DNA from: Ostrea edulis
Lineage: Eukaryota
DNA length: 64,000 nt
Direction of reading: 5' to 3'
NCBI RefSeq assembly: GCF_947568905.1
Contig: NC_079173.1
Span: forward strand, 20,584,001-20,648,000
Of the stretch, positions 1 through 64,000 are shown in pieces. How positions within the stretch are numbered: position 1 is the stretch's first letter; each line of letters starts with the position of its first letter. A model generated the notes under the pieces. That model saw only the letters and a list, made by a program, of their open reading frames with translations, had not been told where the DNA came from and ran no database searches. Position numbers and translations under genes: made by a program.

Positions 1-1039
1 TTTACGTGGTTCGGGAGCCAAGGGCTTGATCATGGAAGAAATTTTTACTTTGTGCTCCGAATCAAATTTTAAAAATGCTTTCCAAAATTTATATCTTTTA
101 TACATAATTGTGCAATAAACTACGTGCAATATCAATGAGTACTATTGTGATATAAATACAAATATATAGTTACCATCATTATTTCGCTTTTAATTCATAA
201 GAAAATGGAAACAACGAGAATGAAATTTTTGCACTGCATGTTTGCTTGGACATTCAAGTAACTGAGCCCATTGCGTCCACTGTTGGGTATAGGATGAAAG
301 AAAGATGTCATGTTGTCCGTCGTCCGTCCGTCAACCTTTCACAATAAAGTACGCACACCTGTCCCTTACAACTCTCCAGTTTTAGGGTTGTGCAATATGC
401 AAAAACTAAATTCGACCTCTTTGATCATTTAGTGTAGTCTACTCAATTCCTATTATATTCAAGCCTCGCTCTAGAATGTTTTCAAGCCTCGCTTTATAAT
501 GTTTCCAATCCTCGCTCTAAAATTATCAAAATTTTCTTTTTCCTATATACATGTATGATGAATTGTTTTCTTTTGCGAGAATATACAAAAGAAAATTTCA
601 AAAAACAAAACTGAGAATCCGATAAACGAATGGGGACATTATATTATAATTCATGTGGTTATAAAGATGACATCATCATGGCTGGAATGTTATTATAAAA
701 ATGACATTATCATATGCGTCATACTATCATGTGACAGTTACGTGTCCAGTTCAGACTTTCCTGAGGTAAAATCATCTTTGGTCTTCTTTGTGTAAAGTTT
801 GTATTTTGTTACTACAATACTGTGTCATAAAAATAACCATGTTGCACGCCAGGATATCTTCTAGTCATCATTTTGTGAATTAACATAATTTCATAACATC
901 ATCAAGTTTTAGTGCTACTCAATCTAGTCAATGCATTCTTAAAGACTCTATATTTTTGTTTTATCTATAACTGGGCCCCAATGGAAATAAACCTTTATTG
1001 CTTTAGAGGACATTTTAAACTTATCTATACTACATACAT

Positions 1040-1325
1040 GAAGGTGAAGATAACGAACAGTGATCAATCGCATAACTCCTATAAGGAATACAAAATAGAG
1101 AATTGGGCAAACACTAACCCCTGGACACACCAGAGGTGGTATCGAGTGCCTAGGTGGAGTAAGCATCCCCTGTTGACTGGCCACACCCGCCGTGAGCCCT
1201 ACCAGTATATCTTGATCAGGTAAACGGAGTAATCCGTAGTCAAAATCAGTGGGCCAAGAACGGCCTAACAATCGTTATGAAACACGCCAGACAGCATTTG
1301 ACCCCATGACAGTTTGTATTGACAT
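1040..1325 (-). mobile_element. Terminal fragment of a Penelope-like retroelement (repeat family B)
   Basis: Begins aaggtgaagataacgaacagtgatcaatc on +. The same sequence recurs more than 10 times in the window and is contiguous with RT-coding remnants at 46310-46670, 48160-48660 and 57715-58195. Strand is given as RT sense. Confidence 0.75.
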
Positions 1326-1488
1326 ACTACGAATTGAAATATTTTCCATGTGTAATAGTCAAGATTATATACCTAGTGTTGTTTTCTGTGGTTTCTTAGA
1401 TGTTACAGTAATTCCATTTCTGTGATACTCTTAACCATGATTGTAAATATGTTTCGTTTACCAATTGATATATGTGTCCTTTATCTGA

Positions 1489-1751
1489 TTGATTAAATAT
1501 TGTTTAACGTCCCTCTCAAGAATATTTCACTCATATGGAGACGTCACCACTGCCGGTGAAGGGCTGCAGAATTTCGGCCTATGCTCGACACTTATGGCCT
1601 TTGAGCAGGGAGGAATCTTTATCGTGCCACACCTGCTGTGACACGGGACATCGGTTTTTGCGGTCTCATCCGAAGGACCGCCCCATTTAGTCGCCTTCTG
1701 CGACAAGCAAGGGGTACTGAGGACCTATTCTAACCCGGATTCTCACGGGAT
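1489..1751 (-). mobile_element. SINE (family A, Deu/Meta-like core), 5'-truncated, with TSD
   Basis: Reverse complement of the core cttcggatgagaccgcaaaaaccg..gtggcacgataaagat with a (CAAT)n tail. Flanked by tgtcctttatctga (1475-1488) and tgtcttttatctga (1752-1765), a 14-bp TSD with 1 mismatch. Confidence 0.85.
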
Positions 1752-1839
1752 TGTCTTTTATCTGAATAAATAGTCGTCATCATCATAGGAGTCATGTGAT
1801 CACAAAGATGTACTATGTGTATCATAGTCTTTGAATTAA

Positions 1840-2243
1840 GGTAGCTCACTACACTAAAGCTTATACTCTTTATGACATTACGTCACAAGTTGGCGATTTA
1901 AATGTTTTGTGAAATTATTTGTATCGATCGATTCGTTTGTCTATCATCATAGCTCAGTGATTAAAGCATTGGGATGGTGAACCGCAGATTTCGAGTTCAA
2001 ATCCACATAAAAGAGAAAAAATGCATTGAGCCGGTGAACAGCAGATCTCGAGTTCAATTCCGCCAGTGTTTTGTTCATATATGTGTTGAAATATTATTAT
2101 TTTTTGTGAAAATCATGTTTTTATCCAAATGTGTATACTTTCTGCCTTTTTGGCATGTATACTTATTATAAATCATCTCATCTTTTATGATGAAATCAAT
2201 TCGTACTGATTTGAGAAACTATTTCAGGGTGTAGTGAGCTACC
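1840..2243. mobile_element. Non-autonomous Kolobok-type DNA transposon (MITE)
   Basis: Perfect 15-bp TIRs ggtagctcactacac / gtgtagtgagctacc, with TTAA on both sides (1836-1839, 2244-2247) and GG termini. TTAA TSD plus RR ends is the Kolobok signature. Confidence 0.85.
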
Positions 2244-3533
2244 TTAAAACCCACTGATTTCCCTATATTTTCTAATATACATGTATATAGTTTGCATTCA
2301 TCATCCAACGAATCATACTTACTCACAATTTTCTAATCAGAATATCGAAACAAAAGACATTCAATCAAATATAACAGTTTTACTTGTGCTGGTGTAAGGT
2401 TACCGACTGATCTGCAATTTGCTTTTTCTTCTTGTTCTAAACTTGTTCCAATACGACAAGCGTTCATTGTGGGATTAGATGCAGTTGCTAGTTTCTGTCC
2501 ATATATTGTCTATCCATCAGGAGTGACCTTCCCCCACGAATTGCAGACAGTAATTATTCTGTTATGCAGCCTCTGATGTTTAAATCACAATGTAAAGTTG
2601 ATGAATTAGTAATTTGCACGACGATTGTTCCATCTGATGCAGTAGATGCTTTGCAGCCCGCTGGACGCGGTCATCAAACTGCCTTCATAAAGCTATCAAA
2701 AGATTTCTATACACCCATCCAAAACGCTGCTGGTCATTTTTGAGGGCGATTTGGCGGCTCGTATCGTATTACCCCACAGATTGGGGGTGGGCGTGGTCGA
2801 CTATTGGTTGAATTGATTGCACTTTATTATGTAAACTTTTCATCATCGGTTGCCTAGGACATGAACACAAAACATTAATGTCATTTTAATGCTCTGCAGC
2901 TTCTTCCCAAGTCATATGCGAAATCTGGACAGACCCCATGTCGCTGTTGAATAGAGGATACTTTTTAGGTATACTGGTTTAGCAACTTAAGAAAAGGTTT
3001 GAGTCCAGTGTCACGTGTAGGTCACGGGGACGAACTCCCGTTACAAATCTCGCGGAGAATCATATCACCTGATATATGTTCTACGATGCTGAAATCGTTC
3101 TGGACACTGTGTGCTGCATGTTACTGAACGGCTGACCGGTGGCGGGATACAAAGAATCCCTGCATACCAGCAATTAAATCCTAAAGTCTGTCAGGGAACC
3201 GGAAAAACGATTCATTACAATGTCCAGCTTTATGAATCTTTCCTTTCTTGTTTAATGTTTGTTTAATTTCATGTTTTTAATAAAGTGAAATGGAATATCT
3301 ATCCATCAAAAAAATTAATTGTTGTGAATGAATACTATTTTCTTTTTTTAAGGAAAAAAAGATATGAATAATTGTTCTTAAGATATCAGTTTACAATTTA
3401 GAAAAAGAAAGATACAGTGGGTTAAATGCATCAATAATGATGTTCTTGTGCAGATATATACATGTAAATAAAAGAAAGATAAGATGAGGACGTATAATAG
3501 AGAAAATAGCCAGGTTCCTAAACGTGTTTTGAA

Positions 3534-3578
3534 ATGATTGATTAATTGTATATTGTTTAACGCCCCTGTCGAGAATTC

Positions 3579-3609
<31 letters not shown>

Positions 3610-3803
3610 TGAAGAGCTGCAAAATTTAGGCCTATGCTCGGCGCTTACGGCCTTTGAGCACAGAGGGATCTTTACCGTGCCACGCCTGCTGTGACACGGG
3701 ATCTCGGTTTTTGCGGTCTGATCCGAAGGACTGCCCCATTTAGTCGCCTCTTACGACAATCAAGGGGTACTGAGGACATGTTCTAACCCGGATTCCCACG
3801 GGC
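3534..3803 (-). mobile_element. SINE family A copy
   Basis: Near-identical to 1489-1751 and 36873-37125. Confidence 0.85.
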
Positions 3804-5109
3804 AAGTGATATGTTGAAGTTACATGTTCTAGATACATCGGAAATTAGAATGTCAAAGTTAACATTCTCCTTTAGGAGCGAGATCAAAAGTTCAATGTCT
3901 GACAAAAATACTTAATTCACATAGCTTTCACCAAGACCCCCACCCCCCTTTAAAACTAAATATGATTAATGTTGAAACTAATCGATCAACAAGTAAAAAC
4001 ATATGATTATAAATAACACTCTGTATACCTATTATATATACTGTTTATCTACAAAAGAAAGTGTACATCAAAACTATTAAATGTAATATCATTATGTGGT
4101 TTTTTTTTTCTTTTTCCACTAAAGTGTAATCAATGTCGGATGACGGAAACTTACGGGAGATTTTATCCCTCCTCCCCCTAACTATTTGAATTTATATTTT
4201 TATCCGACATCGATCTTTTGATCTCGCCCCTATTATTTTATATAAGTATAGTGAAAACGGCACTATTTTTCTTCTGGACACCAATGGAAATTAAAAATTC
4301 TATATAATTTTTTTTTGGTTCAGAAAGAAAATATATTGTACACCAAACGAAAAGAAATAACAATCCCTATGGAATTATTTCGTTTGAAGATCAGAATCAA
4401 TAACATCCGACCATCGAGGGAGCAAATCTTGGCCTCAGTTTTCCACTCTTTTTGCAGAATGATGGACCATCATCCTACTCAGTGAGCTTAACATAAAGAG
4501 GCCCCACGTGCACCTTGTCCTTTTTGTCGACATTAAATATTTGTTTTCATCATGAACAAACAGGTCGCGCTAATCACCACGGTTTATCGTTGTTTACCTG
4601 GCGTTGTAATACGGGTATTCGAGGCGTTCGCGTTATACTTTATTGATGCCAGGTAAGCCGTTCAGAGGCTTGTCGGTAATCGCATCGGAAGGACCGTGTT
4701 AATGCAATTAACTTCACAATTTATACCCTTCTCCATTGAATTTGATGCAGTTTGGCGGATCATTGAAGTTGATGGATCGTCTTCACGAGTACGGAATCTT
4801 ATACCGTATTTTCATAGATTTTAGAGTCAGGTTGATCCTGTTCTAAAACACACAAGATGGAATAAAATATGAATAGTGTTAAGACACATCAAATAATCAC
4901 GTCGAGGTTTTTTACGTGATTTTCTTTTTGCTTTTTTTTTCTGTTTTTCCGGGGGGGGGGTTGACTTTTTGGGGTGTGGGGGTGGGTTTTTGTTTGTTCT
5001 TCATCTAGAATTATGACTCTGACAGTAATGTAGAAATAGAGTCATCATGTCCAACTCGTACATAAAATAAAAGTAGGGTCATCATTTAAACCTCCGGGTT
5101 AGAAGAGGT

Positions 5110-5350
5110 CATCAGAACCCCTTGTCGTAAGAGGCGACTAAATGGGGCGGTCCTTCGGATGAGACCGCAAAAATCGATGCCCCGCATCACACAGCAGATG
5201 TGGCACGATAAAGATCCCTCCCTGCTCAAAGGACGTAAGCGCCGAGCATAGGCCTATTTTGCAGCCCGTCACCGGCAGTGGTGATGTCTCCATATGAGTG
5301 AAAGATTCTCGAGAGGGACGTTAAACAATATTCAATCAATCAATCAATCC
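5110..5350 (+). mobile_element. SINE family A copy
   Basis: gtcgtaagaggcgactaaatggggcggtccttcggatgagacc core with a (CAAT)n tail. Confidence 0.85.
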
Positions 5351-5537
5351 AATGCGTACATAATATACATATAGGGTCATCCCTTCCAACTCGTACATAA
5401 TGTATGAATAGGGAATAGAATCATCATTTCCAATTTGTTTGTAATATGGTTGTAGTATCATCTGAAGGACGTGAAGACTGAATTAGTTCTGCTTGCATAC
5501 CTGTTATGTTGCCTTATAATCTTAACTTATCCAATGA

Positions 5538-5720
5538 AAGGTGAAGATAACGAACAGTTATCAATCTCATAACTCCTATAAGCAATACAAAATAGAGAGT
5601 TGGGCAAACACGGACCCCTGGATATGCCAGCGGTGGGATCAGATGCCTAGGAGGAGTAAGCATCCCCTGTCGACCGGTCACACCCACCGTGAGCCCTATA
5701 TCTCGATCGGGTAAATGGAT
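5538..5720 (-). mobile_element. Penelope-like family B terminal fragment
   Basis: Matches 1040-1325 and 48160-48350. Confidence 0.75.
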
Positions 5721-7364
5721 CCATCTTTCTTGGAACGGGAGATTCTTTATAGCAGGAAAAAAAAATTTAGACGATAATTCTACATTGAGGAAAAGTATAG
5801 TGTTGATCCCAACGCATTGCGTTGAATATTCGGTTATCGAAGTTTTGGATTTTTTTTTACAGCAACCGTCCATCTACACTAAATGAGTTCAAACTGATGT
5901 TTATTGTACATGTAAATTGGTTTTTCTTTAAATTAGTTCATTTTAGAAATGAATAGGGACGCTACGACCCTTGCTGTACTTTATTTTGATGTTGACAAAG
6001 AAAGTCAATAGTGCTTTAACATATGACCTTCGTTTGATTCATTACTCCCTATAGTTTACATTACAAGTACACGATTGTTTTGTTAAGCGGTACAAAAGTA
6101 TACGCTCATCGTGGTCACTACAGAAACACCAAAAACGTTAAAACCAATTCTTCACGGATAGTTTAAACTTTAGAAATAAAATAATAGCCGAATGACCGCA
6201 ATACCACTGAACCGGATTAAAACCACAATTAATCAATCAATCGTTTGTTAGAAGTTATTTGAGGTAAACTGACCACAGATGCAAGTCCTAATGGAAAATT
6301 TCTTAAAAACACTAATAATTATTCTCATCTTATCCGTTAAATTCAACATATATCTTGTGTATATACATTAACATTATTAATAAATATGTAAATTTTAAAA
6401 AAAAAATTGACGTTGTCAAAGAGATATATACCATATATACGTCTCAAACCTAACATTGTAGAAAATTAGAGAATACAATAAATGAAATAAATGCAAAGAA
6501 ATTAATACTGTATATCGATTTGTTCCGAATTCAATAAATAAATGAACCATATATGTCGGTTATGATGGGCTGTAATGTCAGTAGCTGCAGAAGTGTGACT
6601 CTCTGAGAAAATATAGGACTTCAGATCTGTTCCATTATTTTCCCAGAGAGGTACAGCTCTGCAGCTATAATATCATATGAATATCTTTTTTGTGCCGGAG
6701 CCAATATGTCTACAATATCTCAAAATGAAAGTAAACAACATGACGAATAATCAAAAATAGTTTTATTTTTTAAGGAATCAATATTAAACACAACTAACCA
6801 AACAAAATTTATCTCAATGAATTTCATCCCATGCCTATTAGTGAAAATCATGATAATTTAAACATCTAGAAAATTTGTTCGGCAATTGCAGTGACAGCCA
6901 ATACCACAGACTATCGCATCCCGGCAACCACACTGTATCCCAGAACACCACGGCGCCTCGGCAAGAGGACCTCACGAACTCTGTTATATTTTTACCCATT
7001 TAGATCTCACAGGAGACACCAGTCTTGTTAATTTTAACTATCAATTGTAACAGTTATTTTACAATAATATTCAGTAAACATAGATCATATACACATGTAC
7101 TACTCACTGCTTTTATTGTGTTTCAAAATTCAACAACTGTAGTCCATATTTAAATGGGTTTTAAAGATAACTTACGCTTATAAAATACCATAATTATTCG
7201 CTGAAAGGACTCAATGAAAAAACTAATAACTTCCAAAATTCGCAGAGATGACAAAACGGAACCATGAATATAAAACTGACATGGAGTTTTTGTATCAAGT
7301 AAAACACTCTATGTCTTCACCAATTCAGGAAAAAGTAAGTCTGCAATAATTTCTGTATTAATTA

Positions 7365-7567
7365 TCACAAGCTGATTGTGGAGTCTGCTTGCATCACGTC
7401 ATCACACGATTCCTGCTTAGCTTTATGTTTCGTGGGATCCTCTGGTATCCAGGTCTTGGCAAACATTGTCCGATTAGGCCCGAGGCTAGGATTTTTCTCG
7501 TCTCTCCATGACAACGAATGACCCGCCAAAGGGAGCCATCCACGTGCTATGTCGTCTGCTCGCATGC
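7365..7567 (-). CDS. ptf1a: Ptf1a exon 2 (C-terminus with RBPJ/Su(H)-binding tryptophan motifs)
   Basis: Acceptor ..cgtgtgacag|GC at 7568/7567, phase 1, matching exon 1. Encodes GHSLSW and AKTWIPEDP, equivalent to vertebrate PTF1A HSLSW and VWTPEDP. Spliced CDS is 657 nt (218 aa). Confidence 0.92.
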
Positions 7568-8712
7568 CTGTCACACGAACAGATTCGAAAAGAAAAGACA
7601 TTTGAATCGTCTGCTCAATAAAATAGAAAATCTGGTGATAGCTAAAATAAATAAAGAAAACGAATTTGTAATTTGTAATTCATTGGAAGTCAAAGAGAAT
7701 TGTTAATGTCTAATTATTCAAGTGTAATAGCTTCTTTGTGACATTTCAAACGATGATAAAGAAACGGATAATTTTTTCCTAAGGACGAGGTATTCTCTAC
7801 AAGTTTGCCATCTACGGAGCTTTTCGTCGACTGTAATCTAACGGATATTTCGAATTAAATCCAATGGTGTTTCTTCTATAATGAATACATGCATAGAGGT
7901 GAAACCTCGTTTTTCCGATCAGAAGCGCAAAGTAATATTTCTTACGTGTGAAAGGTATGGCGAATTAAAGGGATTATTCGTGACTCTCGAATTATTCAGA
8001 GTAATTCGAAGAAAAAAAAATCACGGGTTTCATTCTGTTCACATCAATGAAGTCATTATTATCATCATTAGGACTATCATTAGTATTTTCACTCACAATT
8101 ATCATGATTGAAAATTCGAGATCAAAATTATTAGTATTAAAAATATTGTCTCATTATGTTTGGGCATTTGAATTTAAAAAAAAAATGAACGAAAGTTCAA
8201 TATAATGAAATATTTCTTTTATGTTTAGAAATTTAGAATTTAGTGAGCAGTTAACATGCACGTGCTTTGGCACAGTTGCATCATTTGTCACTTGTATAAT
8301 TCGGATAGTCATCCTTTTCTGTGGACAATATTGAAAATAAACCCATTTATACATGGAGACGGTTGAGGAGAACGCACACAGGTGTAAGGCTACAGGTGTA
8401 ATAACACGAATGTTTTATCCGTCTTCTTTTATACTAGTAGCGAATTCGGAAATTAAAAGGATCGCAATTTATCGAAGCCAAGGTAGCGATGCTTTTAGTG
8501 GTAGGTATGAAACATTTGCATTTATAATCTGGATATACCAAACAGGGAAATATAAACAAATTAAAGGTTTGGATAAATTTCCGACTACCGTATTCGACAA
8601 AAAGAGATGAAAAAATGAAGATAACGAACACTGATAAATCCAATGAACCATATAAAATACAAAATAAAGAGCAGGGCAAACACGAACTTCTGGATACACC
8701 AGCGGTGGGATC

Positions 8713-8930
8713 AGGCCTGAAGGTTATAAAAACCTTTACCGTACTCATACTCAGCCATGTTTGTTATGAGTACAACTCTGAGTAAGCTCCCAGTTTACTC
8801 GAAAAATCTTGAGCATGAAATCCATTTGAGTATGAAAAGGATTTTATAAAAGTTTGAGTACGATTTAGAGCACGGAGATCGAGTTTGAGTATGAAAACGT
8901 GCTCAAAAAAGTTTTATAACCTCCAGACCT
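8713..8930. mobile_element. MITE in Ptf1a intron
   Basis: TIRs aggcctgaaggttataaaa / ttttataacctccagacct. It truncates a family B fragment (8615-8712). A related copy lies in opposite orientation at 15949-16194. Confidence 0.75.
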
Positions 8931-9595
8931 TATATCTAAGAGGAATAAGGGACCATGAGAAGTCTCTTAGTCGCCGAATTCCAGAAGCATATAATGCACA
9001 GTCTGATCCGTATGTAAGCTATCGTCTCGTCACGAGCCCTAGTTTATGTTCAGACTTTTAAGTCAATTCGAGTAAAAGCAGTTTTATTTTTATACATAGA
9101 ATCAAGGGGCAAATAGTTAAAAACTCTCACTAAGATGAAGAAAGCTACATGTAAAAAGACACTGCGTAAAAACAAGGGAAAGTGTTTTTGTATTAAAAAA
9201 AAACAACAACAAAAAAACAAACAAACAACTTGCACCACTTTTCGATTGAATTCTGCTCATCCAAACTCAAATTCTAACAGAATAGTAAATATACGAGTTA
9301 TTTGAGAAAATTATAAAGTAAAAAATCTGTTCACAAATAACAAATACTGTAGCTTTTTAAAACATTATCGTGGTTTTGTCCCCAAATGAAATGCCATTAA
9401 CATTCAAACCGTCCACAAAGGTGTGTAAATTCGCAGATAGCTACATTTTAGTGACATTCAAGTTTTCCTCTTCAATAACTTTAACACTGATCACTTGATT
9501 TTTTTTTAGTCATTCTCAACCACGAAAATTAGTATTCAACTAATAATAATGAAACCACAGAGAATGGCATTAAAGAAGGGTTAAGACATACGTAC

Positions 9596-10049
9596 TGTAG
9601 TGGTAATTGATAACAACTTTCCGGGGTTTCTCTTTGTACGCTGACTGTTGAGGATTCGCATTCCCAACGTTGGATTTCACCAGCTCGGACAGAAACCCTA
9701 TGTAACCTATAGCCAAGCGTAACGTATCTACTTTGGATAATCTTTTTTCGTATGGCAGTGTGGGGATGTGTGCGCGAAGTCCTTCAAAAGCGTCGTTTAT
9801 AGACTGCATTCGTTTCCTTTCTCGTAGATTCGCAGCCTCTCTCTGCTGGATTTGATGGAAGTGGTTGTCTTTTTTCTTTCTACTTTTCGGATTTGATTTC
9901 AGTATACCTTCCGCTGGAGAGTCTTGGCTTTCGTCAGATATTGCAGGAATATCGTCCACAAACGAAAAATCTGTTGAATCGGGTGAAGTAAGGATTTCAT
10001 CGAATTGTAAATAATCCATGACATATAGATTTTGAACGTTAAAATTCAT
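9596..10049 (-). CDS. ptf1a: Ptf1a exon 1 (bHLH domain)
   Basis: [53 protein letters not shown] is near-identical to the PTF1A bHLH. Donor TAC A|GTACGT at 9596/9595 follows KVVINYH, the same position as the vertebrate intron after KVIICH. Confidence 0.95.
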
Positions 10050-11574
10050 TTATGATGATAGAAATGTTTAAAAAAAAAAATTCACTTCTATCGCATATGA
10101 TCCAAACACAACATTACACAGAATTCCATCTGCAAATATTTCATTGCTTTGTAGATTTGTTGATAATTTGAAATTTTAATCGTGAAAACTTAAGCCTCCG
10201 TAGCCTATGTGATTACATTGCATAACCTCTCATTCATATCCTGATTTCCATTTCCATAAGCTTTTATCCTTTTGAATATTAATTACAGGACCCTTGATTT
10301 TTGTATTTTCTTTCATATCTAATGTAAATATAGAGACACGTGCTGTGATCGAAATTAGCCAATCAGATTATTTGTTCTATCTAGGTCGTGTGCTGTCGAA
10401 CTTTTGTTCGGGATTAATTACATGCTGTCTGTAGTCCCTCACATACAATAATGAACCGTAGACGTTGATTTACTTCCCTTTTTAATCTGATTTCTTCCTT
10501 TATTTGCAAACACTTGAAATGTCACTGTTGAGTTGCTACTCTTTTAATTTTCTTATTGAAATATAATTTATTTTATCGTTTCCAAAATGTTCAAAGACCT
10601 TAACAGGTAAAGCTGTGTATGCAGAAGCAGAACAGTTATGTGTACAGATGTAACGTGGCGGGATATTAGTTCATTCATCCAGATCAAAAATACGAAATGC
10701 TACTGTGTCTTTATATGGTAATGTAAATTAATGAATTGAGACATGTTGTTGAAGAAAATCTGAAACGTGTAAATATCTATTACGAATTTTGTAATTATCA
10801 TTTTGTCTGTTTGTTGAAAAGATAAAAAGTTAAAAATGCGACGTTTAGTTCAATTTCCAATATAACTCTTAAGTGAGACAAAATTCTGAATACACCCTAA
10901 AAGTGTAATAATTTTAACTGATGTAATTACGCTACAACCGGGGAATCCATATTTCATTTGTGTAAATCATAAGCGCAGTTTACTTTAGGCCAACCGGAAT
11001 TGTAAAAGTGGAATACTTACGTACAGAAAATCCGGTATGCAAACAAATGCCCTCGGAATTAATCAATACAGCATGAGAATTTCCGCATCTGATTTCAAAG
11101 ACGATCCTACTAATTAAAAGAAATCTTCAAATCGTTGATTGGCGTTGTGTGATTCGGTCTTTGGTTGCGTTGCAGAAAGAACAATGGTGAATGATTATCG
11201 ATATATTTATTAAACCTCTAACTTTTTTCTTCCTCTTCCACGGCATGTTATTGTTTGTCATATTTAACATGTTATTGGAGTCTGCATACCAGCATGTGCT
11301 CTTTTAAATGGAAATAGATCTGATATATATATTTATTTATGCATTTATTTATAATCTAGAAATAAGTACAGAAAAAGCACAAGTAGTAATACAATAAAAA
11401 TTATCACAAAGCCGATTGAGTATATATAGTCGACTAGTTTCTTCAAGGGTATATACTATATTTAGTTATACATGTACACAGTGGTTGTAAGGTGATATAA
11501 AATGCTTCAATACATTGCCACGCTTTAGTAGAGCTCTAAATGATGCATTGGTTATTCATTAGTTTTAGGCATTT

Positions 11575-12030
11575 CGAAATAACGAACAGTGATCTATCTC
11601 AAAATTCCTATAAAGAATGCAAAATTAAGATAAGGGCACACACGGACCCCCTGGACACAGCAGAGGTGTGGTCAGACAAACACGGACCCCTGGACACAGC
11701 AGAGGTGTGGTCAGACAAACACGGACCCCTGGACACAGCAGAGGTGTGGTCAGACAAACACGGACCCCTGGACACAGCAGAGGTGTGGTCAGACAAACAC
11801 GGACCCCTGGACACAGCAGAGGTGTGGTCAGACAAACACGGACCCCTGGACACAGCAGAGGTGGAATCTGGCTCGGATTTTCTCGAAAAAAAAATCTTTT
11901 ATTTGAGCAGTCAGAATTCGAGTAAAATCTCAGACTTATGTCCAAGTTTCGACTTATGATTTTCTTCGAGAATCCAGGCTAGGTGCCTAGGAGGAGTAAG
12001 TATCCCCTGTAGACCGGACACGCCCACCGT
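11575..12030 (-). mobile_element. Family B fragment with internal 39-bp tandem expansion
   Basis: B sequence on both sides; unit cacggacccctggacacagcagaggtgtggtcagacaaa x~5.7 at 11641-11863. Confidence 0.8.
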
Positions 12031-13064
12031 AAATATGTTGATCTAAAGACGGGCATTATCCGTTGCTTTATTTGCTATAGGGCATTTAACAGACTCTCCC
12101 AACACTACCCCTCTATTGTTTAGTATGCTCAATATTTTTCTTTTTTTCCACTCTGAAATGAATTAAATGTGCCATGTAAAAATCTCTGAATGTAATCACC
12201 TAGTCATTTCATGTGCTAAGAATATTCTAAGTGTTTCATAAAGAAATAAACGTACCCTTCCAATATATCAGAGCAGTACCTGCTACTCCCCCATTTCGAA
12301 GCTATTGGACATCTACTTAATTAGCTGCATTTAGTTGACTGTGAACTATTGTAACCTACCATTACTTAAATCTATATATACATGTAACGTACAATCAATT
12401 GTTAACAAATATGGACAATTTATTTCAAAAGGAAACTAATTCTTATTTTCATACCATTAGAAATGTAATCAAGAGAATGAAAAGATGAAACACTTCTTTT
12501 AAAGATAAAATCCAAATGAACTAATAGAAAAGTGATTCCTTAATTCTTTCGTGAGTCTCTAGACTGGCCAAGATGCCGCTACGCATGCATTTGAATTCGA
12601 CATAACGTTCACCTTTCGCCAGGTCACGTGCATCTTAACGTAGATACGACTCTAATTGTGATGGCAACCCACACAATGTCCTTAATCTGTTACCTGACAA
12701 ATTGACAACCAACTGCAGCATATTCGCTTTAGTGATTAAGGCATGTTTGAGCTTTGATTTCGATCAAATTTATTGCTAATGCAGATTAACAAACCAACGA
12801 AAAAGAACGTTCGAATGAATCGGGAAAGCTCGTATGGTTTCTTATATATTTCGTTATAACAAAGATCAAGTAATGCATGGGATTTATCGCGTCTCGTGAT
12901 TCGATGATAAAGATGGCGAAAGAAAGGACAAAGTACATTAGTTTTAACTGAACATATTCCAAATATTTCATGAAGCTGTTGTTTTAAAATAAAACACTGC
13001 AAGACTTAGTATTCAAAATACCGAGTGAAAAATAGACGATGTTTTTTTTGTTTGTTTTTTTTTA

Positions 13065-13300
13065 AAAATTCCCATTTGAGATATTTATGACTTTATGAAG
13101 AAACAATTTCCATTTTGGGATATTTATGAAATTTAGAAGAAAAAAGAACTTCCATTTTGAGATATTTGTGGAATTAAGAAAAAATTATTCCCATATTGAG
13201 ATATTTATGAAATCAAGAAAAAATGAATCCCATATTGAGATATTCATGAAATCAAGAAAGAAAATGATTCCCATAGTGAGATATTCATGACCTTAAGAAA
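13065..13300. repeat. Diverged ~40-bp minisatellite
   Basis: About 6 units of ttccca(t/a)tttgagatatttatgaa..aagaaaaaa. Confidence 0.7.
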
Positions 13301-15099
13301 AGAGAATTACATGTATCAATCATCATTTTCGTCCCTATATGTATAATGCCTCCCCATTCTGTTCACGACCTGAATCTCCGTTGTTTGCCTTCTCTTTCCA
13401 CAGCTCTTCTCTGTGTTTCCTTTGGTCTTCCTTCCTTCACCTTTCGGGTGTCCAATCTAGGGCTGTTCCGGCATGACTATCACTTCTCATTCTTAGTTCA
13501 CATCAACCTTCATGCTTTTATGTTGTTCCTATCGTTTCCAGGTTGATCAATGTGTTTCACATCGATATAATTTTGTGGTATCATGAAAATCATAATTATT
13601 AGAAATATGTTCAACTAAAAGCTGGAGAAATCTGTTCAATTAAAGCTGGATATAACAAGTGAATAAGGAATACAAGTAGTTATATATTGAAGTTCGTTAT
13701 ATCAATATCATAATATAGAATGTACAATAGATCTGAGAAAAATTAACTCATGAAATGAGCGTGTCATGCCTGTTAGTTTAAACACCGATTACATAACAAG
13801 TACCCGTATGATAATTTTAATCAGCACAGTCCTTCGATATGTTTAAGAAAACGCTAGTTTATCCACAGTTTAAGTATTGATATAAAGGATAACGTCAATT
13901 GTTCTGGGAGCTTCTGTAAACAATTTTGCCGGGTGGACACAGCAATCAAAAATATCCCCTTCACCTGCCGCGAAGAAGCAAATATGGACGATAGAGCCTT
14001 TCAATGGTCTCGGATATTTGAATCCGTTTAATGGCCCTATCTCTATCACCCATGCATTGTCCAGCGTATTGACAAAGTTCTTCATAACTCTCCTAAGTCA
14101 AAGGCCAGGTGATCGTACTTGAACCCCCGTGACCTCGCGTGCGCTTCGAAGAACACCGAGCCCGACCCCTTTGACCCGTCTTTAAGAAACAGGGTTGCTA
14201 ATTGATAAAATACCCGAGTAGCGATGGTCTGTTTGGGGTTGATTATTTGTAACGTCTGTTTTCTGACTGACCACAGTATGTCTTTATACTGTGAAATGCT
14301 TGTAATTTTCAATCAAACGTGTCTAACACCCCAAAGGAATTTTACTTGACACGCCCCCAACCGAGTGAATATTCTCAGAAATAAATGTAGCTTAATAGCA
14401 CAGCCTACCAAATCTGTTCTTTAATGAAACGAAAAATATTTCAGTCTCTTTGATATCTTAATTGTAAAAATTTGAATTAAATCATGTGGCATTCAATATT
14501 TGCGAAATTAAGGTGAAGACAGGTAACGATTAAATGATAAATAATTTCGAATAACCGCTATTCTCTTCCTGTACTACTGTATATAGAAACCGCACATCAA
14601 CGCGACTAACGTTGAGATCAGTTGAATAAAATTGACCCCACACTTGTAACATTGGGTACATTGAGGTAAACAAGGAGAATAGTGTATCAAGTTTTAAGCC
14701 CAGACATTTTATGCAAGTATTATCAATTCGAGCCCGGTATATTATTTGTACATGTATATGTATAGGTACAGTATTTGTATATATTTTCATGCTGCCCCTT
14801 GAGGGCCCTTGATTAGAAAATAAAAATATATTCAATGTTCTATTTGCGAACTCGCTTTCTTCTTCTCAAATACAAACCTTTGATTTTCTTACTTTGATAA
14901 TACAGAAAACATTTTCTTTTTTGAAAATTTTGTATCAAAACTGGGTAAAGCTCTAAGTTTTCAACATGACCTACTCCTATTATATCTTGGATCCAACTCT
15001 GTTGTTTAAAAAGTGGGGAAATCTGGTATTGCATTGCGTATATGAATATTTTTCTGCACTTTCCTATATACCAATAAACGCCCATACCTGTACCCTTTA

Positions 15100-15101
<2 letters not shown>

Positions 15102-15144
<43 letters not shown>
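15102..15144. repeat. (CT)n microsatellite
   Basis: About 21 CT units. Confidence 0.95.
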
Positions 15145-15148
<4 letters not shown>

Positions 15149-15948
15149 TGTGCCCCTATGAATTAAAGACCGTTCGGGTACATACTTATCCCTCAATTAA
15201 ACAGCATACAATACATAATGAAGGAAAAAAGAATATTGCCAAGAAAATGTTATGATATACTGCTAATGACCAAACATCGCAACATGATATACAATATATG
15301 TGCTTTGCAGTTTCAGGGGATTGCTAGCACCAAAACTCAGTCTCCCAAGTCCTTACTGTAAAATAAGCATGTGAAAAGAATATCGAAAACTCGAGAATAA
15401 GACGAAGAAAAACCTTTGCGAAACAAACTTGATTATATAACAGTGTACAAAATACGCGATAGATTTATACAGTAACAAGCCCTCTATATTATATCTCCTG
15501 CGACACTGGGAGAACCTTTGAAGTATAACATTTATTATCATGTTCGGATAATCCATGTGTAAACCATTGCCATAATTTGTGGAATCGCCATTACTAGGAG
15601 ATTGGAAATCACAAGACGTTTTGATTTCCATTCAATTGAAGATTTTTATTATATTTGATTGCTTTCCTTAAGTCAACAATAGTCAATTGTTTCCCCAGAG
15701 TCATACGATATACTGTGTAAATGTTATGATACACGATTTGTCTTATCAGCATTTACAGAATTAGAATGGACAAGCATATTTAGTCTGTAATGGAAAAGAG
15801 GCATAGCTCTCATTCTATCAACAAAACGAACTATGAGTTTGAGTAAGGATGAAGATATGTTAAGTGATTTTTGATACTTTATTTAAAAAATATTTCGTTA
15901 TTTTCAATATCGGTCTGGTCAGTCATCATGAACTTGAATGACCAAGAG

Positions 15949-16194
15949 CGGTCTGGGGGTTATAAACTTTTTTTTAGCACGTTAACATACTCAAACTCGA
16001 ACTCCATGCTCTAGATCGTATTCATACTCAAAAGTGAAGGTTATAAAACTTTTATAGAATCATTCTGGTACTCAAATGGAGTACATGCTCAAGATTTTTT
16101 GAGTATGCTTCAGAGCTTGCTCAGAGTTGTAATCACAGCAAACATGGCTGAGTTTGAGTATGAGTACGGGAAAAGTTTTATAACTTCCAGGTCT
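15949..16194. mobile_element. MITE, inverted relative of 8713-8930
   Basis: TIRs ggtctgggggttataaa / ttttataacttccaggtct. The internal sequence is a diverged reverse complement of the 8713 copy. Confidence 0.75.
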
Positions 16195-19100
16195 GGTGAT
16201 GTCTTTATATGAGTGAGAAATTCTCAAATGGCCGGACTTCAAGCAACAAAAAATTCTGCATCTTGGTTATGTTTTCAACTTTCAGCCAGATTCATAGTAG
16301 CTCTACTTCTATCACGTGGTCCAGTTCGCATCCCTTTGGTACACGATCAAACTGGTTCTATTCCCTAGAAGAAAGGATTTTAAAAAATGATAACAATGAT
16401 TAAAGAATTTCAACCCCCCTAAAAAATCTGCACTTTAATTATTCAAAACAAGAAAAGATATCCCTGGCATAACCTCATTTCATGTTTAAAGAAATTATTC
16501 CTAGAATTACATGTATTTGGGTCATCTAGAATAATTGTGTTATAAGATGTATTCTCGAAATCTTTACATTAAAAAAAAGAAAATTAATTAATTAGAAACT
16601 ATAGCTTTAAAATCAAGCCTAATGGCAATTTTTTTTTCATTCTGTTTATGTGAAAAAGGACAATTTTATGTTCAATAATACATGTATATTATGATCATTA
16701 CCATGCATAACATTCCACGTAGATATGACCAAGAAACTGGGCTAGAGGTTCGTGTAGGAGAAACGAAGGCAGTTTGATTTTTTTTTTACTTTGCGGACTA
16801 TCTACATTGGGAAGTGAAACACGTGGTCATTTTAGTAAGTAATTGAAATGCTCTTGGTGAAGCAAATATTGCTTGCAGAAACTATTACCAAGATGTGTCA
16901 TCAAGATTATGTGAACCTGGGACAATCAACATGTCTCCTGCATGTTAAACGATAGTTAACCATTAAAAAACTCTCTCTTCTGCTGAGAAATGGTGTACCA
17001 TAAGCGGCCCTGTTATCTCATTTTGTGTACACAACGCCCGACTTAGTTGACGTTTGAAATTTACAAGTAAATAAATAGTCCTCAACCCGCGCGTGATAAT
17101 GGAGAGAGGCAACGAGCGGCGCGCGTGACAGCTCGTCTACTCAATATTAAGTTGCTACATTGTAAATGTTCAAATTTAAATCGAAGTGGCATGTAGAAAT
17201 TCTCAACTTAAGAGGGTATTTACAGATTTTTGAGAACCTTAGACGTTACTTTAGTCCATAGTGATGTGCTAAAAATAGATGATGAATTATTATACATGCA
17301 CTGTAACTGGAACAGAGGAAGTTTTTTTTAAACACAATATTATTATGTTGTTTCTGTTGAATAGAACCGAATTTTACAAAATTATAGTAAGGTACATTTG
17401 TTTATTTTGTAAAGATATTTCTATCAATGCAAGATCAATGTAGGTGAACATATGTAGAAATGTTAGAAGAGACTTTATATATTGCTGCAGGTAATAAATA
17501 AAACAATTTTGCTATTGATTAATTTAATTAACATTTTCACACAATTTTGTAAATAGATAAATTTCAAAGTATTTCTAGCTATATATATGTCGATAATATT
17601 GATACCTGCAGTAAAGCGTATAAGGGCAGAAAGGTCATTACAAATACCTGACCTAAGTCATCGCTGTTTCTTTTAATTTCTATTTTCATACAGAAATGGA
17701 AGCGTTACCATGCAGACAAAAGCAACTATTATTCGCCTGGCAACTAAGAAAATTTTTCTTTTCTTTTCCGTTTTCATATTCAATTAAAGCGTTATAATAG
17801 AATTCGTTCGGCTTGTTTTAAATTTACAAAACCGTTTTTAACAAATTCAAACAAGGACTTCACAATGCCTTGACAAAGTTAGTAGGGTGCTTTTTAGTAG
17901 ACAACTTTTCCCCCCTTGTTTATTCTGACAAAATTTAATATTGGAAATGGAGAGAACAATTAAATCATTCAAATCGACACTAGAGAGTTTTAATAATCGT
18001 TTTTGTATGCTAATCAAATAGTACACCGCGTATTGTTGACTTAAGAAAATAATGGAGAATATTGGCTTATTATACCTGAACAAGGATATGTAACACCATG
18101 TGACGATAATGTCCCTTGTCTGCGAGAAATACAAAGAGCCGACCGGATATTCACAGGATACCGAAGCCAAATAGCGCACACTCACAATACAATATGGCCG
18201 CAATGGTCAAAGATATGCATTTGAAGAAAGTTTTAAGTATCTTCGTTTGGCGGTAATAATTTGTGTTCTACTGTCGCATTCTCGCTTGAAATTCCTTTTC
18301 GAATTAGAAGTTTACATATGATTCAATTTCCGCGCTCTGTAAATGATCATTTGTAGATGTAATGGGGTACAAAGCGGAAACGTTAGTAACTAATTTCCGC
18401 GGGTAAACTCTCGCCGTTTTTTCCAAAATGTAATTTGCTTGGTTCACTAGCAATTCCGTGGTCTTTGAGACATATCAAAACATATTCAAATTCTGTCCAT
18501 TTAGTTTCACTTAGGAATGATAGTGAAATGCACTGTAGTCTGTTTGACAGCCTTCTTTTAAAAGACAACGAGAGCTAAACGATCATACATACATGCATGC
18601 ACGGAATATAATTAGTTCTGTCTAATGATTTATATATATGCAAAGAAGCAACTTGACAAAATGCTGAAATTTTGTATGAAATGAAAAATCCCCAAATCCC
18701 AAAATCGAAAGATTATTACGTTATCAGTTTAACAGGTTAGGCTCGTCATGTCAGGGAGAATTATAGGCGATAAGCTGAGAACGGCGTGAACTCCTGGTAT
18801 TCATGTACTGACACTAAGAATATAAGTGTGATGTTTATCAGAGAAATGTATCAGCAAAATCAAAATCGAATGTCCACAAAGTTAGGTAAATACAATTACA
18901 CATGGTACCCTGTTATCCTTCTACCTCTCTCGTTGATCTTGACGGAGCAGGACAAGTGTTAAATTTCAAAACTAGGCCTAAAGCAGGAGTTTTAAGGATG
19001 CTTGATTCCTCCCCAGCGTTTGGTCAAAGCCACATTCAATGTATCAGAATTCTTTATTCACTTTAATAACTCTATGATGATTCATAGAATAAAGTTTCAT

Positions 19101-19308
19101 CTTCATATGGTGTCATATTGACACGCCTTTGTAAATTGTTGTCATAAATCACATAAATTATGTTTCGAGAAAAAAAAACTTTTCTTGAATGTTTCGTAGT
19201 CTGAGAAATATAGTAACAAAATTACAACAAATCCTACTATGGTGGATAAACAAAAAATACAGCGTCCTATATATGCATTGCATAGGAAAGAAAAGTCTTA
19301 AACCTATA

Positions 19309-19347
<39 letters not shown>

Positions 19348-19356
19348 TACATACAT
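19309..19356. repeat. (AC)n/(ATAC)n microsatellite
   Basis: Direct reading. Confidence 0.95.
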
Positions 19357-19477
19357 ATAAAAATCTACATGCACAAGAAGTAGTATGATAAAAATATCAC
19401 AAAGCCGATTGAGTACGAATATACTTGATTTTTAACCTTTATGATTTAGAATACAGTGATGGTTTAGACAGCCACGC

Positions 19478-19625
19478 NNNNNNNNNNNNNNNNNNNNNNN
19501 NNNNNNNNNNNNNNNNNNNNNNNNNNNNNNNNNNNNNNNNNNNNNNNNNNNNNNNNNNNNNNNNNNNNNNNNNNNNNNNNNNNNNNNNNNNNNNNNNNNN
19601 NNNNNNNNNNNNNNNNNNNNNNNNN
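19478..19625. other. Assembly gap
   Basis: 148 N. Confidence 1.
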
Positions 19626-20150
19626 TTAGAGAGAGAAAGTTAATTAAGACTATCCTCACTACTTCGCGCATTGGGATTAGCATATCGTTTGTCCTGGGGA
19701 AGGGACCTGTCGTCCTCAAAAATTGACAATCTAATTGTTCGTGTCGCTGGTCATTTTAGTGCTTATATTTATATGATAATCCTGTTTGTATTGGAGAATG
19801 CTAATGGATAAAAAGATGTATATTGAAAATGGACGGCTAAGTTAATGAATGGACAATGAATTAATGTGTAAGTCTTTCAATCACTAAACGTGTGCATAGT
19901 TTTCCCCTTAGTTGTTAACACTCTGCATTTGAACATAGAGAAACCCGGCGATGAATACGTTTTCAGTGTGCATGGCCACCCGATCCCATCTTCTCGCATT
20001 GCATGGTGAATTTAAATTTTCGCCGAAATCCTACGCTATGAGAGGGAGCACCAGTGTTTATCTGTTTTAAATATCTTATTGCCAAAATAATTATTTATTT
20101 ACCGTCGTGTTAAGTCGAACCCCGTGTCTCTGTCGCACGCGAGCGATCTG

Positions 20151-20204
20151 ATTGGTCGATAGCGGACGAGTTCGGGGTGTTACACGGGCCATGTCCTATA
20201 TAAA
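20151..20204 (+). promoter_or_regulatory. Candidate core promoter of the Ptf1a-like paralogue
   Basis: Inverted CCAAT (ATTGG 20151-20155) and TATATAAA (20197-20204) in a CpG-rich patch about 250 bp before the ATG. Confidence 0.5.
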
Positions 20205-20457
20205 CCAGAGAGTGTCGCGTGCTCTGTGGTATATGAAATATCTGTCGTCCAACCAAACTTGTTTAACCCAAACTTTCCTTAAGGCCTTATCAGCACTGAT
20301 AATATCTACCATCTATTAATCATTGATCATTTACGTTTATGAGATGGAAATGTTCAATGAAAAATCTCCCTAATTATTATTCACGAGAGTCGATTCTAAG
20401 ACATTGTTATATATTTTTTCATCTGATCGGAATAATAATCGTTTTCCAGTTCGAACC

Positions 20458-20881
20458 ATGAATGCAATGGATAATTTTCTGCTGGACGAAGACTTTCTTG
20501 ATTTTTACGAACCTTTAGAATACAGTGATGGTTTAGACAGCCAAGCCTCAAACGAATCCGACGAAGAGAACATCTTCTTTTTCACGGACAAGCACTCGGG
20601 CAAACCAGTGAAAAAACAACAGCAGCGGAAGGCCGCCAACATGCGCGAGCGACGGAGGATGAAGTCCATCAACGACGCGTTTGACAATCTCCGAAACTCC
20701 ATCCCGTCCACCATCAACGCCGACAGAAGACTATCGAAGGTTGACACTCTCAGACTAGCCATTCGGTATATTGGACATTTGTCGGAGTTGGTTCAGACTT
20801 CTGCTGAGTTCCAAACGGAAGTATCTATGAAGAAAAATAGCAGAACCCACGATAAAGTCATTGTCCGGTGTCACTTTTCTG
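20458..20881 (+). CDS. Ptf1a-like paralogue exon 1 (bHLH)
   Basis: accATG at 20458; [54 protein letters not shown]; donor TCT G|GTAAGT at 20881/20882, phase 1, after KVIVRCH. Confidence 0.92.
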
Positions 20882-21588
20882 GTAAGTCGGTTAAAGTTGC
20901 GTGAAACATTTTCTTGTGGTGTCCTGAAGACATTGAACACCCCTCTTACTATTAGATTTGTGTAAAACTTGTAGAATGAACCTTTAAAACTACAACTAAA
21001 AGTTTTATTGGTTATCTTATATCGATGATCAATCGAAATATTTAAAAAAAAAAAAAAAAAAATTCAAAATCTTTATAATCTACAAACAATCGAGCTCATA
21101 AAATGAAAACGGTTGATGCAAAGCAAGAGATTCGTGTAACGATGCATATTTTGTTTTTAAAAAGAAGATACTTGTATTCAAATTGATGCAGTTATTTCAC
21201 ATTTCTTTTTATCATTTTAAAAAAATCCATTTACAACTTTTCGTGTCATCCTTCCTAAATGTATATGTTCAGCTTTCGGATATTGAAACAGAAACTGATG
21301 TTTATGCTACTGCTCTCTCGCTACATTTCCTTTAAACAACTTCGACTATGACTGAACGTTTTCTTTTTTATGGAAATATTGTAATATCTAATTTTAGATT
21401 AAAAATCAATAATGGCTACCCTTTGATGAGAAGTTAGAGCAACACATGACACCTTCAGTGATATTTCTATTGCAATAGATATAAATCGTCATCATTAATA
21501 AATTTTCAAATAAAAAACGAAATCTAAACGAACTAAAAAAAAAATAAAAAATAATATTTAATGTTTGATGTTTATGATTCTTTTTTAG

Positions 21589-21779
21589 ATATCACGGAGG
21601 AGATTTTAGACAACCATGAGCCCCTTATGGGCCACTCGCTCTCTTGGGATATCAGCAAACCCCCAAACCAAACCGGGGAAAACCGATTCACCGCCAAAGT
21701 CTGGGTTCCGGAAATACCTACCGAGTCCGATTTAATTAATATCAACTCGTATTCTAATGACTTCCACCAATACCTGTGA
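21589..21779 (+). CDS. Ptf1a-like paralogue exon 2
   Basis: Acceptor ttttttag|AT at 21588/21589, phase-compatible. Encodes GHSLSW and AKVWVPEIP. Spliced CDS is 615 nt (204 aa). Confidence 0.9.
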
Positions 21780-24700
21780 TTGACTTTTCCTTCGTGTCTC
21801 ACAAGGACTCACGAAAGTTTGTTCCGAAGAGCAAGCAAAAGGATTTCTATGCATAACAAGTCACTGCCAAAATACCCGGATGGAACTGCTTCATTTGAGC
21901 CGAAAAAGGCAGTGAGGTGTCGAATAGGCAACGAAAGCGCAAGAATGTGCGATATATATACCAGAATACTTCACTAGTGTTCTTTGTTATTTGTTTATTT
22001 GTTAGACTTCATACAAACAATTATTTATTTTATGATGTATTTACACAATGTTGAATATTTTATATCTTTATACGAAATAGCCAGAGATTGATTTTTGCTA
22101 CCATGGTGAAATTGATGAATATAAAAATGAGAAAAACAAGGCGTTGTGCTTTTCTTTTTCCAAAGTGTGTGGAATGATGATTATAAATATAAAAATCAAT
22201 AAAATAAAAAAGAAAGCTCGATTTTAGGGAAAACACAACTTTCCCTGGTTTGGTAATATTACATTGCATGATTAGACTGAGTTCGGACCCTAGGATCATA
22301 TTAAATATTATATTCACATTTACAATTTTTCGCCCTAGGTATCTTTACAGAATGCAATAATAGTCACTTCTTCCTGAAAGCGATACAGTAGTAAACAATG
22401 CTCGTATGAATCTTGATAAACATAGTGCCTCTATTCTAATGACTGGGAATTCCTACGAAAATGAAAGTAGAATATGTAAATATTTTAAATAAATAAATAA
22501 ATAAATAAATTTCGTTTTTGAAATTACATGGGAGTATGAACTGGAACTCTTGACACCGCCACATTAATGCGCTTCATGATGCTAGCGTGAAGCGTCACAA
22601 TTCATTCCGTCATGTATTTTCAGAAATGAAAATTTATTTCTTAAATAAAAAAGAAAATATATGTAATTTTCCCTTTATATTTCATATGAACCTATATTTT
22701 TTCCCCAAACCTATTTCCTGCATGAATTTCTCGTTCAAATCTCACAAAACTTGTACTAACAAATTGATAATTTGATGTTGCTTTGGACAATTGTCAGTAT
22801 GTGTAGTAAAATTTAGATAATGTCGCAATAAAACAGGAAAATATCACGGCACAAAATTTATAAATCGTGACGAAAATTGTACATCACATTTTAAATCAGA
22901 ATATTTTTAAACTTCAAAATTAAACAAATAAGTTGCAGTGAATCAACGTACCAAATTTGAAGTTTGAATCAGACTAGAATTATAGACATTAGAATTTTTT
23001 TTCTTCAATATTTGATTTCCTACAAAGCATGCAGGCAAAAAGAAAATTCCATTTGTTTATATCATTATTATTCACCACTGAAAAATATTCCGCTGTTATA
23101 TATTGCACGTTTGCGAACGGGTACCTTTTCACAAAATCCAAATTCAGCAACAAGCATTTGTCTTAAATCCTATTTTTTGTCAATTTATTGTTTTATGATA
23201 TCAAAGTCTGTGATGTGTCAGATGTTAGTGATATTCAAAAGGAAAAAAAAGAATGGCAGGATATAAAGAGTTAAAACAAAAAGTTTACATCACACGTATT
23301 AGCTCATTTAAGTTTCTGAGATTTTTCAATAAAAAATATCGCTAACGTCTCAAACATAAGATATCATTATAGAATACATTTACCTTCTTTCTACAGTAGA
23401 TCAATAAATGCATAAACAAATTTATCCGTAGATAAAATGAATAAATAACACATAAAGAAAATGTGTTCAATTTCTCTGATCGTGCTTAAGTAGATGCAAT
23501 ATGTAAAAAATCAAATTCTTTGACAAATGTTCATAAAAAGATGAAATTAAACAGAAACATGCAAAATCATGTGATCTCATTTCATATATTTTGAAAACAA
23601 TTTTCATTCATATTTTTCAGTGTGGTTTCTTCCATGATATTGTTCTAGCTATAAACAATGCCTTTTAAAGAGGCACTAGCTGTCCACTAGGGCGTAAAAA
23701 ACTTTTAAAATTTTGAACATTGATTTTTTAAAAATGCTGGAATGCATTAAAAATGAAGAAAAATAAATCTGAGAGTGCAAAAATCGACCTCCAATCGAAT
23801 TTTATGAATTTTTTTTTTTAAATCTTGCTAATTTCAATGAATTTATTTCCATACAATATCGTTTCGCACAATGTTTCTATATAAACAAGAGCAATTCTTA
23901 AGTCGAAGTCACAACAAAAAATTGCGAGATATATGGAATTTAATATGTCAGTGGGGATTGTAATGTACTGTAAAGCTTTTTCAGTCATTTCGGTAACAAT
24001 CGGGAAATATGACGTTGGACCTAATGCCCCTTGCAGAACGCCAAATTGTTCTACAGATTATCAGCATAAATTCTGACCATGACAAAATAATCAGCTGTCA
24101 TTTTAGAAATAGGAAATGCTTTAGCTTTTAAGTGGCGTGACATAATCCGAATTTCAAACGATTTTTCTAAAATTTATATTATGTAAAACTGAGGAATTGC
24201 AAAAATCTTCAATCAACTCAAGAGATGAAAAGGGCACCTGCAACCAAGTCTACAAGAGGGTTGACTAATTACTCATTACGAACCCTTATCAGATGCCAGC
24301 AATCAATACATTTGTTCTATAAATGTTGAAAAGACTTCTTCTCAACCCGGATCATTACTAAAGGATAGAGAGCACTTCATAGCCACGCGACGTAAGTAAA
24401 CACAGCGGTACACGTGTATAGGGGGCGTGGTCGGGACATATTGACACTGGAACGGCTAGCATCAGTCTATTGTGAATCAAGATAGGCTACTACATAATTT
24501 TGAAATTTGATAAAATATATAACAAAATAACTTTTTAAAAAAATGAATCTAGAATATAGGAGACATCCGAACTTAAAAGATATAATATTATGCAAGTTTA
24601 TTATGAACTCCCATTATACAATGTACTTTATTTGGAAATGTGGTTTTAAATAAACACCGACGATATTTATGCAAAAACAATGACAACAATATTGACTTTC

Positions 24701-25524
24701 AATAAAAAGCATTTATTAGGGTATTTTTGAATTGGTAGTTCAGTATTAAGCATTTGGAACTGTCCTTTTGTGTCATAAACCAAACCAGGGCTACTGTACG
24801 TATCTCACATTTAGATGTCGCATGACACTGTTACTACAAGCAAAAGTAAAAAATTTCACGAAGGTGTAAATAAGATTTTCGTCAAAGGAGGACTACCGTT
24901 AATGATTTACAAAGGACTTACAAATGTAATTCTACCGATGTTTAAAGCAACAACTGGTTTGAAACCGATCAATCCATTTAATTTGTTTAAACAGTTCGAT
25001 TTTGACCATAAAATTACAGAGTAACGGTATTTTTGTCTTTGGTTAACGAAGACAGTGGTACTGGGAACTCGTCAGGTGGCGCACTCTGCGAGACTTTGCC
25101 GAAACGAGATTTAGTATAGCGGCTGTTAGTTCTCCCATGAATCGAGACCAGTGTATCTGGCCATTAGATATACACAACAAGAAATTTAAATCGATTTGAA
25201 GTTGTAGGCTTTTTGTTTCTTTTAACGTTAGTATTTTCTTCCGCCTGATTATTTACCTTATTTCAAAAATACACAATATCAATACCCTAAAAAAAAAATA
25301 ACACAAACAATAAACCTAATAAGTAAATAAATAATATTAATTCTAAAAAAAAAAAAGAACGCCAAAATCTATATTTACTAATGGCAAACATAGTTGATAC
25401 GCGGAAATTCTCGAAAAGATGGTTTTTCAAACATACTAATTAAACATTACTCACTAATTAAACATTACTCATCAACTAACTCTATTCCATATCTGTCGGG
25501 AGAGCTTTTCTCCTTGCAACATAA

Positions 25525-26030
25525 GTTAGTGACTAGTACCTGGTTACTTATAAAGAGAAACATTGTTTACAACTAGTTAACTACCTGAAACTGAAAAAAT
25601 TACTACTATTAACCAGCTAAATCTAGAAACAACGTAGTCAGCCACTACAGGGAATAAAACACCTACTGATGGCCATAGTTATAACCTTTATTCCTTATAA
25701 TAGCTGGCTAATGGTATCTACCGGTATCTATTTTTCACACTTTTAAAAGTAGCTGGCTACTAGTAGATAATTTTTCTCATTTTCAGTAGTTAGTTATCAC
25801 GTGTAGTAGGTAATTTTTCTCGCTTTAAGTAGCTGGGTACTAGTAGCTAGCTTTTCTCGCTTTAAGTAGCTGGGTACTAGTAGCTAGCTTTTCTCGCTTT
25901 AAGTAGCTGGGTACTAGTAGCTAGCTTTTCTCGCGCTGGTTACTAGTAGGTAATTTTTCTCGCTTTAAGTAGCTAGTTATTACGTGTAGTACCTAGCTTT
26001 TCTCGCTTTAAGTAGCTGGTTACATATACT
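25525..26030. repeat. Foldback-like element: imperfect ~100-bp inverted repeat plus 37-bp tandem repeat
   Basis: 25525-25620 is an imperfect reverse complement of 25750-25850. The right arm is expanded into about 5 units of gctagcttttctcgctttaagtagctgggtactagta. Confidence 0.65.
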
Positions 26031-26435
26031 AGTAGCTGGCTGCCAGTAGTTAACGTGTCCAGTTTCGTTGACAACATTTTTTTTTTTCAAGTATCCAGTC
26101 ACTAGCAGCTAGTTACTTGTACCTAACTTTACCGACCTCAACATATATAATGCTCTTAAATAATAAATACATAATTATCCCGTCCATAATCAAAAGATTA
26201 ACCGCCTCCGATAAGGAAATTCAGGTGAACAAAGAAAGAGAACTCATCAGTTCAATCTAGGCTTTATATCTTTCTGTTGACTATCAGTATCGCAAAATCA
26301 AGATAGGAGTATTGTAAGTTTAAGTTAATACATAGCTTCACAATACTCAGAATTATTCCATCCTTATAGAATTTTATTTTAAATAGTGTCAATTTATCGA
26401 TATTCACACACAGTACAATGTCATTCCGACACACT

Positions 26436-26507
26436 TTCTTCATGGTTCTAGAAATGTAATTTTCTGTACAACACGTACAGAAAATTAATTTCTAGAACCA
26501 AGAAGAA
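26436..26507. repeat. Near-perfect 33/34-bp palindrome
   Basis: ttcttcatggttctagaaatgtaattttctgtac-aacac-gtacagaaaattaatttctagaaccaagaagaa; 1 mismatch and 1 bulge. Confidence 0.85.
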
Positions 26508-27011
26508 AAAAATCTTACTTGAAAAATTTCACAGTCTTCAATGTTTGTTTATTTCCGTAAGCTTATTAGAATATAAAATTGTACAAAGGATGGATGGACT
26601 ACTTACTAGTAATAAACAATCATTGAGGCAGATTTTGTAATTATTGAAGCTGAGCTAATGTTTGCTGCTCAGGTGAGCTAATACACAAAACTTCGATAGG
26701 TTGGTGAAAGACTGGCTCTAGGAGACCGATCACTCCCACGCGAAACTCCTCGGCGTGGAAGGTTGAAATCCCACTCTAAAGCCAGATTTCTGGAGTTTGA
26801 GTCCCATTTCCGAGTAGGTGTAAACTGGTTCCTCGTTCAGGAAATTCGCACAGAGTACTCCAGCTCAGCTTAGGCAGGTCTCTCCAGAGATCTATTTAGG
26901 CGGGGGATTGACCCTAAAATACATCTCACTCTTAACCAGATTTCCCAGGGGGTTGATTAAAATATCATTCTAGAGCCAGGTGTCCGGGAGATAGGTAGGT
27001 CTCACACTAGA

Positions 27012-27895
27012 TCATGCCTTCCTGAGGGAAAATTTCATCTAGATTCAGACAGAAATCTCACTGATCCCGACTTCCTGAGGGAAAGTTTCATCTAGAGTCA
27101 GACATTCAGACAGAACTCTCACTGATCCCGACTTCCCGGGGGAAAGTTTCATCTAGAGTCAGACATTCAGACAGAACTCTCACTGATCCCGACTTCCCGG
27201 GGGAAAGTTTCATCTAGAGTCAGACATTCAGACAGAACTCTCACTGATCCCGACTTCCCGGGGGAAAGTTTCATCTAGAGTCAGACATTCAGACAGAAAT
27301 ATCACTGATCCCGACTTCCTGAGGGAAAGTTTCATCTAGATTCAGACAGAACTAATACTGATCCCGACTTCCTGAGGGAAAGTTTCATCTAGAGTCAGAC
27401 ATTCAGACAGAACTCTCACTGATCCCGACTTCCCGGGGGAAAGTTTCATCTAGAGTCAGACATTCAGACAGAACTCTCACTGATCCCGACTTCCCGGGGG
27501 AAAGTTTCATCTAGAGTCAGACATTCAGACAGAACTCTCACTGATCCCGACTTCCCGAGGGAAAGTTTCATCTAGAGTCAGACATTCAGACAGAAATATC
27601 ACTGATCCCGACTTCCTGAGGGAAAGTTTCATCTAGAGTCAAGACATTCAGACAGAAATCTCACTGATGCCGACTTCCTGAGGGAAAGTTTCATCTAGAG
27701 TCAGACATTCAGACAGAAATATCACTGATCCCGACTTCTTGAGGAAAAGTTTCATCTAGAGTCAGACATTCAGACAGAAATCTCACTGATCCCGATTTCC
27801 TGAGGGAAAGTTTCATCTAGAGTCAGACATTCAGACAGAAATCTCACTGATTCCGACTTCCTGAGGGAAAGTTTCATCTAGAGTCAGACATTTAG
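27012..27895. repeat. 61-bp minisatellite (with 51-bp variants)
   Basis: About 15 units of actgatcccgacttcccgggggaaagtttcatctagagtcagacattcagacagaactctc. Confidence 0.9.
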
Positions 27896-28534
27896 AAAAA
27901 AATATCACTTTAGAACCAGATTTCCGGGCAGGGACTTGAAACTGGGGACATGACTCTGCTTTACGGTGGGTTATCTCCCATAAGGCCCCACCTAGAACCA
28001 GAATTGCGGTGGGAAGTCTCACTAGGATAAAATCTCAATCTATAAAATTGGGAAGATGTTTAGAATGCTTCAAGAAGTACGTACGCTAACTCTGGATTCC
28101 CGCTTACATTTTCCACTTTTTTGTAATTTTGCAAGTTATATTTTTTTCAAATGCAAAGTAGAATCAATTTGTAATTGATTATGAACTTTTAATACCAGTG
28201 TTAATTAAATCAATTGCTCTTAATTTCAACTCCTTTTGATTAGGGGGTAGAAAAATATGTTCCTTGAAACCGGCCTGTAAAACGTCATATCTTTTAAAAT
28301 TCTTATTGATATCAATAAATAACCATTCAATATGTCAAATTACTTTATATTATTGAGTAAACAATGGTTAATCTTTGTTTCTCACACTTAAACCTCATTT
28401 TCAATTGATTATAGAGTGAATATTTTTGGTGTGTTTTGGTCTGTAAACGCCCCCCCCCCCCCCCCCCCCCCCCCCCAAGAAACAACAAAACGTTTTGGTA
28501 AGAAAGGTCATATCCGAAAAACCAGCGATTCTTA

Positions 28535-29805
28535 CTTATAAATGTCGAGTGTTTGGTGATACTTATAAATGTCGAGTGTTTGGTGATACTTATAAATGTC
28601 GAGTGTTTGGTGATACTTATAAATGACGAGTGTTTGGTGATACTTATAAATGACGAGTGTTTGGTGATACTTATAAATGTCGAGTGTTTGGTGATACTTA
28701 TAAATGTCGAGTGTTTGGTGATACTTATAAATGTCGAGTGTTTGGTGATACTTATAAATGTCGAGTGTTTGGTGATACTTATAAATGTCGAGTGTTTGGT
28801 GATACTTATAAATGTCGAGTGTTTGGTGATACTTATAAATGTCGAGTGTTTGATGATACTTCTAAATGTCGAGTGTTTGGTGATACTTATAAATGTCGAG
28901 TGTTTGGTGATACTTATAAATGTCGAGTGTTTGGTGATACTTATAAATGTCGAGTGTTTGGTGATACTTATAAATGTCGAGTGTTTGGTGATACTTATAA
29001 ATGTCGAGTGTTTGGTGATACTTATAAATGTCGAGTGTTTGGTGATACTTATAAATGTCGAGTGTTTGGTGATACTTATAAATGTCGAGTGTTTGGTGAT
29101 ACTTATAAATGTCGAGTGTTTGGTGATACTTATAAATGACGAGTGTTTGGTGATACTTATAAATGTCGAGTGTTTGGTGATACTTATAAATGTCGAGTGT
29201 TTGGTAATACTTATAAATGTCGAGTGTTTGGTAATACTTATAAATGTCGAGTGTTTGGTGATACTTATAAATGTCGAGTGTTTGGTGATAGTCACTTATA
29301 AATGTCGAGTGTTTGGTGATACTTATAAATGTCGAGTGTTTGGTGATACTTATAAATGTCGAGTGTTTGGTAATACTTATAAATGTCGAGTGTTTGGTAA
29401 TACTTATAAATGTCGAGTGTTTGGTGATACTTATAAATGTCGAGTGTTTGGTGATACTTCTAAATGTCGAGTGTTTGGTGATACTTATAAATGTCGAGTG
29501 TTTGGTGATACTTATAAATGTCGAGTGTTTGGTGATACTTATAAATATCGAGTGTTTGGTGATACTTATAAATGTCGAGTGTTTGGTAATACTTATAAAT
29601 GTCGAGTGTTTGGTGATACTTATAAATGTCGAGTGTTTGGTGATACTTATAAATGTCGAGTGTTTGGTGATACTTGTAAATGTCGAGTGTTTGGTGATAC
29701 TTATAAATGTCGAGTGTTTGGTGATACTTATAAATGTCGAGTGTTTGGTGATACTTATAAATGTCGAGTGTTTGGTGATACTCACTTATAAATGCCGAGT
29801 GTTTG
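28535..29805. repeat. 27-bp minisatellite
   Basis: About 47 near-identical units of cttataaatgtcgagtgtttggtgata. Confidence 0.95.
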
Positions 29806-30044
29806 AACTCGCATGTTTAAAAAACTGCAGGTTTATAAAAAAAAAAATTCAAATGCAAACATATACTGAAAATTTTATTTATGAAAATTATTACAAAAGT
29901 TAGCTGGATTTCAAATTTAGACTTTTCCCGCAAGTATATTCTCCCTTTATGGTTTTGAGGCCTGGTTACGAAGCGAACGCTCTAACGCGACCGGTCTGCT
30001 AAAAGTGAATTGTGTTGGTGTATTTTAAGTTCATATCCAATGAT

Positions 30045-31162
30045 TGATTGATTGATTGATTGTATATTGTTCAACGTCCCTCTTGAGAATTTTTCACTAA
30101 TTTGGAGACATCATTTGCCGGTGAAAAACTACAAAATTGAGACCTACGCTCGGCGCTTACGGCCAGCAGGGAGGGGTCTTTATCGTGCCATATCTGCTGT
30201 GACACGGGGCCTCGAATTTTTGCGGTCACATCTACAGAACCGCCCAATTTAGTCGCCTATTACGACAAGGAGGGGTTACTGAGGACCTACTCTAACCCGG
30301 ATCCCCACATGGGGTGGTTCTTTCACATGAGTCCGCAAAAACCGAGGCCCGCGTTACATCAAGTGTGGCACGATAAAGATCCCTCTCGGTATAAAGGCCG
30401 TAAACGTCGAATATAAGCCTAAATTTTGCAGCCCTTCACTGGCAATTGTGATGTCTCCCTATGAGTGAAAATTTTCGAGTGGGACGTTAAACAATATACA
30501 ACCAACCAACCTTATCGAAAACTGTTGGCATCGGGTTTAGAGAACTTTACAAAATCGGACCGTGTCACAGTAGGTGTGGCACGATAAAGATCCCTCCCGG
30601 CTCAAAGACCGTATGACCCGAACATAGGCCTAAAATTTGCAGCCCTTCACCCGCAATGGTGACGTCTCCATATGAGTGAAATATTCACGAGAAGGACGTT
30701 AAACAATATTCAATCAATACAATCGGATCGACGAAATATCTAACCCAGATCAGTTGTTTGAAGCCATTCTTGATATATGGCAGATCTCCTCCGTGGAATA
30801 CATTAGAAATCTCTATCAGTCTCTACCACGAAGAACTCTGCACATGCATTTGGTCCAAGGGACGCCTCACAAAGTGCTGAAGGTATGGGGTCAAGAACGG
30901 CGTGTATTGTGCCAAGCGAGACCACTCTAATTTGACGCGTGTAACACAAATTCCTTTTTGCAGGTATTGTGAATTCTCAATTAGCGCTTTAAAACGGAAG
31001 TCCCATGTCACGGCAGGCGTTGGCACGATAAATAACCCTCACTAAGTACGGCCCTGAACGTTAAGCATGGGTCTAATGTGGTACTTCACCTACAGCAGGT
31101 GGCGTCTCAATATGAGTGAAAAATTCTCAACGAGACGTATAAACAATAAATCAATCAATCAA
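30045..31162. mobile_element. Cluster of SINE family A copies
   Basis: Minus copy ~30045-30310 abuts plus fragments at ~30311-30510 and ~30558-30722, with a diverged variant at ~31003-31162. Confidence 0.8.
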
Positions 31163-32181
31163 CATAAGGTCCTAGCTTGGGAAATTTGATATTCAAACAT
31201 CATATTTCACTATTATAGATATCGTTTATGTGCATGCCTATATACATTCCTCTGACATTACTTGTACTAATACATGATATTTCTGTATTGTACCTCATGT
31301 TCCACTTTCATTGTGATTTAAGCCAATAAAATGAATGATCAGAAATGAATGAATGCATTTTAAAAAAAAAAAAATTCATCCCCATTCTGCCAATAAGGAC
31401 ATTTCTTAGTGTGTGATTCCATCTCTTTCTTAGAGTGACTTCCTTAAAATAAAACATCATCTGACAGCAAAATATTTTTTATTGGAGCTACACTGCTTTA
31501 TTTCCTCAATACTCTGCAGCTCTTTAATGAGTAACGTTGGAACAATTGCAGTTTACAAATGTACTGAGTGAAAACATGAACAGAAAATAAAATCATTTCA
31601 GAACATACACACATATATATGTATGTACAACAAATAATCGACTCTGTACACAAACACAACAAAATCCATTATTTCTAACACTCACACTGTTAATATTAAT
31701 TGTAGATAATACTGAATATTGGTAAGAAGATCGACTTCCCCTTTTCACCATGCATCAATATAGAAATATCTTATTCTGCAATTATTTATGGCACTTCATA
31801 ACAACAAACCTCTACCGAAGAGGGTCGTTAACCTTAGATATCTATATCTTAATTAATTTATTAAACTTGATATTTGCACATCGCTGGATTTGAGAATAAT
31901 AATGAAACATTTATGGTCGTGTTGACAAATACAAATCCGATTTGAGTGTTTATAATTGACATTGCATGTGGAAAGCAACACACAGGGTAATTCTGTGTAA
32001 AGTGTACCTTAAGCTTTGGGGTAAAAATTCAAATAAACAACAGCAACGAAATTAAAAGAGGCCGAAAATGACCTCAACGGGAAAACGGTAAGTTTCAATT
32101 CTGATTCAATTAACACACACAACAGTATTATCAAACTTTAGTGTACACATCATAAGGACTCTCCACTATCAAACTGATCCT

Positions 32182-32447
32182 TCCCGAGGGGATCCGGCTT
32201 AGAATAGCTCCTCAGTATCCCTTGCTTGTCGAAGGAAGCGACTAAATCAATGGGTCGCGGTCCTTCGGATGAGACCGCAAAAATCGAGGCCCTGTGTCAC
32301 AGCAGGTGTGGCACGATAAAGATCCGTCCCTGCTCAAAGGCCGTAAGCGCCGAGTAAAGGCCTAAATTTTGCAGCCCTTCCCGGCAGTGGTGAGGTTTCC
32401 ATATATGACAATATTCTCGAGAGGGACGTTAAACAATTTACAATCAA
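32182..32447 (+). mobile_element. SINE family A copy
   Basis: cccgaggggatccggcttagaatag..ccttcggatgagaccgcaaaaatcgagg..aaacaatttacaatcaat. Confidence 0.85.
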
Positions 32448-32749
32448 TGAAAAATGATCCTTGATGGTTCTACTTTTCTTGAACCCAGCAAATCAATTTG
32501 ACATATTGAGCACTGGCGGTTGCTACATTTTTTTTCCAAACTTTCCTATTTATTCTTTGAACATGCAGTTTCAATCTCAGTTGTTTTCCCGCCCTGAATA
32601 ACCTTGCATCCCTTTTAACTAAGGATACTTTCTGCAAAGTTTGATTAAATTATCCGTGTGGTTATTGAGAGGAAATTGAAAAATTAAAATATTTACCGAA
32701 GGACAATTTTTCAGCCCAAAAAAAGGTAAAAAATATTAGTATGAACGGT

Positions 32750-32965
32750 GAAGATCACGAACAGTGATCAATCTCATAACTCCTATAAGCAATACAAAAT
32801 AGAGCGTTGGATAAATATGGACCCCTGGATATATCAGAGGTGGGATCAGGTGCTTAAGAGGAATAAGCATCCCCTGTCGACCGATCACACCCGCCGTGAG
32901 CCCCATGTCTTGATCAGGTAAACGGAGTTATCCGTAATCAAAATCAGTATGCCAAGAACGACCTA
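32750..32965 (-). mobile_element. Penelope-like family B terminal fragment
   Basis: Matches the other B copies. Confidence 0.75.
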
Positions 32966-33324
32966 AGTATTTTATTTTTCACATAATGTAAGTAATGATT
33001 ACTCATTGTACACCATATCAAGGGTTAGTATACTCAACACCGCGAAGTGGTTTATAAAAGACCGCAAACTGTTCAACCTTATCCTTCATAATTCAATTAA
33101 TCTAATTACAGTATAATAGTTCTACTGAAAATAGGAATTTTAAATGCTGCGAAGTACATGTAATTGTGTAGTAGCAGCAAAATGGAAATAAAAGCACTGT
33201 GACGTCATTCCTACAGGAAGTCTTATGGCACGATTGTATGACAATTTACTTCATGCAAAATAAAGAATGTTGATAGATTCAAATGAACCAATCCAATTGC
33301 GTATTAGTTTTACAAGTGAAACTA

Positions 33325-33550
33325 GTGACCGAGTGGTCAGAGCATCGTGCTCAAAATCACACGCCCTCTCACCTCTGTCGGCGCAGCTCTCGCCGGTAGG
33401 TGAGAAAGTTTCCCAGTTTGCTCTCGGAAGGTCGGTGGTCTCTTCCCAGATACATTGTATCTGGGTTCTCCCTTCCACCAATAAAAACTGGGCGTCACCA
33501 GATAACTGAAAAATTGTTGAGTGTGGCGGAAAACATCAATCAATCAATAC
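33325..33550 (+). mobile_element. Second SINE family (V-SINE-like)
   Basis: tRNA-like head remnant gaccgagtggtcagagc; core ggtcggtggtctcttccc..ctcccttccaccaataaaaactg; (CAAT)n tail. The family name rests on recalled similarity to the V-domain. Confidence 0.55.
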
Positions 33551-33867
33551 AAGTGAAACTGAATTATTTATACTCATTAGCTTTAGAGGGCGGATGAGTG
33601 GTTGTTACAAGCGCGATATACATATATACAACTATTAAGTTATTAGTTTTATTAAAAATGTTTCAAGCTAAAGAAAACAGATAGCATGCGTTATTATGTT
33701 TTACTTTTCTGATTAAAAAATATTTGTTACTTGAGTGTTCTCTACCCCGATGCTGTAAATAAATCTTCAACAAATTTTGACTAGCAGAGTTAAAATGTCA
33801 CCTGACGAAATTATAACTAGAAACTATTTCAGATTAATTAGATTATTCTATGACTAATACTTGTACT

Positions 33868-34231
33868 ACCTTTCACCTATCAATGATTCTGTAAGTGACT
33901 ACATTTCACCTCTCAATGATTCTATAAGTGACTACATTTCACCTCTCAATGATTCTATACGTGACTACATTTCACCTATCAATGATTCTGTAAGTGACTA
34001 CATTTCACCTCTCAATGATTCTATAAGTGACTACATTTCACCTCTCAATGATTCTATACGTGACTACATTTCACCTATCAATGATTCTGTAATTGACTAC
34101 ATTTCACCTCTCAATGATTCTATAAGTGACTACATTTCACCTCTCAATGATTCTATAAGTGACTACATTTCACCTCTCAATGATTCTATAAGTGACTACA
34201 TTTCACCTCTCAATGATTCTGTAAGTGACTA
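33868..34231. repeat. 33-bp tandem repeat overlapping the TRIM stop codon
   Basis: 11 units of taagtgactacatttcacctctcaatgattcta; tttcacc recurs at 33871, 33904 ... 34201. Confidence 0.95.
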
Positions 34232-36596
34232 TGTTTCCGTTAGAATAAGCCACGGCTAGCATTGGCATGGCATCGCGAGGAGTGAAAACAGCGGCTTTAC
34301 ACGGTTCATCGCTATCCAGTTCCGTTTCTACCATGCCTAAAAATCGACCGGATGGAGAGACTACATGGAGGCGATTGGATCGAGAATCTATGACGATAAC
34401 ATACCGGTCACGGGCATTGAGCGCCAACCCATTCGGTTCTCTAAGCGGAAATGCATCTGTGCCTTGATATCTGTGAAAGATCTGTCCTCGTCCCGCCATT
34501 TTCACAAATATCACACTCTTTTTCTGAAAGTCTGTCACCATGATCCTGTCGTCAATCATTGTAATGCCACGTGGGTACGACAAAAATGTCCTTCCGGTAT
34601 TTTCTGGGTAACATGACGTCAGTATATGACCATCTCTATCGAGAATGTCAATTCCGGGCGGTGAGAAAAACTGCGACAGAGTGGCTCCGATAAAAGTCTG
34701 GTCACTTGAATTATAAGTAAGCACAGAGTAGCCCCGCTTTGTGGCTAGCTTCCTCTTAATCATAAGTTCTGGTTTTATGTAGAGCATAATGTAAATCATC
34801 TTAGCTTCTGGAATCGCGATGGCGCTGTACTTATCCGGCATGTCGGCGATATCCCAGGGCTGGAAGTTTCCTAGGGAGAATACATGGACGATATTACCGC
34901 TGCTGTGGATCACTTTCAGCCGATGGTTCCACCTGTCCGCCAGGAGTAAGTACTCGTGGTCTATCCAGGACAGTCCAAACACCCTCGGTGGCTTCATATC
35001 TCCGATCGCTGTGGAAGAGGCTTTCCAACACATCTGTAGACGAAGATTTGTACCTGGTCTGTCACGTGACCGCGTTCTGTCCACTGGTTGGTGATGATGG
35101 GAGTGATGTTGATGACGTCTCTGAGGATGTGGAGATCTTTCGTCCATTACCTGCGGTCTGCTGGATATTGCATACCGAACCGGCTGCGGTGAGACTGGGC
35201 GTCTCCGAACGTCATCGCATTCTGAAGACCTTGAACTATCATCAGTTCTGCTCGAAAGATTTGGCGGTGGTGCAGAAGGCACAGGACGGAGGTGATGAAA
35301 TTGTCTCGGAGAATTGCCAGAAATGAGGTCAGATAAACTAGGTTTCACCTGGTCCGCAGTTTCTTGACTAATAGGTTCATCTTGCTGTGCAATAGATTGG
35401 ACTGGATTCGGTGTCGGGAAAAGTCCAGAGTATGGTGGCGGTGGGTCTTCAGTGTTGCTTATTTCAATGATAATGTTATTTTGTTCTGCATCATTTCGAG
35501 TTTCATCAATCTCATCAGTTTCTTCCTCGGATTCACTCTCTGTTTCTGATGAAACCGAGCTTGATAAACTGTCAGAATTTTCATTTCTATTCTCATTATT
35601 TTCAAGACTTGAATTTTCGTCAGTCACTTCTTCGTTTGGAACAGATTCGTGCCGAACAATTGTAGAATCTTTGTGATGGTCATACTGTCTCGTGTTGATC
35701 ACCTCTATTTTTATCAGATCTGTTGACGTCATAGCATCTTCAAGCTCAGTGTTGATGATAAAGCGTGTTTCTGGTGAATCCAATAGCAACTTGCATTTTA
35801 CTGAGTCCAGATGATGGAGCTGCCTATTCATCCCTGTACAAATTCGGAGCACAGACATTTCAGAAATTCTATCTAAATCGTTCCATATTTTCTCAAATGA
35901 CTTCAGCTTCGCTTCCACATCTTCTAACAATACGGTGCACAAGTTCAAATCATCTTTAATGAGCTCTTTTTCCAATGAAACCAGGTGTTCTAAATCCTCT
36001 TGAACCTTCTGTTCTTGATAGATAAGATATTGCGTCACTTTTTGTCGTAGGTCTGAAAAATAATCAGAAATCCCTAGCGCCGTCTGTTCTTTCTTCATCA
36101 GGAGTTGTCGCCCTTTAGGCAACAACGTACCATGCGTCTCAGTAAACTCAGAAACAATTCGACGGAATTTCTTCGTTAAAACATCGTTAATTTCCGGAAA
36201 CACATCTTTCAATTGTCCATCAGGTCCGACAACATCACAATCGAAATGACTCTCCTGACGACAGAGAACGCAAAGTGGCACTATACAAGTCCTGCAGAAA
36301 CTATCTATGTGAGCACGAAGGTGCGATTTGCATTCAATGTTTTCCCCATTTGCTAAAACGAATTCTTGAGCAACAGCGTCTTCCGGAAGTGAGTCGATGT
36401 AATTACCATCAACTTCCGGGTCAACAGAAATGCTGTGATTACATTTTGGACACGGGTAGGACGACTTTCTCTTGTAGTCTTCAAGATAGGTGTTGAGACA
36501 AGCAAGGCAGAAACTGTGACCACATACTAAACGTCTTGGCGACTTGAAAGTGTTTTGGCATATTGAGCAGAGTGACAATGATGCAAGTTCATCCAT
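34203..36596 (-). CDS. TRIM-family E3 ligase: RING, B-box2, coiled coil, acidic/Pro-rich linker, NHL-like beta-propeller (797 aa)
   Basis: RING CSIC..CGHSFCLAC..CPKC; B-box CKSH..CRTC..CVLC..H; C-terminal LLADRWN..PWDIA..YPRGI..VTD..EPNGLA repeats. Acceptor tttcccatttag just upstream of the ATG implies a 5' UTR exon; the CDS is intronless. Confidence 0.92.
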   Translation of the reverse strand: MDELASLSLCSICQNTFKSPRRLVCGHSFCLACLNTYLEDYKRKSSYPCPKCNHSISVDPEVDGNYIDSLPEDAVAQEFVLANGENIECKSHLRAHIDSFCRTCIVPLCVLCRQESHFDCDVVGPDGQLKDVFPEINDVLTKKFRRIVSEFTETHGTLLPKGRQLLMKKEQTALGISDYFSDLRQKVTQYLIYQEQKVQEDLEHLVSLEKELIKDDLNLCTVLLEDVEAKLKSFEKIWNDLDRISEMSVLRICTGMNRQLHHLDSVKCKLLLDSPETRFIINTELEDAMTSTDLIKIEVINTRQYDHHKDSTIVRHESVPNEEVTDENSSLENNENRNENSDSLSSSVSSETESESEEETDEIDETRNDAEQNNIIIEISNTEDPPPPYSGLFPTPNPVQSIAQQDEPISQETADQVKPSLSDLISGNSPRQFHHLRPVPSAPPPNLSSRTDDSSRSSECDDVRRRPVSPQPVRYAISSRPQVMDERSPHPQRRHQHHSHHHQPVDRTRSRDRPGTNLRLQMCWKASSTAIGDMKPPRVFGLSWIDHEYLLLADRWNHRLKVIHSSGNIVHVFSLGNFQPWDIADMPDKYSAIAIPEAKMIYIMLYIKPELMIKRKLATKRGYSVLTYNSSDQTFIGATLSQFFSPPGIDILDRDGHILTSCYPENTGRTFLSYPRGITMIDDRIMVTDFQKKSVIFVKMAGRGQIFHRYQGTDAFPLREPNGLALNARDRYVIVIDSRSNRLHVVSPSGRFLGMVETELDSDEPCKAAVFTPRDAMPMLAVAYSNGNIVTYRIIER

Positions 36597-36872
36597 TGTT
36601 ACCTAAATGGGAAATGAGATATGTATTAACAATTTGCTTTACATACAAAGTACACGTTGAAAACTTGTCATTCCCTTACCATACTCTGAGTTGAAAAGTT
36701 TCCATTCCCTTACCTCACAATGAGTTGAAAATTTTCTATTTCCCTCTCTCTATTCCCTCTTTTCTAACTCTTGTCAAAGATAGATAACTCACGAAAAAAT
36801 AAGTGTAAAAAAAAAACTTCACAATGTGAAGCTGGTTCATGATTAACTGTATATGTTTTAATTTTACAATTG

Positions 36873-37125
36873 AGTGATTGATTGTATATTGTTCAACGTC
36901 CCTCTCAAGAATTTTTCACTCATATGGAGACGTTACCATTGCCGGTGAAGGGCTGCAAAATTTAGGCCTATGCTCGGCGCTTACGGCCTTTGAGCAGGGA
37001 AGGATCTTTATCGTGCCACACCTGCTGTGACACGGGACCACGGTTTTTGAGGTCTCATCCGAAGGACCGCCTCCTACGACAACCAAGGGGTACTGAGGAC
37101 CTATTCTAACCCGGATTCCCACGGG
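36873..37125 (-). mobile_element. SINE family A copy
   Basis: Near-identical to 3534-3803. Confidence 0.85.
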
Positions 37126-38339
37126 GGAACAATTGATATTCACTCCCATAACAAAATTCAAACTGTGGTGCATGGAATAACGCAATAAGTCAAAAATATC
37201 CCCTCCAAGTACCACATAATACTCTCGAAAATACTTCTCTTAAAAATAACGTTATTACAGTGGGTATGAGTAGCGATGTTGAAAGTATCTAAATTTCTCG
37301 TACAGCATGAATCTAAGTTTGTGCAATGGTGTATTAGATTCTCTATATTTCATATCAAATAAACCAAATATATTTATTTAATGTTACCAATGCTTCGATA
37401 TTTCTTTAGCTGTATGAATACATTTCCCATGTGTCTGTGTGTTGTGTATAGCGTTCCTAGTCACTGTATTTAAAATCAATAGATTTACTCCGTCAGGTAA
37501 CTCCGTACATATATAAATCGTTCATCACAGATATTGATTAGATATGTTGATCGGATTAATTCATAATGCGTTAATTTGGACGAATAGTTTGACTTCTAAT
37601 TCTGAACACGGAATTGCAGACGAAGATTTTATGTAGGCCCTACCAGTTCCTTTATGTATACTACCCCTTAGAGATAGAGAGACTAATTATAGTTGAAGTT
37701 TAAAACGCAAAAACGTAATTGTTCTAAAACTAATGGACGATCGCCATAAGTGACAGGCAAGCTCCGAGTAAACTACATGTATTATAGATTCTATAAAAAA
37801 CTATAAAGAACAATTCTTGGCACACATTTCACCAAATATCGTCAGATTTTCGATCTTTTATTTCCACCTGCCAGTTTACTGTCTAGCCACGATTTCGTGC
37901 AATATTTACACATATATTCAGTGAAGAGTAAATGAAAGGTTATTTTGCAATAATATTATCATCATCGTTATTTCAAATATGGAGGTTATTTTAATTCTGG
38001 AGATAATATTGGAATTACGTAATACATGTGTACTTACATCAATCAGGAAATAGCGGTTTAGGTATATCACATCTTCTATCGCCAAATCACGAATCACCTA
38101 CTGTACTTCTCTACTTGTCTTCGATTTGTTTACATCTACCCGATAGGAATAATAGCTAAATCCGAAAACGGAGTTTAAAGTTCCGATAAGGTCGGAGAGG
38201 TAAAAAAAATCAATGAAATAAAGAAATACTGCATTTTTAATCAAAGCATTAAGACAACAAACATAATTATATGTGTAAACACTTTATAAAACTTTAGATA
38301 TGATAATAATTGATACAGAATGGATGCGAATAGAAAGAA

Positions 38340-39197
38340 GCACAACCATTCAATGTTGCATTTACCGTCCTCCAAAACCAGATAAAGCAGCATTTAGCAA
38401 CAATTTTCATGGTCGGTCGACAAGGCTAGTGATTTATCAACTATTATTGCAATCTTAGGTGATTTAAATGTTGATCTTTTTACGTTAGTTCATCACACAT
38501 TATATAACTCTATTAACAGCATTGGCCTTTCAAACACAATACAAGAGCCCACAAGAATGACTAATGATTGTAGAATACTTATCGACTGAATTCTGGCAAC
38601 TCAAGATTTAACAGTGAACGATTCGTTGATCGACTGCTCAATGACCACAATGCAACTTATGTATACATTCAACATGTTTATAAAAACATAAATGTGTCGT
38701 ATAAACGAAACGTTTGGATCTATAAGAATGCAGATTTTGATAAACTTAACAATCTGATTAAAACTTACAAATGAGAAACAATTTCATCTGTGTTTGAATG
38801 TATTGATTCAATAACAGCCATTTTCACTCAACAGTCCATGTAAAATATTTAAAAAAGTATACCTGGAAAAAAATAAACCCGTCACGATCAGACCTAACGA
38901 CAAATCCTGGATAGACTGACTCACAATTAGCCAAACACATACATACACGTAAAAGATTAAGAGAGGAGGGAAAATCAGATTTCACAATTTTCAAGAAATT
39001 CAGAAATAAAGTTAACAATATAAAGAAATATGCTATTTCAAACTATCACGACAGCATAGATTTAAATGATGCTGGTAGGAATAATAATATAATGTATTGG
39101 AAATATGTTGAAAGATATTTTCCATTCCGAACCCGAGACTGAAATACCTCCCATTCAATACACGGATGACGATGGCAACGCATCACTGGCATATTAC
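38340..39197 (+). mobile_element. Degraded CR1/L2-type LINE ORF2, APE endonuclease and linker
   Basis: Interrupted reading gives IYRPP, ILGDLNVD, QEPTRMT..ILID, VWIYKNADFDKLN, VTIRPNDKSW. Confidence 0.75.
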
Positions 39198-40643
39198 TTA
39201 AGGTATTACATGCATAATGAGCTGTATGCAGGATTCAAAAATCAAGTTTCTTTTCATAAATGACATATCAAAGTACATAAATTGTGAAAGTTTCATGAGT
39301 TTTCATCCACAGGAATTTGAGATATATCAAATAATAGATCAGCGGCTTAAAAGACGAAAAGAAGCAAATGGTACATGTAAAAAATCTATATTATGAGAAT
39401 TAAAAATGAAAAAAGACATCAATGTGACTGTGATAAAGCTTAGAAACCATAAAAGACTGAATTGATACATCAATTTTACTGAAACAATAGAGTAAATCCT
39501 GTAAAAATGGTTGAAATTGATATACTACCGAGAAAAAGCATATACAGATTGAAAATGTCATGTCATATTTTTTTCCTTAAAAATCTTTGTTAACTGAAGG
39601 AAACCAAATTAAATGAGTATAAAAATTCAATGAGTATTTGTACTTGATAAAAAAGTAAGAAAATAAAAAATTTATCCACAGAAAAGAGAGAAATTCAGTT
39701 TTCCATAAGCCTACCCCCTTATTTTTTTCTTTGGCGGACATTACTAAAAGCATAAAAAATGTATTTTTGCTCATTTTTAACTAAAACCTAACACATATTT
39801 ATGAATTAAACTTAATAATTGATTAATTGCAATTTCTTGTGGCTAATTTTTCCTTCAAAGCAATGACCTTGACAAATTTAAATTGACCTTCATCACATAA
39901 CGGTGCCAATTTAGAGCTTTTGATTTAATAAAAAAAAAATTATGTAAAATTTATGGTTTAAAAGTCTTAACCACATAGAGATGATATAGTTCAATAATGT
40001 TAATATTTCCTTAACCCTCTAATTAATCTTTAAAAAAAACCACATAATTGTATCTATCAATTAAAATGGCCTTGAATTAATTTTTGCAGGAGCCACGACC
40101 AAAAAAAAAAATATCTCATGCATTTCTTCAATGCAGAAAACATCTTGTATAACCAAGTTGTGTTGTTTACACGTGTAAATGTAAATGTAAATATGAATAT
40201 ATTTGCATTCCATAAATAAATACTGTACATGCAGTTTTATTTCAAAGATTGACCCTGACATGACCGAAAAAGAACTCTCTACTTTCAGCTTATCTCCGAG
40301 TGCAATTTGCAACCAATTAAATAATAATTACATAATAATAAATATAATAACAACATATGATGAAATTGTAATCATGATTCTTGATATTGCATGAATTATA
40401 CAAGCTCAGCAAAAACATCTCAAATTAACTACATGCATATCAAAATTGGTATGAACATTGACTTTGACACAACTCTGTGTGTGAATTAGATAATTTGATG
40501 TGTGAGCAAAAATAAATATTTCTGAAGTGTCATAGTATTCATGAAATAATTCCCAAGAGGCATGTTCAACTATTAAACAAATCTACAAATACATAATTTT
40601 AAGAATCACTTTAAAGCTTGAACAAGTTTGGGAATCACTTCCT

Positions 40644-42352
40644 CTAGTGGGTTTTTTGGTTTTTGTTTTTGTTTTTTTTTGTATTTGTAACACGGGGCTG
40701 TCCATCACTGTTTTTACAAACAAACGTATTATAAAGCCCATCTTCCCCATCTCGTTGAAAAAAAATTCTGAGATGAGAGATATTAAGTCCTGAACCTGCA
40801 ATTTTTTCAGCTATAGTGATCCTGAAAACTCCTTTTCCAATAAGAGGATGTTGTGAAGGCAAGTTGGATGCTTTCACCTTGTTGTACTTTAGCTGGTTGC
40901 AAACTGGGCTTGGTGGAAAACTGAAAGTAGAAAGTTCCTTTTCGGTCATCTTTTAGTGTGAAACAAGGTCCACAAGTATATTCACGTCCTCTTCAGCATC
41001 ATGTGCTCCATACGTAGCATTCAAAAGGGATTTAGCAAGTTCTTCCTGTTTGTAAGATGATAAACGGGGGTATTTTTTCTTGAAGACGGCCAAGCTATCG
41101 ATGAGTCCTATTACACAATCCATGAATCTGCCCACACTACCGATACTGCTCAATGCAGACAGGAACACAGGGTAATCAAACGTCTTTCCATTGTGGGCAA
41201 CTAGAAACACATGCGGATACTGGGCTAGCCAATCGCATAACTTGGTAACAGCAGAACTCAAGGTCTTTGGTTCCACATGTTTTCCACGAACAGTCATTGT
41301 GCCGCTGTCGTTGTACACAATCCCTGTGATATCTTGGGCTGCAGATGATATAGGCATTTTTGGAATGACGTAAGCAGAAAAGCTGTCATTGGTTCCAATG
41401 GTCTTGACAGCAATCTGGTTAATATGAGGCATCCTTCCTCCTCGAACTGTAATCAAAAAACAAAAAAAAATTGCTATTTTGACGACAAACTCGAATAACA
41501 AGATGAACTCACAAACTGCAAAGAAATTTAGGTTTGCAATAATTGATGCCTCTGAATTATTTCTTATTTTGAAAAACAAACTTGTATACAAGAGAAAATG
41601 CACTATTTTTTTTCCCGTGTGGCGCAACGGTTAGAGCGGCAGCGTAAGATCAGATCCTTACGTCATGGGTTTGAATCCCGGCGTGGGATGTGGGGACCGG
41701 ACCTCGGATGAGACCACATAAACCGAGGTTCCGTGTCGCAGCAGGTGTGGCACGTAATAGAACCCTCACTGCTAAAAGCCATAAGTGCTAAGCATAGGTC
41801 TAAATGTGCAACCCTGTCACTGGTAATGGTGACAGCCGCCAGATAGATGAAAAATTGCTCAGGCGGCTATAAACAATCAAACAAACAAACAAACCTAGAT
41901 CAGTCGTCTCCAAATCAAATGCGATAAATGTAGAATTCTCAAGGATTGAAACAGCTTTAAAATTCCCACTGGGCACTGCCTCTGGCAACTGTTCCACATC
42001 TAGATTTGAATCAAGTGCTATATCTAAAAGAAAAAAAAGGATTATTTTGATATTGTCTGACAAGCATGATTGCACAGAAAATTTCAACCAATGGCATTCA
42101 TCCATTGTATATAAAAATGTCAAAAAATGAATTGAAAAGTAATTTGTGACTAAATATACCAGACTGATATGATGCACCCTCTAATACTTCATTTGCTCCT
42201 TGTGTTATGACACGTTCCTGTTTCAGGATCAAGCGTCGTCGCTTTGTAGAGGGCAGCTTTGACTTTTCTTGTGAGTGCTTGCGGCGCTTCATCTGATCAT
42301 CAGCATAAGCTTTGGTGAATTTCCCTGGTGAAATTCCTGCATCTTGGTTGAC
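40644..42352 (-). pseudogene. Spliced DEDDh (PML-like/TREX-like) 3'-5' exonuclease with transposase-like basic N-terminal exon; premature stop
   Basis: Phase-compatible exons 42352-42160, 42023-41895 and 41446-40644 with GT-AG junctions. Motifs FDLETT (ExoI), AHNGKTFD (ExoII) and HDAEED (ExoIII). An in-frame TAA at 40953-40955 precedes a further in-frame segment (AEKIAGSGL..HL..RDGEDGL..RVT). Confidence 0.75.
41616..41893 (+). mobile_element. Full-length tRNA-derived SINE in the exonuclease intron
   Basis: A-box tggcgcaacggtt, B-box gtttgaatcc, core cggatgagacc..ccgtgtcgcagcaggtgtggcacg, (CAAA)n tail. Confidence 0.85.
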
Positions 42353-42534
42353 CTTCAATTATACATGTGTACAAATAAACAAAAGATATACTATAACAAA
42401 TTAAATATAAGTATAAAATAATGCAGTTGTTTTATCTACATTATGACTTGGGTGCAATAAAATGGGTGATTCTAAATGTGAAGAAAATCTCCCTAATGTA
42501 GTACATGCCAAACTGTAGTTAAAAGAATTTAAGT

Positions 42535-43470
42535 ATTGATGTGGGGAAAGAATGTTGCATGATTTTTGGTGATTTATCAAAATCCTTTGATAGAGTGTGA
42601 CACAGAGGTCTTCTTTACAAACTTCTTTACAAACTGAAAATGTTATGGAATCTCAGGAAATCTATTAAAAATGATTTAGCAGCTATGTAAGTTACAGATC
42701 ACAAAAAGTAATGTACTGAAACTTATTTCATTATGTAAAGCATACAAATGCAGGTGTACTTCGGGGCTCTGTACTTGGCCCACTTTTATTTCTTTGACTC
42801 ACGTCAACAATATTTCTGAAATTACCCGATCAAGATATAGGGCTCACGGCGAGTGTGACCGGTCGACAGGGTATGCCCATTCCTTTTCATGCAGATGCTA
42901 ATTCCTTACAACAAAGTTCACATGATATGCATCTTATAGAAAGACATGAATATTTTGAATGAATGGGCAGATAAATGACTATGTTTATTCTTAGTAAAAA
43001 CTAAAGCTGTATTTTTACTTTTTAAAAGAATAATAACCAACTTCGTACATTATATTTTTTTAATTCAGAGTCAACTAGAATTTGTTCACGAGCTCGGAAT
43101 TATTCTGTCTTCGAAATTATGCTGGTCTTACTATATTCAATATTGATGACATTGTACACAAAGCATATATGAAAAAAGGAATTCTCAAACGTTTTCTTTG
43201 ACACGATAAACACTTTCTAAAATATTATAGCATATGTAGTTCAATTTTAGTCTGATTATACCGTGCAAGATGCTACAAATATAGCAAGTGCAATTAACAG
43301 CAATGAGAATTATTATGGGTCTCCCAATAATAAATTCAAGAAATTCTTTTTACTTAGAAACAGTGTATGAACCACTTGATGATAGGCGTGATAGGACTAA
43401 TCTTGTAGCCATTTATAAGTTTCGCAACAATTTAGTACTAGTTTACCTGACAAAATATAGTCCCAACTAT
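42535..43470 (+). mobile_element. Degraded CR1/L2-type LINE ORF2, reverse transcriptase part
   Basis: Fragments CMIFGDLSKSFDRV, HRGLLYK, GSVLGPLLF, EWADK, QLTAMRIIMGLP, YLETVYEPLDDRR; interrupted by a family B piece near 42830-42880. Confidence 0.75.
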
Positions 43471-43999
43471 CAAAAATGCCACCTACATTGTATGATTATA
43501 ACACGGCGGGTGTGACTGGTCGACAGGGGATGTTTACTCCTCCAAGGCACCTGATCCCACCTCTGGGCTCTGGTATATCCAGAGATCCGTGTTTGCCCAA
43601 CTATCTATTTTGTATTGCTTGTAAGAGTTATGAGATTAATCACTGTTCGTTATCTTCACCTTTCATATGTAACTCATTTACCTTTTTCCAGAAATATTAA
43701 AACATAGTAAATTCGACCTGCTGAAAGGTTACTGGCAAGTACTACTAACTTAAAAAGCCAAAGAAATTTCTGCATTTATAACTCCTGATGGACTTTTGTA
43801 GTACAAAGTTATGCTTTTGGCGTGGAAAATGCTCCAGCTACCTACCAGAGGTCGATTCACCCCCTTCTCCCTCAAATTTAAGGATGGGAATCCTGCACAT
43901 GAAAGGTGGAGATAATGACCAGTGATCAGTCTCATAACTCCTCCTAGGCACCTGGTCCCACCTCTGGTATATCCAGGGGTCCAACTCTCTATTTTGTAT

Positions 44000-44570
44000 G
44001 CCTTAAAGGAGTTATGAGATGTTGCTTATGTTGACGGCATCTATTCCTTTGTTAGTAAATTTGAGTTTAAGGAACTGGCGGCATGATTCGGAAGGAATTT
44101 CATCCATAACCAACAGTGGATTAAAAACTCTTTGTTAGATAACACCCATAATCGCAGAGTTCATTCTATATCTCCAAGTATGGACTAACTTTGGCTTCTA
44201 TAAATAACGTATTCAAAATAGTAAAGTTTCGTGCAAGCTTGACATCGTGTATACTTGGTCTTATGTGTACGTTAACGTCTTCGTGTATTTGGAAAAAGTC
44301 CCATCTTGCGGACTAGTCACAGTTCATACATTGTGTACAATATCATTGCATCCATATGGAAATGCAGTATTTAGAGTCTTGATCCAATAATTTTCTCGTT
44401 GTCTACGAAAAGAGGTACTTGAAGTTGGATTGTTGGTGTGATGGTAACTTTTTTTCTAGAATCCTGACTCTCATGGATAACATGAAGTGGTCAGGGAAAT
44501 TGAAATGTTGATAGAAAAGTTGGTTACCACCACCGTCTATTTGAAATCTGTGTCCCGGTATTCTTTTATT
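44000..44570 (-). mobile_element. Penelope-like element GIY-YIG endonuclease/linker remnant
   Basis: With frameshifts, the minus strand reads GHRFQIDGGGNQLFYQHFNFPDH..MRVRILEK..RRQRENYWIKTLNTAFPYGCND and later RQFLKLKFTNKGIDAVNISNI. Confidence 0.7.
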
Positions 44571-45854
44571 AATTGAACCCTTAGAACCGCGACCGTTGTG
44601 GCCTTAGGAAAAATTTTTATTCCTAGCAGAGAAAATAAGAAAGGATAATTCATAATTGTAATTACACCCCATTTCTTTTTCTCATTTAACAAAAAAAAAT
44701 TCTTCTATTTTTATTTTCATACAACTCTCACGCAATCACCTATATTACAAATATTATCTTTTATACTTATATGTATGTGTATGCTGATCTATAGCTCTGA
44801 TTATGTGTATGTTGTTCACCTTATATTATATTTCATTATGTATAAAATTGTATATCTGATGTGCCAGATGGCACAAAGAAATAAACTGAACTGAACTGAA
44901 CTGGCCTACTTTCGACCATATAGGTACTGCTCTTGAAACTACTTCGTGAAATACACTCTAAGTGTTACATGTACTCAGCATTGGTTCACTGACTTATTCA
45001 ATGTATAGGTGATCACTCTCTCCCGACCTTCAGCACAAAAAATATTTAAAATATTTTGTATAATTATGTTTTAAATCTATATCTGTTTTCGGGCAAACGT
45101 AAAATTTGTTCTTTTCTTTTCAAATTATATACTTTCTGGTGGTATCGAGACTAACCCGGATCCTATCACAGGTTTATGGTATATTTTCACCCGAACGTCA
45201 GGAGCATTAGACGCAAAGTACAAAAATTATTAAGTACAGTGCTCGACTTCGGTATCCTCAGCAAAGTTCGGTAACTCGCGTTGCATCTGGAAATAGCTAT
45301 TCATATAAATTTCGACTTTTATATTTTGGGGACTTTTCTGATTGGAAATGTTTGGGCAAAGAATTTATTGGGTGCGGTTTCGGTGTCCATGTATCTTCAG
45401 AAACCTGTTCAGAATCACAGTATGGACTTGTTTTATATTCGGTGCACTTTTACTTTGCATAGATGTAGCAAATCAACCAACAACAAAAAACAACAACATG
45501 CTCTTATGTCATTACTTGACAATCGTATTATTTCTGAGGCCATGTGTAAAAAAATATATATCATCTTCTGAACTCAGTTTCAAATGCCCACAGCTGGCAC
45601 ACCGGAGAAGGGGTTCTGATAGAATTTATGAATTACATTTACAGAAACTTTTCAGAGTAAGCAGGCCAAGGGTTACGAAGCGAACATTGATAATGAAGTG
45701 CTGTCTCTAACTTTTTGGAAGAAAGATAACTCGAGATATTGAAGTTTACATACAATCTTTTTCATCCATTATCTTGATTATATATTCAAGAAATTTCATT
45801 TATGAAAATACACATCTGTTTCATATTTGGATGTGTTTACTGATCATAAAAGTT

Positions 45855-46670
45855 AACGGCAAACTAGCAACTCAACTCTATGGCAAACAGGATGACTCCA
45901 ATTTCCCCACCGTCAGTTTCTTTATGTAGCAATATTCCATTATGACCTGCAAATCTGGGTTATGTCGCCCAACTGATTCAATACACGAGAGCATGTTTTG
46001 CGTGCGATCAACTCATAAATCGAAACAGGCTACCAACAAATAAATAAATTAATTTAAATTCAGCATTTTGCAAATCCTATGGCCATTGTGATAACTTTCG
46101 CTTGATGCAAATTTTGCAGTCTTTCATCTGCATTAATAGGAATTTGCTTTTTGTTTAATTTTTTGTTCTGTCTTTTGAAAGATTCATTTTTATTTCATCT
46201 TTCTAAACTTTTTTTGTATACTTTGTAACTTATTTACTGTAAACTGCTATATATTATTTATTTCATTATTATTATATTTTTCCTTATTTTACATTATAAC
46301 AGTTATAGTGCTTTATACAGGGGTTTCAACAGTCTCGATTGAAGGTCAGCATTTCGCAAATTCTGTGGTAGTTATAACGATCTAGTTCGTCAATACAACC
46401 TACCATTGGGTCAAATGCTGTCTGACATGTTTCATACCGATTGTTTGGCCGTTCTTGGCACACTGATTTTGACTACGGATAACTTCGTTTACCTGATCAG
46501 GATATAAGGCTCACGGCGGGTGTGACCGGTCGACCTGGGATGCTTACTCCTCCTAGGCACCTGATCCCACCTCTGGTGTATCCAGTGATCCGTGTTTGCC
46601 CAACTATTTATTTTGTATTGCTTATAGGAGTTATGAGATTTATCACTGTTCGTTATCTTCACATTTCTTA
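45855..46670 (+). mobile_element. Penelope-like RT C-terminal remnant running into the family B end
   Basis: GKLATQLYGKQDD..SNIP..AQLIQYTRAC; GFQQSRL..SAFRKF..YNDLVRQYN; then the B terminus ttatcttcac. Confidence 0.75.
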
Positions 46671-48159
46671 ACAATTCTTATGCTGTTGTTTGAATTTAGT
46701 GCTTAAATTTTATAGTGAAAGGCTTTTGTTTGATTTGTATTTAATTCTTAACTTCTGAAACTGTATATCTATATAGTATGCGTGTAAATATGTATATATG
46801 TGTTTTTGCATGCTTACCTTGTGATATTTGTATTTTATTTTGTCTGTGATAGTCGGTTTAAGAGTTCTGTAGAGCTCATTTTATTTGTTGTTACTTGTAC
46901 ACAGTGCCGACTTTAAATAAAATTTACTTACTTACTTAATACAATTTTTGATTTCGCCGAATATTGTGTAAGGTTTTTTATACCAATTGTTAGGCCGTTC
47001 TTTACATACGAATTATCCGTTTACCTGATCAGGATAGAGAGTTCATGGTGGATGTAACCGGTCGACAGGGGATGCCTACTCCTCCTAGGTTCCTAATCCC
47101 ACCTCTGCTATGTCCAAATAAACGAAATAGACAAAAAATTCTTCTCTTTACGTTTTGTAGTAAAATGCACGGGCACTTGGGGCATGAATCATTATCATTC
47201 CACCCCCATCCTCAACCACCCCACCCCCCACTTTAACACCTTATTTCTCTGATCTGGGATTGGCTTAAATTAGATTAATGAAGATATCCCAGGCAACAAC
47301 ATTGGGAAAGTAAACATTCTCTTTTGTCATTGCCTCACTGGATAATACGCATCAAGTCATCTGAAAGAGAAGGCTATGTAAACTGTGGATGCATCATTTG
47401 CGTAATGACAAGTTGAGGTTCGAGACATTTGTATGAAGAAACGTGTACCGTCTGCCTGGTCTGCGACTCGACTGAACGTCTTCTTTTCTTAATTTCTTCT
47501 TGCGAAAGAACGGGCTCAAATCTACACGGCTTCAAATTGAACTGTTCGTGACTTGTCATGTTTACAGTGATAAAGCGGAACCGACGGCGTGACGTCATAA
47601 ATTAAACTTTGACAATGACCTCTCTCTTAGCGGCGGGTATTTTAAGATATATGATAGATTAATATTAATTTAATCGTTAAGCAAGGCTTCTTGTTGTTAA
47701 AGATTGTCATGTATGATATCAGTAAGTAATACTTTATTCATACAAGCAACAATGTGCTTAGGGTTGCCTTTCCCTTTAAACAACCCGACAAACTGTAGCC
47801 AGTCAGTAGCAAACCTAATGAGTAATAATATACGCATTTTGGTGTTCCTTTGAAATATAAACATATTTGTAATATTTTGTTATAGTAGGCTACTAAAACC
47901 AAGATATGTTCAATTTCCAATGAAGTTCTTTGGGAGGTCAAAGGTCATAACAATAACCCCCAGTTTGAAGCGGAGCAATATATCAGATAAAAACATTCGA
48001 CCAAGATGTAACAAAAATCTCCCATTATCTTTTTTCATAACGAATCCACAACAACATAGTCAGCTATGCCTTGATTCTGCGTCCCGTTCGAAATTCCTCA
48101 ATGTTCAATGCTTTTCATTTCGCCTCAACCGGTTATTTCAATTATACAGTTGGATAAAA

Positions 48160-48660
48160 GGTGAAGATAACGAACAGTGATCAATCTCATAACTCCTATA
48201 AGCAATACAAAATAGAGAGTTGGGAAAACACAGACCCCTGGATATACCAAAGGTGGGATCAGGTGCCTAAAAGGAGTAAGTGGCCCCTGTCGACCGGTCA
48301 CACACGCTGTGAGCCTTATATCTTGATCAGGTAAACGGAGTTATCCGTATTCAAAATCAGTGTACCAAGAACGGCCTAACAATCGGCATCAAACACGTCA
48401 AACAGCAATTGACCCAATGCGAGGTTGTATTGACGAACTAGATCGTTATAACGACCATAGAATCTGCGAAATGCTGACTTCAGTAGAGACTGTTGAAACC
48501 CCTGCACCATCAACTTTGTTTGTCAGTAGCCTGCTTCGATTTAAAAACTGACCAATCGCAGAACAAGCTCTTGCGTATCGAATCAGTTGAGAGATTTAAA
48601 CACCATATGCAGGTGATAATGAAATATTGCTACATAAATATGGAGATATAAACAGGCTCT
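48160..48660 (-). mobile_element. Penelope-like RT C-terminus plus family B terminus
   Basis: Minus strand: PYLCSNISLSPAYGV*ISQLIRYARACSAIGQFLNRSRLLTNK..GFQQSLLKSAFRRFYGRYNDLVRQYNL, followed by the B end. Confidence 0.8.
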
Positions 48661-49057
48661 TTCAAAATGATGGCGAGAGAAATCTTCAATCAAACAATAA
48701 CTAAAATTAATTCAAAGCTCTGCAAGTTCAGCATAACATAAGGATTCTTTTTCTGGATCACCGCGTCGTCATGCTTTACGATGGACTATGGTTAATATCA
48801 TACTTAAAATTGAAAAACACCTGTTTGTCTTAAATGCACATATAAGAAATAAATAACAATTTAAAAATTCATTGGGCTGTGAAGTGGGCCGTCTGGTGGT
48901 TTATAATAGTGTTATCTATTTCTTAAATGAAGATCTACATTTCGGTTAATATTCGCTGTATAATGTTATATTTTGTATGCGTGTCAATTTATTTATTTTT
49001 TAAATAATTCATGTACATTTACATTGATTGGAGGGTTTCTGGGCATCTACAAAAGAA

Positions 49058-51316
49058 TTACTTTTTCTTCTTATTTTTTGCAATGTTTTCTTTCGCTAGT
49101 TTGTATTTGGGATCAAGATCTAAAGCGCATTTAAATGCCCCCAGCGCTTTTTCTTTCTCTTTGGTCTTCAGAAGGCTATAACCGAGGAGGGAATACGCCC
49201 TCGGATCTTTGACTCGATCACATGTCTGCTCCATGTCTTGCACGGTGGTGGTCAAATTCCCTTCTTTTTTGGTTTGGATAAAACATTCGATTAACAAATA
49301 ATATGCGTATATGATGGACAAGAGTTCTAAACTTCCGGTCATGCTAATTTCCTTCTGTATCTTTTCGTCCATTGTCATGGATTCCATCTTTCCGTAGTAA
49401 TTCACGCTAGTAGGATTTTCTTTTTCCGATTCAACAGCCTGTCTTAAAATTTTAACGGCATCAGTATATTTCTCACAAGCACATAGGAAGTGACCATATT
49501 CGACGAATAAGCCTGCGCCGTGACCTTCACCTTCCCTTTCCATTGCCTCCTGAAACATCGTGTCGGCTTTTTGTAACAAATCACGTTTGTTGGCCTTAAA
49601 TACACACGATGCTGCGTGATATAAGCAAGCCAGGTGTTCATAGAGCCCCGCCCCTTTCTTGCCGTCCACATATCTGGTGATCAGAAATCGACAAAACGTG
49701 ATGGGTTTCCAGATTTCTTCAACCTGCAGAACATTACTGAACTCTATGTTTTTTTCGTTCAAAAGGTGGGGGACATACTCTCTCTGTCGATCAGCCTCGG
49801 CCTTACCGTAAATTGGGACCACGAAATTGTCTATGACATCTTCAAAAATGGCAGCACAATGATCAAACCCATATTCGTTATAAAATCCATTGCACAATCC
49901 GTTGCAGACCACCATGAAACTCTCTACTGACTTCTGTGCTTGATTGGGAGATTTATATCCTTTCGCGTCGGCCAGAACTTGAGCAAATATCTTTTTCACG
50001 TCAGTATTGTAAGGAAAGATGTCCAATATTGTGTAGTTTTCCGACAGAGAAAATAGTTCTTCCAAGGGTCTTCGACGGATTGTGGTAAATCTTCTCTCTA
50101 ACTGGGAGGACTGAACATCAGATAAATGATCTAAAAGGTTGTTTTTCTTTATAAAATAGTCGGGGAGAAATTTTTGCTTCACTGCATCAATAAGTTGATC
50201 CATGAGGTAGAGAATACAATAAGCGGGGTTCTTATGCCAGAGAGTAGGACTCAGATTCTCGCATGCGTAAAAGAATGTAGAGCGTATGTGTTGCTGTGTT
50301 ATTATTCCCTCCGATATCACATGAACACAGAGCATATCAAACAACAGAAAACATTGTCTCTGGGAGTCGGCAAGTTCTTCAATTACCAATGTCTTCTCAG
50401 CAAGAGCAAAGGATACCCTCCACTCAATGTCGGACTGGGAACTTTTGCAGTGAGACGTGGGCACAATATGGCAGCCCGACTGCACTACTTTCTCAATGGT
50501 ACTCTCGGAAGGCCAGTTTTGCAGACGTTTTCTCGATCTCCATTCATCTGCTTGTGACGGCCATCCAGGATAAGGAAGTGCGAGTTCATGCGAGACTTCT
50601 GATGGTTCCACTTCCGATATAAGACCTGTCTGTTCCGGTGATTGCTGAGATTCGTTTTGTTTATACCTTTCTTGCCTCGCACTCATTAATACCCCACGCA
50701 GTCCTAAAGAGGTAAACGGACGTCTGAGGTCAAGGGAATTCTCAGGTATTCCAGTAAATAAATCTGAAAATTTCATGTCGAGGCCATTCCCGGTACCATT
50801 ATTTAAAAGTGTATCCATCATGGAATCTATTGCCTTTTTATTTGAAGAAAGTTTTGTCTGGAATTTCTTCCTTGATAAGCTGCTGCCTAAGTATATGACC
50901 CCTTTCTTTGTCACGGACAAATCTGCCTCGTTTTCATTGCTTCCATTTTGAAGAACTTTTAATCGGCAATATCCAGCATGGACGTTTTCATTACAAATAA
51001 TGTAATGGCAGGTGTCTGCATCAGTGACAGAAGGAAGTGATATCTGGACTTCCTTGACGTGAAGGAAAACTACAGTCGGTTCTTTGACCAAATGTTTCTT
51101 TGCGAATGTTCCGTCCGGTTTCAGCACAACGAAAGATGGAAGTCGAAGACCCTCGCTAAAGCTACCCACGACTGTTGGAGTCTTGGTCGGATTCATAGTT
51201 TCGACGTAGCGGCGTGGAATAAAGCAGTGGGCAAAGAAAGAAAGATGCAGGTATGGGAGATTACTGGGTACGTCATTTCCGGTGAGGAAATCCTCCAGCA
51301 CATGACTTTCCGCCAT
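49058..51316 (-). CDS. Mab-21/cGAS-like receptor (cGLR)-fold protein with C-terminal TPRs (752 aa)
   Basis: GSFSEG; WPSQADEWRSRKRLQNWP..IEKVVQSGCHIVP..EWRVSFALAEKTL..QRQCF; TPR-like DAVKILRQAV and AYSLLGYSLLKTKEKEKALGAFKCALDLDPKY. Acceptor cttgcag at 51330, first exonic ATG at 51316. Confidence 0.9.
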   Translation of the reverse strand: MAESHVLEDFLTGNDVPSNLPYLHLSFFAHCFIPRRYVETMNPTKTPTVVGSFSEGLRLPSFVVLKPDGTFAKKHLVKEPTVVFLHVKEVQISLPSVTDADTCHYIICNENVHAGYCRLKVLQNGSNENEADLSVTKKGVIYLGSSLSRKKFQTKLSSNKKAIDSMMDTLLNNGTGNGLDMKFSDLFTGIPENSLDLRRPFTSLGLRGVLMSARQERYKQNESQQSPEQTGLISEVEPSEVSHELALPYPGWPSQADEWRSRKRLQNWPSESTIEKVVQSGCHIVPTSHCKSSQSDIEWRVSFALAEKTLVIEELADSQRQCFLLFDMLCVHVISEGIITQQHIRSTFFYACENLSPTLWHKNPAYCILYLMDQLIDAVKQKFLPDYFIKKNNLLDHLSDVQSSQLERRFTTIRRRPLEELFSLSENYTILDIFPYNTDVKKIFAQVLADAKGYKSPNQAQKSVESFMVVCNGLCNGFYNEYGFDHCAAIFEDVIDNFVVPIYGKAEADRQREYVPHLLNEKNIEFSNVLQVEEIWKPITFCRFLITRYVDGKKGAGLYEHLACLYHAASCVFKANKRDLLQKADTMFQEAMEREGEGHGAGLFVEYGHFLCACEKYTDAVKILRQAVESEKENPTSVNYYGKMESMTMDEKIQKEISMTGSLELLSIIYAYYLLIECFIQTKKEGNLTTTVQDMEQTCDRVKDPRAYSLLGYSLLKTKEKEKALGAFKCALDLDPKYKLAKENIAKNKKKK

Positions 51317-52310
51317 TTTACGGGAATACCTGCAAGTATAATGAAACATTTTGAATCTGAGTCATCAATAACTAGTTAAGTATCTAAATGCTATAAGTAT
51401 TTATGAATTTAATGAAACAATTTGAAATACATATTGCATTTTGAATACTGTATTCATGGAACTATTCGCCCCCGTTTTATTTTCACCCTTTTCGTCTTCA
51501 TTGTCAGTGGGCAAATTAAGACTGGGCAAAACTATTTCATCTCTTGTCTCTCATTTAGCTGAGTCTTTAAAATAAAACCGTTGCATTGCAAGTATAGAAA
51601 GGCTAAAATAACACGGGGCGAAAATAACCTAAAAGCTTGTTTACAACACATATCACACGATAAATCCGAGTTCAGAATTGTACGAATCAGCTTTTACAGT
51701 TAACATAATGGAGATAAAATAAGGTAAGTTGCATCCTATATTTCAGTATTAAGATATAAGTATTCGCCAGTTTTTGTACTAATAAGATTTCAAAACCACA
51801 ATACTTACCACGACATTTCAACAATCAACAGTGAATAACAAAAAATCACAGAAAATTCAGAAACACATCAGAGCGAGCAATTTGGTCTGGTTCGATCTAT
51901 ATCTAATGTATTAACAGCTTCATTTTTGCACGGTTGATTTCATATATCATTTTGCTAAGGTTTCCCCATCTATTATGCATATTATTTCACTACATCAAAC
52001 GATAACAACATGACAGGTACATCGAGTCGGGGGTTTTAAATTGTGTAGTTTATTCCAAAAAGGTTTTTTTTTTAATTATGCCTTCATTTTCAAAACATTT
52101 TCTTTCTTCTTTTTTTTTAAATGGCATGGTTTCAACCAAGGCCATATCTATGGTAGTTTTTATTTAAGATAAAGAACAAACAAAAAGGTGCATGTATGTT
52201 GTTAATGCCATAATTTGACCTCCATCCGATAGTTGTTCCACTAGATCAATAATTAATGGTGATAATCATTGCTGTTTGTCAGTAAACAAAGTTAACACGA
52301 AAGTGGATCA

Positions 52311-52421
52311 ATTTAGGAAATTCGGACTGCATCGATTTAGGGAGTTCGGACTGCACCGATTTAGGAAATTCAGACAACATCGATTTAAGGAGTTCGGACT
52401 GCACCGATTTAGGAAGTTCGG
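52311..52421. repeat. 24-bp tandem repeat
   Basis: About 4.5 units of gatttaggaaattcggactgcatc. Confidence 0.85.
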
Positions 52422-52907
52422 AACCCGATGAACCCATGTTATATACGGTTTCCAATTCATACTTGCTTCGGATTTATATCCGATTTGTCAAGCTTCTATC
52501 ATTAGCAGTACACACAAAAACGACTTCAATTATTGAATATCCTTGAAGCATAACTTCAAAACACTTGTAAACATATTCAAGAAAGCATGCCGTCAAGCTA
52601 TACTTTACCTTATGAAAATCAGATAAGAATATTCATAAATTCATTTTGATTCCCCGTATATAACCAGTCCGCTAAATTCTGTTTCACGAGGGTGGTTGGT
52701 TACGGAATGTAAACAAAGATGGCGGCAAAGCATGATAAATAATGTACACGAGTTTCCCCAGATCGATACAACAGAAGAATTACATTTAAATGCCCAGGAT
52801 TATCTTAATGAATATCAAAATCAATCCACGAAACGGCACATTGTCGGTGTAAAAAATTTAAATGTCCAATATTAAAAGTGTGTGTCCCGCAGAGAAGAAA
52901 TAAAAGA

Positions 52908-52942
<35 letters not shown>

Positions 52943-53276
52943 TATCAACGAGGGCGTTTTAAAAATTCTGAATATTTAGGAGGTTTTTGTTGTTTTTTTA
53001 TTTCACTATGAAATGGACAGACGTAAAGCAACAAAACTTACCCAGTGAAAAAAAAAAATCGGTAATGTAAATAGAGACCCCATAACAATGTGAGTTAGTA
53101 ACAGGTATTTTCTCAAACTTTTTTCTTCATGTTTTTATAAAAAAAAAAAAAAAAAAAAAAAGAAAACCAGGCTTGCTGAGTAAATAAAAAAAAGGAATGA
53201 GAGTTTGAAAAAATCGGTTACTAACGAGCATGTGTTATGGGCCTGTTTCTCCCAGTATATGTTTTTTCATCATCAT

Positions 53277-53474
53277 NNNNNNNNNNNNNNNNNNNNNNNN
53301 NNNNNNNNNNNNNNNNNNNNNNNNNNNNNNNNNNNNNNNNNNNNNNNNNNNNNNNNNNNNNNNNNNNNNNNNNNNNNNNNNNNNNNNNNNNNNNNNNNNN
53401 NNNNNNNNNNNNNNNNNNNNNNNNNNNNNNNNNNNNNNNNNNNNNNNNNNNNNNNNNNNNNNNNNNNNNNNNNN
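53277..53474. other. Assembly gap
   Basis: 198 N. Confidence 1.
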
Positions 53475-53619
53475 TCTTTCAGCTGGTGTTAACTAAGATT
53501 TTCCTTACTTAGATCTGTCGAAATTAAATATACAAGGAAACGTTCAAAGACTGAAAATTAGAATTGGCCCAAAAAATGAAAACTTGTACCGGAGCGATGC
53601 AACCTAGTTGTTGGTGGGG

Positions 53620-54204
53620 GTAATACAAGCATTATCTGAATGCACCATTGTCCCGTGTGTAATACAAGCACTATCTGTACGTACCATTGTCCCGTGTGTA
53701 ATACAAGCAGTGTCTAAACGTACCATTGTCCCGTGTGTAATACAAGCAGTATATAAATGTACCATTGTCCCGTGTGTAATACAAGCAGTATATAAATGTA
53801 CCATTGTCCCGTGTGTAATACAAGCAGTATGTAAACGTATCATTGTCCCGTGTGTAATACAAGCAGTATGTAAATGTACCATTGTCCCGTGTGTAATACA
53901 AGCAGTATCTAAACGTACCATTGTCCCGTGTGTAATACAAGCAGTATCTGAACGTACCATTGTCACGTGTGTAATACAAGCAGTATATAAATGTACCATT
54001 GTCCCGTATGTAATACAAGCAGTATATAAATGTACCATTGTCCCGTGTGTAATACAAGCAGTATGTAAACGTATCATTGTCCCGTGTGTAATACAAGCAG
54101 TATGTAAATGTACCATTGTCCCGTGTGTAATACAAGCAGTATGTAAATGTACCATTGTCCCGTGTGTAATACAAGCAGTGTCTAAACGTACCCTTGTCCC
54201 GTGT
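53620..54204. repeat. 39-bp minisatellite
   Basis: About 15 units of gtaatacaagcagtatataaatgtaccattgtcccgtgt. Confidence 0.95.
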
Positions 54205-54914
54205 CGCAGCAGGCATTAGCGGAACCTTCACTGCTATGGCGCTGAAACCCAGTTTACAAAAGGTCTTGCGACTAAGACCATTATTCTAAGACGTGTACCA
54301 TTTTTACATACAATTTATGAAAATATTCTTGTAGTTTTATATATTCATCGACTGCTGTTCTTTGGATATACCATGCATTTTACACTTTTAAAAAAGTACA
54401 GCATTAAATGAATTGTAAAACGTACGTTTGGTCTTTACAAGTCTAAGACATTATGTAACATGGACCCCAGAGTACTAAGCATAGGTTTAAATATGTGATA
54501 CAAGATGGTACATCTACCTGTGATAGTGATTCATTATCTGTCTCAAGATTGGACGCTATCTAATTGTAATGTTTCCATTCCAGTATGTATTTTCTCTTTC
54601 TTATACGCTGCACTGTATTCATTATTTCTGCATTCACACGCTACTACTTTAAAGCATCAAAAATTGAAATAGCTATTTGTTTTAGTTAAAACATTCTAGG
54701 TATGAGCATTGTTATTTATCAAAAGCTAAAAGCTACACGTGTTCTTAATGGAATTTTATCTGATACAATAGGATATTATCTTAAAATGTGAACAATATTC
54801 TTAGGCTGCCAGAATTAACTATATAGTGAAAGACCAATGCAGGAGAAATATAAGCTTCGATATAAAAACATGAAGGTTTCTGAATGGTTTGCTTTACATA
54901 GTTTTGATAACTAA

Positions 54915-55325
54915 CAGGTGTTTACTCCTAGCCATCTGACCCCACCTCTGATATTCCCAGGCACCTGACCCCACCTCTGATATTCCCAGGCACCTGACCC
55001 CACCTCTGATATTCCCAGGCACCTGATCCCACCTCTGATATTCCTAGGCACCTGACCCCCACCTCTAATATTCCCAGGCATCTGATCCCACCTCTGATAT
55101 TCCCAGGCACCTGACCCCCACCTCTGATATATCCAGGCACCTGACCCCACCTCTGATATTCCCAGGCACCTGATCCCACTTCTTATATTCCTAGGCACCT
55201 GACCCCCACCTCTGATATTCCCAGGCACCTGACCCCACCTCTGATATATCCAGGGGTTCGTGTTTGCTCTTCTCTCAATTTCGTTTTCTTTGTGGTATTT
55301 ATGAGATGGATCACTGTTCGTTATC
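54915..55325 (+). mobile_element. Family B fragment with internal 29/30-bp tandem expansion
   Basis: About 11 units of cccacctctgatattcccaggcacctgac, followed by the B terminus ..tcactgttcgttatct. Confidence 0.8.
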
Positions 55326-55847
55326 TTAAAGTTTTCACTGTATATAGCTTTTATAGTAAATGCGGTCGAATCTGACGCATGCGTCAATAAGTTTTCTGGT
55401 AGAGCTATTGTGGCAGCACCTAGTATAGTCATGTGTAGACGGTTTTCATCTTTGAGAGTTCCCTTTCCCATAAACTGTAATCCTACACAACTCAAATCTT
55501 CATTGAGAATGTATAGATCTTTCTATCATTCATGATTTGATGTACCGGTATTTGACCTTCAATACAACTAGCTACGTTATGACAGCAGACATCATTAAAC
55601 TCCAAGGATGCATTTAGCATACATACTATCTGATGGTAATGTTTCTGTTCCAGTTCACATAAATCTCATGGATGAAAGTTCATACTGAAGGCTTTTCGCA
55701 TCAATTCGACACTTCTTCACCAATTTTAACCCACCTGGCAACTCTGTTGTTTTCTGACAATTTTTAAAAAAAATTCATTTATCATTGTCATCCTTTTATC
55801 AAGATGTTAAAATCATATAGAGATGGAAGTGATACAATACCAATCTA

Positions 55848-56085
55848 GATCCTCAGTACCCCTTGCTTGTCGTAAGAAGCGACTAAATGGGGTGGTCCAT
55901 CGGATGAGACCGCAAAATCCGAGGTCCCGTGTCACAGTAGGTGTTTCACGATAATGATCCCTCCCTGCTCAATGGCCATAAGCGCCGAGCATAGGCCTAA
56001 ATTTTGCAGCCCTTCACCGGCAGTGGTGACGTCTCCATATGAGGGAAATATTCTCGAGAGGGACGTAGAACAATATTCAATCAAT
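55848..56085 (+). mobile_element. SINE family A copy
   Basis: cctcagtaccccttgcttgtcgtaagaagcgactaaatgggg..aacaatattcaatcaat. Confidence 0.85.
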
Positions 56086-57022
56086 ACCAATCTAATAAAC
56101 ATGAAATTTCACTAGTTATTCATCTATATTCAGGTTTAAAGCACCTCGTATGAAATATGATTTTAACAGTGAAAGTGTGATAAAACCCTCCATTATATTT
56201 TACATGAATTTTTGTGATTTTTTGGGGAATGATAATTTTTTGTTGTTGCAAATAAAGAGGTTTTAAGATAAGAACTTTGCTTTGATTTCATGCATGATAT
56301 AAATAGCTAATAAAACCTGCAAAGAAGACTCATGTAAATGCTCTGATTTTTAAAAAAAAAAATTAAAATATTACACAAAAAGGCGACTGGAATTTCCTCT
56401 GACATGTTTTGGACATCTCTCTATTTCACTAAACGGCAAATGCACTACATGTATATGTAAATCACATTTTTCATGAAACGTGGTATGATGAAGAGTGTCT
56501 GAATACTTACAAGGTCATTGCTTAACATAAAGGCAAGATCATTAGGTATGATTTGAGAATTTTCATCAATAAAGGGTGTAGACATATTTCGTCCCGAAAG
56601 TCTTTTGTCTGTTCTAACCCATAATATTTACAGAATGAAATTCATGTCCCGCGAAAAAATCGGAAGAAACGAAATAAATGAAAACTCTCTTCTGTCTCTA
56701 CACCCGACCTTTTCTTTTTCCTTTTCTCTCCTTTTTCGCGTCTTTTTACTGCTACCCCTTGCTCGCTTCATCTCCTAACACAGTTTCTGTCCTCTTCCTT
56801 TTACCCCGCCCACCCGAACCTACATGTAACAGGGAGCCGTTCTTACAATTATTCGATTCAAGCTTATTCTTTTGATAAGAAGAAAAGCAAAAAATATCGC
56901 AAATTGATGATATTTATTAATATTAGAAAAAAGGAGGCAACACATTTCCGTACATGCATGTTTGCAAAATAACAAGTACATATTTAAATATCTGAATTTG
57001 TTTTGGCAATAAATGGATTTAA

Positions 57023-57522
57023 TTAACATAAACCATTATTTTGTAACATGATATTGTCAATTGCAATGTCTCCTTGGTAACCATCTCCAACAATTCCTGT
57101 GAACATGACTTCATATTTTTGCGCGGTTCGAGTTTTCTCCAGAGACACCTCGGCGAAATGCCACATGTCTCCCTGTTTACCCGACTTAGTCCATACGGAG
57201 GTAGCCGTGGATACCCAGCCAGGTTTACCTAGGACAGAAGCGGTCAAAGTACCAACGTGATTTCCATTCATGTGGTAATAAAACGATAGACAGGCACCAT
57301 TATGGCTGGGAGGCACGGTAATACTAAGATAGTAAGCTGTATGACCGCTTGACATTTTACTAGCCTCCAAGTATAGGTAATGACCTTGGCCGGATGTGAC
57401 GTCACCAGAAGGACCTGTACCGGAACTCGGAGTCGGTCCCTTTTGGATTATCCAGTCAAAATGATCTACGTTTTCTTTGTTTTGCATTGCTGTTGGTTGG
57501 GTTTCAAAATCGATCATAAACC
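57023..57522 (-). CDS. Two-MAM-domain secreted protein, exon 3 (MAM 2)
   Basis: Acceptor catttcag|GG, phase 1; DWIIQKGPTPSSGTGPSGDVTSGQGHYLYLEAS..CLSFYYHMNG..QGD.WH..GDIAIDNI..C then stop. Confidence 0.9.
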
Positions 57523-57714
57523 CTGAAATGCGAAATGCACTTGCGATTATAACTTGACATATATTTTGAAAATAAGAGGCCCATGGACCATAACGTTCAA
57601 CTGATAATCCCACAAATACTGCAAGAACCCCGTCCTATCAATTAAGTCCCTGAACCAGAAAACATGAATGATAGAGATGCCCCTCCCCATTAGTACAATA
57701 TACCAAGTTTTTAC

Positions 57715-58195
57715 TCTTATGAGGCAAAATTTATTCAAAAGCGTCTACATGAGAAGGAAAAATATCTTGCTGTGACCTTCAACTCAACAATTAGATATAT
57801 CGATGACGTTTTATTTATTAGCAATACTCATTTTCATTCATGTGTAGATTTTTTATATCCCAGTGAACTCGCAATAAAACACACCACATATCTGCTTTAT
57901 CTTTGGAGATAGATATCTACCCAAACTAACAACACGACAAGCTATTACTGGGTCGAATGCTGTCTGGTGCGTTTCATACCAATTGTTATGCCGTTCTGTA
58001 CATACTGATTTTGACTACGGATTACTCCGTTTACCTGATCAAGATATATGGCGGGTGTGACCGCTCAACAGGGGATGCTTACTCCTAGGTATCTGACCCA
58101 CCTCTGGTATGTCCAGAGGTCCGTATTTGCCCTTCTCTCGATTTTGCATTCTTCATAGAATATATGAAATTCATCATTGTTCGTTATCTTCATTT
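57715..58195 (+). mobile_element. Penelope-like RT remnant with YIDD motif plus B terminus
   Basis: EAKFIQKRLHEKEKYLAVTFNSTIRYIDDVLFISN..YPSELAIK, then B sequence in RT sense. Confidence 0.75.
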
Positions 58196-58211
58196 GCTTA
58201 TTTACAAGGAA

Positions 58212-59030
58212 AGGGTGAAGATAACGAACAGTGATCGATCTTATAACTCCTATAAAGGTAAACATAACGAACATGGATCAATCACATAACTCCTATAAAG
58301 GTGAAGATAGCGAACAGTGATCAATCTCATAACTCCTATAAAGGTGAAGATACCAAACAGTGATCAATCTGATAACTCCTATAAAAGTGAAGATAGCGAA
58401 CAGTGATTAATCTCATAACTCCTATAAAGGCGAAGATAGCGAACAGTGATTAATCTCATAACTCCTATAAAGGTGAATATACCAAACAGTGATCAATCTC
58501 ATAACTCCTATAAAGGTGAAGATTGCGAACAGCGATCAATCTCATAACTCCTATAAAGGTGAATATTACGAACAGTGATCAGTCTCATAACTCCTATAAA
58601 GGTGAAGATAACGAACAGTGATTATCTCATAATTCCTATAAAGGTGAAGATAACGAACAGTGATTAATCTCATAACTCCTATAAAGGTGAAGATAACGAA
58701 CAGTGATTAATCTTATAACTCCTATAAAGGTAAAGATAACGAACAGTGATTATCTCATAACTCCTATAAAGGTGAAGATAACGAACAGTGATCAATCTCA
58801 TAACTCCTATAAAGGTGAAGATAACGAACAGTGATCAATTTCATAACTCCTATAAAGGTGAAGATAACGAGCAGTGATTAATCTCATAACTCCTATAAAG
58901 GTGAAGATAACGAACAGTGATCAATCTCATAACTCCTATAAAGGTGAAGATAACGAACAGTGATCAATCTCATAACTCCTATAAAGGTGAATATTACGAA
59001 CAGTGATTAATCTCATAACTCCTATAAAGG
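58212..59030. repeat. 43-bp satellite made of the family B terminal segment
   Basis: About 19 units of aaggtgaagataacgaacagtgatcaatctcataactcctata. Confidence 0.95.
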
Positions 59031-59457
59031 AACAGTGATAGAAATGATTAGGAAATAAAACTCAACTGAACTTTCTATGTACTAAGTCTATAAATCATAA
59101 ACAGCAAAATACTTGATTTCAATTAACTGGTTATAGCCTGAACACAGCAATACCACTACATCTTACAGCCTTGAATTTGGTACGTGTATCATACCCTTCA
59201 TTGCAAGTCCCTACTCGTCAACTTCACTGGCAATATTTTTCACATTTGATCGCGATTTATCTATACCCATTTACAGCCTACCTTCAGTCATATTTGATCA
59301 TGAAATGTAATAATTCTAAACAGAAAAGTTTCACAACACTGCACAATACGGACAAGATAAACAGGTATCGTACACAAGGTACTTGAAGAATTGTATGTAT
59401 CGTTGTGTTTGCTGTGGATTCTTACAATCGATCGATGGTCTATAACATATTACATAC

Positions 59458-59967
59458 CTCCGTTTTCAAGAGAATCCGTGCATGGTTGGCTTACATCAAG
59501 GTTGATGTCGTCCAGCGCTATGATTCCACCACTTCCACCTCCGAGTTTGGCCTCCAAGACCAGTTGATAATATTTAGTACCGGATGCTGGGATTGTGACT
59601 CTTCCAAAATTCCACTTGTCTCCCTGATGCCCCTTTCGTCTCCACCATACCCTTTCCTCAGTTCTTCCTTCTACCACTTCAACTTTATGAATCATGACGT
59701 CACCAACATCGTTACCGGAAACACGGTACCAAAACGAGACACACGATCCTCGTTCTGGAGTTTGGAGAATTCTACTCTCCAGTATAGCAGAAGCCCCCGA
59801 ATCGTTAGATGTGTCCACATATAAGAATTTTCCTTTCCCTGTGGTGTGGTCTCCCTTCGTCCCCGTTTTCCAATCCGTCAAACCACCCTTATGTAGATTC
59901 CAGTCTATGTCGTCACGGAGGAGGACATTGAACCAGTCTTTGGAGGCAGTCTCGAAATCGGTAAAAC
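59458..59967 (-). CDS. Two-MAM-domain secreted protein, exon 2 (MAM 1)
   Basis: Acceptor gatatcag|GT, donor GGA G|GTATGT; 510 nt, phase 1-1; DIDW..GDHTTGKGKFLYVDTS..CVSFWY..GHQGDKWN..IALDDI..C. Confidence 0.9.
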
Positions 59968-60172
59968 CTGATATCAAATTGCATTTCAATAATGTCAAGT
60001 TTCAAATAATCGTAAACGATATTATTCTACTTTCATTTAAAAGACTCGAATCTGATTGGCCAAGAAACAGTTGAAAAACCAGAATGTTTCCCTCTCAGAA
60101 TATATAGAAAGCAAGCGCTCCAAAGTGATAGTATCTAGCAACGGGTAACACTACCTGACAACGGGTGATATT

Positions 60173-60460
60173 ATATAAATATTGCATGTAGTTGAGGGTA
60201 ACATTGAAAATTTTCACCCCGAGAAAACCATTGTCAACCGAGGCGTAACCATGTTGACTTCCAATGTTTACAGCAACATAGAAAAAAAAATCTGAATTAA
60301 GTCTTTCTGCTTTGTTGTTTATGTAACATTCAGTATGATAAAACAAATATTGTATGCAAATGACGCTACGATCACCGTATGTTGCTACGCCTCGGTTGAC
60401 AATGGTTTTCTCGGGGTGAAAAATTTCAATATTACCCTCAACTACATGCAATATTTATAT
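60173..60460. repeat. 75-bp inverted repeat (MITE-like) in MAM gene intron 1
   Basis: Arms 60173-60247 and 60386-60460 are reverse complements with 2 mismatches. Confidence 0.85.
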
Positions 60461-61703
60461 ATTGTCTGTCTACAGTACACAAATAACACACTGATGAATG
60501 TTTGGATTTTGTTTGATATTTTAAAATTATTCAATTTTACTTGATACGCACAATTTGATTGGCCAATATTGATTTTACTTGATTGGCTAATATTGTGCAA
60601 GCTAACTTGGTATAGGGACACGCCCTCTGGACAACCCAAGGCGGTGCATATTTTTTATCATTGACATCGCAGCACAGTTAAGTTATAGGCCTACTATGAA
60701 ACAGAAATCGTGCACAATGAGATACTTTGTTATGCTATTTTTTCACGATGTTAATTATTAAATAAACAAAACGTACTGGTACACAAAACACTGGTAAATC
60801 TATATATCTAAATAATAGCGTAATTCAGGAAAGATATAATATTCCAAATAATGGTACATCAATTATTTGCAAATTTTGCTCAGTTTCATTTTGAAATACA
60901 ATTTTCACTTGGGGGAAAATTGCTTGATCTGCCCTCTCAGAGCATAAAATGAATCGCATTTTACCAAGAGACGTCACGTCACGTGACCACCGACCAGTCA
61001 CTTGTTATACTGTGTCAGACTTTTAAATTGGTTGCAATGTTGCATGCAAGTTTTGATGTAGTTTAAACTTTAAAAAAAACAACAACAACCGCATATTATT
61101 GCATTTTCTAGTAGTTCTGTGTCCGGAGCAATCATTTCCCTTTCTGTTGGTGCGTCTTCAAAGTCGATCTTAAACGTGCTGTGAAGAAACAGTTACATGC
61201 GTAGCCTACACGTATTTTCTGTTGTCAAGGTTACAAAGTCCACCTTGAATAACTACATTTTCAAATTTGAAAAAAAATTAATACATGGTCCGGTCATACG
61301 AAGAAAGAAGATGGCTGCCATCACAGTTCGACGCTTCTAAGTGAACCCTGACCTTGCGCGGCGCAAGTGATGGGTATTTGTCAGTATTTATTCACAATAT
61401 CATAAATTAAAACTTGTAGGATTTTTTTTGTGTATTAGATTATAAGGAATGGGGCTAATCATTCACTATGGTATACGATATAACCTAACTTGGGGCAGTT
61501 TACGCTTCTTTTTTCTGAATCCGCCACTTCGCATATTATAACACATGACTGCTCGGAGTTAGATTATTTATCTAATGTAGGTTACCATTAGCTTTATTCC
61601 TTAAATGAATCTAAACCAAGCTACACTTCTAGTGTTGTTATATCATCCTCAAACGAAATCGTAGCTTACTGCAGTGTTTTAAAATAATGCAAAATGGTAT
61701 TAC

Positions 61704-61761
61704 CTGCTTTCACTCTCAACGGAATGACAATGGCGATACTTAAAAGAATCCTTACATCCAT
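61704..61761 (-). CDS. Two-MAM-domain secreted protein, exon 1 (signal peptide)
   Basis: ATG at 61761 encodes MDVRILLSIAIVIPLRVKA; donor GCA G|GTAATA, phase 1, joins exon 2 in frame. Total CDS is 1068 nt (355 aa). This exon is too short for the ORF track. Confidence 0.7.
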
Positions 61762-64000
61762 AACTTCCGGTTTTATTCCGTATTCTGATTATTGTATTTC
61801 AATAATTTACACTGATGAATATGAGATATAAGAACAAGTTGATTGAACACAAGCTTCCTGTAAAAAAAATTGATGCTTGTAACGTGGTTGTCACGTGATG
61901 TGTGACACATGGAGGAAAAACATGCGACACCGGTGTCGTGATGCACGTTATTGCTCCATTACAGGATTTCTGCACTTCGATACCTTGCAGTACTTCACGT
62001 CTGTCTGTAGTAATGAACGAACAATACTCAAATTTATTTCATCAATAGTTTAGTATTATCAAAAAGCATTTGACAAGTTAAAAAAAAAACCCACAATGAT
62101 CACGTTGCAAGAATTCATTACATGATATGGTTCACTTGGGCAATATGTTGATGAGTATTTTGAGATGACATATATATCCCCCTTTATCTATGAACTGTAA
62201 CTCTTTGATTTGATATCATGCTTTTAGTTATTAAGGAGAAGGATAGTACGATGACAGGCAGTCTTATAATATTGCTTAATTTTCCTTTGAAGAATATGAA
62301 GAAAGTGCACGAATTTTCGTGTATTAACTAAGATTAATTTCTTTTACTTTGGGTGCTACCGTTCTTGTTACGCCCCTACATATTGTATGTATCATTGTAT
62401 GTATTATGATTTTCATCTTCCATATGGACATTCTTTGTGACAAGACCTTTCTTTTATTACCAAAGATCTTGAACTTAAAAAAATAACCTAGGTAAAATAT
62501 CCTTCCAGAATTCTTAAGCACGACGTTCATACATTATATATACATCCATTATTTCAAGTATTTTCAGTGCATATCATGATTTTTTCATCTTGTGACTTTG
62601 ACCTTTTTTTTTTTCTTCTTTTTTTTTTTTTAGCTAAAATTTCAAAACCAAATCTTATGAATAGCGAGTGATACGACTTCACATTTGATTTAAGCATTAC
62701 TAGTGAGACCTTTCTTTAGGTACCGAATGTGTTCACCTTGACCTTCGAGGGTTTCTTTGTTGCCACCAGGAACGTAGTATTTTAAAACACATAAATGAAA
62801 TCTGTTTCATATTTGGATGTTTTATTAAAGTTAGACTAACAGCTTAACTTTATGATGTTGTACAATAAATTGCACTTGGTTGACACTTGAGACCTTGACA
62901 GGATTCTGGGCGTTCTATTTTTAGAACGATGTTTGTCAGTTGAATTACACCCCTGTAAACGCGAGATCGTTAACCCGGACGCGATCGGTAACTCGAATGC
63001 AGTTGTGCAGAACTATAATTTGATAACGGGTAACTTTGAATGCTATTTATATGCCGATGCTTTGTCTAGTTTAAAATTTCACAAGATATTTAGGATAGTA
63101 GTGGCAAGTTATGAGACTGAACACTTCAATTAAAGGAAGGTATCCCCACAAACTTTATGGTATATGTAATCCATATAATTGATATGGCTCCAAGTACCGA
63201 AATTTCTTTTCATTTTCATAATGATTCAAATAATTACAAAATATTACGAATCAACATGACAAACTTAACATCACCAAAACGAGCATTTGGCAGCGTCCAG
63301 AAATGTGTTTTAAACGAAAGGTTGACAAAGTAGAGGCGATCGGTAATACCACAAATTGCTTACATGCAAAAAAAAAATGCAACCGGACAGCTAAATACTG
63401 TGGAATAATCATTGTTCACGGGGGATTGATGTTTGTGGATTTCGTGAGTCACTCTTAACCACGAATTTACGTGTCCTCGAACATTTTTAAAACCAGGTAG
63501 AGTTATCTCTCCTAGTGACATCGTATTGCTTACCCAGTACAAGTTTTTCTCAATGACCGTTTTATTGGAAACTTCTAAATTTTCTTAATGTTTTATTTTG
63601 TTAAGTTCTAATACTTTGCATTTCATAGTGCTCGATACCCCCCCCCCCCTCCCCCTAATAAAAAAAAAATAAAAAGACTTCAGGTATTGATCTTGATTAT
63701 AATGTTGCATTTTGATAATTCTACGGATATAAGATTTCATGTCATACTGTCATTGAATTCTATTTAATTGTGTTTTATTGTTGTATTCCTTTTCTTACCC
63801 TTGTAAAGCACATTAGAGTAATTTGTTTTATATAAGGCGCTATATAAATTTCATTATCATCATAAAATAGAAATACACCAAAACTTGAATAAAAACAAAA
63901 TAAAGGTAAAGGGTACAAATGTAAAGAAGCTTCAATGTAATACTTGTACGTTAAAGCAGCATGTCGACCCTGAACAAAATCTATAACAATGTACAACTCC

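What the first reader, a model, noticed from the sequence alone, without database searches (positions are those of the whole stretch)
7365..21779. Head-to-head pair of Ptf1a paralogues sharing a ~10.4-kb intergenic region
Seen: two complete two-exon bHLH genes point away from each other. They share the phase-1 intron position (after KVxxxxH) and both C-terminal motifs (GHSLSW; W-x-P-E). Known: PTF1A is usually single-copy, and these tryptophan motifs let it form the Notch-independent PTF1 trimer with RBPJ/Su(H). Inference: this is an old inverted tandem duplication whose copies may share a bidirectional regulatory region and could have split functions, for example digestive gland exocrine versus neuronal.
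Basis: partly seen in the sequence, partly recalled or inferred. Interest (0 to 1): 0.75.

Follow-up and report, generated by a model that had tools for sequence, protein, structure and literature searches.

The report
Ancient head-to-head Ptf1a gene pair
The flat oyster carries two diverged copies of the cell-fate gene Ptf1a pointing away from each other; the pair is real and over half a billion years old, but linked Ptf1a duplicates in molluscs were already published in 2017 and both genes are already annotated.

Summary
The window is Ostrea edulis. It carries two intact two-exon bHLH genes, head to head, with start codons 10.4 kb apart. Both are RefSeq models named "pancreas transcription factor 1 subunit alpha-like": gene A is XP_048755471.1 and gene B is XP_048755468.1. 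They are about 43% identical. Both keep a phase-1 intron and both C-terminal tryptophan motifs (GHSLSW and a W-x-P core).

Gene A is the canonical Ptf1a. Gene B belongs to a strongly supported second clade that holds bivalve and gastropod copies and also second copies from nemerteans and annelids. AU tests reject a mollusc-only or a nemertean-only duplication.

The head-to-head layout recurs in Saccostrea, a scallop and the nemertean Lineus. Patella has both genes on one strand, and in Mactra they lie 12 Mb apart.

The assembly gap is intergenic, 833 nt upstream of gene B's start codon, so no reading frame crosses it. Conserved noncoding blocks on both sides of it are collinear with gap-free Saccostrea sequence.

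The core claim is not new. Bao, Xu and Shimeld (2017) reported two linked Ptfb(Fer1) (= Ptf1a family) paralogues in five molluscs, with divergent embryonic expression in C. gigas.

Additions here are the wider clade, the conserved orientation, B-specific signatures and the conserved noncoding blocks.

The parts
9596..10049 (-). Gene A (canonical Ptf1a, RefSeq XP_048755471.1) exon 1. The ATG is at 10049, and the conserved orthologue start MDYLQ is at 10019. The exon ends in phase 1, with a GT donor at 9595-9594.
   Evidence: The RefSeq protein P0220 equals the model.
9690..9845 (-). bHLH domain of gene A.
   Evidence: Pfam PF00010, E 9.3e-22, residues 69-120 of the exon 1 translation.
7365..7567 (-). 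Gene A exon 2 with stop codon. It holds motif C1 GHSLSW (7523-7506) and motif C2 AKTWIPEDP (7460-7434).
20458..20881 (+). Gene B (second Ptf1a paralogue, RefSeq XP_048755468.1) exon 1. It ends in phase 1, with a GTAAGT donor at 20882.
20623..20781 (+). bHLH domain of gene B. Its loop is one residue longer than in the A type.
   Evidence: Pfam PF00010, E 1.9e-20. Loop insertion seen in the alignment.
21589..21779 (+). Gene B exon 2 with stop codon. It holds C1 GHSLSW (21630-21647), C2 AKVWVPE (21693-21713) and the B-specific tail PTESDLINI (21717-21743).
21780..22139 (+). Gene B 3' UTR, ending at a poly(A) addition site.
   Evidence: RNA-library contigs of three runs lie at 21824-22139. One carries 20 non-genomic A after 22139.
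20011..20345 (+). Gene B proximal promoter block, about 78-80% identical to Saccostrea. It has a conserved CCAAT box (ATTGG, 20151-20155) and a TATA box (20197-20204).
13873..14428 (.). Largest conserved noncoding block between the two genes, 84% identical to Saccostrea echinata. It holds two conserved CACCTG/CAGGTG E-boxes (13962, 14106).
   Evidence: It is noncoding by 1-nt indels, mismatches spread evenly over the three codon positions and stops in all six frames. Motifs. No Rfam family.
10050..11213 (.). Gene A upstream region, with two blocks conserved with Saccostrea (10050-10527 and 10897-11213).
15566..18181 (.). Three further collinear conserved noncoding blocks (15566-15749, 16971-17280, 17632-18181), all left of the gap.
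19478..19625 (.). Assembly gap (148 N) in the intergenic region.
   Evidence: The flanks are collinear with gap-free Saccostrea sequence.
19424..19477 (+). Short copy of part of gene B exon 1 at the left edge of the gap. Positions 19445-19474 equal 20514-20543 (30 of 30). Positions 19424-19434 equal 20497-20507.
   Evidence: No such copy in Saccostrea. Unexplained.

Best explanation
This is an ancient pair of Ptf1a-family bHLH genes in Ostrea edulis.

Gene A is the canonical Ptf1a orthologue. Gene B belongs to a second, faster-evolving paralogue lineage. That lineage arose by a local duplication before molluscs, annelids and nemerteans diverged. In several lineages it has stayed next to gene A, mostly head to head.

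Inferred mechanism: each protein dimerises with an E-protein through its bHLH domain. Each also recruits Su(H)/RBPJ through the two retained C-terminal tryptophan motifs, forming a Notch-independent PTF1-type trimer.

The basic regions are nearly the same, so the two copies most likely differ mainly in where and when they are expressed. That expression would be directed by conserved noncoding elements in and around the shared intergenic region.
For: Shown:
- Both exon models equal RefSeq proteins, and both have HLH domains.
- Gene A's best hits are Ptf1a of all phyla. Gene B's best hits are a mollusc set also named Ptf1a-like.
- The trees place gene B in a clade with 99/100 support. With nemertean and annelid second copies added, support is 100/99.
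- AU tests reject a nemertean-only clade (p 1e-5) and a mollusc-only clade (p 2e-5).
- All ten orthologue loci are two-exon and phase 1. A one-codon offset is specific to the B type, including Lineus B.
- G-H-S-L and the W-x-P core of C2 are invariant across 23 A and B sequences.
- Head-to-head layouts: Saccostrea 22.7 kb, Mizuhopecten 36.8 kb, Lineus 45.6 kb.
- Collinear conserved noncoding blocks are shared with Saccostrea.
- A polyadenylated gene B 3' end is present in RNA libraries.

Literature:
- Linked Ptfb(Fer1) paralogues with divergent embryonic expression in C. gigas (PMC5381572).
- The W298A substitution in the mouse Ptf1a C-terminus abolishes RBPJ binding (PMC6054649).
Against: - Binding of Su(H) and an E-protein by either oyster protein is inferred from motif conservation only.
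- The first tryptophan is replaced by Cys in some B orthologues (Elysia, Plakobranchus, Dreissena).
- No conserved E-box plus TC-box pair, the PTF1 site type, was found in the conserved blocks, so vertebrate-style autoregulation has no support.
- Conserved noncoding blocks also lie outside the pair, so 'shared bidirectional' control is not shown.
- Orientation and linkage are not universal. Patella has the genes on the same strand, and Mactra has them 12 Mb apart.
- In this assembly the two genes sit on different contigs joined across the gap.
- The AU-test groups were named after the tree had been seen.
- The B clade has a long stem and some long branches (Owenia, Dimorphilus).
Confidence: 0.85

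Rival explanations
1. The pair is an assembly artefact: a collapsed or duplicated haplotype, or a false scaffold join across the gap at 19478-19625.
For: Gene A and gene B lie on opposite sides of an assembly gap. The left edge of the gap carries a 30-nt perfect copy of gene B exon 1, which shows that the assembly is troubled there.
Against: The proteins are only 43% identical, so they are not haplotypes. Each has its own orthologues in many species. Saccostrea echinata has the same head-to-head order in sequence without N, and conserved blocks on both sides of the Ostrea gap are collinear with it at similar spacing: 1830 bp in Ostrea against 1576 bp in Saccostrea. The scallop and Lineus show the same layout.
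Confidence: 0.03
2. Gene B is not a Ptf1a paralogue. It is a member of another group A bHLH family (Fer3/Nato3, Fer2 or Mist) that converged on similar C-terminal motifs.
For: The B clade has a long stem (0.5-1.1 changes per column). No sequences of other bHLH families were available as outgroups.
Against: All named hits of gene B are Ptf1a. It shares the two-exon, phase-1 structure. It shares both C-terminal motifs, which are the hallmark of Ptf1a. It sits next to gene A in four species. The tree places the B clade inside bilaterian Ptf1a when rooted on cnidarian Ptf1a.
Confidence: 0.04
3. The duplicates arose independently in molluscs, nemerteans and annelids. The B-like features are convergent or come from long-branch attraction.
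For: Bao et al. found only one gene in Capitella, Helobdella and Lingula and noted poor resolution. Owenia2 and Dimorphilus have long branches that meet in the tree. The one-residue loop insertion is found only in mollusc B and Dimorphilus.
Against: The joint B clade has 100/99 support. AU tests reject phylum-specific clades. The B-specific one-codon intron offset is shared by Lineus B and mollusc B. Mollusc, nemertean and annelid B-clade sequences share K (R in one Dimorphilus copy) in place of the A-type Q in the R-M-Q-S-I-N motif. The same A(-)/B(+) head-to-head layout occurs in Lineus and in bivalves.
Confidence: 0.08

Closest known systems
Mollusc Ptfb(Fer1) paralogue pair of Bao, Xu and Shimeld 2017 (Genome Biol Evol 9:869, PMC5381572)
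   Same: The paper reports two genes of the Ptf1a/Fer1 family per mollusc genome (Patella, Lottia, Biomphalaria, C. gigas, Pinctada). They are linked on one scaffold, were judged ancient, and have divergent embryonic and similar adult expression in C. gigas. The C. gigas orthologue of gene B is XP_011423241.1.
   Different: [quoted passage not shown] Orientation and intergenic distances are only in a supplementary figure that I could not read. It found a single gene in two annelids and in Lingula. Here second copies from Owenia, Paralvinella, Dimorphilus, Lineus and Tubulanus join the B clade.
[quoted passage not shown]
   Same: Shared features are the bHLH domain, the two-exon gene, the K-V-I-I-x-C-H stretch before the intron, the C-terminal GHSLSW motif and the W-x-P-E motif. 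The tryptophan equivalent to mouse W298 is present in both oyster genes.
   Different: In vertebrates PTF1A is single copy and it is RBPJ that is duplicated (RBPJL). In the oyster the bHLH subunit is duplicated. The vertebrate 5' autoregulatory enhancer has PTF1 bipartite sites (PMC9545688), and none was found conserved here.
Drosophila Fer1 (48-related 1)
   Same: It is the single insect orthologue of the same family (family naming as in PMC5381572).
   Different: It is single copy. No B-type paralogue was found in any arthropod. The arthropod duplicates (Homarus, Allacma, Strigamia, Tachypleus) are lineage-specific and fall within arthropod or own-species clades in the trees.

Membership tests
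Ptf1a / Fer1 bHLH family (PTFa of Simionato 2007; 'Ptfb(Fer1)' of Bao 2017) | Group A bHLH domain with Ptf1a-type sequence; best matches are Ptf1a. | tested here: met
   Pfam HLH for both genes. All named best hits of both genes are Ptf1a. RefSeq names both as pancreas transcription factor 1 subunit alpha-like.
Ptf1a / Fer1 bHLH family (PTFa of Simionato 2007; 'Ptfb(Fer1)' of Bao 2017) | C-terminal motif C1 (G-H-S-L-S-W). | tested here: met
   Gene A 7523-7506 and gene B 21630-21647. G-H-S-L and W are invariant across 23 A and B sequences. Three B orthologues carry W to C.
Ptf1a / Fer1 bHLH family (PTFa of Simionato 2007; 'Ptfb(Fer1)' of Bao 2017) | C-terminal motif C2 (A-K-x-W-x-P-E), with the tryptophan needed for RBPJ binding (mouse W298). 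| tested here: met
   Gene A has AKTWIPEDP and gene B has AKVWVPEIP. W and P are invariant in the alignment. The role of the tryptophan comes from PMC6054649. That W298 is the C2 tryptophan rests on my own knowledge of Beres et al. 2006.
Ptf1a / Fer1 bHLH family (PTFa of Simionato 2007; 'Ptfb(Fer1)' of Bao 2017) | Placement inside the Ptf1a clade in a tree that includes other group A families as outgroups. | tested here: inconclusive
   With cnidarian Ptf1a as root, both genes fall inside bilaterian Ptf1a. No Fer2, Fer3 or Mist sequences were available to me as outgroups.
Ptf1a / Fer1 bHLH family (PTFa of Simionato 2007; 'Ptfb(Fer1)' of Bao 2017) | Physical formation of a trimer with an E-protein and Su(H)/RBPJ on a bipartite E-box/TC-box site. 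| not testable with these tools
   Needs biochemistry. Only the motifs are present.
Spiralian Ptf1a-B clade (defined here) | Membership of the 100/99 clade, K in place of Q in R-M-Q-S-I-N, and an intron one codon further from C-H. | tested here: met
   Gene B is in the clade. It has RMKSIN. Its intron follows C-H-F-S in the split codon D, as in all five B loci tested.

The most novel reading that the evidence does not exclude
Ptf1a-A and Ptf1a-B form a two-gene cluster that predates the mollusc-annelid-nemertean split. Its head-to-head orientation was ancestral and has been held for over 500 million years in oysters, scallops and a nemertean by enhancers interleaved between the two promoters. 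Ptf1a-B would then be an unnamed spiralian-wide second RBPJ-recruiting bHLH with its own C-terminal tail (P-T-E-S-D-L-I-N in molluscs). It would give these animals two PTF1-type complexes where vertebrates achieved the same by duplicating RBPJ.
Probability: 0.45. Interest if true: 0.45.

Novelty: already known. Interest (0 to 1): 0.27.

Why it matters
Ptf1a specifies exocrine digestive cells and inhibitory neurons across animals. A second, anciently retained paralogue that keeps the Su(H)-binding motifs bears on how these two roles were divided in spiralians. Long-conserved head-to-head gene pairs are also good material for studying shared enhancers.

The existence, linkage and expression divergence of the mollusc pair are already published, and both oyster genes are annotated. 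This window therefore adds an orthologous instance plus some refinements, namely the clade's reach, its orientation and its conserved noncoding blocks. It does not add a new kind of thing.

Tried and rejected
1. PTF1-type autoregulation. I looked for an E-box (CANNTG) within 6-35 nt of a TC-box (TTCCCA/TGGGAA) in 10050-20457. There was only one pair (16808/16820), outside any conserved block. The four TC-boxes found are about what base composition predicts. A relaxed 5-mer TC-box conserved with Saccostrea was found in no block.

2. Rfam scan of 6000-23500: no family.

3. Coding potential of the 556-bp conserved block: rejected.

4. Noncoding conservation with scallop, Patella, Mactra or Lineus loci: only the bHLH exons align.

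5. Nucella synteny: neither protein is on record in the contig index. Adjacency rests only on the consecutive locus tags ACOMHN_054513 and ACOMHN_054514.

6. RNA evidence. Only tiny 3'-tag libraries held gene B, so splicing and tissue pattern could not be shown from reads.

7. Oppiella nova P0230 scored high with the B profile. It is an A-type sequence with an internally repeated bHLH, and I left it out of the tree.

8. Solved structures give only generic bHLH domains such as Myf5, MyoD, Twist1 and NeuroD1.

9. Joined sequences. No self-joined exon model was sent to any search tool. Exons were searched separately by reference, and the full-length proteins used are database records (P0220, P0122). 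Inside one script I joined annotated exons of orthologue loci, only to check them against their own database proteins.

10. The gap was neither filled nor looked up.
Full report
**What is there.** The window is from the flat oyster Ostrea edulis: gene B's exon 1 is 100% identical to an O. edulis RefSeq protein on a 49-Mb record. ORF listing and direct reading show two bHLH genes.

- Gene A is on the minus strand. Exon 1 is 10049-9596, with a GT donor at 9595-9594. Exon 2 is 7567-7365.
- Gene B is on the plus strand. Exon 1 is 20458-20881, with a GTAAGT donor. Exon 2 is 21589-21779.

Both exon 1 products carry a Pfam HLH domain (E 9e-22 and 2e-20). The two proteins are 43% identical over exon 1. 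They are 41% identical over the conserved part of exon 2, which holds G-H-S-L-S-W and A-K-x-W-x-P-E in both. My models are identical to RefSeq XP_048755471.1 (P0220, 218 aa) and XP_048755468.1 (P0122, 204 aa), both named "pancreas transcription factor 1 subunit alpha-like". RefSeq starts gene A at the first ATG (10049). All orthologues start at the equivalent of the second ATG (10019, MDYLQ).

**The gap.** The N run at 19478-19625 lies in the intergenic region. It is 833 nt upstream of gene B's ATG and about 570 nt upstream of its conserved CCAAT and TATA boxes, so no reading frame crosses it. It does mean that the two genes sit on different contigs of this scaffold.

I tested the join without touching the gap letters. 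Against the orthologous Saccostrea echinata loci, which contain no N, conserved noncoding blocks on both sides of the gap are collinear and similarly spaced. Block 17632-18181 lies to the left and block 20011-20345 to the right. They are 1830 bp apart in Ostrea and 1576 bp apart in Saccostrea. The join is therefore supported.

One oddity remains. The last 54 nt before the gap contain a perfect 30-nt copy of gene B exon 1 (19445-19474 = 20514-20543) and an 11-nt copy just before it. Saccostrea has no such copy. This is either a small real partial duplicate that broke the assembly or a contig-end artefact. I could not tell which.

**What the genes are.** Gene A's closest relatives are the Ptf1a proteins of Saccostrea and Crassostrea virginica (76-78%), followed by Ptf1a of every phylum down to cnidarians. 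Gene B's relatives are first Saccostrea (91%) and Crassostrea gigas (XP_011423241.1). They are followed by a set of bivalve and gastropod proteins at 45-62%, also named Ptf1a-like.

- A 66-sequence maximum-likelihood tree rooted on cnidarian Ptf1a places gene A with canonical Ptf1a. It places gene B in a clade with 99/100 support.
- A profile search with the B clade then turned up second Ptf1a-like genes in nemerteans (Lineus, Tubulanus) and annelids (Owenia, Paralvinella), in addition to two Dimorphilus genes.
- In a second tree these join the mollusc B genes in a clade with 100/99 support, while the first copies of the same species stay with canonical Ptf1a.
- AU tests reject trees in which all nemertean sequences (p 1e-5) or all mollusc sequences (p 2e-5) are held together.

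Two caveats apply. The groups were named after seeing the tree, and some B branches are long.

Independent characters agree with the tree. All ten orthologue loci examined are two-exon with a phase-1 intron. A-type genes split the second codon after the C-H dipeptide and B-type genes the third, including Lineus B. B-type proteins have K where A-type proteins have Q in R-M-Q-S-I-N. Mollusc B proteins share a tail, P-T-E-S-D-L-I-N. The duplication therefore predates the split of molluscs, annelids and nemerteans.

**Arrangement in other genomes.**

| Species | Layout | Distance |
|---|---|---|
| Ostrea edulis | head to head | 10.4 kb |
| Saccostrea echinata | head to head, B(-) then A(+) | 22.7 kb |
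| Mizuhopecten yessoensis | head to head, A(-) then B(+) | 36.8 kb |
| Lineus longissimus (nemertean) | head to head, A(-) then B(+) | 45.6 kb |
| Patella caerulea | same strand, B then A | 43.6 kb |
| Mactra antiquata | same chromosome | 12.4 Mb |

Head to head is thus widespread and possibly ancestral, but it is not fixed.

**Regulatory landscape.** Between Ostrea and Saccostrea most intergenic DNA no longer aligns, yet eight collinear blocks do. These include a 556-bp block at 13873-14428 with 84% identity, as high as the coding exons. That block is not coding: it has 1-nt indels, mismatches spread evenly over the three codon positions and stops in all six frames. It matches no Rfam family. 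It contains two conserved CACCTG/CAGGTG E-boxes.

Gene B's promoter block keeps a CCAAT box and a TATA box. Further conserved blocks lie outside the pair on both sides, so the landscape is not confined to the shared spacer. No conserved E-box plus TC-box pair of the PTF1 type was found. I have no support for vertebrate-style autoregulation (PMC9545688).

**Expression.** Contigs from three small RNA libraries lie at 21824-22139, just downstream of gene B's stop. One of them continues into 20 A that are not in the genome. This marks a polyadenylated 3' end of gene B at about 22139. Splicing and tissue pattern could not be read from these data, and gene A was not tested.

**How it most likely works.**

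Shown:
- There are two intact, conserved, transcribed (B) and annotated (A and B) Ptf1a-family genes.
- Their DNA-contacting basic regions are nearly identical.
- Both C-terminal tryptophan motifs are retained.

Inferred:
- Each protein pairs with an E-protein and recruits Su(H)/RBPJ independently of Notch, as mouse Ptf1a does. A W298A change in the mouse C-terminus abolishes RBPJ binding (PMC6054649).
- The copies differ mainly in expression.

Published C. gigas data support the last point, showing divergent embryonic and similar adult expression of the two Ptfb(Fer1) genes (PMC5381572).

**Novelty.** Bao, Xu and Shimeld (2017) already counted two genes of this family in five molluscs. They reported their linkage, proposed that the cluster is older than the mollusc-annelid split, and speculated that co-regulation maintains the linkage. 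Both oyster genes are in RefSeq, so the core finding is already known.

- strong support for a single B clade that reaches nemerteans and annelids;
- the recurrence of the head-to-head layout in a nemertean;
- B-specific sequence and intron signatures;
- retention of both RBPJ-type motifs in B;
- a map of oyster-conserved noncoding blocks.

Earlier notes of this scan did not cover this locus.

Noticed in passing
window 19424-19477: A short copy of gene B exon 1 coding sequence (30 of 30 nt plus 11 of 11 nt) sits directly at the left edge of the assembly gap. It is absent from Saccostrea. It may be a real partial duplicate or a contig-end artefact.
   Followed up: partly
window 11640-11863: A 39-bp minisatellite with 5.7 copies at 99% identity lies in the intergenic region. 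It gives open reading frames in several frames that are not genes.
   Followed up: no
window 13068-13301: A 39/81-bp tandem repeat holds three of the four TC-box-like TTCCCA words of the intergenic region. It is not conserved with Saccostrea.
   Followed up: no
window 10019-10049: RefSeq starts gene A at the upstream ATG (10049, 218 aa). Saccostrea, Crassostrea and a 92%-identical relative all start at the equivalent of the second ATG (10019, MDYLQ), so the extra 10 residues may not be translated.
   Followed up: partly
window 9600-9620 (gene A, K-V-V-I-N-Y-H-Y): The nearly invariant Cys of the K-V-I-I-x-C-H stretch is Tyr in O. edulis gene A, and also in scallop gene A.
   Followed up: no
window 2489-3399, 4473-4618, 24089-24411, 25014-25137: Further blocks at 74-83% identity to Saccostrea flank the pair on both sides, collinear and outside any gene called in the Saccostrea record. 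They are probably more conserved noncoding elements.
   Followed up: partly
window 53277-53474: A second assembly gap (198 N) lies in the window, far from this finding.
   Followed up: no
P0230 (Oppiella nova, partial protein): This mite protein contains the same A-type bHLH segment twice in a row. It looks like an assembly or annotation artefact, and it scored misleadingly high with the B-clade profile.
   Followed up: partly
L002 1-2847 (Saccostrea echinata, upstream of gene B): Two transposon-like genes (Mutator transposase; an Exu/RNase H-like domain) sit inside the Saccostrea intergenic region. This explains part of its larger size (22.7 kb against 10.4 kb).
   Followed up: no
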